The notes under the pieces: model-generated
Told to the model about the DNA's origin: nothing
Seen by the model: the letters and a program-made list of their open reading frames with translations, nothing else
The model's database searches: none
Program-made: the position numbers and the translations under genes
In this document: piece after piece, positions 1-31,529 of the stretch
Layout: the number at the start of each line of letters is the position of its first letter
How positions within the stretch are numbered: position 1 is the first letter of the stretch
From: Synechococcus sp.
GTDB taxonomy: Bacteria; Cyanobacteriota; Cyanobacteriia; Thermostichales; PCC-7336
DNA length: 31,529 nucleotides
Reading direction: 5' to 3'
Assembly: GCA_051439425.1 (NCBI GenBank)
Contig: JBFRWD010000126.1
Coordinates: 1 to 31,529, forward strand

Positions 1-1
1 C

Positions 2-283
2 GACCCCCCCCTCGACCTCTCCCTCGCCCGCCCCCGCTCCCTCCACCACGCCCTCTCCCGCTCCCACCCCCGCTCCCACCCCCTCCCCCGCTCCCTCGAC
101 CTCCCCCACTCCCTCGACCTCCGCTCCCTCTCCCTCGACCTCCCCCGCTCCCTCTCTCGCTCCCTCTCCCGCTCCCTCTCCCTCTCCCGCTCCCTCTCCC
201 GCTCCCTCTCATCCCTCTCCAGCCCCCGCTCCCTCGACCGCTCCCTCGACCGCTCCCTCGACCTCTCCCTCGACCTCTCCCGA
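2..283 (+). repeat. Imperfect 12-bp coding tandem repeat (CGCTCCCTCGAC / CGCTCCCTCTCC) encoding RSLD/RSLS/LSLD units
   Basis: Directly visible C/T-rich tract; reading frame 2 has no stop codon through it. Confidence 0.9.
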
Positions 284-598
284 ATTTATGAAGAACACCA
301 TATCTTTAATAAAAAAATGTTTTCTCCATTCATCTCAGCAGTAGAAAACCTTGCTAATCAGATCCCAGACGAAGGATTTCCCTTAAAGATATTCAAGGAT
401 TATTCAGGTCAACTTATTGGCATTTGGATTGAGGCATTTTCCCTCAAACGAGAATGGCTAGATCTCAACAATAGCGAGATGCATGAACTCAATAATTATC
501 TTTATGCAAATCAGCTTCTATTTGATTGTAGAAATGCTGCAGTTCGTCTATCTCGTGATGTACGAGAAGGGATTCTCGAACGAATGCTGACACTGTAA
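2..598 (+). CDS. C-terminal part of a large protein (5' end outside the window), probably a NACHT/STAND NTPase with a tetrapeptide-repeat linker and a C-terminal helical domain
   Basis: Frame is open from position 2 into the ORF-track ATG at 317: ...RSLDRSLDRSLDLSLDLSRIYEEHHIFNKKMFSP... The C-terminus LNNYLYANQLLFDCRNAAVRLSRDVREGILERMLTL resembles the helical tail of cyanobacterial NACHT proteins. The NTPase domain itself is not in the window. Confidence 0.65.
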   Translation, partial: DPPLDLSLARPRSLHHALSRSHPRSHPLPRSLDLPHSLDLRSLSLDLPRSLSRSLSRSLSLSRSLSRSLSSLSSPRSLDRSLDRSLDLSLDLSRIYEEHHIFNKKMFSPFISAVENLANQIPDEGFPLKIFKDYSGQLIGIWIEAFSLKREWLDLNNSEMHELNNYLYANQLLFDCRNAAVRLSRDVREGILERMLTL

Positions 599-664
599 TT
601 TGGCTCCCCCGATTTTCTCTACAAGTGAATTTTTTGAGCATATAGGAACATCTAAGAACGAAAA

Positions 665-1522
665 ATGGCCTCTCCCAGCTACACCATCCAGACCATGGCC
701 CGCCCCCAACTGGACATCGCCATTGACTGGGCCGCATCCGAAGGCTGGAACCCCGGCCTACACGACGCCAATTCCTTCTACACCACCGACCCCACCGGAT
801 TCTTCATCGGCCTCCTAGACGGTCAACCGATCGCCTCCATCTCCGCCGTCCGCTACGGCACCACCTACGGCTTTATCGGCTTCTACATCGTCCACCCCGA
901 CTATCGCGGCCAAGGCTACGGCCTCAAAATCTGGCAAGCAGGCTTGGACTACCTAAAAGGACGCACCATCGGCCTAGATGGCGTAGTCGCCCAACAACCC
1001 AACTACATCAAATCGGGCTTTCAACTGGCCCATCGCAATATCCGCTACGAAGGCATTGGCGGCAATTTCGATCGACCTGAAATACTATCCGACGTTCAAC
1101 CCCTTGATGCCCTGGATGCAGAAGCGATCGCCACCTACGATCGCGCCTTCTTCCCCGCCGATCGCACCCAATTTCTCAACAGTTGGCTGCAATACCCAGA
1201 CAGTGTCGGAGTTGGGGTGAAAGAGAGCGATCGGATAACGGGCTACGGACTACTGCGCCCCTGCCGAACCGGCCACAAAATCGGCCCCCTATTCGCAGAC
1301 ACCCCCCAAATCGCCCAAGACATCTTCCATGTATTAATCGCCAACATCGAAACCGGCGCACCCTTTTATCTGGACGTACCGGAAGTCAACCCACACGCCG
1401 TCACCCTAGCCGAACGCCATAACATGACCGGCATGTTCGAAACCGCCAGAATGTACATCAACTCCCAGCCAGAGATCTCGCTAGACCGCACCTACGGCAT
1501 CACCACCTTCGAACTGGGTTAA
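665..1522 (+). CDS. GNAT family N-acetyltransferase (tandem GNAT, YitH-like)
   Basis: Acetyl-CoA motif FYIVHPDYRGQGYG; GWNPG; second domain KIGPLFAD...FETARMY; ends TTFELG. Confidence 0.9.
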   Translation: MASPSYTIQTMARPQLDIAIDWAASEGWNPGLHDANSFYTTDPTGFFIGLLDGQPIASISAVRYGTTYGFIGFYIVHPDYRGQGYGLKIWQAGLDYLKGRTIGLDGVVAQQPNYIKSGFQLAHRNIRYEGIGGNFDRPEILSDVQPLDALDAEAIATYDRAFFPADRTQFLNSWLQYPDSVGVGVKESDRITGYGLLRPCRTGHKIGPLFADTPQIAQDIFHVLIANIETGAPFYLDVPEVNPHAVTLAERHNMTGMFETARMYINSQPEISLDRTYGITTFELG

Positions 1523-1597
1523 GCAGGCAACTAAAAAGTCATCGAGACAGACTGCCTACCTCGCACGACCTCAGCACAGTTGCCTACAACAAATGGC

Positions 1598-2344
1598 TTA
1601 CAACAAATTGAACGAATCTAAAAACGTTGAGGCTAGCTCGGTGCTTTCAATGGACTGCAGCTGGCGAATCCCCACCACATAGACGCGCTCATCCGTCAGA
1701 ATAATGCGAACGGTGATGCTTTCTTCATCATCCAGCAACGTCAACTCTCGACCAATTTGACCTTCAAGCTCGGTTTCAGTTTCAACCCCTACCGTAAAAT
1801 CAGTTGCTTCGATAACAGCCACCCTAAGGGTATCGAGCAGCTCTGCACTATCAGCCTGCTCCTCAGGTCGCACAGCATAGGCCACCACAAATCGCGAAGT
1901 TGAGGAATGCACCGCGAATACATCAAATTCCAAGTCCCCTTCAGCAGAAGCGACCGTCTCAAATTCTTCCGTTAGCACCCCCATAGGGACATAAACCGAA
2001 AAACCACCTTCGCGAAAAATAGCGGGCTGCCAAGACATAAAGCCGCCATCAAGGCTGAATCCCGGAGCGGGACTCTCTTGTTGGAAGCGCAGAATTTCAT
2101 CATCCAGAGACTGCTGACTTTCCTCAAAGAAATCGGGACGGTTTTTGCGAATGGGCTCGAAGGTCGGGCCAATGGACGGACGCTCGTCAAACACGCTGTC
2201 TTGGCCAGCAGCACCCTGGGCCAGGCTGTCTTCATGAGTCGTTCGGGATTCGGCCAGCTCTAGACGCCCTCCTAACGAGCCCAAAGCGACCCCCACAGCA
2301 ACTAAGCCCGCCGCAGCACCAATTCGAGATGGCCAGCGCTTCAT
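1598..2344 (-). CDS. Hypothetical exported or membrane-anchored protein
   Basis: 248-aa ORF with a basic N-terminus and hydrophobic signal or anchor; acidic globular C-terminus ending FLDSFNLL; 55 bp downstream of the Omp85 gene on the same strand. Confidence 0.7.
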   Translation of the reverse strand: MKRWPSRIGAAAGLVAVGVALGSLGGRLELAESRTTHEDSLAQGAAGQDSVFDERPSIGPTFEPIRKNRPDFFEESQQSLDDEILRFQQESPAPGFSLDGGFMSWQPAIFREGGFSVYVPMGVLTEEFETVASAEGDLEFDVFAVHSSTSRFVVAYAVRPEEQADSAELLDTLRVAVIEATDFTVGVETETELEGQIGRELTLLDDEESITVRIILTDERVYVVGIRQLQSIESTELASTFLDSFNLL

Positions 2345-2399
2345 AACTCACACCCTTACAGTTGCACTCTGACAACAGTAAACACCGATTGAGCCCCCA

Positions 2400-3818
2400 T
2401 CAAAAGCGATCGCTCGCCTGAAAGTGCAAAGTAAAATCACCACGATTGTTAAACGTAGGCTCGAAACGAAATAAGCCAATGGGGCTCCGAGCCAAAAAGC
2501 CAATGCCATATCCAACCCCATCGCCATCTTTATCGCGAACCTCTCCAGGACGACCAATCACAGCCCCCTGCGAATCCAGCGTGCTGCCAAAGTCTGTGAA
2601 CACCGAGCCCCGAAAACTGAGATCTTGTCCGAACACCGTCACCGACCCGATCGGATACCGATATTCAGCAGCAGTAGAAATATAGCTACGACCCGTACCA
2701 ATTTCCCCCGAACTGAAACCGCGCACCGAGAACGATCCCCCTAACGAAAACGCCTCGTATGGCGGGGCATCTCCCAAAATCGTCCCCCCCTGAACGTTCA
2801 AGATCAGCGTGTGTGCCTTGCGATCGTCATCGGCTCCATTCAACGAAATAAACTGAGACCAATTCGCCGCCAGACGCGACATTGTAATATTGGCGTCCCC
2901 CACCGGAATGGATTGGTCTAACCCGATCCGAAACCGCGTTCCTGACGTTGGAAAACTGGCATTGTCGAGGGTGCTAACCACAGTGGCAACATTCACAGTC
3001 AGAAGCGGATCGATACCGTCGTCGCTCACCGTCACAGGATTACCCAGCTCATCCACTGCCGCCACGGATGAGGTAAACATCCCCTCCCGCACCGACACTG
3101 TCTGATAATTCACGCCTCCAGCAATGTCCACAACCGAATTGAGAGGCTGGAAATACTCCATCCCTCCCCCAATTCGATTCACCCAAGGGTCGGCTCCGCT
3201 CTCCAGTTCGACATCATCATTGCCATTTTCAAACGAACCGACACGAGAACTTTGATTTTGCAGGTTAATTCCAAACTGACCTGGGATGGATGTTGGGGTG
3301 AAGGCAACGCTCAAATCTGCGCCAAAGTTCTGCGGATCGAGCACGGCTTCCAGCAACAGTCGCCGCCCAACGCCCAACCCTTGCTCGGCAAATCCCGCCA
3401 CCGGAAAGACAACCGCCCGTTGCCCGGCAGTGGACACCGTCCGCAGTCTCGTACCCCCTTGCAATGCATTGGGTTCTCCAATTTTCGATCCGAACCCGTA
3501 CGAAAACGACCAGGGATTATCGCGGTCACCCACACCAATCGTCACGCGATCTTCTGTTGGAGCCTGCAGGGGTCGCTCCGAGGATTGGCTGTCGCTTTCG
3601 GATGATTGACTCAGTAACTGACTGGATTGCGTGTCATCCCGCAACTCGTTGGCGGTTGGGAGTTCGGCAGTAGTATCGACCGGTTCGAGGTCTTGTGGGC
3701 CGGTCGCAGAAGGCGAAACCTGCTGGGCAGCGGCCTGTCCACCCACGATTGACAGAGCCGACAGACTACTCGCGACTAAGATGGCCGCGCAGGGCCACCG
3801 ATGCACTTTATAAACCAT
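2400..3818 (-). CDS. BamA/TamA (Omp85) family outer-membrane beta-barrel protein
   Basis: Signal peptide; barrel motifs FPTSG, EAFSLGGSFSVRGF (loop-6 VRGF), AEYRYP, SPIGLFRFE; C-terminal Phe. Confidence 0.85.
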   Translation of the reverse strand: MVYKVHRWPCAAILVASSLSALSIVGGQAAAQQVSPSATGPQDLEPVDTTAELPTANELRDDTQSSQLLSQSSESDSQSSERPLQAPTEDRVTIGVGDRDNPWSFSYGFGSKIGEPNALQGGTRLRTVSTAGQRAVVFPVAGFAEQGLGVGRRLLLEAVLDPQNFGADLSVAFTPTSIPGQFGINLQNQSSRVGSFENGNDDVELESGADPWVNRIGGGMEYFQPLNSVVDIAGGVNYQTVSVREGMFTSSVAAVDELGNPVTVSDDGIDPLLTVNVATVVSTLDNASFPTSGTRFRIGLDQSIPVGDANITMSRLAANWSQFISLNGADDDRKAHTLILNVQGGTILGDAPPYEAFSLGGSFSVRGFSSGEIGTGRSYISTAAEYRYPIGSVTVFGQDLSFRGSVFTDFGSTLDSQGAVIGRPGEVRDKDGDGVGYGIGFLARSPIGLFRFEPTFNNRGDFTLHFQASDRF

Positions 3819-4070
3819 CGATCGCTCTACTCCTCACGTTTCGAACCAGACTGCTTTGGACGGTTTGGCGAGTCTCATTCGCTGTCTGGATCTTATCCGG
3901 CGATAGCAATTCATCTCTTAATATCAGATCTCCAGACATCTCTAGGCATCGCTAGGCATCAGATGGTGTTGACGGATAACACGTCATCCGGGCGGGGAGA
4001 TAACCGCAGGTTCACCCCTAAATGAATATGTTAGTTGTTAAATATTGATACGAAATCTCATTAGTGTCCT

Positions 4071-6170
4071 ATGGTTGCAACTCCCACCCGTGCAGACAAT
4101 CCGTTGGCGATCGGTGAAGGTCTGCCTCCATTCGATCGCATTCAACCGGAGCACATCGTTCCCGGCATTACTCAAGTCTTAGAAGAACTAGACCAGCAAC
4201 TGACCGAACTAGAAAACTCCGTTCAGCCCACTTGGTCGGGTCTCGTTGAACCGCTGGATCGCCTCTCGGAGCGTCTGCGCTGGAGCTGGGGCATCGTCGG
4301 TCATTTAATGGGAGTCAAAAATAGCCCCGAGCTGCGCGAAGCCTACCAAACCATGCAGCCCAAGGTCATCGAACTATCCACAAAATTCGGCCAAAGCAAG
4401 CCTTTATATCTAGCGTTCAAAGCCCTGAAGGAGGGCAGCGGCTGGGCCAACCTCGATGAAGCCCAGCAGCGTATCGTTGAATCCTCCCTCCGCCAAGCGG
4501 AACTGGCCGGTGTTGGCCTAGAAGGGGACGACCAAAAGCGCTTCAACGACATCCAGATGGAGCTGGCCAAGCTTTCCACTGACTTCAGCAACCACGTCCT
4601 CGACGCCACCAAAGCGTTCAGCATGACGCTGACCTCCCAAGCAGAGGTAGACGGCCTGCCCCCCAGCTTGCTCAGTCTGGCGGCCCAAGCGGCCCGTGCT
4701 GCCGGAGAGGAAAACGCCACCCCCGAAACCGGCCCCTGGCGCATCACCCTCGACTTCCCCAGCTTCGGCCCCTTCCTGAAATACAGCACCCGTCGCGACC
4801 TGCGCGAAACAGTCTATAAGGCTTACATCACCCGCGCCTCCAGCGGCGAGCTGGACAACACCCCGCTGATCGATCGCATCCTGGAGCTGCGCCAAGAGAA
4901 GTCCCAGCTATTGGGATTCGACAGCTTTGCAGAACTCAGCCTAGCCAGCAAAATGGCCCCGTCCGTCAGCGCCGTAGACGTGCTCATGGAAGAACTGCGG
5001 GTGGCCAGCTACGACGCTGCTGTCGAAGAACTCGACACTCTCAAAGCCTTTGCCGCCTCCAAAGGGGCTGCCGAAGCCGATGACCTGAAGCAGTGGGACA
5101 CCAGCTTCTGGTCTGAGCGTCAACGGGAAGAGAAGTTTGCTTTCAACGAGGAAGAACTGCGCCCCTATTTCCCCCTGCCTCGCGTTCTAGACGGTCTGTT
5201 CTCCCTTTGCGGTCGCATCTTCGATATCCAAATTGAAGCGGCCAACGGCGAAGCCCCTGTGTGGCACCCCGACGTGCAGTACTTCAAGATCTCGCGAGAT
5301 GGCGAGGCGATCGCCTACTTCTACCTCGATTCCTACAGCCGTCCGGCTGAAAAGCGCGGCGGTGCCTGGATGGACGAGTGCCTCACCCGCGCCAAGATGA
5401 CGATTGACGATCAGTCGGTGACTCGCTTACCGGTGGCCTACCTCACCTGCAATCAAACTCCGCCGGTGGACGACAAGCCCAGCCTGATGACCTTCCGCGA
5501 AGTAGAAACCCTCTTCCACGAATTCGGTCACGGCCTGCAGCACATGCTCACCACCGTTGACTATCCCGGTGCCGCCGGTATCAACAACGTTGAGTGGGAC
5601 GCCGTCGAGCTGCCCTCCCAATTTATGGAGAACTGGTGCTACCACCGCGACACTCTGTTCGGCATGGCCAAGCACTACGAAACCGGCGAAACCCTACCCG
5701 AGCACTACTACGAAAAGCTGCTGGCTGCCCGCACCTACATGACTGGCTCTGCCATGCTGCGTCAGCTCAACTTCAGCATGCTGGATATCGAGCTGCACCA
5801 CCGCTACGACCCCAACAGCGACGAGACAGTGAACGACGTCCGCGATCGCCTCGCCAAAACCACTACGGTCATGCCCCAGCTGCCGGAAGATGCCTTCCTG
5901 TGCGCCTTCGGCCATATCTTCGCCGGGGGCTATGCGGCAGGCTACTACAGCTACAAGTGGGCAGAAGTGCTGAGTGCCGACGCCTTCGCTGCGTTTGAAG
6001 AAGCTGGTTTGGATAACGACAATGCCCTGCAGGAAACCGGTCGTCGCTTCCGAGACACCGTGCTATCACTGGGGGGCGGCAAGCATCCCGAGGCCGTCTT
6101 CAAGGCCTTCCGGGGTCGCGAGCCCAGCACCGAAGCCCTACTGCGTCACAGCGGATTAGCGGCAGCGTAA
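4071..6170 (+). CDS. prlC: Oligopeptidase A (M3A metallopeptidase)
   Basis: 699 aa; zinc motif HEFGH; EWDAVELPSQFMENW; KRGGAWM; HIFAGGYAAGYYSYKWAEVL. Confidence 0.95.
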   Translation: MVATPTRADNPLAIGEGLPPFDRIQPEHIVPGITQVLEELDQQLTELENSVQPTWSGLVEPLDRLSERLRWSWGIVGHLMGVKNSPELREAYQTMQPKVIELSTKFGQSKPLYLAFKALKEGSGWANLDEAQQRIVESSLRQAELAGVGLEGDDQKRFNDIQMELAKLSTDFSNHVLDATKAFSMTLTSQAEVDGLPPSLLSLAAQAARAAGEENATPETGPWRITLDFPSFGPFLKYSTRRDLRETVYKAYITRASSGELDNTPLIDRILELRQEKSQLLGFDSFAELSLASKMAPSVSAVDVLMEELRVASYDAAVEELDTLKAFAASKGAAEADDLKQWDTSFWSERQREEKFAFNEEELRPYFPLPRVLDGLFSLCGRIFDIQIEAANGEAPVWHPDVQYFKISRDGEAIAYFYLDSYSRPAEKRGGAWMDECLTRAKMTIDDQSVTRLPVAYLTCNQTPPVDDKPSLMTFREVETLFHEFGHGLQHMLTTVDYPGAAGINNVEWDAVELPSQFMENWCYHRDTLFGMAKHYETGETLPEHYYEKLLAARTYMTGSAMLRQLNFSMLDIELHHRYDPNSDETVNDVRDRLAKTTTVMPQLPEDAFLCAFGHIFAGGYAAGYYSYKWAEVLSADAFAAFEEAGLDNDNALQETGRRFRDTVLSLGGGKHPEAVFKAFRGREPSTEALLRHSGLAAA

Positions 6171-6407
6171 ACAATCCGCTGTCCAGTTGCACTAAAACCA
6201 TTCCCCTCGCTCGATCTGGCAGCTGCCTCAGTGCAGTCTGCCAGTTTTTTTGTGTCCCAGTTTCTGTGACAGCGTGCGAGACTGACAGGATGGGATTAGA
6301 CGGGGGGCCTGGCGATCGCTGGATAAGCTGAGGGGCTATCTTGCGGCCACAACGCAACTGTTTATATTCGCAACACTTACTGTCTCATCGGGCTCACGAC
6401 ACTCTGT

Positions 6408-7175
6408 ATGACCTACTGTCTGGGAATCATCAACTCTAACGGCATTGTGATGGCAGCCGACTCCCGCACAAACGCGGGGCTAGACTACATCTCCACTTAC
6501 AACAAAATGTTCGACTTCTCGGTGCCGAACGAACGGGTTATTGTCATGTGCGCGTCAGGCAATCTCTCGATTACTCAGGGAGTTGTGAACCGTATCCAGC
6601 GAGAAATTGAAACTGAAGCCACTCCCAATCTCCATACCGTAGAAAGCATGTTTGATGTGGCGGCTTACATTGGCCGCAAGAGCCGCGAGGTCCAGGACAT
6701 CGACCGCCCTTGGATGGAAAAAGACAAAATCGATTTCCACTGCAACTTTCTGTTAGGTGGGCAGATTCGCGGAGAAGAGCCGCAGCTCTACATGGTCTAT
6801 ACCCAAGGGAATTTTATTCGTGCCACCCCCGAGACCCCTTTTTTGCAAATTGGCGAAATGAAATACGGCAAGCCAATTCTCGATCGCACAATTACGTACG
6901 ACACTCCAATTGAAGACATTGCCAAATGCGCGCTACTGTCGATTGACTCCACCATGAAATCCAATATTTCAGTCGGTCCTCCCATCAATCTCATGATGTA
7001 TAAAACCGACGAACTGGTGATTCAAAATACGCTGCAGTTGCGCTTGGGAGATCCGTACCTAGCCAAAATTCGCCGCCGGTGGGAAACATCGGTGCGAGCT
7101 GCGTTCGAGTCAATGCCTAATATCGAATGGCTGCGAGAGCCGGAACCCGTAGACGAAGAAATTATTATCGACTAG
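6408..7175 (+). CDS. Proteasome-type protease Anbu (Ntn hydrolase, T1 family)
   Basis: Starts M-T-Y-C (N-terminal catalytic Thr); ADSRTNAG; FLQIGEMKYGKPILDR; DSTMKSNISVGPP. Confidence 0.93.
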   Translation: MTYCLGIINSNGIVMAADSRTNAGLDYISTYNKMFDFSVPNERVIVMCASGNLSITQGVVNRIQREIETEATPNLHTVESMFDVAAYIGRKSREVQDIDRPWMEKDKIDFHCNFLLGGQIRGEEPQLYMVYTQGNFIRATPETPFLQIGEMKYGKPILDRTITYDTPIEDIAKCALLSIDSTMKSNISVGPPINLMMYKTDELVIQNTLQLRLGDPYLAKIRRRWETSVRAAFESMPNIEWLREPEPVDEEIIID

Positions 7176-7489
7176 ATTTCATGATTAAAAGATCGTAAAT
7201 TTTCCTTGCCCGTTTGAGTTTCTTTTGATACTAGCTATGTAGATTTTCAGAGATGAACCCTAGCTGTTTGTATTAAATGAATTCAACTTCGTGCAAGTTG
7301 CGACCTGAAAATCACTAGCTCTTCATCAAGCGTTGCAGTGTGCCTAAAATCTGTTATCTGGAATACGATTTTCGCGAGGCGATTGTGGCAGCTTAGTTTG
7401 GCTCTCGCGTTTAGGCAGAACTCGTGCGTAGTTAAGGGTCCATAGAACGGGGGTGTTTGAACTAGAGCGTACCGAATGGTTAGATCAGC

Positions 7490-8923
7490 ATGCTTCTCAA
7501 CGAATACGACCCCGAAGGCTTCTACGACGAATTATTTGAAACCAAAGGGGTGGCCAGAGAGCAATCAAGATCGCTGATTCAGTGGATGCAAGAGCTGGGC
7601 ATCGATCGCCTCAAGCGCCACCGGCAAACAGCAGAAATTGCACTCTATAACCTTGGGATTACGTTCAACGTATACGGAGATCGGCAGGGAGTAGAGAAAA
7701 TATTTCCCTTCGACATTATTCCGCGCATCATTTCTGCTGAAGAATGGTCTTGGATCGAGAGTGGATTGCAGCAACGCATCAAAGCCATTAATTGCTTTGT
7801 CTCCGATATTTACGGCGAGCAGCAGATTGTCAGTGAAGGGATTATCCCTGAGAACGTCATTAAGACAGCTCCTGGCTACCTGGAAGCATGTCAGGGGCTC
7901 AAGCCCCCCAACGGAATCTGGTGCCACATCTCCGGCACCGACCTAGTGCGCAACAGCGATGGCAAATGGTACGTCTTGGAAGACAACATTCGAGTGCCGT
8001 CAGGGGTGTCCTACGTGCTGGAAAATCGGCGGGTGATGAAAGCCACCTTTCCCGGTATTTTTCAGACCATGTCAATCAAGCCGATCGACGATTACCCAAG
8101 CCACCTGCTGGATACACTTCTGAACCTAGCTCCCCCCCACCTGCCCGATCCAACGGTCGTGGTGCTGACTCCGGGAGTTTACAACTCTGCCTATTTCGAG
8201 CATTCCTATCTAGCTCAGCAGATGGGAGTTGAGCTCGTAGAAGGGCGAGACTTAGTGGTGGCAGATGGCTACCTCCAAATGATGACCACTCAGGGGCTGC
8301 GGCGAGTGGATGTCATCTATCGCAGAATTGACGACGAATTCCTCGATCCAGAAGCGTTTCGCCCCGATTCCATGCTGGGGGTACCGGGGTTGATGGAAGT
8401 ATTTCGCCAGGGTCGAGTGGCGATCGCCAATGCACCGGGCACCGGAGTGGCTGACGATAAAGTCATTTATTCGTACGTTCCGGACATGATCCGGTACTAC
8501 CTCAGCGAAGAGCCAATCTTATCCAACGTGCCGACGTATTTATGCTGGCGAGCTGACGATCGCGAATACGTGCTCAACCACTTGCCCGAGCTGGTGGTCA
8601 AAGCAGCCAATGAAGCCGGCGGCTACGGAATGTTAATTGGCAATTCAGCATCCCCAGACGAGCTGGCAGAGTTTGCCCAAAAAATTAACGACAACCCGCG
8701 TAATTACATCGCCCAACCCATTCTCAGCCTTTCGCGAGTACCTACCCTGATCGACGGTAAAGTAGAAGGCCGCCATGTAGACCTGCGCCCCTATATCCTC
8801 AATCGAGGCGATAGCGTGTACGTACATCCGGGTGGTCTGACGCGGGTTGCCCTCAAAAAAGGATCGCTGGTGGTGAATTCATCACAAGGGGGGGGCAGCA
8901 AAGATACATGGGTTCTGTGTTGA
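7490..8923 (+). CDS. Circularly permuted ATP-grasp amidoligase
   Basis: VLEDNIRVPSGVSY, NSAYFEH, VDVIYRRIDD, ANAPGTGVADDK, RHVDLRP, GGLTRVAL...VVNSSQGGGSKDTWV. Confidence 0.93.
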   Translation: MLLNEYDPEGFYDELFETKGVAREQSRSLIQWMQELGIDRLKRHRQTAEIALYNLGITFNVYGDRQGVEKIFPFDIIPRIISAEEWSWIESGLQQRIKAINCFVSDIYGEQQIVSEGIIPENVIKTAPGYLEACQGLKPPNGIWCHISGTDLVRNSDGKWYVLEDNIRVPSGVSYVLENRRVMKATFPGIFQTMSIKPIDDYPSHLLDTLLNLAPPHLPDPTVVVLTPGVYNSAYFEHSYLAQQMGVELVEGRDLVVADGYLQMMTTQGLRRVDVIYRRIDDEFLDPEAFRPDSMLGVPGLMEVFRQGRVAIANAPGTGVADDKVIYSYVPDMIRYYLSEEPILSNVPTYLCWRADDREYVLNHLPELVVKAANEAGGYGMLIGNSASPDELAEFAQKINDNPRNYIAQPILSLSRVPTLIDGKVEGRHVDLRPYILNRGDSVYVHPGGLTRVALKKGSLVVNSSQGGGSKDTWVLC

Positions 8924-8957
8924 GCGCGGTTCTGTGTTGAACGCGGTTCTGTGTTGA
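8911..8957 (+). repeat. 17-bp-period tandem repeat, 3 x GGTTCTGTGTTGA, including the ATP-grasp stop codon
   Basis: Cores at 8911-8923, 8928-8940 and 8945-8957, separated by GCGC and ACGC. Confidence 0.9.
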
Positions 8958-9150
8958 GAGAGGGGCTCAGAAAATGAGCGGCATTGAAAGCTGAAGATTC
9001 CTAGCCAGGCTGACTGCAACGTCTTTGTGCAGAGGTAGCATCAACCGAAGTCAGCTTGACGAACTATTATTCTAGGAATGAGATAGCTTGTTGAGTATCA
9101 CATCCAAAATTGCAGGCCACAGTAGCTCCGGAATTCAGAGGCGATCGCGC

Positions 9151-10134
9151 ATGTTGAGTAGAGTCGCAGACTCCATTTACTGGCTCAATCGCTATATCGA
9201 GCGGGCCGAGAATGTGGCGCGATTTGTGGATGTCAATCTCAATTTGATGCTCGACTTGCCGTCGGAAATTTCCTCCCAGTGGCAGCCCTTGGTGTCGATC
9301 ACGGGCGATCTGGACCTCTATAAAGATATCTACGGCGATATCACATCCGACAACGTGATTCGCTTCTTAACGCTGGAGGAGGAATACCCCAATTCCATCC
9401 TGTCCTGCTTGATCAAAGCTCGCGAAAATGCCCGCTCCTGCCGCGAAACTATTTCCTCCGAGATGTGGGAAGAGGTCAACGGGTTTTACCACATGGTCAA
9501 GGGTGCCTCCCCCCAACAATCCCTCGACTATCTCCCCAGTTTTTGCAGCCAGGTCAAGCTGAAAAGCCACCAGTTTTGTGGAGTCATGGATTCCACGATG
9601 GCCCATAACGAAGGGTGGCATTTTGGGCAGTTGGGCCGACTGTTGGAACGGGCAGATAAAACCACCAGAATGTTGGATGTTAAGTACTTCTTGCTGTTGC
9701 CCTCAGCCCAATGGGTGGGGACCCCTCTCGATCAAGTTCAGTGGATTTCGTTGCTGAAATCTGCTAGCGCTTACGAGATGTACCGCAAGTGTCAGCATAA
9801 AATTGCTCCCGAGACTATTGCCGATTTCTTAGTGCTCGATCGCCAGTTCCCTCGCTCCATTTACTTCTGTCTCAAGCAAGCGGAAAACCACTTACACAGC
9901 ATCACCAACACCCCAGTGGGGACCTGGTGTAACGGAGCGGAGCGGGCATTAGGAAAACTCTGCTCTGAATTGGGATATATCGTGATTGCCGACGTGATTG
10001 ACACCGGGCTGCACGAATTTTTGGATGGACTGCAAAGCGCCATCAACACCATCGACGATCGCATTTACACGACGTTTTTATCGGTAGACAAATCCCGCTA
10101 TCTGCAGCCAACGTGGGGAAAAATCTCGCAGTAG
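9151..10134 (+). CDS. Alpha-E domain protein
   Basis: Family-typical start MLSRVADSIYWLNRYIERAEN (ATG 9151 preferred over TTG 9088); ARENAR; LGRLLERADKTTR; FPRS. Confidence 0.92.
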   Translation: MLSRVADSIYWLNRYIERAENVARFVDVNLNLMLDLPSEISSQWQPLVSITGDLDLYKDIYGDITSDNVIRFLTLEEEYPNSILSCLIKARENARSCRETISSEMWEEVNGFYHMVKGASPQQSLDYLPSFCSQVKLKSHQFCGVMDSTMAHNEGWHFGQLGRLLERADKTTRMLDVKYFLLLPSAQWVGTPLDQVQWISLLKSASAYEMYRKCQHKIAPETIADFLVLDRQFPRSIYFCLKQAENHLHSITNTPVGTWCNGAERALGKLCSELGYIVIADVIDTGLHEFLDGLQSAINTIDDRIYTTFLSVDKSRYLQPTWGKISQ

Positions 10135-10247
10135 ACTCTCGTTGCAGACAGATTTCTTAGTCGTAGTTAGCCCCGCCGCAGTTAGCCCCGTTGCCCCCAC
10201 GACAGGCGATCGCCTACAGTTCCCCTGCACCGGTACTCACTCGCGTA

Positions 10248-11132
10248 ATGCTCTATCAGATTTGCCACCAGACAACGTACTCTTACAGTCAACCGGTTCT
10301 CCTCAAACCCCACATCCTCAACCTACGCCCCCAGAGCAATAGCTGGCAGCACGTGCGAAGTTGTTCCATTCAGGTATCACCCTCTCCAGAATCACGCTCC
10401 AACTACACCGATTTAGATGGCAATAGTCCGATCAAGCTGTGGTTTGCTCAACCCACCCAATCGTTGAGTGTTCAAGTCACTTCCACTGTCGAAACTCTGC
10501 AATCCAATCCCTTCCTGTTTTTGCTGGAACCGTGGGCGATCGCTCTCCCCTTCAACTATCCTCAGTCTCTGCAATCCAGACTGTCCAGCTACCTACAGCC
10601 CCTCACCCCATCCATTCACCCTGCCGTTGTGGAGCTGGCCCATACGCTGCTACATAAAGTCGACGCCCAACCGCTGGACTTTCTCAACACGCTCAATCAG
10701 CACATCAATCAGTCCTGCACCTATATTCATCGCGCCACCGGTCGCCCTTGGTCTGCCGGAATGACATGGACTCAAAAGCAAGGCTCCTGTCGAGATTTGT
10801 GCGTTCTCTTTATGGAAGTCTGTCGACAAGTGGGGCTGCCTACGCGGTTTACGAGCGGATATCAGGAGGGAGATCCGGACGCCGCCAATGACCTACACGC
10901 TTGGGTGGAGGTGTATTTACCAGGGGCTGGCTGGCGAGGATACGACCCAACGTTGGGATTGGCGGTGAGCGATCGCCATGTCACTCTCAGCGCATCGGCT
11001 CTTCCACAAGACGCAGCACCCATCATTGGCACATTTATTCCAATCGATCCGGTCGAGCACAGAAAATCACCAGTCAATTCATCTATAAAGGCGCAAATTC
11101 TATTAGAAGTGATGTCTCAGTCCAATCAGTAG
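10248..11132 (+). CDS. Transglutaminase-like protein with bacterial transglutaminase N-terminal domain
   Basis: MLYQICHQTTYSY start (ATG 10248); catalytic triad in GSCRD, HAWVEVYLPGAGW and GYDPT. Confidence 0.92.
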   Translation: MLYQICHQTTYSYSQPVLLKPHILNLRPQSNSWQHVRSCSIQVSPSPESRSNYTDLDGNSPIKLWFAQPTQSLSVQVTSTVETLQSNPFLFLLEPWAIALPFNYPQSLQSRLSSYLQPLTPSIHPAVVELAHTLLHKVDAQPLDFLNTLNQHINQSCTYIHRATGRPWSAGMTWTQKQGSCRDLCVLFMEVCRQVGLPTRFTSGYQEGDPDAANDLHAWVEVYLPGAGWRGYDPTLGLAVSDRHVTLSASALPQDAAPIIGTFIPIDPVEHRKSPVNSSIKAQILLEVMSQSNQ

Positions 11133-11207
11133 AAATGACATCTGGTGTGCTGATTTAGTCAGCGATATCCATATTGGTCACTTCCTGCCAGCTTTTGAAT
11201 TGCTTGC

Positions 11208-11529
11208 TCATCGTTTCGCGATATTCAGTTGCTGTGAGTTCGTGTTGATTTGTACCTCAACTTTGTCCAAATGCCATTTTTCAGAAGGCTTTGGACATCG
11301 TCGACTTAGTTGTTTGGCATAGAACTGAACGAACTTGCGGCACCAGTAGCGGATGACTTCATAAGTTACGCTGATGCTGCGATAGTTAATCATCTTCTCG
11401 ATATCTCGGTAGCTCAGAGAAAACCTGTAGTATAGCCAGACACAGTACGCGACGATCTCGGAGGGGAAGCGATGACGCTTGTAACTGATGCTCATCCTCA
11501 AAGCCTCACACAGAGTGGATTGCAATGCC
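11208..11529 (-). mobile_element. Truncated IS6-family element (N-terminal transposase fragment from ATG 11495)
   Basis: YKRHRFPSEIVAYCVWLYYRFSLSYRDIE...YEVIRYW...KWHLD is the IS6 transposase N-terminus; similarity breaks just after WHLD. A degenerate end GGCATTGCAA starts at 11529 on the minus strand. Confidence 0.85.
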
Positions 11530-11561
11530 GATGAGTTAACTCGTCAATCCCCCCAAATAGC

Positions 11562-11726
11562 TCATCGCCAATTACTACCTTCTGTTTGATCTAAGATGCC
11601 TTTCCAAATAGTGAAATCAGAGCTATCAACAATCTTGGGTAAATTCTCATTTCTACTTAGCCCACCAACAATGACTTCAGCTTCAGTCTCAGAAAGTTCG
11701 AGCCAAATAGGAGTTGTCTTGTCCAT
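11562..11726 (-). CDS. Double-glycine-leader precursor peptide P1 (54 aa; not in ORF track)
   Basis: Hand translation: MDKTTPIWLELSETEAEVIVGG | LSRNENLPKIVDSSDFTIWKGILDQTEGSNWR*. The leader matches the C39-cleaved GG consensus. Confidence 0.8.
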   Translation of the reverse strand: MDKTTPIWLELSETEAEVIVGGLSRNENLPKIVDSSDFTIWKGILDQTEGSNWR

Positions 11727-11868
11727 TGGAGTAGCAGAAAACGCATCAATAACAACCTATGGCGACGGTTGCCTGCAGGCAGTGATGACTGTCACAGTCC
11801 TGCATTGAGCCCTGTCACCGCGCCATCAGGATATCTGCCACAAACTGGTACATAGTTTCCGGATTAAA

Positions 11869-12251
11869 GTGGTGTACTTTCAAGAATTTAAGACTACTGA
11901 ACTGTTTGGAGAGCTTAACAAAAATCAAGCTGAAATAATACAAGATGGCTGCAATATTGGTATGCCACCAACAGTTAGAAAAACTGATGAAAACCACGAT
12001 AAGTAGATTGATGCACTAAGCATTGATTGGGGCTAGATTCCCAAGCTAAGTTGCTTCCAGCGTTGATCCTGACCATTGAATTCTTTCTCGGAAAAACCTC
12101 GCCGATACCTGGCACCGGACACTTCCCTGAAACTGGTGTTTTTCTCGTTCCCCAATCTTTTCTCAAGGCTACAGTTGATTTAATACTGAAGCCTTGTTTG
12201 TTTGCGATGGTCACCTCTCTTGGTCTCCCAGCATTGCCAAAACTGTGCTGA
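11869..12251 (+). pseudogene. Degraded double-glycine-leader precursor P2
   Basis: VVYFQEFKTTELFGELNKNQAEIIQDG | CNIGMPPTVRKTDENHDK*IDALSIDWG. GG is changed to DG (GAT at 11944), there is a TAG at 12004, and a probable 1-nt deletion in the G-run at 12029-12032 would join it to the ORF-track frame 12027-12251. Confidence 0.65.
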
Positions 12252-12385
12252 ATACGTGGAGACAGAGAGCATTTGATTGTCGTGGAAGACTCTCGGTCAG
12301 GTGCTGAGAAATCTGAAGGGGGGCGTCCACCTTTGCTGCGCTGTAATGAAGCTTTTCAAAGTTCTACGCGACTCTCTAGATATTT

Positions 12386-12416
12386 CCTTATCATGTTAGA
12401 TAAGGGTTTAAGGAGG
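12386..12416 (+). promoter_or_regulatory. Inverted repeat CCTTATC-N6-GATAAGG followed by the AGGAGG ribosome-binding site of P3
   Basis: Palindrome at 12386-12405; AGGAGG at 12411-12416, 5 nt before GTG 12422. Confidence 0.5.
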
Positions 12417-12421
12417 TTTCC

Positions 12422-12655
12422 GTGAGTGTAGATTTGTTGATTCAAGATATATCTGAAGTTGATGCCGAGAAAGTTTCAGGTGGATTGTTACTGCCGGCAG
12501 TTCAAGCTGCGAGAGAGGCTGCGAGAAGGGCTCCTGTACGTAGCCGTGGTTTTGGAGCCTTTTCGATTAAGGTAGTTCGTCGTATTGCCGAGAGTGGCTT
12601 GAGAGATGGGGCGCAGAGGTTTGTCGTCTGGTTTGGAGACAGTCCTGCGCATTGA
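12422..12655 (+). CDS. Double-glycine-leader precursor peptide P3 (77 aa)
   Basis: Strong RBS plus GTG start; leader LLIQDISEVDAEKVSGG; core starts LLLPAVQAAREAARR. Confidence 0.85.
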   Translation: MSVDLLIQDISEVDAEKVSGGLLLPAVQAAREAARRAPVRSRGFGAFSIKVVRRIAESGLRDGAQRFVVWFGDSPAH

Positions 12656-12743
12656 TGATTAAAGGACAAAACCTTAAAAAGGAAAGGTGTGGGGTTAGTA
12701 GGATAAACATCCCAAAACGAATCCCCCATGAAGGAGGTGGACC

Positions 12744-12881
12744 GGCATTGTCAACTTAAATTTTCTGGTAAGAGATAGTCGAGAATGAATGCATTGAGTC
12801 AGCGAGAGAATAGACTTTGCAGAAGATGAATTGAAATTCTTCTAAATAACAAGGACTGTTCTTAGTTAAGTTGACAGTGCC
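12744..12881. mobile_element. 138-bp miniature IS6-type element (MITE)
   Basis: 16-bp terminal inverted repeats GGCATTGTCAACTTAA (12744-12759) and TTAAGTTGACAGTGCC (12866-12881), 15/16 match, IS6-like ends; no transposase and no flanking duplication. Confidence 0.8.
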
Positions 12882-13217
12882 TCTAGAACGACTCGAAGCA
12901 CAAGTCCAAGAACTTCAAGCCATCAAAGGCTTACAAACGGGTACTCAAGACGTACCGGTATAACTAGTTATAACTATCCAACCTGAGTTGAAAGACAAAG
13001 GCATACGTCATAACGACCTGTTCGATAAGAAAGGCTGGTCTGGCAGCAACGTAGCCAGTGGCGTGCAGAGGAAAGGTACGCCAGTCAGTTGAGTCAATAG
13101 GGACCAAGACCGATTAGACAAAGGTACCGAGAGACTCGCAAAAGAGGGTGTGGCATCCTCCAGTACAAGACCAAAGTTAGCTGCGTTGAAAGGTGGTTAC
13201 TACTTCAAGCAGACTAG

Positions 13218-13451
13218 TCAAAAAAAGTGAAAGTTGTTGTAGTTGAAGTAGACACGGTCTTTCGGGAGTCGCGTACTAAAGGACTCACCAAAAGAGTAGC
13301 TGAAAGCCTTGCGGTAGAAGAAGTTGTCCGGCGTTCTAGTCTGCTGCTGTCTCTTTCTGGCACGCCTTAAACGCCTTACACCACCGCCGGAGATAAATTG
13401 TGCAGAACACTCATCTATGTCCTCGAAGAGGGCAAGTTTGTTATTGGGCAT
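13218..13451 (-). CDS. Double-glycine-leader precursor peptide P4 (77 aa), co-oriented directly downstream of hlyD
   Basis: Leader MPNNKLALFEDIDECSAQFISGG; cationic and aromatic core; 76 bp after the HlyD stop. Confidence 0.85.
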   Translation of the reverse strand: MPNNKLALFEDIDECSAQFISGGGVRRLRRARKRQQQTRTPDNFFYRKAFSYSFGESFSTRLPKDRVYFNYNNFHFF

Positions 13452-13527
13452 AGCCTAAACTTGAATTCTGCTTCTAGATAGCAATAATGCTAGCACCGCC
13501 AATTAAAAGGTTTTGTTGCTGGGGTCA

Positions 13528-14904
13528 TCAAAAATTACTCAGTAGCCTTGCTCGTCTGAGGATAAAGCTCATGACAGACTCTCTGTCGGTCTCAATATCG
13601 AGCCGTCCCTCCATGCCGGGCTGAATTGAACACCTTCGACCTTGGGATATCATTTCCAAAACGGTTGGTTGTATTTGGACTTTGTAGAAGCCATCGGAAA
13701 TCGTAGAAGCACTGCTATCTTGCGGCCCTTCTCCAGCATTCAATATCGACACATCTGGAGCGATTGAGGATACAGTCCCTTGCAGCGTTCCAAAGTCTGG
13801 ATATGGACAGCTGCTGACTCTCATCTGCCCTGTTTGTCCTATCTCCAGCCAATTAATATCGCGGGATGCCACGTAAGCTTCAATCACAAGCTCCGTATTT
13901 GCAGGGGCAATTGTGGCAATTTCCTCTCCTCTCTCAACGACTTGATCGATATTCCTTAAATTCAGCTGCTGGATAATTCCCCCTATAGGTGCTCTCACCA
14001 CCGTCTTTTGTAAGTCATCTTCCACCTGCGCCAAATCATCTTCTTCCTGCAGAAGCAGCTCTTCTAACTCCAACTGTTCTTTTAATAAAGCCTCTCGCTC
14101 TCGCCTCAGTGCGGCCAAGTTCGCCAAATTGCTAGAGCGTATCTGTTCCAGTCGTTCGGATGCTCGGTTGACCGAAGACTCGCTGGGATTCAAAGCAGCT
14201 CTGGCTCTTTCTAAGCGTGCTAAAGCGGCATTGTAAGAAGCCTCCCGTTCCAGCACCTGTAATTGAGAGACTCCACCGGATTGGGCTAGCTGTTGGTAAC
14301 GCTGATATTCTTCTCTGGCTAATTCAACTTCTGCCTCCACCGCATCCATATCTGCTTGAGTCACTAACTGACGCTCGCGGAAGTCTCTTTGTTCGAGTTC
14401 CAGCTCGGCCTGATAAGCAGCCGCATCGCGCTCTGCTGCCTCTGTTTGAGCCTCAATCTGCCCATCGAGAGTATCCAACTCACCGCTGAGACGCTCTAAC
14501 TGTTCTCGGCCTCTCTCTAAGCTGGTTTCCAACTGTCGTTGCCTGGTGAGTAATTGAGAGTCATCGATGGTCACCATCACATCTCCTCTTTCAACACGTT
14601 GATTTTCCTCGACGGCAATCTGTTCGACAGTTCCTTCTGCAGTCGCTTGAACCAGCCGTAAATCTCCAGCGGGTCGAATCCTCCCAGTTGCCTGCACGGT
14701 AACCCGATACGGCAAAACGGCAGAGAGCCCGACGGCTCCTACAAATCCGATTAACATGGCAAGCCCCCCTACAGTGGGCCATTGACCGATGGGAGGGAGA
14801 AAATCCCCAACGGCAGCTGGAGGCGCTAGCGCCGGTTCATCCGTTGGATCTAACAGCTGGTAGGAGACGTCGTAAGTGTGCTCTTCTTGTTCGTTACGTT
14901 CCAT
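13528..14904 (-). CDS. HlyD-family membrane fusion (periplasmic adaptor) protein
   Basis: Single TM helix; lipoyl-like halves (VEENQRVERGD, VRAPIGG); long coiled coil; YPDFGTLQG; IQPGM. Confidence 0.93.
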   Translation of the reverse strand: MERNEQEEHTYDVSYQLLDPTDEPALAPPAAVGDFLPPIGQWPTVGGLAMLIGFVGAVGLSAVLPYRVTVQATGRIRPAGDLRLVQATAEGTVEQIAVEENQRVERGDVMVTIDDSQLLTRQRQLETSLERGREQLERLSGELDTLDGQIEAQTEAAERDAAAYQAELELEQRDFRERQLVTQADMDAVEAEVELAREEYQRYQQLAQSGGVSQLQVLEREASYNAALARLERARAALNPSESSVNRASERLEQIRSSNLANLAALRREREALLKEQLELEELLLQEEDDLAQVEDDLQKTVVRAPIGGIIQQLNLRNIDQVVERGEEIATIAPANTELVIEAYVASRDINWLEIGQTGQMRVSSCPYPDFGTLQGTVSSIAPDVSILNAGEGPQDSSASTISDGFYKVQIQPTVLEMISQGRRCSIQPGMEGRLDIETDRESVMSFILRRARLLSNF

Positions 14905-14906
14905 CT

Positions 14907-17054
14907 TTATCCCCCAGGCAAAAAGGCACGATGGTCACCCGGTCTATCTCGTAATTCTTTAGGAGTTCCCCGCAGTTTCAGCTCGCCTTTGTCTAACAAA
15001 ACGATATAGTCTGCCCTCTGCACCACACTTGGTCGATGGCTGATCAGAATGGTTGTCTTCCCTTGTCGAAACTTCAGCAAGCGGTCTAACACTTTAGACT
15101 CGGAGACGGGGTCTAGAGCCCCTGTTGCTTCGTCCAAAATAAGAACTGGCGGATTAATCACCAAAGCTCTGGCAATCGCCAATCGTTGCTTTTGTCCTCC
15201 GGAGATATTGGCTCCAAACTCACCCAATACCGTCTTGTATTTATTCGGCAACTCGCAAATAAACTCATCTGCCATGGCAATCCGACAGACTCCGACCACC
15301 TGCTCTAGGGTAATGCCGGGATAAGCCAGTCTGAAATTATCGAAGATGCTCCGACTCCAGAAATGGGGCTCTTGAGAAACGAGAACCACCTGTTTTCGAA
15401 GACTGCTGAGTGCGATGTCCGCTTGATTGAAATGGCCGAAGCGAATGTTTCCAGCCTGAAGTTCGTATAACCCTGCCAACAGCTTGGCTAATGTACTTTT
15501 CCCGCATCCGGACTGTCCCACTAAAGCCGTAACTTTCCCTCCAGGAATGAGCAGGTCGAAATCTTTGAGCAAGGAAACCCGACCGGCATGGTGAAAATTC
15601 AGCTTCGAACAAACGATATCCCCATCTTCGGCAATCCGGACTCGAGAACTAGGGTCATCACCAGATTGTTCGGGGTTTGCATCCAATACTTCACCGAGAC
15701 GTTGAACGGCGACTTGAGCGATCACAAACTCATCGATTAACCCAACAGACAGAGCAAGGAATGCGAGGAAGTTTCCACTCATTCCATTGAATGCAATGAG
15801 CTGTCCAATGCTGAGCTGGCCACCAATCACAAAGTAGCTACCCATCCACAGCAGAGCAATCGTAATCAGACTGGATATAAATTCCGTCAGGGTGGAGCTG
15901 TAGAGATTGAGTTTGGTGGTTATCCACTGGAGGTTGGCCAACCGTCCGAAATTGAGCTGATACTCATCCCATACTTGAGGAGTGGCAGACGAAGTTTTCA
16001 GAACCATCGCCCCTCGAAAGGTTTCAACGAGGAATCCTTGGTTCTCGGAACTTTCGACAATGAGTTGACGATTCTTCTGTCTCAAGGCGGGTAGAAATAG
16101 CAAATTCAGCCCCCCCATCAATCCAAAAGCTAGTAGGGAAGCGATGGTTAATTTCCAGCTGTAGAGAAACATCAAGCCTACTGAGACGAGCGCCACGAAT
16201 AGCTGGCTGGGAAGCCCCAACACTAACTCGGCAACAAATTCATTTATCAGCCGAACATCCGCCAACCGGCTGACCACTTCTCCACTTCGATGCGAATCAA
16301 AGTAAGACAAGGGAAGTCTGAGCAGTTTGTAACCATAGTCGAGAGTTAACCCCAGCTGTAATCGCTGGCCAAATTGTCCGATCAAGTGGGCTTGCGCTAA
16401 CCCTATAGCTGTACGGAACACGTTCATCCCGATAATGGCCGTGGCGACGGTGAAGAGCAGCTGTGTGTCTCGACGAACCAGGACGTCGTCGGTGAGCAAT
16501 TGCATGGCCACTGGCATGGCCAAAGCCAGTAGACCAATGGCGACATTGATAGCGATTGCTTCCAACAGGATCTGACGATAGGGCCAGACTCGTCTGGCAA
16601 AGCGACCAACAGTGCTGACGGTGTCCTCCAACTGTTCGTAGAATCGTTCCTCATCGGGTAGCAGCAGCAACATCACACCGTTGTTCCACCCCTCCACCAA
16701 TTGCTGCCTGGTGAGGGACCTCAGACCGTGAGCGGGATCGGCGACGATGTATTTCTGACGTTTTTTCCCGTATAGAACTACCCAGTGCTGACCTTTCCAG
16801 TGCAGAACAGCAGGGAGAGGCGCTTCTTCAATCCGATCGACTAATTCGGGCTGGGCTTGGACATGACGGGCATTAAACCCTAATGTTTCAGCACCTCGTT
16901 TCAATCCCAGCAGAGTTGTTCCTTGAGTGCCCGTTCCTACAGCCTCGCGAGTACGAGTGAGGGAAAAAGTTCGACCGTAGAACTTCGCTACTGTGGCCAA
17001 ACACGCAGCTCCACAATCCTCTTCACTTTGTTGGCGTACTACTGGGTATTGCAT
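14907..17054 (-). CDS. Peptidase C39 domain-containing ABC transporter (PCAT, SunT/LagD type)
   Basis: QQSEEDCGAACL (catalytic Cys), HWKGQHWVV (His), ADP; TM domain; Walker A GQSGCGKST, signature ISGGQKQR, Walker B LILDE. Confidence 0.95.
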   Translation of the reverse strand: MQYPVVRQQSEEDCGAACLATVAKFYGRTFSLTRTREAVGTGTQGTTLLGLKRGAETLGFNARHVQAQPELVDRIEEAPLPAVLHWKGQHWVVLYGKKRQKYIVADPAHGLRSLTRQQLVEGWNNGVMLLLLPDEERFYEQLEDTVSTVGRFARRVWPYRQILLEAIAINVAIGLLALAMPVAMQLLTDDVLVRRDTQLLFTVATAIIGMNVFRTAIGLAQAHLIGQFGQRLQLGLTLDYGYKLLRLPLSYFDSHRSGEVVSRLADVRLINEFVAELVLGLPSQLFVALVSVGLMFLYSWKLTIASLLAFGLMGGLNLLFLPALRQKNRQLIVESSENQGFLVETFRGAMVLKTSSATPQVWDEYQLNFGRLANLQWITTKLNLYSSTLTEFISSLITIALLWMGSYFVIGGQLSIGQLIAFNGMSGNFLAFLALSVGLIDEFVIAQVAVQRLGEVLDANPEQSGDDPSSRVRIAEDGDIVCSKLNFHHAGRVSLLKDFDLLIPGGKVTALVGQSGCGKSTLAKLLAGLYELQAGNIRFGHFNQADIALSSLRKQVVLVSQEPHFWSRSIFDNFRLAYPGITLEQVVGVCRIAMADEFICELPNKYKTVLGEFGANISGGQKQRLAIARALVINPPVLILDEATGALDPVSESKVLDRLLKFRQGKTTILISHRPSVVQRADYIVLLDKGELKLRGTPKELRDRPGDHRAFLPGG

Positions 17055-17893
17055 TTGTTCTGCAAAACTTGGAAAATTTTTCGTAGCGAATTGTCTGTCG
17101 ACATATCAAACTTTACAACCTTGCAGCAGTTTGAAATTGTTCCAGAACAGCTTTAGCATAAGCGCTGTTTACAGTACATAGAAAGCGGCGCAAGAAGGGG
17201 AAGTCATCAAGAGAAATACTCCTGGTATCGACACATAAGTTAATCTCAAAAACAATATCCATAGCAGGTATTCAACTGCCTTTTTGTTCACATAGACTTT
17301 CCAAACCTCGTAGAGCATCTTGGGCATTCATGCCTTACGGGTATGGTCTGACAGAAAGATAATTAATACTATAAGCGTTCCTCCTCGTTGCTCAGTCGAG
17401 AAAAAACCGCGTTTATCTAGGTTCAAATAGAACTTATTGCCAGCAACAGAGGTCTTGCAAAAAAAGGCCTTACTGCTGATTTTGTGAGGGGTATTTATCA
17501 TGAATTTACCATCAGGTTCAAATTAGATGCTCAACTCAAGCAATTAAAGGTTTATTTCATACAGCAGAGTAGTCGGAAACATTTGTAACGCATAGCTTTA
17601 GGAACAAGAATTGTTCTATGGATAGCTGTTCAAGCCTTGAATTGAATAACCAGCTTGCAATTAGACAGTGGAGTTTTGTTGAGACAAAAGACGACGTAGC
17701 TTCAATTGCAAATAATACTCCAACCCAGAAACTGCTTTTCAAGCCGGAAAGAAAGATTTATCACCAAATTCATGCCCCCCCAGTACCATTTGTCCTATTT
17801 GTTACTCCTATCTCAGAAAACACTTGATTTGCGGCAGATTCCCAGTAGACATCAAAGGGATTGACCGTACCCAATTTCACACCTCCATTCGTT

Positions 17894-19120
17894 ATGTCAA
17901 AGGAGCGTCTAATGAACATTAGGCCCAGAGTCCAGAAAGTCACGCTTGCCCTCTTACTGTTCGGAATGGGCTTGGGTAGTGGCGTCTGGCTTAAGGATGT
18001 CCCCCAGGCGACTCATGCCCAATCTATACCGACCGATCGGTCTACAGAAACAGCCGAAGTCGAGACCGAGGCACCGACGGACATCACCAATACCAATTTC
18101 ATCGCCAAGGTCGTGAATGAAGTTGGGCCTGCAGTAGTCAGCATTGATGCGACTAGAGTTGTCGAAGCATCAGGCTTCTCCTCATCCGAAAATCCATCAT
18201 TCAACGATCCAATGCTTCGAAGATTCTTTGGGGAGCTGCCCCAAGAGAATAGAGAGTATCGCCAACAAGGCAAGGGATCGGGATTTATCACCAGTGCAGA
18301 CGGCAAAATCGTCACCAATGCCCACGTTGTAGAAGGTGCTGAAGAGGTTACGGTGACGTTGAAAGATGGCCGTACTTTTCCAGGCCAAGTATTGGGTGCC
18401 GATCCACTCACCGATATTGCGCTCATTAAAATCGATGCCACAGATCTGCCGACAGTCACCCTAGGTGATTCCGATGCGGTGAATGCTGGAGACTGGTCGA
18501 TCGCGATCGGCAATCCGCTGGGCCTCGACAGCACTGTCACTTCAGGGATTATCAGCGCTGTAGGGCGCTCTCCCAGCGAGGTAGGGATTAGTGACAAGCG
18601 CGTACGCTTCTTACAAACCGATACGGCCATCAACCCCGGTAATTCGGGCGGCCCGTTGCTGGACGCCTCCGGCAAGGTGATTGGCGTCAACACTGCGATC
18701 TTAAAAGGAGCGAACGGATTGGGCTTTGCTGTTCCCATCAATACGGCGGCAAATATTGTTCGCCAACTGGAAGCATCCGGCAAGGTCGAACATACCTACT
18801 TGGGCATCGAAATGGTAGAGCTAAGTCCTACTCTGCAAGAGCAAGTTAATAACGATCCCAACAGTGGCTACTATATCGAACAAGATGAGGGGATTCTCGT
18901 GCGGAATGTGGCACCGGATTCTCCCGCAGCTCGGGCCGGTCTGAGAGCGGGTGATGTGATTACCCACATCGGTGAAGACAAAATTGTGACCGCCGAGCAA
19001 GTGCAGGAAGAGGTGTTTACATCTGCGGTAGGCCAGACTCTCGACTTGAAAGTAGAGCGAAATGGTCAGAGCCAGGAGCTTGAGGTGGTGACGGGCGCGT
19101 ATCCATCCGCTCAGAGCTAA
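17894..19120 (+). CDS. HtrA/DegP-family (HhoA/HhoB-like) serine protease with one PDZ domain
   Basis: TNAHVV, DIALIK, INPGNSGGPL triad; N-terminal TM or signal; C-terminal PDZ (SPAARAGLRAGDVI). Start may instead be ATG 17912. Confidence 0.93.
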   Translation: MSKERLMNIRPRVQKVTLALLLFGMGLGSGVWLKDVPQATHAQSIPTDRSTETAEVETEAPTDITNTNFIAKVVNEVGPAVVSIDATRVVEASGFSSSENPSFNDPMLRRFFGELPQENREYRQQGKGSGFITSADGKIVTNAHVVEGAEEVTVTLKDGRTFPGQVLGADPLTDIALIKIDATDLPTVTLGDSDAVNAGDWSIAIGNPLGLDSTVTSGIISAVGRSPSEVGISDKRVRFLQTDTAINPGNSGGPLLDASGKVIGVNTAILKGANGLGFAVPINTAANIVRQLEASGKVEHTYLGIEMVELSPTLQEQVNNDPNSGYYIEQDEGILVRNVAPDSPAARAGLRAGDVITHIGEDKIVTAEQVQEEVFTSAVGQTLDLKVERNGQSQELEVVTGAYPSAQS

Positions 19121-19243
19121 GTTACGGGAGCTTCCAGTCGTGCACTGAATAAGGCTGGGCCTTCGCCACTTTGCTCGGCGCTGTAGTCTGAAGCCCCCGC
19201 AATTTGCGCTTAGTGCCGCGACACATTCCCCGTAGTTTGAATA

Positions 19244-19265
19244 CCCCGCTCCGCAAAGGGCGGGG
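19244..19265. other. GC-rich hairpin between convergent genes; resembles an IS200/IS605 right-end palindrome on the minus strand
   Basis: CCCCGCTC-CGCAAA-GGGCGGGG; minus strand reads AGCCCCGCCCTTTGCGGAGCGGGGTATTCAA. Confidence 0.4.
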
Positions 19266-19300
19266 CTATTTCCTTTGAAATCGCAGTCAAGCAGACATCC

Positions 19301-19405
19301 TATAGCGCTAGGCAATCCGCTACGGAGAATTCTCCACTCATTTCGCCTTGTAGATTAAGGCTTTGAGCTGTCCTCGTACTCCAGACTTTACAGCGAATTG
19401 CTATA
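19301..19405 (+). repeat. Dispersed ~105-bp MITE-like repeat, copy A
   Basis: TATAGCGCTAGGCAATCCGCTAC...CAGCGAATTGCTATA; aligns without gaps to 22311-22414. Confidence 0.8.
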
Positions 19406-19425
19406 AGTCTTCGAGCTATCTATTG

Positions 19426-20103
19426 CTATAGATCTCCTTCGCTCCCCGTGTAGAAAACGTTCACCACTGTTTCGCCATCTGTATCGACAACGCATTCCCA
19501 AGGCGCTTCAGCACCGGCTACCTCGACTCGGACACTGGTGCCAGATTCTGCGCGATCGACACCAATCGTTGAGACATCTCCCACGCCGGTTTCATTGGCC
19601 ACTGCCGCAAGACAGTTTGACTCGGCGGGACTGACTCCGTTGGCACTAGTGCTGGCGCCACTGCTAGCAGTACTTGCTCCAATGGTGACTGACACCGTAT
19701 ATCCAACTGTTTTATCGGTGTCGCGGTCATTGCCCATCAGGTATACACGAATCGTGTAGTCACCATCCTGCGGCAGAGTGATTTCTCCGTATCTGTCAGC
19801 ACTCATAGAACCATTGAAAATAGCCTCTCCATCACTACCGGGGGGCAAGATGTTGAAGTAGGCAGTCCCATTTCCGTTAGTTGCATCGACAGTGAGAGCC
19901 ACCGACATCACCTGACCGCCGTTGGCGCGCAACACATAGTCAAAATATTCCTGCCCGGAGATGGTTCCATTTAAATTGGCCGAGTCGCTGCCGGGCTGAA
20001 ATTGAACGGTTGAGGTCAACTGGGCTAGCGATGGCTGCAAGGGGAAGACTATGGGGGCACTGAGAAACGCGCACAACAGTGAAGCTCTAGCAACGGTAAG
20101 CAT
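19426..20103 (-). CDS. Secreted hypothetical protein with a PPC-like beta domain and a small Cys-pair C-terminal domain
   Basis: Signal peptide from ATG 20103 (MLTVARASLL...SLA-Q); VQFQPG...DYVLRANGGQVM...LPQDGDYTIRVY; Ser-rich linker; C-terminal domain with two Cys. Confidence 0.75.
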   Translation of the reverse strand: MLTVARASLLCAFLSAPIVFPLQPSLAQLTSTVQFQPGSDSANLNGTISGQEYFDYVLRANGGQVMSVALTVDATNGNGTAYFNILPPGSDGEAIFNGSMSADRYGEITLPQDGDYTIRVYLMGNDRDTDKTVGYTVSVTIGASTASSGASTSANGVSPAESNCLAAVANETGVGDVSTIGVDRAESGTSVRVEVAGAEAPWECVVDTDGETVVNVFYTGSEGDL

Positions 20104-20207
20104 GGCAAACTCTTCGGTCAAGGGAGTACAGCTTGGGAAGATGGATCGGTATCCAGCTTTGCCATAGTGCCCTAGCCATACAGCGATCGGCAAAGCGATC
20201 GCCAATA

Positions 20208-21074
20208 TCAGAACAATAGATTCGTGAAGGCACGCCAAACTGCAATGTAGAAATTCCCTTCTGTTTCTCGGAACAGTTGAAAGGGGCTGTTGGGGGAACC
20301 AATGAAGGGGCGCAAGCGCCAAGCCAACTGCATTCCCACAATCGCGTACAACACAATCCAGACTCTGAGCAGGACGGTATTGAGAGACTGTCCCATCCGG
20401 CGAGATAGGTACAGACATCCGCGATAGAGATAGTTGACACCGTAGCTACCGCACAAGCCAAAGATCGCCACATGCATGAGCAACAAAAACGAGTAATTTT
20501 TAGTCGTCAGGGTAAAGAAAAAGGCGATCGGAGCCAGACTGGCCATCATGATTGACATCGCCCCGAGAGAGGTCTGCATCAGAGCGATGGTTTGGTAAAA
20601 GCGAAACTTTTGGCCGAATAAAATATTGAAGATATACAGAGATGGCAAGCAAATCGCCATCGTCAAGTTGAGCAACAGCGGCAGTTTGATGGCGGAGGAC
20701 GTCATCAGCAGAAAGCTGTGATTCATGCCCATTGTTGTGCCGTATAGCCCAGCTAGTGCTGCACTGAGAACGGACATCGAAATGATGATGCGCTTTAAAT
20801 CTTTTTGGCTGTAAATCTGTTCGAATAAAACCGTTTGGGCACGCAGAACATAGTCGAGGAAGTAAAAGGCCAGACGCAGCAGTCCCCGCTTGTGAATAGC
20901 ATTTCGCAGGATGGCAATTTCATCTTGTGTGGGCCGTTTGGCTGACCATTCGGCTTTTGTCAGAGCCTTCGCTGGAGACGGAGGAGGAGGGGGAGAGGGA
21001 TGGGGTTGCCCGTGTTGGAGTGAACCATTGATGGCAGGGCGATCGCTTTGGTTTTGCAGTAAGTTGTCTGGCAC
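20208..21074 (-). CDS. Conserved cyanobacterial multi-pass membrane protein
   Basis: About five TM segments; SSAIKLPLL, ICLPSLY, QLAWRLRPFIG, GNFY motifs; Pro-rich N-terminus. Confidence 0.8.
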   Translation of the reverse strand: MPDNLLQNQSDRPAINGSLQHGQPHPSPPPPPSPAKALTKAEWSAKRPTQDEIAILRNAIHKRGLLRLAFYFLDYVLRAQTVLFEQIYSQKDLKRIIISMSVLSAALAGLYGTTMGMNHSFLLMTSSAIKLPLLLNLTMAICLPSLYIFNILFGQKFRFYQTIALMQTSLGAMSIMMASLAPIAFFFTLTTKNYSFLLLMHVAIFGLCGSYGVNYLYRGCLYLSRRMGQSLNTVLLRVWIVLYAIVGMQLAWRLRPFIGSPNSPFQLFRETEGNFYIAVWRAFTNLLF

Positions 21075-21681
21075 CCGTGTTTCCTCTCAAACCGCCGAAT
21101 ATGTCGAAACAAGAACTTGGCATATCGGGTCTGATTTTAGACGTGACGATATACGGATATCGCTCCCGATCGAGCAGACTCAACTGTAGAAACAGGTTGT
21201 GTGAGCGGGGGAAACAGCAATTTTCCCGTAGCTACCCATAGATAAAGACATTGACAGCACTCAACTGTCACTGATATTCGCAATCGCTGCAGCCAGGCTT
21301 GCAGTCCTTAAGTGTTGATTAGCACTTTATTTATCGTTGTCCGCAGATTAAGAGCTAGTTGGTCAAGGCAAGTTTAAGAGGGTAGCAGACAAATTTGGCT
21401 GGATGAATCGCGTTCGTCGCTTTAGCAAGGATTTAGAGCTGTGGTTTACAAATTAGCTCTAAGAGACGTATTCGCTATGTTCTGTCTTGACTGTCTTGAC
21501 TAGAGCTTATTGTGATAGAGCTGGTCTACAAGCTCCTGCTCGATTGCATCAATACAAAAAAACACGCAGCTATCCGGGTAGGCCGAAATGGCTGCGAGGG
21601 AAGTACAAGCGTGAAAAATGCCAGCTTAGTACGCAAAGGCGCGTCAGCGATGACACGTACCTATTTGTCATAGTGTTCAGG

Positions 21682-22173
21682 CTAGAAAGATAACCCGAGT
21701 TTCAAACCGAGCAGAGCGTGAGTGGCCATGACCGCTAGGGTGGCGCTGCCCAGATAGGCGTGCATTTTCCGCAGTCCGGCCCGATCACTAAACACTTTTG
21801 ACAGCAACGAGTTGGTCGCTAGTAGAGCAATCACAACGGAACCGGTCCAGAAGTGGGGACTTTGCAGGATGGGTTGCTGTTGCATGACGAGGGAGAGCAA
21901 ACCACCGGTATAGCCAAGACTAATAAATCCAAACATCAGTTTTGCGATCGAACTGTGATCGGTCAGCTTTTTTTGTTTGGTTTCGTCATCCCGGCTGAGG
22001 CGACCGGCCCAACCGGCGTAGGCAGCCGAGCCTCCCATCGCAAACACCACAATGCCCATCATGAGGGGGTGTCCCCAGTGAGTGATGGGTGCGGGCAAAT
22101 CGAGAGATCGGAAGAAAGCGGCAATGGGCTCAAGCTTTTGGGCGAGGGCGATGCCTGCAGTAGTCATATCCAT
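21682..22173 (-). CDS. DUF4079-like membrane protein
   Basis: HWGHPLMM, SPHFWTG, HAYLG and HALLGL conserved His residues in four TM helices. Confidence 0.8.
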   Translation of the reverse strand: MDMTTAGIALAQKLEPIAAFFRSLDLPAPITHWGHPLMMGIVVFAMGGSAAYAGWAGRLSRDDETKQKKLTDHSSIAKLMFGFISLGYTGGLLSLVMQQQPILQSPHFWTGSVVIALLATNSLLSKVFSDRAGLRKMHAYLGSATLAVMATHALLGLKLGLSF

Positions 22174-22310
22174 AGCAAGTTCGAACGATTGAAGGGAGCA
22201 AATATAAACATTTATTACCGTACATCGAAGGTACGCCAGCTCCTGTATTCGTTGTGGCTTCTCTTAAGTTGCGAGGCTTACTATGCAAGGTGTTTCCAAA
22301 GACGGATGCT

Positions 22311-22414
22311 TATAGCGTTCGGCAATCCACTACAGAGGGTTATCTAATCAACTCTCCTTGTCAGTTATAGTTTTGAGCTTTCTACAGACTCCAGACCTCA
22401 GAGCGGATTGCTAT
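22311..22414 (+). repeat. Dispersed MITE-like repeat, copy B
   Basis: TATAGCGTTCGGCAATCCACTAC...GAGCGGATTGCTAT; colinear with copy A. Confidence 0.8.
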
Positions 22415-22640
22415 GGCAGCCAGCCTGAGAAGGATTGTGTGTCGGCTCAAGATGTGGGGGGAATGTTAATCCTCTCTGGCGATCGCCAGAGAGACGCTGT
22501 GCTTGTGCTACCGTTACATCTTGAATTTGTGGATTGGGTTCTGGGGCGTTACCCGCTCATCTGTCAGCCAACTTGTAGAGGTTTAGCGTGCCTCTACAGA
22601 CCAAAGTTGCCAAATTCCGCGTCTATCAGCAGGAGATCGC

Positions 22641-23642
22641 ATGACCAATCCCACCATCTCGGTCGATCGCCTCACGAAGGTTTACGGCGATTTCAACGCC
22701 ATTCAAGATGTCAGTTTCGACGTGCAGCCGGGGGAAATTCTTGGATTTCTGGGTCCCAATGGAGCGGGGAAGACCACTTCGATGCGCATCCTGACGGGGT
22801 ATCTACCGGCGACGTCCGGCACTGCGCGGGTGGCTGGGTACGACGTCACCGAACAATCGATGGATGTGCGCAAGCGGATTGGTTACCTGCCCGAGACGCC
22901 GCCGCTGTATTTGGACATGACCGTGCAAACATTTCTGAGTTTTGTGGCGGAGATTAAGGGGGTACCGGCGGGCGATCGCTACGCACGGGTGAACGGTGCT
23001 ATTCAGCGCTGCAACTTAGCGGAGAAGCGCCACAGTCTGATTCGAAAACTATCCAAGGGATTTAAGCAGCGGGTGGGCATTGCTCAGGCACTGGTTCACG
23101 ATCCCCCCGTGATTGTGTTGGACGAACCGACTGTGGGGCTCGATCCGAAGCAGATTATCGATGTTCGCAACCTGATCAAGAGTCTGGCGGGGGAGCACAC
23201 CATTATTCTGTCCACTCACATTCTGCCGGAAGTGAGTATGACGTGCGATCGCGTGGTGATTATCAATCGCGGACAGGTGGCGGCGACCGGAACCCCTGCA
23301 GAATTGAACCAGCAATTGCAGGGGCAGCAGCAGTTGCATCTGTCGGTGGGGGGCGAGCGCGACCGAATCACCCACGCGCTCTCGGAGATGCCCTCCATCC
23401 AAGTAGATCGGCTAGAGTCGTTGCCAGCCAGGGGCGTTCGCTGGAGCGTGCAGCTCACTCATGCTAGCGGTACTGACGATTGGATGCCCCAGGTTGCTGC
23501 TCGTCTAGTGGGGGCAGGCCTCAGTATTTACGAAATGCGCCAGTCACAGGCATCTCTAGAGGATATTTTCTTGCAGCTCACCACTCAGGAGATGGTCGGT
23601 GGCCAAGAGCCTATAGGGAGTTTGGAAGGCGCTGAAAGCTAA
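22641..23642 (+). CDS. ABC-2 transporter ATP-binding protein (GldA-like)
   Basis: GPNGAGKTT, LSKGFKQRVG, VLDEPTVGLDP, STHIL; RBS AGGAGA. Confidence 0.93.
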   Translation: MTNPTISVDRLTKVYGDFNAIQDVSFDVQPGEILGFLGPNGAGKTTSMRILTGYLPATSGTARVAGYDVTEQSMDVRKRIGYLPETPPLYLDMTVQTFLSFVAEIKGVPAGDRYARVNGAIQRCNLAEKRHSLIRKLSKGFKQRVGIAQALVHDPPVIVLDEPTVGLDPKQIIDVRNLIKSLAGEHTIILSTHILPEVSMTCDRVVIINRGQVAATGTPAELNQQLQGQQQLHLSVGGERDRITHALSEMPSIQVDRLESLPARGVRWSVQLTHASGTDDWMPQVAARLVGAGLSIYEMRQSQASLEDIFLQLTTQEMVGGQEPIGSLEGAES

Positions 23643-23749
23643 CGAGTGGCTTTCCGCTTCGTTTACTGTTTGCCATGTGCTAGCTGCCAAGTCCCGTCTA
23701 CTAGTTACCGTTACAAATTCAGTTGTTGTCGCTTGCTAAGAGGTTGGTT

Positions 23750-24538
23750 ATGGGTAGCGTCATCGCTATTTTGCGCAAAGAACTCCGCAGTTATTTTGGC
23801 TCCCCCACGGCCTACATTGTTGCGGCCGCGTTCTGGATCCTGTCAGGATTTTTCCTGATTGGCACTCTGCTGGATGCCATCCTCACCTCCGAGCAAGCCG
23901 ACCTGTTTGCCCAGCAGTTTGGCCAAGGGCAGGACTTTGATGCCGGTACCGTGTTCGTGCAGCAATTTTTGGGGGTGTTGGGAATTTTGTTCTTATTCGT
24001 GTTGCCGATGTTGACGATGGGGCTATATTCCGAGGAGCGGCGCTACGGAACGATGGAATTGTTGGCCACATCCCCGTTGACGAACTGGTCGGTAGCTGTG
24101 GGTAAATGGCTGGCTGCGATGCTGTGGTTTTTCACCATGTTGCTTCCCCTGATGTTCTGCGAAATTTTGGCCCTCAGCAGCACCGATCCGGGGATGAATT
24201 ATTTTGTCTGGGCGATCGCCCACTTGGGGCTGATTTTGTTGGCTGGGGTGATTTTATCGTTGGGATTATTTGTCTCATCGTTGACTGAGAATACGCTGGT
24301 GGCGGCGATCGGTACCTTTGGTTTGGTTCTGTTTCTGTGGGTGATTAATGCGGGGACGGAAGCCAATGCTGGCGCCATTAGTCGTGCGTTGGGACACCTA
24401 TCGCTGTTACGGCATTACCAAGAATGGCTGCAGGGAATTGTCAGTATCAGCAGTGTGGCATTGTTTGGCAGCTTGATTGTGTTTGGGTTGTTTCTCACCG
24501 TTCAGTCTGTTGAAACTATGCGCTGGCGACAGCGGTAG
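23750..24538 (+). CDS. ABC-2 transporter permease (GldF-like)
   Basis: KELRSYFGSPTAY; SEERRYGTMELLATSP; six TM segments; ATG 23750 preferred. Confidence 0.9.
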   Translation: MGSVIAILRKELRSYFGSPTAYIVAAAFWILSGFFLIGTLLDAILTSEQADLFAQQFGQGQDFDAGTVFVQQFLGVLGILFLFVLPMLTMGLYSEERRYGTMELLATSPLTNWSVAVGKWLAAMLWFFTMLLPLMFCEILALSSTDPGMNYFVWAIAHLGLILLAGVILSLGLFVSSLTENTLVAAIGTFGLVLFLWVINAGTEANAGAISRALGHLSLLRHYQEWLQGIVSISSVALFGSLIVFGLFLTVQSVETMRWRQR

Positions 24539-24569
24539 CTACGTCGCTGCACATCCATTCCAATCTTGA

Positions 24570-24595
24570 ACCCCCCTCCAGTTGTGGAGGGGGGT
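24570..24595. terminator. Strong hairpin, probable terminator between convergent genes
   Basis: ACCCCCCTCCA-GTTG-TGGAGGGGGGT, a perfect 11-bp stem 31 nt after the permease stop; no clear U-tract. Confidence 0.55.
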
Positions 24596-24615
24596 CTGCA
24601 TTTCAAAACTTTCTG

Positions 24616-24733
24616 TATAGCAATCCGCTGTATGGCAATTTGCAATCCGCGATGGAGAGCAAAGACAGCACCAAGCCTTGACTGGCTAGGAAAAAACTAA
24701 AGAGCTCTCTATAGCGGATTGCCGATCGCTGTA
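24616..24733 (-). repeat. Dispersed MITE-like repeat, copy C (inverted, with internal partial duplication)
   Basis: Minus strand reads TACAGCGATCGGCAATCCGCTATAGAGAG...CAGCGGATTGCTATA, with an extra internal GCGGATTGC. Confidence 0.75.
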
Positions 24734-24763
24734 TCTCAGAACAAGTGCGCTGAGTCGAGCTGA

Positions 24764-25636
24764 TTATTCCGCTGCCCCAATCACAAAGTTAAGCCGACGG
24801 CCTTCAATCAAGATGCCGCGATCGCTCACCAGCATCACAGAAATCCACTCGGCCCCCGGACGCGATGGAGCATCGGCACGCCGGAAAATTCCGCCTGCTT
24901 GCAGGGGTTGCAACGGCACCAGCGAGCTATCTAAATAGGTTTCGGATTTAATGGGTTCCTCTAGGGCTGCCCCCCGCAACAACGACTCTCCCAATGGTTC
25001 CTCCATAATGGCTTCCACATCAAATTCTGCCCCTACCGATACTGTGGTGGGAATGTTGACTGTCACGGCAGGAGGAGCATCGCCAGATTGCAATCGAGTG
25101 GATTCTTCCAGTACCTCTTGACTCGCCAGCAAGAGATTGCCATTGCTGTCTGACTCGTATTGGTTGAGAACGGTGTTGCTGGCCTCTAGCGCAAAATCTC
25201 CACGCTCCGAGGCTTGAGTGCCCGTGACATCTGTGGTGATGGTGGCCGAAAATCCTGTGGCTGTTTCTTCCCAGTTGTCAATTGTTGCCTGGTAATTCAG
25301 CTCGGAATGGGTATCCCAAAACTTCGTGATGGATGACGAGACCTCATCCAGCGTTAAGCCATCGCCATGCTCGAACCCTTCGCCATACAGGGCCATCACC
25401 GCATCGAGATCTCGTTCGTTGGCTGCAGCCAGCATGTCATCCAGGGTGGACTGGAGCTCTGCAGGGGTAGTGGCTTGGGCGAGATGAACCTGCGCCAGAA
25501 TGCGGTTGTCTCCCCGGTCGGAGGCGATCGTCTGGGCAAATACTGGAGTGGCAGTCAGAGGTACTAGGGCGGCGGTCGCAGCAGCCAAGGGTTTCCAGCC
25601 TTGGGCCAGTTGAGTGCCAAGTTCAAACCAATTCAA
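24764..25636 (-). CDS. Secreted NTF2/SnoaL-like fold protein, conserved in cyanobacteria
   Basis: Signal peptide ending VFA-Q; AAANERDLDAVMALY...HGDG; LQAGGIFR. TTG start is uncertain. Confidence 0.75.
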   Translation of the reverse strand: MNWFELGTQLAQGWKPLAAATAALVPLTATPVFAQTIASDRGDNRILAQVHLAQATTPAELQSTLDDMLAAANERDLDAVMALYGEGFEHGDGLTLDEVSSSITKFWDTHSELNYQATIDNWEETATGFSATITTDVTGTQASERGDFALEASNTVLNQYESDSNGNLLLASQEVLEESTRLQSGDAPPAVTVNIPTTVSVGAEFDVEAIMEEPLGESLLRGAALEEPIKSETYLDSSLVPLQPLQAGGIFRRADAPSRPGAEWISVMLVSDRGILIEGRRLNFVIGAAE

Positions 25637-25895
25637 GGGCTTACCCCTCCAAGACGTACGAGCAACTGATTTGCAATCGGCCGGTCAGTGCCTCTATCCA
25701 AACAGCTAATTAAGACAGCATCTGGAATGGACAGCCTGAAGCAGGGGGCGGCACTGAAAACCCAACAGTGACAAACTAGCAGCATTGACAAGCATCTTAG
25801 CAACCGGAGCGGATGGAGGATATGTTGACTCCTGCAACGCTGCGGGTTGTTTTGAGCGTTGCCGGTGTTGTCGGAGTTGTTGGGGTAGAGAAGCC

Positions 25896-27035
25896 ATGTC
25901 TGCTGAGAGCCGGTTGGAGTCTTCTCCAACGTCTAAACCAGTGTCGTCAAAAACGGTCTCGTCAAAATCAATGTCGTCGAAGCGATTGTTAATTGCTGCA
26001 AGCGGTACTGGCGGTCATCTTTTTCCGGCATTGGCGGTGGCGGAGCATTTGTCTGATGTTGATATTCATTGGCTGGGGGTGCCAGATCGCCTCGAAACTC
26101 AACTCATCACTGACTATCCCCTGACCACAGTGGCAATGTCAGGTCTGCAGGGGCCACCGGGGTTAGGTTACCTACGTGCCTTTTGGCAGCTTGGCATGTC
26201 GTTTTTGAGAGTCAGAAGTCTGCTGAAGGCTCAGAGGTCTTCGGGGGTTTTCACGACAGGTGGCTATATCTCTGCTCCGGCTATTTTGGCGGCGCGATCG
26301 CTCGGCTTGCCGGTGATTCTGCACGAGTCCAATGCGCTGCCGGGAAAAGTGACCCGCTGGCTGGCTCCGCGCTGCAGCATTTTGGCTTTGGGGGTTTCTG
26401 ATGCTGCGGCACAACTCACTGCGCCAGAGATTCAAGTCGTGGGCAATCCCGTCCGTCAACTCTTCAATCAACCCCAATTTCTCGATCTGCCCATTCCTGC
26501 CGGGGCACCCACGATTGTGGTGAGTGGTGGCAGTCAGGGGGCCAGGGGATTAAACCGTTTGGTGACCGAAGCCGCTCCAGCTTGGATCGATCGCGGTGCG
26601 TGGATTATTCACCTGACGGGAGAACTCGATGCTGATGAAGTGGCACGGCGTGCCCCCAATTCCCCGCAATACCTGCATTTTCCCTTTCGCCAAGATATGG
26701 CTGCCATCTATCAGCGTGCCGATTTCGCCATCTGTCGCTCGGGTGCGATGACACTGGCCGAACTGGCTGTCACCCACACTCCCGCCATCCTGATTCCCTA
26801 TCCCTATGCGGCGGAAGATCATCAATATGCAAATGCGATCGCCGTTGCCAACAGCGGTGCTGCGATAGTTCGTCGGGAGGGCGAGTTGATGGCGGAAAAG
26901 CTGGCAACTCTGGGATGCGAGTGGTTGGCCGATCGCGATCGGCTACAGCAAATGACCGCTATTTTGAAAACTCAGAGCCAGCAGGATGCCAGCCAAATAA
27001 CCGCTCAGCTAATACGCGACACGTTGCTCAACTAA
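25896..27035 (+). CDS. murG: Undecaprenyl-PP-MurNAc-pentapeptide GlcNAc transferase
   Basis: ASGTGGHLFPA, GGYIS, HESNALPG, GNPVR, GGSQGA, CRSGA, EDHQYANA. Start is ATG 25896 or 25971. Confidence 0.95.
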   Translation: MSAESRLESSPTSKPVSSKTVSSKSMSSKRLLIAASGTGGHLFPALAVAEHLSDVDIHWLGVPDRLETQLITDYPLTTVAMSGLQGPPGLGYLRAFWQLGMSFLRVRSLLKAQRSSGVFTTGGYISAPAILAARSLGLPVILHESNALPGKVTRWLAPRCSILALGVSDAAAQLTAPEIQVVGNPVRQLFNQPQFLDLPIPAGAPTIVVSGGSQGARGLNRLVTEAAPAWIDRGAWIIHLTGELDADEVARRAPNSPQYLHFPFRQDMAAIYQRADFAICRSGAMTLAELAVTHTPAILIPYPYAAEDHQYANAIAVANSGAAIVRREGELMAEKLATLGCEWLADRDRLQQMTAILKTQSQQDASQITAQLIRDTLLN

Positions 27036-27159
27036 AACACCGAAATAGTTTGGCGGTGCACCATTACGTGACCGGGACATTCTTGGCGATATTCCGTCAA
27101 TATTGGCGTTGAGCAGCAATCACCACGATAAAATTGCAACGACTTTCCCCTCTTCCTTC

Positions 27160-28008
27160 ATGTCCGTAACCCCGCTGTCCGTTGACTGGCAAGCTGCCAA
27201 ATCCTACGACGAGATTCTCTACCACAAAGCTGATGGCATGGCGAAAGTCACCATCAACCGTCCTCATAAGCGCAATGCGTTTACACCCAAGACGGTGTTT
27301 GAGATGTATGACGCATTCTGCGATGCGCGGGAGGATGCCAGAATTGGCGTCATTTTCTTGACGGGGGCGGGGCCGCATACGGATGGTAAGTATGCCTTTT
27401 GCTCGGGGGGAGATCAGAGTGTGCGGGGAAAAGCGGGATATGTCGGAAACGATGGGGTACCCCGTCTGAATGTGCTGGATTTGCAGCGGCTGATTCGGTC
27501 GATTCCCAAAGTCACCATTGCGCTGGTGGCAGGATATGCGATCGGGGGAGGGCACGTTCTCCACTTGCTGTGCGATCTCACGATTGCGGCTGATAACGCT
27601 GTATTTGGCCAAACCGGCCCGAAGGTGGGAAGCTTCGACGGAGGATTCGGAGCGAGTTATTTAGCGCGCATCGTCGGTCAAAAGAAAGCGCGGGAAATCT
27701 GGTTTTTGTGCCGCCAGTACGATGCTCAAGCCGCGTTGGATATGGGCCTGGTCAACACTGTGGTTCCGGTCGATCGCCTCGAAGCTGAAGGGGTGGAATG
27801 GGCTCAAGAAGTCCTGAGCAAGAGTCCGCTAGCCATTCGTTGTCTTAAAGCCGCGTTCAATGCCGACTGCGACGGTCAAGCTGGGTTGCAGGAGTTGGCC
27901 GGTAATGCCACATTGCTCTACTACATGAACGAGGAAGGTAGCGAAGGAAAACAGGCATTTTTAGAAAAGCGTGCTCCAGATTTTCGCCAATTTCCGTGGT
28001 TGCCATGA
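27160..28008 (+). CDS. menB: 1,4-dihydroxy-2-naphthoyl-CoA synthase
   Basis: [45 protein letters not shown] 27160. Confidence 0.97.
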
Positions 28009-28052
28009 GGGGGTAGCAAGTTGGTATTTAAAGTCAAGGCGTGGGGTTGGCC

Positions 28053-28094
28053 TAGTCCTTAGTCCCTAGTCCTTAGTCCCTAGTCCTTAGTCCT
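28053..28094 (+). repeat. Heptamer short tandem repeat (STRR-like), 6 x TAGTCC(C/T)
   Basis: Directly visible in the menB-yjbQ spacer. Confidence 0.9.
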
Positions 28095-28153
28095 TCGTGC
28101 TTAACCTCTGTAGCCAGCGACGCTGTTGAGTCCTGTGTACTATTCAACCCCAG

Positions 28154-28181
28154 CGACTAGTGACCAGTGACCAATGACCCC
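28154..28181 (+). repeat. Degenerate heptamer repeat (CGACTAG TGACCAG TGACCAA TGACCCC), roughly inverse to the upstream array
   Basis: Four 7-nt units directly visible. Confidence 0.65.
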
Positions 28182-28219
28182 AGAACGCTCTCCTACGCTC
28201 CATTCGCCTTTCAATTCCA

Positions 28220-28660
28220 ATGTCCATCACCCATCACATCGTCACCATCGAAACCGAAGCCGGCCTGCAGCTCCACAACCTCACACCCAATATCAAAAAA
28301 CTTCTGTCAGAGTCATCGATCGCAAACGGTTATGTTCTTGTCTTTTCGCGCCACACCACCACAGCATTAGCGGTGAATGAATACGAAGAGCGCTTGCTAG
28401 CAGACATCAAAACGTATCTGAATAAGTTGGCTCCTCAAGGCGATCGTTACCTGCACAACGATCTGCATTTGCGTCCCAACATCCCTGATGACGAACCCGA
28501 GAATGCTCACTCGCATCTGATGGCCATCACCCTCAGTAATAGCGAAATGATTCCGGTGGTAGACGGTCAATTGGCGTTGGGGACTTACCAGTCCGTGTTG
28601 CTGTTCGAATTAGATGGTCCGCGTCGGCGCACCGTGTCCGTTCAGATTTGCGGGGAATAA
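28220..28660 (+). CDS. yjbQ: YjbQ/UPF0047 family protein (secondary thiamine-phosphate synthase)
   Basis: HTTTALAVNE, YLHND, NAHSHL, LGTYQSVLLFELDGPR. Confidence 0.92.
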   Translation: MSITHHIVTIETEAGLQLHNLTPNIKKLLSESSIANGYVLVFSRHTTTALAVNEYEERLLADIKTYLNKLAPQGDRYLHNDLHLRPNIPDDEPENAHSHLMAITLSNSEMIPVVDGQLALGTYQSVLLFELDGPRRRTVSVQICGE

Positions 28661-28723
28661 ATACTGCGAATCACTGGCCAAACAAAATCCTGCTTCTAAA
28701 ATCGTCGGTGTCAGTGCGATCGC

Positions 28724-29908
28724 ATGGAGTCGCTGAACATGGCCAGAGACCATCGGTGGATTGCTAGAACCTGCACGCTGGCTACATCAACGCTAGTGGC
28801 ATCAGCTGTATTCGGAAGCATAGTGGGCTGGCAACGCTTGAAGACTCCGGTTGCGATCGCCCAAACGTCTCCCGATTTATCCGCAACACTTCCTGTTGTC
28901 ACAGTCGGAGGCCTGAACCGCTTCCGCGCCCGCATTGGCAGCTCTTCAGTCGCAGTTTCGGTCGTAGAGCTGGATGCGTCTGAGCCAGACTTTCTCATGC
29001 GGCCCTTTTGGGCTAGCCCCTACCAAGTGCCGGGGTTGATGGATACTCAATCGGCTGCCCGCAGAGTTGGAGCCGACATCGTCATCAACGGTGGCTTTTT
29101 CAGCCGCATTACCCACCAGCCTCTGGGAGCGATCAAAGTTGACAATCGCTGGGTATCCGGGCCGATTTTGGGACGCGGGGTGATGGCTTGGACCGATAGT
29201 GGAGACTTTTTATTCGATCGCGTCCAATTCTACGAAGAAGCCCAACTCTCCAACGGCGAAACATTACTCATCTCTGACCTCAACAGCGGCTACTTCCGCT
29301 CCGGTTTTTCCCGCTACACACCGGTGTGGGGTCGCAGCTACACCACAGAAACTGATAACGAAGTGGTGATTGTGGTGGAGGGCAACCGCATTGTTGATAT
29401 TCGCATTGCAGACGAAGCCCAATCGCTAACCCAGGCGATTCCTGGCAATGGTTATTTGCTGGTTGCTCGCCAAACTGAAGCCGCAGCCCACGGGCGATCG
29501 CTACCGTTGGGGGCAGACATTATCGTCAGCACCCGCATCACTCCCGACCTCCTATCGCTGTACCCTCACGCCATTGGGGCAGGTCCCCTGCTGATGAAAG
29601 ATGGGGCGATTGTGTTGGATGCCGAGCTAGAGCGCTTTCGCCCACCGTTCCCGACTCAACGAGCTGCCCGCAGTGCTGTGGGATTAACCGCCGATCGCAA
29701 ACTCCTGTTTGTTACGGCGGGCAAAGGAGAAGAAGATACCGGTATTACGCTGGGGGAGATGGCCGTCTTAATGCAGCAGTTGGGCAGTCAGCAGGCTCTC
29801 AACTTAGATGGGGGTACCTCTTCAACTTTGTATGTGGGCGATCGCGTGGTGAATTTCAACGGCAACCCTCCCCGAGTTCACAACTACTTGGGGGTTTTTG
29901 AGCACTGA
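28724..29908 (+). CDS. Phosphodiester glycosidase (NAGPA/DUF2233) family protein
   Basis: INGGFF, GAGPLL, ARSAVG, ALNLDGGTSS; N-terminal signal or anchor. Confidence 0.9.
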   Translation: MESLNMARDHRWIARTCTLATSTLVASAVFGSIVGWQRLKTPVAIAQTSPDLSATLPVVTVGGLNRFRARIGSSSVAVSVVELDASEPDFLMRPFWASPYQVPGLMDTQSAARRVGADIVINGGFFSRITHQPLGAIKVDNRWVSGPILGRGVMAWTDSGDFLFDRVQFYEEAQLSNGETLLISDLNSGYFRSGFSRYTPVWGRSYTTETDNEVVIVVEGNRIVDIRIADEAQSLTQAIPGNGYLLVARQTEAAAHGRSLPLGADIIVSTRITPDLLSLYPHAIGAGPLLMKDGAIVLDAELERFRPPFPTQRAARSAVGLTADRKLLFVTAGKGEEDTGITLGEMAVLMQQLGSQQALNLDGGTSSTLYVGDRVVNFNGNPPRVHNYLGVFEH

Positions 29909-30546
29909 CATCGCAACCCCACCGTCAGGTCGAGAGGCACGAGCAAGCTCCAGCCTTAGCTGGGCCAGTCAAATGAGTTTGAACCCTCTACCGATAGTGC
30001 AGTTCAGATGAAGAATACGTACAAGGAAAGGCTTCACCCGAAGTTCGTTTTCTTATGCCACCTGAGCCGTATTTGTTCTCTTAAGCCCATGTGGCGATGG
30101 AAAATATCTGCGATCGTCAGATATTTTCCATGGGTCAAACAGGAATTTACCAAGCTAGCGATGTTGTTGGGCCGTATTCCCGATCTCAACTCAGACCCAG
30201 CAGAAACCCTACATCAATATTGATTGCTCATCAGACCTAAACCCTAATTGCAATTGGGGTTTGGTGTCTAGCAAGATTCGTAATCCTATGTGTTTCGTAT
30301 TCTCTGGAGCCGTCTCCTCAGGGGTATTCTTCACAACATCATGCTCGTCATTCTTGCTGAGATGCGTGTGACTGCGACGTCTAATGCGTTGGTGTGATTA
30401 CGGAATCTTAACTTTTTGCATGTATGTTAAGAAGTTGTTCAGTATATGTACTCAGTGTGAAGGAGAAAAGTTGTTGGTCGTCGAGGTACGGCATACGACT
30501 TGGTTTCTGCTTCGCCGGATATGAATACTCACAGGAAACTTTCTTC

Positions 30547-31529
30547 ATGATGACTCCAGAAGCATTCATTCGCGATCGAGAAACTGCAGCTGGTGCTGCC
30601 GATGTTGTCTCGGATCGCCATCAGTTTGGTCAGTCCGAGGCTGTCAATCTGATGTTCGTTGACGCTGCCGTTGAGAACATTGACGCTCTCATTTCGCAAG
30701 TTGCTCGTGACACCCAAGTCATTCTTCTGGACGCCGATTCTGACGGAATTGCTCAAATTACAGACGCGCTTTCTCAATTCGAGGATGTTGCCAGCCTGAA
30801 TGTTGTGTCCCACGGAGACGCGGGACAAATTCAACTTGGCTCGTCCACTATTTCCTCCACCAATCTGGCCCAATACTCGTCGCAGTTGGAAAGCTGGCAG
30901 GATTCCTTAACCGACAGTGCCGACATTTTGTTTTATGGATGCAATGTTGCAGCGGGAGAGAATGGGGCTCAGTTTCTATCTGAAATCGATCGACTCACCG
31001 GTGCCGATATTGCTGCGTCTACTGACCTGACCGGGAGCAATCAACTGGGTGGTGATTGGCATCTTGAATATGCCTCTGGAGAGATTGAAACCTCTTCGCC
31101 GTTCGCCGATGACATCGGGCAAGACTATGGTTATATTCTCCAATCCAGTCGGGCTTCAAATGGTTCTGTATTTGCGGGGCAGGACGGCAAGGTTGTTATA
31201 GAAGCGGAATCGGCCAATTTGAAAGGGGGATGGGTTCGGACGACAATCGCTAACCGTACAGCAGTACTGTACCGAGGCAATAATAATTTGCAGAGAGCCG
31301 ACCCTTCGCAACAGCTAGAATATCGGTTTAAAACCGACCGAAGCGGCCGATTTTCTATTGCTCTGCATAGCGCGCGTCAGAACAATCTGATTGAAAAGTT
31401 CGAATCCCATCGCGGTAATGACGCTTTTGTCAGTATCGTGAATGCTAAACCGGGAAGGCCTGTTCTACCCACCACCAAACTCGCCACCTTCTTCGGGAAT
31501 GCTAACTTGACGTATAAATGGGGCGGTAC
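30547..31529 (+). CDS. DUF4347-domain large extracellular protein, 5' part (runs off the window; not in ORF track)
   Basis: Hand translation from ATG 30547: MMTPEAF...LMFVDAAV...DGIAQIT...VVSHGDAGQIQLG...ADILFYGCNVAAG...LTGADIAASTDLTG...GGDWHLE, then VVIEAES; no stop before the window end. Confidence 0.9.
   Translation, partial: MMTPEAFIRDRETAAGAADVVSDRHQFGQSEAVNLMFVDAAVENIDALISQVARDTQVILLDADSDGIAQITDALSQFEDVASLNVVSHGDAGQIQLGSSTISSTNLAQYSSQLESWQDSLTDSADILFYGCNVAAGENGAQFLSEIDRLTGADIAASTDLTGSNQLGGDWHLEYASGEIETSSPFADDIGQDYGYILQSSRASNGSVFAGQDGKVVIEAESANLKGGWVRTTIANRTAVLYRGNNNLQRADPSQQLEYRFKTDRSGRFSIALHSARQNNLIEKFESHRGNDAFVSIVNAKPGRPVLPTTKLATFFGNANLTYKWGG

Follow-up and report, generated by a model that had tools for sequence, protein, structure and literature searches.

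A cyanobacterial island encoding a PCAT exporter and small peptides that may mimic planctomycete envelope-protein motifs

We analysed a 31,529-nucleotide stretch of DNA (the window) from a cyanobacterial metagenome-assembled genome (MAG) recovered from marine sediment (G000), the place of the contig in the bin resting on flanking-gene identity and GC content. On the minus strand, positions 14,907–17,054 encode a 715-residue PCAT in which Pfam identifies a C39 peptidase (PF03412, Peptidase_C39; E = 1.4e-34), an ABC transmembrane domain (PF00664, ABC_membrane) and an ATPase (PF00005, ABC_tran). The protein aligns over its full length with PCAT1 and ComA (residues 2–701 with PCAT1, PDB 4RY2), and it is the only protein in the assembly that phmmer matches to this C39 domain. 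A 458-residue HlyD-family membrane-fusion or adaptor protein is encoded at 13,528–14,904 on the same strand (Pfam HlyD_3, E = 5.2e-22, and HlyD_D23; 192 bits against TIGR01843, under the cut-off of 208.65). Both reading frames are intact, and the exporter described in the earlier note, with its double-glycine-leader precursors, is present as reported.

The whole system sits in a strain-specific island of about 9.2 kb with approximate boundaries (11,023–20,218; blastn). Synteny with a genome of the same genus (G003; L123) extends up to position 11,023 and resumes from 20,218, with only ~220 bp between, so that the cassette is missing there; synteny with a second genome of the genus (G001) likewise stops near 10,982. 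That genome has only the PCAT and HlyD genes in common (75% nucleotide identity), at a different location, and the peptides are not shared. Outside the island, the flanking gene at 9,088–10,134 has orthologues that are 90, 83 and 73% identical in same-genus genomes. GC content of the 11–13 kb region is 0.44–0.45, versus 0.51 for the genome, and a 105-residue fragment of an IS6-family transposase, its N-terminal part only, lies at 11,208–11,525 on the minus strand (NCBIfam NF033587 transpos_IS6, E = 2.5e-20, profile positions 1–81 of 202). The island also contains, at 17,861–19,120 on the plus strand, an HtrA/DegP-like serine protease with a PDZ domain (Pfam Trypsin_2, E = 6e-36; PDZ_2, E = 6e-17); no similarly sized open reading frame was listed at two orthologous cyanobacterial loci. 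Scanning of the neighbouring genes between 9 and 20 kb gave an Alpha-E protein, a transglutaminase-like protein, the IS6 fragment, the HtrA-like protease and one unknown but no modifying enzyme, in agreement with the earlier observation that the locus lacks a RiPP-modifying enzyme.

Beside the exporter are three intact peptide genes with double-glycine leaders and one decayed copy, where four precursor genes had been proposed. The first, p1 (11,562–11,726, minus strand), encodes a 54-residue precursor with the leader end ELSETEAEVIVGG and a 32-residue core, and no homologue of near length was found for it. The 77-residue precursor p3 (12,422–12,655, plus strand) combines the leader end DISEVDAEKVSGG with a 56-residue core, starts at a GTG 5 nt downstream of a Shine-Dalgarno-like AAGGAGG (12,410–12,416, plus strand) and has small-peptide relatives in database and genome searches. 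Directly downstream of hlyD, p4 (13,218–13,451, minus strand) encodes another 77-residue precursor, with the leader end DIDECSAQFISGG and a basic core of 54 residues; no homologue was found at E ≤ 1e-3 among 1.84 billion representatives. The remaining frame, p2 (11,869–12,006, plus strand; 45 residues from GTG, leader end IIQDG), probably represents a decayed precursor copy because it carries DG instead of GG and offers only a GTG start, with no ATG.

The leaders of p1, p3 and p4 exceed what chance would produce. A generic double-glycine pattern, drawn up from a consensus with the peptides already known, matched 209 times in the six-frame open reading frames of the genome, and three matches fall within 2.2 kb at the locus versus 0.096 expected (Poisson P = 1.4e-4). 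The three leaders can also be aligned, right up to the GG at which they end, with those of peptides encoded next to orthologous PCATs in other cyanobacteria, and in 22 of 72 comparisons at most 1 of 300 shuffles attained the real score. The p1 leader aligns with those at PCAT loci of Microcoleus, Elainella, G009 and G024 (0–1 of 300 shuffles), that of p3 with L012a, L028a, L028d, L032a and L032c, and that of p4 with L017a (score 59) and others; p2 gave one weak alignment (L012a; score 36, 0 of 300 shuffles). Resemblance among the four leaders is loose: with leave-one-out HMMs built from three sequences, p2, p3 and p4 fell outside the top 8 of ~118,000 open reading frames, and p1 ranked 7th with an E value of 7.1. 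The frames and leader ends given for the four genes were correctly read, but the common leader end holds only loosely among them and p2 departs from it at the DG.

The p3 core begins, from its first residue, with 15 residues that reproduce verbatim the stem motif invariant in DUF1559 pseudopilin-like proteins (12,485–12,529, plus strand). This family is vastly expanded in Planctomycetes, and its stem motif is alpha-helical. The 15-mer, directly after GG, occurs exactly in 10 of 20 DUF1559 paralogues of Aeoliella, and the p3 core scores 23.4 bits against an HMM of these paralogues, a value reached by none of 2,000 shuffles (maximum, 7.5), which bears out the DUF1559 motif recognised earlier. 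A 12-residue pattern of the motif was found in 1 of 401 genomes of the phylum Cyanobacteriota, the producer itself, and in none of the 400 others searched; five planctomycete genomes contained 44, 23, 2, 0 and 0 copies, the two highest counts being from Pirellulales. A DNA pattern spanning the join of GG and motif matched the window a single time and none of 100 shuffles. PF07596 (DUF1559), the family whose signature motif p3 reproduces exactly, has no match in the producer's genome. The 41-residue p3 tail has no DUF1559 signal and no database relative.

The 12-residue stretch is under purifying selection. The DNA of the p3 motif differs from that of other carriers at 8–15 of 36 nucleotides, all synonymous, and ten carriers of the identical stretch show a mean of 9 differences in 36, again every one synonymous. 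Codons of the p3 motif are AT-rich, unlike the planctomycete copies.

Resemblances of p1 and p4 to two other planctomycete envelope-protein motifs are suggestive only, being short matches of about 16–17 residues and 10–11 bits. A p1 core segment, KIVDSSDFTIWKGILDQ (11,586–11,636, minus strand), resembles a dockerin-like repeat located ahead of the PEP-CTERM anchors in Aeoliella: its 29 weak matches all fall on this dockerin-like module in a single Aeoliella genome (G429), an HMM built from 25 members that p1 had not retrieved gives the core 10.5 bits (reached by 0 of 5,000 shuffles), and the p1 frame ranks 8th of 117,993 in the genome; the single-sequence E value of 0.065 is not significant. 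The dockerin-like likeness noticed earlier stands at the level of the motif and goes no further. In p4, the C-terminal segment LPKDRVYFNYNNFHFF (13,221–13,268, minus strand) resembles the motif ..NNSALPxDRVYxxYNxFxN.. of an uncharacterised planctomycete family, with best matches at homologous positions in two planctomycete genomes. An HMM built from three members that p4 had not retrieved gives the core 11.4 bits (reached by 1 of 5,000 shuffles), and the p4 frame ranks 2nd of 117,993. The family was picked post hoc from five genomes, and its p-values are uncorrected for other families open to a match; the single-sequence E value of 0.6 is not significant.

The cores are mutually unrelated, as had been claimed, and cores at the PCAT loci of relatives are also unrelated. 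Neither Pfam nor NCBIfam matched any core in the window, and the Hcp and tail-tube motifs suggested earlier were not found there with these libraries. A peptide with the first strand of Hcp is present at the orthologous locus of Elainella. Nor is each core a mosaic of several motifs: each has one recognisable motif plus unexplained sequence, and no match accounts for the p3 tail, the greater part of p1 and p4 or any of p2.

The design in which a double-glycine leader is joined directly to the motif recurs at 21 other loci (7 of 9 metagenome loci and 14 of 20 genome loci) in Cyanobacteria, Alphaproteobacteria, Acidobacteriota, Hydrogenedentota, Planctomycetota and Verrucomicrobiota. Carriers comprise Microcoleus, Elainella, Erythrobacter, Sandarakinorhabdus, two alphaproteobacterial MAGs, two Acidobacteriota, two Hydrogenedentota, a member of the Gemmataceae, a member of the Verrucomicrobiota and two unassigned records. 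The comparison proposed earlier shows this recurrence beside exporters: exporter genes are present in the fetched flanks of 10 of the 21 loci and C39 domains in those of five, many of the exporter-less contigs being only 1–4 kb, and in Microcoleus and Elainella close orthologues of the PCAT adjoin LLLPAVQ peptides. The motif has either the 15-residue form of p3 or a variant ending in -KVREAAAR, is fused to the leader at exactly the same point and starts at DUF1559 HMM position 28 in all 43 catalogued entries, which are partly redundant.

In some members of the family the motif is the whole core, and in others (L030, L033, L035, L036 and P0009) further DUF1559 blocks follow collinearly in native order. 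These include a 13-residue block in L035 and L036 (54–55 bits), ITDGTSNT in L030 and GDGSVRF in L033 and P0009, and the tail of P0009 matches TIGR04294 (E = 0.0013). We conclude that p3 belongs to an apparently undescribed peptide family spanning several phyla. PF07596 had no match in 8 of 10 producer genomes tested (positive control, 114), and the Hydrogenedentota producers have 54 and 16 DUF1559 copies. Peptides of this kind are also carried by Gemmataceae and Verrucomicrobiota, from phyla that own DUF1559 proteins, and a self-directed role is therefore possible.

As in characterised PCATs, the C39 domain would be expected to cut the precursors after GG, and the PCAT–HlyD pair would export unmodified cores of 32, 56 and 54 residues. 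No RNA run was found to contain the stretch, a result that bears neither way on transcription. Outside the producer, the cores may imitate conserved segments that serve assembly or recognition in envelope proteins of PVC-type neighbours and would interfere with, or exploit, the machinery that recognises these segments, in a bacteriocin-like, competitive role. Judging from sequence, we give a probability of roughly one in two to the reading that the strain-specific island encodes a PCAT exporter whose cargo mimics planctomycete envelope-protein motifs and probably acts on PVC-type neighbours. The cores may also form a library of captured fragments with a jamming function, as first suggested. 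Exact or near copies of an unrelated phylum's envelope-protein motifs in exported peptides hint at inter-bacterial molecular mimicry.

A possible, if doubtful, alternative is an ordinary hypervariable cluster resembling those of class II bacteriocins, with unmodified antimicrobial or membrane-active cores, in which the stem segment was kept as a useful amphipathic cationic helix, rather than for its likeness to pseudopilins, and the peptide family spread between phyla by horizontal transfer along with PCAT cassettes. PCAT/HlyD clusters whose cores vary widely are common in cyanobacteria, the cores at relatives' loci are indeed unrelated, and the cassette is mobile in the genus, as seen from the relocated PCAT and HlyD genes of G001 and the IS6 remnant in the island. 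However, helix propensity by itself hardly explains an identity at 15 of 15 stem residues with a fixed fusion point, further DUF1559-specific blocks occur in native order in other members, and the heavy divergence of synonymous sites without a residue change is tighter than generic amphipathicity needs.

It is unlikely that the peptides instead serve the producer, whether as secreted matrix or biofilm components, as signals or by modulating its own type IV pilus machinery. The producer does have type IV pilin-like genes, and a self-directed role would be natural in the DUF1559-bearing Hydrogenedentota that share the design; against this, the producer's own prepilins have different stems (for example, AVAVPTFLNQVRRSR), the motif is missing from the other Cyanobacteriota searched, and the locus is accessory, being missing from G003 and having no peptides in common with G001.

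That the small frames are non-functional debris, decaying or chimeric fragments on a degenerating mobile island with matches left over from transferred planctomycete DNA, would fit the adjoining transposase fragment, the decayed look of p2, the low local GC and the orphan status of p1 and p4, but is very improbable given the AT-rich codons and exclusively synonymous differences of the p3 motif, the strong Shine-Dalgarno at p3, the operon position of p4 after hlyD, the precise junction at 21 other loci across phyla and the intact PCAT and HlyD frames.

For the mimicry that we favour, no description of exported mimic peptides of such design was found in the literature searched. A producer-serving role likens the peptides to the GG-motif EbfG proteins of Synechococcus elongatus and finds some support in that species, where small proteins with a GG motif, exported by a PCAT, are reported to enable biofilm formation (PMC4997328).

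The exporter at the locus is a single 715-residue protein (PCAT, the C39-peptidase ABC transporter of the window; 14907-17054, minus strand; Peptidase_C39, ABC_membrane, ABC_tran) that combines an N-terminal C39 peptidase domain (PF03412, E = 1.4e-34, residues 3-134) with a transmembrane domain (PF00664) and a nucleotide-binding domain (PF00005) on one chain, according to Pfam. PCAT1, a bacteriocin transporter of solved structure (4RY2), aligns with residues 2-701 (E = 6e-107) and ComA with residues 9-703; HlyB aligned too. By eye, 'EEDCGAAC' (around residue 14) and 'GQHWVVL' (around residue 90) resemble what we take to be the C39 Cys/His motif. The match is at domain level only, with scores below the NCBIfam cut-offs for bacteriocin exporters (TIGR01193, 377.7 bits against 523.85; TIGR03796, 418.4 bits against 853.3). 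Within the assembly, phmmer with the C39 domain as query returned this gene as its sole match; other ABC proteins of ~1000 residues and ~30% identity are present elsewhere in the genome. Directly downstream lies a HlyD-family adaptor of 458 residues (13528-14904, minus strand; Pfam and NCBIfam), which passes Pfam HlyD_3 and HlyD_D23 and falls slightly below the TIGR01843 cut-off (192.2 bits against 208.65).

ORF calling confirmed the four small genes beside this pair, all at most 3.4 kb from the PCAT gene: p1 (54 aa, 11562-11726, minus strand), p2 (45 aa from a GTG, 11869-12006, plus strand), p3 (77 aa, 12422-12655, plus strand, its GTG start 5 nt downstream of AAGGAGG) and p4 (77 aa, 13218-13451, minus strand, 76 bp downstream of hlyD). 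The earlier note's further claim, that no RiPP-modifying enzyme accompanies them, also held: by Pfam and NCBIfam, the scanned neighbours comprise an Alpha-E protein, a transglutaminase-like protein, an IS6 transposase fragment (11208-11525, NCBIfam), HlyD, PCAT, an HtrA-like protein and one unknown, and include no LanM, cyclodehydratase, radical SAM or similar enzyme. Promoter and terminator sites between 11100 and 13700 were no more numerous than in shuffles. The sequencing runs listed for this stretch are DNA only, labelled marine sediment metagenome, and say nothing on expression.

The producer genome (4.8 Mb, 182 contigs, 96% complete) gave 13 phycobilisome-protein matches, which identify it as a cyanobacterium, and the gene immediately left of the locus has orthologues 90, 83 and 73% identical in three same-genus genomes, which ties the contig to this lineage; contamination or mis-binning was rejected on the closest of these orthologues. 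Synteny with one same-genus genome (G003) ends at ~11023 of the window and restarts at ~20218, two points separated by ~220 bp in G003, which places the whole system on a strain-specific island of ~9.2 kb together with a PDZ-domain protease of HtrA/DegP type (17861-19120, plus strand). A second same-genus genome (G001) has only PCAT and HlyD in common with it (75% nucleotide identity), at another location and with a different peptide. Judged from these comparisons, the cassette is mobile and its cargo exchanged. The protease was rejected as a conserved component, no ORF of similar size having been seen at the Microcoleus or Elainella loci. PDZ domains of the HtrA/DegP class bind C-terminal aromatic motifs, and p4, on the same island, ends in …FHFF.

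GG leaders are acidic, with GG (or GA/GS) at -2/-1 and hydrophobic residues at about -4, -7, -12 and -15. A generic pattern built from this consensus, after the peptides had been seen, is matched by p1, p3 and p4 and failed by p2, which has D at -2; of its 209 matches genome-wide, these three fall within 2.2 kb (0.096 expected, P = 1.4e-4). A regular expression derived from the four leaders has these four ORFs as its sole genome matches, a circular test. When HMMs of three leaders were used to recover the fourth among ~118,000 six-frame ORFs, p2, p3 and p4 ranked outside the top 8 and p1 came seventh (E = 7.1); on this test, the four leaders are alike only loosely. A further comparison paired each of the four window peptides with 18 GG-peptides that lie next to orthologous PCATs in seven other genomes of cyanobacteria. 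In 22 of the 72 pairs no more than one of 300 shuffles came up to the real score, with alignments that span the leader and end at GG (for example, LIQDISEVDAEKVSGG versus LIQDISESEASMIAGG, and LFEDIDECSAQFISGGG versus LFQDLDDSSLQTISGGG). Together, the generic pattern and the orthologous-locus alignments support the leaders as real. The common leader proposed previously stands for p1, p3 and p4 but not for p2 (DG), and its leave-one-out HMMs are weak. Among curated leader and bacteriocin models, the single match was of p1 to NF038167, the CTB family (E = 0.066), at 13.4 bits and so below the cut-off of 32, with none for p2-p4. We read p2 as a probable decayed copy because of its D at -2, its lack of an ATG and its single weak leader match.

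Other GG-leader peptides were seen elsewhere. The producer genome has three more GG-leader-like small ORFs far from the sole PCAT found (C11:4229-4498, C11:4745-4906 and C92:29984-30202), two of them in tandem at a contig end. Beside an orthologous PCAT in a genome of the same order (G024; locus L014, 2281-4441, minus strand) are three paralogous GG-leader peptides with a common hydrophobic C-terminal half (…GGLF), another core family in the same type of locus.

The core of p3 opens directly after GG with a 15-residue stretch identical at 15/15 positions to the stem of DUF1559 (PF07596) pseudopilin-like proteins, in which it is invariant (the stem motif, which includes LLLPAVQ). This bears out the suggestion that one core carries a DUF1559 motif. 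Database searches with p3 returned two types of match: fragments of DUF1559 (PF07963 + PF07596) proteins, in which the string follows the prepilin helix, and peptides of 57-78 aa in which an acidic GG leader is joined to the same string. For comparison, 20 DUF1559 genes of the planctomycete Aeoliella straminimaris have a consensus running from the stem region through ITDGTSNT to DGSVxF, with the 15-mer exact in 10 of them; against their HMM the p3 core scored 23.4 bits, and the best of 2000 shuffles reached at most 7.5. A 12-residue pattern from the motif has 44, 23, 2, 0 and 0 copies in five genomes of planctomycetes and occurs in only one of 401 Cyanobacteriota genomes, that of the producer, which has no PF07596 match (positive control Aeoliella, 114). 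The possibility that p3 copies the producer's own pilins was rejected, as their prepilin stems differ.

Beyond the stem, the likeness ends. The p3 tail (41 residues, 37-77) has no signal against the Aeoliella DUF1559 HMM and no relative among longer proteins. The prepilin G|FTLxE motif and hydrophobic N-terminal helix are missing (no N_methyl match), as are the SBP_bac_10 globular domain and the H-X9-DG C terminus (PF07596 and TIGR04294, no match at E <= 1). Compared with DUF1559/SBP_bac_10 proteins (PF07596, with the TIGR04294 C terminus), p3 and its related peptides have the stem, and the relatives also a 13-residue block and DGSVxF; in place of the cleavage motif, globular domain and C-terminal motif, p3 has a GG leader and a PCAT neighbour. 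By these sequence features, p3 is not a member of the DUF1559 family. A complex prediction that paired the p3 core with a DUF1559 protein of Aeoliella scored 0.00, which counts neither way.

For p1, the database search gave no near-length candidate, and p4 had no match at E <= 1e-3 among 1.84 billion representatives. Against the five planctomycete genomes, p1 produced 29 weak matches (E = 0.065-10) in Aeoliella alone, all on one module, a dockerin-like repeat ahead of PEP-CTERM anchors (for example, …LPNDPTPAIVDASDYAIWKDNFG…) present there in at least 150 copies. An HMM built on 25 members outside the p1 retrievals gave the p1 core 10.5 bits, which none of 5000 shuffles reached, and gave nothing for the other three cores; among the 117,993 ORFs of the producer genome, the p1 ORF ranks 8th against the module HMM. 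The dockerin-like motif claimed earlier stands as far as this module match, which lies in the helix-like half alone (IVDSSDFTIWK), but p1 has no PF00404 match in Pfam and no D-x-N-x-DG loop in its sequence. The best matches of p4, in two planctomycete genomes, fall at homologous positions of one uncharacterised family (NNSALPQDRVYLDYNYFHN versus LPKDRVYFNYNNFHFF in p4). An HMM built on three members of this family, all outside the p4 retrievals, scored the p4 core at 11.4 bits, reached by 1 of 5000 shuffles, and ranked the p4 ORF 2nd of 117,993; this family was picked post hoc, and for both p1 and p4 the matches are short and the single-sequence E-values not significant. The matches of p1 and p4 to planctomycete families are suggestive, and it is notable that p1, p3 and p4, which are all the intact cores, would then point to one phylum. 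In Aeoliella, the dockerin-like module takes the form of a double repeat with PEP-CTERM.

The union of a GG leader with the stem motif recurs in several phyla. A degenerate DNA search of metagenome contigs yielded nine loci, seven encoding small GG-leader peptides (contigs of 46-72% GC) and two ordinary DUF1559 genes. Among species-representative genomes, the peptide pattern GGLLLPAVQ matched 111 stretches, from which 20 loci were confirmed, 14 of them small GG-leader peptides. A degenerate DNA pattern for GG plus 14 residues had no match in genome contigs, which we read, given those 111 stretches, as a limit of the scan or of the stricter pattern rather than absence. The carriers are Microcoleus (two copies), Elainella, Erythrobacter, Sandarakinorhabdus, two alphaproteobacterial MAGs, two Acidobacteriota, two Hydrogenedentota, one Gemmataceae, one Verrucomicrobiota and two unassigned records. 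PF07596 was present in the two Hydrogenedentota and in none of the other 8 of 10 producer genomes tested. Source annotations name these peptides 'hypothetical protein' or leave them unnamed, and no Pfam or NCBIfam model covers them.

Two variants of the motif occur (-AAREAARR and -KVREAAAR), and in all 43 catalogued entries, which are partly redundant, it starts at the same DUF1559 HMM position, after GG or after GG plus 1-2 small residues. Some related cores consist of the motif alone (10-16 residues). Others continue with more DUF1559 blocks in native order: HMM residues 28-62 contiguously at loci L035 and L036 (54-55 bits), the ITDGTSNT block in two copies at L030, and the GDGSVRF block at L033 and in the peptide P0009, whose tail matches TIGR04294 (E = 0.0013). 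Exporter genes lie in the available flanks of 10 of 21 peptide loci, with a C39 domain at 5, and many contigs are too short to judge. These neighbours include PCATs with cNMP-binding domains on two metagenome contigs and, in Microcoleus and Elainella, close orthologues of the window PCAT and HlyD; recurrence of motifs beside homologous PCATs is the comparison that the earlier note had called for.

Several further proteins carry the motif in other settings. In P0014, P0018 and P0019, database proteins with the stem motif, it follows an ordinary N-terminal signal peptide; P0014 has two copies, and in P0018 and P0019 the motif comes after a GG-leader-like stretch ending in AAG. These proteins suggest a second, Sec-dependent display route. 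GGLLLPAVQ also lies in large proteins of a Solimonas MAG (L042, 5083-6066, 328 aa, with the motif repeated at the C-terminal end) and of Bhargavaea cecembensis (L045, 4213-6651, 813 aa). On metagenome contigs of 69-72% GC, the stem-motif peptides of L019, L021, L023, L026 and P0002-P0008 have a conserved tail, …KHGGEIEIESWSLG. At L021 and L026 the peptide gene adjoins an MTS/DUF7059 methyltransferase, and at L021 a PCAT that has two cNMP-binding domains lies ~3 kb away from it.

Hcp and tail-tube motifs, also proposed for the window cores, were not found there, and p1-p4 gave no Pfam match to Hcp (PF05638) at E <= 1. Beside the orthologous PCAT of Elainella saxicola, a GG-leader peptide (L032:5003-5311, minus strand) has a core beginning AAYLKFDGIDGEV, which aligns with the first strand in the Hcp domain of an Hcp-like protein from Aeoliella (Smith-Waterman score 63, reached by 0 of 3000 shuffles); Pfam detects nothing in the peptide. 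The Aeoliella protein (L102:997-1866, PF05638, E = 5.5e-7) resembles a surface-displayed Hcp fold, given its signal-peptide-like N terminus, dockerin-like repeat and PEP-CTERM anchor. The P0002-P0008 tail may resemble the second Hcp strand, but against two planctomycete Hcp-like proteins these tails gave no signal (1265 and 2823 of 3000 shuffles scored as high), and P0002 had no Hcp match in the PDB or Pfam.

By analogy with PCAT biology, the C39 domain would cut after GG and the cores would leave through PCAT and HlyD; the pattern of matches suggests that they would then act extracellularly by imitating conserved stretches of PVC-type envelope proteins, and the minimal cores suggest that activity resides in the stem motif. 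The most far-reaching version of this reading, to which we assign a tentative probability of about three in ten, is a cross-phylum 'motif-mimic' class: producers without DUF1559, Hcp or PEP-CTERM/dockerin proteins would export verbatim assembly segments through PCAT/HlyD and so sabotage the envelope machines of neighbours, PVC-type and other, or cap or exploit them, with the island holding three planctomycete-directed mimics. The cores might instead be plain amphipathic bacteriocins. They might also serve the producer itself as matrix or signal, as EbfG does in Synechococcus elongatus. Debris or recent import fares worst, as ten carriers of an identical 12-residue stretch differ on average at 9 of 36 nucleotides (window, 8-15) and every difference is synonymous, which argues for strong purifying selection on the peptide sequence and no recent DNA import.

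Under the mimicry reading, unrelated bacteria seem to have repeatedly placed the invariant DUF1559 stem behind an export leader and kept it intact under selection. If so, the stem probably serves as a recognition element for some machine that merits targeting, and the peptides would be a synthesisable probe with which to find that machine; DUF1559 is among the largest orphan families of Planctomycetes, with 114 matches in one Aeoliella genome. Mimicry of this kind would be ribosomal and unmodified, acting in interbacterial conflict. Some 'hypervariable' cores of the widespread PCAT peptide clusters would become decodable through the conserved motifs of other organisms' proteins, opening a route to bacteriocin targets and who-fights-whom relations straight from metagenomes.

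Darobactin is a RiPP of 7 residues that undergoes heavy modification by a radical SAM enzyme and binds BamA as a mimic of a substrate beta-strand. The window would share with it the concept of an exported ribosomal peptide that imitates a conserved client segment of an envelope-assembly machine, but has no modifying enzyme and has cores of 32-56 residues, and a functional likeness is speculation only. What appears new is a cargo that copies the signature motifs of another phylum and forms its own cross-phylum family, of which we found no account in the open-access full-text literature. Searches there for the stem motif or LLLPAVQ, and for double-glycine with Planctomycetes and pilin, returned nothing, those for H-X9-DG nothing relevant, and no DUF1559 paper concerned peptides by title or abstract.

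The EbfG1-4/PteB system of S. elongatus comprises small secreted GG-motif proteins that are reported to be needed for the biofilm of the producer itself (PMC4997328). It has in common with the window, by description, a cyanobacterial PCAT for several small GG-motif proteins, in EbfG with a non-antibiotic role, and differs in that EbfG acts on the biofilm of its own producer. Exporter and layout are well known from the cyanobacterial double-glycine 'bacteriocin' clusters of Wang et al. 2011, with a C39 ABC transporter, HlyD and short precursors (PMC3140520). The window resembles them in phylum, in its non-conserved cores and in its gene set of a short-type C39 ABC transporter, HlyD and several short GG-leader precursors. 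The accessible text of that paper describes diverse cores and unknown products and does not mention the copying of motifs from foreign families; unlike the clusters as described there, the window has a core with a verbatim DUF1559 stem, in a design that recurs across phyla.

Follow-up and report, generated by a model that had tools for sequence, protein, structure and literature searches.

A double-glycine-leader peptide gene of a cyanobacterium bears the conserved DUF1559 segment of planctomycete pilin-like proteins

The P3 gene and its neighbourhood

We analysed a window of 31.5 kb (31,529 nucleotides), the whole of contig C126 in a 4.8-Mb draft genome of 182 contigs whose five Photo_RC matches identify the host as a cyanobacterium. 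One small gene on its forward strand, P3, encodes a peptide with a double-glycine leader and translates as MSVDLLIQDISEVDAEKVSGG-LLLPAVQAAREAARR-APVRSRGFGAFSIKVVRRIAESGLRDGAQRFVVWFGDSPAH, that is, a leader, a 15-residue segment and a tail (Table 1), with GTG as its start codon and an intact frame of 77 codons. The leader has V at -4, A at -7, D at -8, I at -12 and -15 and glycines at -2 and -1 (codons 12479-12484), a layout that agrees with the double-glycine leader consensus, which is hydrophobic at positions -4, -7, -12 and -15 and acidic near -8. It also has the features used to recognise leaders of PCAT substrates, namely a length of ~15-30 residues, a GG, GA or GS end, and the hydrophobic and acidic positions. 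The 15-mer stands exactly after the glycine pair, as the first-pass annotation had placed it, and forms the predicted N-terminus of a cationic mature peptide of 56 residues. A scan of positions 11100-13600 for promoters and terminators gave nothing decisive.

Table 1. Features in and around the P3 gene, with positions in the window
Feature	Position	Strand	Basis or remark
Truncated IS6-family transposase	11208..11525	-	Covers model positions 1-81 of 202; at the margin of the low-GC peptide stretch
Third small ORF with GG-type leader (..ELSETEAEVIVGG/L..)	11562..11726	-	Weak match to the CTB-family bacteriocins, NF038167, E 0.066
Shine-Dalgarno-like AAGGAGG	12410..12416	+	Ends five bases 5' of the P3 GTG; read directly
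P3, double-glycine-leader peptide gene	12422..12655	+	77 aa plus stop; ORF list; own protein record P0001
P3 leader, MSVDLLIQDISEVDAEKVSGG	12422..12484	+	21 residues, ends ..KVSGG; translation
15-mer, LLLPAVQAAREAARR	12485..12529	+	Predicted mature N-terminus of P3; directly after GG
P3 tail	12530..12652	+	41 residues, arginine-rich, orphan; no homologue, no confident fold
Second small ORF with GG-type leader (..ECSAQFISGG/G..)	13218..13451	-	Adjoins the HlyD gene; translation; no family match
HlyD-family membrane-fusion adaptor	13528..14904	-	HlyD_3 E 5e-22; TIGR01843 E 1.5e-56, under its cut-off
PCAT exporter, Peptidase-C39 / ABC_membrane / ABC_tran	14907..17054	-	Peptidase_C39 E 1.4e-34

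About 0.9 kb downstream of P3 and on the opposite strand lies the HlyD gene, directly downstream of the PCAT gene. The N-terminal domain of the PCAT carries the motifs ..EEDCGAACL.., ..QHWVVL.. and ..VADP.., whose Cys, His and Asp are presumably the catalytic residues. The anatomy of the peptide and the order of the genes suggest that P3 is most likely cut after Gly21 and exported by the adjoining C39-peptidase ABC exporter with its HlyD adaptor. In its leader, in the residues at -4, -7, -12 and -15, in the C39 exporter and in the fusion partner, P3 resembles the class II bacteriocins and pheromones that have double-glycine leaders and leave the cell through a PCAT and HlyD. It differs from them in a core that lies outside the Pfam and NCBIfam families and copies a pilin-like segment of another phylum, and in having no recognisable immunity gene or sensor nearby; the 31.5-kb window holds no histidine kinase or response regulator, and no modification enzyme in it is obviously dedicated to P3. 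The cyanobacterial CTB family shares its host phylum and its type of export locus with P3, although P3 itself has no match to the family model (NF038167) at E<=10. The remaining genes of the window are ordinary chromosomal ones, encoding an Omp85 protein, an M3 peptidase, an ATP-grasp/Alpha-E/transglutaminase set, HtrA, MurG-like and enoyl-CoA hydratase-like proteins and an ABC-2 transporter.

A DUF1559 hallmark in a host without DUF1559

The first-pass annotation had recognised the 15-mer as a hallmark of DUF1559 proteins that follows their prepilin helix, and proteins of that family bear this out. The 15-mer comes immediately after GFTLVELLVV in two proteins with both PF07963 and PF07596 (P0017 and P0020), and after GFTLIELVV in one with PF07596 only (P0031). 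Aeoliella straminimaris (G408, Pirellulales) has 114 PF07596 matches and 44 copies of the exact 15-mer pattern, and the residues of the motif are mostly invariant in an alignment of 18 Aeoliella paralogues. Against solved structures the N-terminus of DUF1559 lines up with helix alpha-1 of GspG and the type IV pilins, which puts the 15-mer at mature pilin positions ~19-33, around the conserved proline. A passage in one paper describes DUF1559 as outnumbering every other paralogue group in Planctopirus limnophila, with 68 genes, two of them essential, and as 'apparently restricted to Planctomycetes' (PMC10632474); a passage in a second terms it a solute-binding family 'exclusive to the PVC superphylum' (PMC4807772), and one in a third mentions a single copy on a plasmid (PMC5352709).

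The 15-mer is what P3 has in common with the DUF1559 proteins (SBP_bac_10, PF07596, with TIGR04294) of Planctomycetes and other PVC bacteria. Unlike them, it lacks the prepilin cleavage and methylation motif, the hydrophobic alpha-1-N helix, the body and the H-X9-DG end, and an acidic GG leader precedes the motif. The loss of helix and body, also noticed at first pass, is reflected in the searches: P3 had no Pfam or NCBIfam match at E<=10, nor did its mature part in Pfam. The remainder of P3 does not align with DUF1559, which argues against a truncated transferred DUF1559 gene. Its tail contains neither the H-X9-DG block nor the internal block ITDGTSNT, received no score from a C-terminal model built on 20 Aeoliella proteins, and scored -0.2 bits against a model of 14 tails from related peptides, with 639 of 2000 shuffles doing as well. 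We considered the tail as a diverged H-X9-DG hairpin, in which MAFFT put its RDGAQRF under the DGSVRF of relatives, and rejected this because neither of the two models supports it. The AlphaFold2 prediction of P3 (alignment A1) had a mean pLDDT of 57 and was helical only in the motif (helix at residues 25-36). A predicted complex of mature P3 with residues 30-340 of an Aeoliella DUF1559 protein scored 0.00 with no controls and weighs neither for nor against an interaction.

That the segment is foreign to this genome, as had been proposed, agrees with its distribution in the host and in the host phylum. PF07596 had no match in the whole host genome at E<=1, and the only GFTLIELL pilin of the genome is located elsewhere and does not have the motif. 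Six-frame translation of the 4.8 Mb gave one motif copy, and a degenerate nucleotide pattern covering GG and the motif matched once in the window and in none of 100 shuffles. The DNA pattern for LLPAVQAAREAAR was absent from 400 other Cyanobacteriota genomes (one genome in 401, the host itself). By tblastn, neither P3 nor its leader or tail has a paralogue in its own genome; the only match was a weak resemblance to the leader at contig C92 (E 0.6).

The composition of the region bears on how the gene arrived. GC at 11-13 kb is 0.44-0.45, against 0.51 for the whole genome, and GC3 is 0.38 in P3 and 0.56 in the genome. The codons of the P3 motif (AGA, AGA, AGG; TTG, TTA) differ from those of GC-rich planctomycete copies at 10-14 of 15 positions, and all three of its arginines use AGA or AGG, which account for 11% of the Arg codons in the long ORFs of the host. 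At the level of bases, the motif DNA differs from ten Aeoliella copies at 12-19 of its 45 positions, the Aeoliella paralogues differing from one another at 7-15. The first-pass annotation had asked whether the codons of these 45 nucleotides track a donor: they are atypical for the host, and in its DNA P3 is not nearer to those planctomycete copies that we compared. Low local GC, the IS6 fragment and the atypical codons together suggest lateral acquisition of a ready-made peptide gene, and P3 probably came in as a finished GG-peptide gene.

A recurrent family of GG-leader motif peptides

P3 is not alone. We defined a family by a GG-type leader, the motif LLLPAVQ(AA or KV)REAA within 0-5 residues, absence of the DUF1559 body and a length below ~125 residues (median ~60). 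P3 has all of these, and in an alignment with 15 other members the GG, LLLPAVQ and the first Arg are invariant and the E, A and A nearly so. Small metagenomic proteins retrieved by a word-based search with P3 have an identical GG-LLLPAVQAAREAAR(R/S) and differing leaders and tails. In metagenome contigs the degenerate GG-plus-motif pattern gave nine loci, seven of which encode leader peptides from hosts with GC of 0.48-0.73; the other two are true DUF1559 genes with GG at that position by chance. The exact pattern of GG plus the AA-type motif was absent from 185,579 species genomes. The relaxed pattern GGLLLPAVQ found at least 119 loci in species genomes, mostly chance matches, and among the matches listed was a second peptide type, GG-LLLPAVQKVREAAAR (KV), in named metagenome-assembled genomes (MAGs). 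These KV-type loci belong to Blastocatellia (L027), an Acidobacteria MAG (L104), Hydrogenedentota (L066), Verrucomicrobiota (L072), Erythrobacter (L093) and Rhodospirillales (L119), with a variant in another Verrucomicrobiota locus (L051). Neither the recurrent family nor its two lineage-matched variants, AA and KV, figured in the first-pass annotation.

Related proteins retrieved numbered 134, comprising at least 77 GG-leader peptides, 42 pilin-type DUF1559 fragments and 15 other forms. By type, at least 28 of the peptides are AA (15-mer LLLPAVQAAREAARR) and at least 49 are KV (LLLPAVQKVREAAAR). The profile search, built on 16 peptides (A1), covered the best 120 of the 8000 scored candidates that shared most words, so 77 is a lower bound. 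Most members come from short metagenome contigs, and an organism name is attached to 8 of the 77, every named producer being a MAG for which mis-binning is possible; the source names include Erythrobacter, Alphaproteobacteria, Pseudomonadota (two), Lysobacterales and Hydrogenedentes MAGs. A methyltransferase encoded beside AA-type peptides of high GC has its resemblances mainly among Actinomycetota clusters, which we record as a lead only.

Two properties single out the motif within these peptides. Over the 16 codons for GG plus LLLPAVQAAREAAR, the window differs from seven other AA-type loci at 11-16 codons while the amino acids are unchanged, so that the motif, judged by scrambled codons and fixed residues, is under purifying selection across producers. 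Moreover, 21 of the 77 retrieved peptides end within ~8 residues after the motif, which suggests that the motif is the functional unit, or business end, of the family. Five independent contexts have exporter genes beside the peptide gene: the window (C39-ABC exporter and HlyD), L010 and L012 taken together (cNMP-binding/C39/ABC in the former, an ABC exporter in the latter), L013 (cNMP-binding/C39/ABC), L027 (HlyD) and L093 (HlyD and C39-ABC). No exporter lies within 3 kb of L066, L072 or L051. Leaders of the relatives gave weak matches to Bacteriocin_IIc, ComC and cerein-type models, and no Pfam or NCBIfam model covers the family peptides.

The tails point to where the family came from. Against a model of the H-X9-DG block from 20 Aeoliella proteins, 12 of the 56 longer tails among the retrieved peptides scored at least 10 bits, with the highest scores in P0095 (41.7 bits) and P0071 (32.3), whereas 11,000 shuffles all stayed at or below 9.8 bits. 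P0009 matches TIGR04294 (E 0.0013), some tails repeat the internal DUF1559 block ITDGTSNT, and in P0069 and P0078 a GG leader appears to run into the beginning of a complete DUF1559 body. The H-X9-DG block in 12 relatives and ITDGTSNT in others show the DUF1559 ancestry of the family. On this pattern of retained blocks, the family is one in which a GG leader took the place of prepilin signal and membrane helix and more or less of the body was lost, and P3 is, by the same comparison, a variant with the N-terminal block and an unrelated tail. The earlier suggestion that a pilin segment was captured accordingly holds for the family, and probably not for P3 itself, given its likely arrival as a ready-made peptide gene. 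Taking leader, motif and relatives together, we think it very probable that P3 belongs to a DUF1559-derived family of exported GG-leader peptides. AlphaFold2 of P0095, a mini-DUF1559 peptide (alignment A3), gave a mean pLDDT of 57 and a helix in the motif only. The KHGGEIEIESWSLG tails of the high-GC subfamily looked to us like the beginning of Hcp; this candidate was dropped, as Pfam had no match at E<=10 for P0002, P0003 and P0008. A PDB sequence search with tails of this type found only a designed protein (E 1.4), and they did not match the H-X9-DG model.

The AA and KV peptides correspond to the DUF1559 signatures seen in two planctomycete genomes that we compared, one genome per lineage. 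All 44 copies in Aeoliella are AA-type and none is KV-type; a Gemmataceae MAG (G409) has 52 PF07596 matches, with 27 KV-type copies and no AA-type ones. On the producer side, PF07596 had no match in five of eight genomes (the host, G000, and G401, G402, G405 and G406), against 114 and 52 in the positive controls. Weak matches to its N-terminal part only were found in the other three (16 in G403, 15 in G404 and two in G407), which are one Hydrogenedentota and two Verrucomicrobiota with pilin-like proteins of their own; a role on the producer side is therefore possible in these. The motif pattern occurs once each in G401, G402, G403 and G405, always in the peptide gene, and twice in G406, where the second copy (LLPAVQRERE) looks like chance. 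In 200 other Planctomycetota genomes the pattern GG+LLLPAVQxxREAA had no match, the sole match being a pilin-type gene of Aeoliella itself. The motif thus appears abundantly in one phylum within a membrane-anchored pilin-like family, yet in others as what is predicted to be a bare exported peptide. No producer identified so far is a planctomycete, and the producers appear to make no other use of the motif.

Possible functions of the peptides

This distribution makes mimicry, which the first-pass annotation had raised beside capture, a plausible function. The explanation that best fits the whole, in which our confidence is evenly balanced, is that P3 would be exported as a mimic of DUF1559 origin and directed against the pseudopilin systems of planctomycetes. 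We propose tentatively that such a mimic may be antagonistic. The released 56-residue P3 would open with the invariant alpha-1 segment found behind the Pirellulales-type DUF1559 membrane helix, copied exactly, and outside the producer it would be a competitive mimic of the one segment that all 50-100 DUF1559 paralogues in a planctomycete have in common. The peptide would then jam the assembly machinery or the docking partner that reads this segment, and neighbouring Planctomycetes would be antagonised through blocked attachment or nutrient capture. The mimic would be invariant across producers because the segment it copies would be frozen by serving many paralogues, and if DUF1559 proteins are nutrient-capture pseudopilins, a single mimic could disable many uptake routes. 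Cyanobacteria and Planctomycetes often live together on surfaces and in sediments, and with such shared habitats the peptides could bear on the outcome of colonisation. P3 could also act via its orphan tail rather than the motif.

The reading of a conserved pilin N-terminus by the pilin's own regulatory and assembly machinery serves as a working analogy. In Pseudomonas the kinase PilS senses the pilin PilA in this way. If partners read this part of a pilin, a free copy of it could compete; PilA and PilS, however, meet in one cell and within the membrane, whereas the P3 copy has no membrane part and is predicted to be exported and to act across phyla.

A broader reading, which we regard as rather doubtful, would make the family a weapon of cross-phylum mimicry, in which bacteria lacking DUF1559 export lineage-matched copies of its invariant blocks, AA against Pirellulales and KV against Gemmataceae, and so jam machinery that serves 50-100 paralogues at a stroke. 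The producers of such a weapon would be cyanobacteria, Acidobacteriota, Alpha- and Gammaproteobacteria and probably Actinomycetota, and escape of the target would be hard because the segment would have to co-evolve with all paralogues. If this were true, the peptides would mark a functional hot-spot and offer a ready probe for the largest uncharacterised planctomycete protein family. They would also, to our knowledge, be the first bacteriocin-type peptides built on a conserved stretch that is copied from a structural protein family of the target itself.

More generally, the strongly selected retention of just these blocks in peptides of other phyla suggests that DUF1559 blocks are read by something reachable from the cell exterior, and the family may then be a natural reagent for finding the partner that reads them. 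On sequence evidence, we regard this as a new family of putatively PCAT-exported peptides that would consist of invariant blocks copied from a protein family of another phylum, and the many unrelated bacteria carrying similar peptides point to molecular mimicry among bacteria of a kind not described before. We found no literature linking double-glycine peptides to planctomycete pilins, or containing the motif string, in the main texts searched, and the main texts on DUF1559 describe no such peptides. At 16-60 unmodified residues the family peptides can be made synthetically, so that cultures of Pirellulales and Gemmataceae offer a test of the idea.

Antagonism could also be exerted without any reference to DUF1559, if P3 were a membrane-active cationic bacteriocin whose captured helix is a handy amphipathic Ala/Arg-rich N-terminus and whose Arg-rich tail is active. 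The positive charge of mature P3 and a predicted helix confined to the motif agree with such a peptide, as do the other GG-leader ORFs at the locus, which are typical of bacteriocin islands, and the name 'bacteriocin-like protein' that JGI gave to two relatives. A generic helix would drift, however, whereas these 15 residues are fixed despite scrambled codons and occur in just two versions, the ones that dominate the two planctomycete genomes compared. Further, 21 members have next to nothing besides the motif, and other members add more DUF1559 blocks rather than typical bacteriocin cores. We therefore hold a DUF1559-independent bacteriocin to be unlikely.

Short unmodified peptides with GG leaders that are exported by PCATs include pheromones, and the family may accordingly serve as the producers' own signal or regulator of the ComC type, or as a beneficial cue between species instead of an antagonist. 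The leader of L119 matches a pheromone model (E 1.4e-4), many members have mature forms of 16-20 residues, and three producers own pilin-like proteins. We nevertheless think a signalling role quite improbable, because pheromones diversify by strain while the motif is identical across several phyla and host GC of 0.45-0.73, because no histidine kinase or response regulator accompanies P3 in the window, and because five of the eight producers have no DUF1559-type protein to regulate.

P3 might, finally, have no function and be the remnant of a transferred DUF1559 fragment that came by chance to lie in frame with leader-like sequence. Its low-GC surroundings, the adjoining IS6 fragment and its orphan tail would suit a relic, and the APVR that follows the motif is also present in the pilin-type proteins P0015 and P0016, where, by back-translation, these four residues may be a frameshifted DUF1559 continuation. 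A relic would not be expected to keep a strong ribosome-binding site and an intact frame of 77 codons, and the same design of leader, GG and motif recurs in 77 proteins under purifying selection, with linked exporters in five contexts and with the same P3 junction on a contig of a second study. These observations make a functionless remnant very improbable.

An assembly chimera of cyanobacterial and planctomycete reads at the junction of GG and motif can practically be dismissed, as no support for one was found beyond the draft state of the genome, as the motif codons differ from planctomycete copies to the extent given above, and as contigs of two studies bridge the junction. An independently assembled contig of run X1, which is possibly the source sample, covers positions 11900-13300 with 0 differences, and a 151-base contig of run X2, from the other study, spans 12420-12567 with one difference and takes in leader, GG and motif together; X1 and X2 both carry the label marine sediment metagenome.

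Genomic setting of the peptide cluster

The codon usage of P3, the predicted GG-leader peptide carrying the DUF1559 15-mer, is unlike that of its host, with a GC3 of 0.38 (12422-12652) vs 0.56 in long host ORFs. All three arginines of its motif are encoded by AGA or AGG, which together account for 11% of host arginine codons. The peptide cluster could be an insert that is mobile or has been rearranged, as hinted by a truncated IS6-family transposase at the edge of the region (Table). Directly upstream is a gene set reportedly proposed in the literature to act in peptide or protein modification, though its nearness to the peptide region may be coincidence.

On either side of P3 lies another small ORF that has a GG-type leader and a core with no relation to that of P3. 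One of these cores is strongly basic with many aromatic residues, while the other weakly matches the CTB bacteriocin family (E 0.066). Several peptides are probably served by the one exporter. We also detected a GG-leader ORF on another contig of the same genome, the leader of which is identical to that of P3 at 10 of 19 positions (E 0.6); the genome may thus have other leaders of the type to which that of P3 belongs.

Features of the window, of the same genome and of a related locus
Feature	Position	Strand	Remarks
Proteasome-like, circularly permuted ATP-grasp, Alpha-E and transglutaminase-like genes in series	window 6408-11132	+	directly upstream of peptide region
Truncated IS6-family transposase	window 11208-11525	-	model positions 1-81 of 202; edge of low-GC peptide region
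Small ORF, GG-type leader	window 11562-11726	-	flanks P3
Small ORF, GG-type leader	window 13218-13451	-	flanks P3
GG-leader ORF	own genome, C92:29990-30205	+	leader ..LEPIDDVMAEKINGG, then LTLP..
L089 protein (Rhodobacteraceae MAG)	2722-3096		Hcp-model match at start, GG-motif at end

Possible origin of peptide tails

The four residues that follow the motif in P3, APVR (window 12530-12541), are the same in two related pilin-type proteins, P0015 and P0016, which run on past the motif as ..APVRQQPE... Back-translated from the protein, this stretch would be what a +1 shift makes of ..QC.NNLKQ.., the sequence with which DUF1559 proteins usually continue, so the P3 tail might begin as a frameshifted DUF1559 remnant.

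The L089 protein opens with a piece that matches the T6SS_HCP model at its C-terminal end (E 5e-4) and finishes in GG-LLLPAVQAAH... Several family tails (KHGGEIEIESWSLG, ..SFSLNFTKI..; P0002-P0008, P0035, P0047, P0072, P0097, P0123) look Hcp-like by eye, a likeness that no tool supported.

Variation in leader, neighbor and context

Among the related peptides, a DUF7059/MTS methyltransferase gene adjoins the high-GC AA-type peptide gene in every case (loci L008, L010 and L015). This adjacency may reflect synteny among close relatives, or the methyltransferase may modify the peptide, which has a conserved Gln.

One subfamily has a lysine-rich leader (..KDLKPKKDAKGG) in place of the acidic bacteriocin-type leader, and in its predicted mature part the KV-type 15-mer is followed by hardly more than G, GG or SG. 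It comprises P0049, P0050, P0052, P0056, P0059, P0061-P0064, P0070, P0075, P0076, P0079, P0085 and P0087, as well as loci L051 and L072; the source of one member is named as a Lysobacterales MAG.

The motif was also found after Sec-type signal peptides or as two copies within one small protein (P0014, P0018, P0019, P0077, P0099, P0102, P0033, P0101, P0040, P0083, P0084), with copies sometimes shortened (LLLPAVQSAH.., LLPAVQKAQDFHF). These proteins suggest that the same motif module is delivered by routes other than the GG leader.

In P0069 and P0078, a GG leader and KV motif are followed by a normal DUF1559 body start (..SCSNNLKQ..) that reaches the contig end; full-length DUF1559 proteins in which a GG leader replaces the prepilin signal may exist. 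A DUF1559-body protein from a Pirellula MAG (L049) carries GG-LLLPAVQAARESAR and has an N-terminus without the usual prepilin motif.
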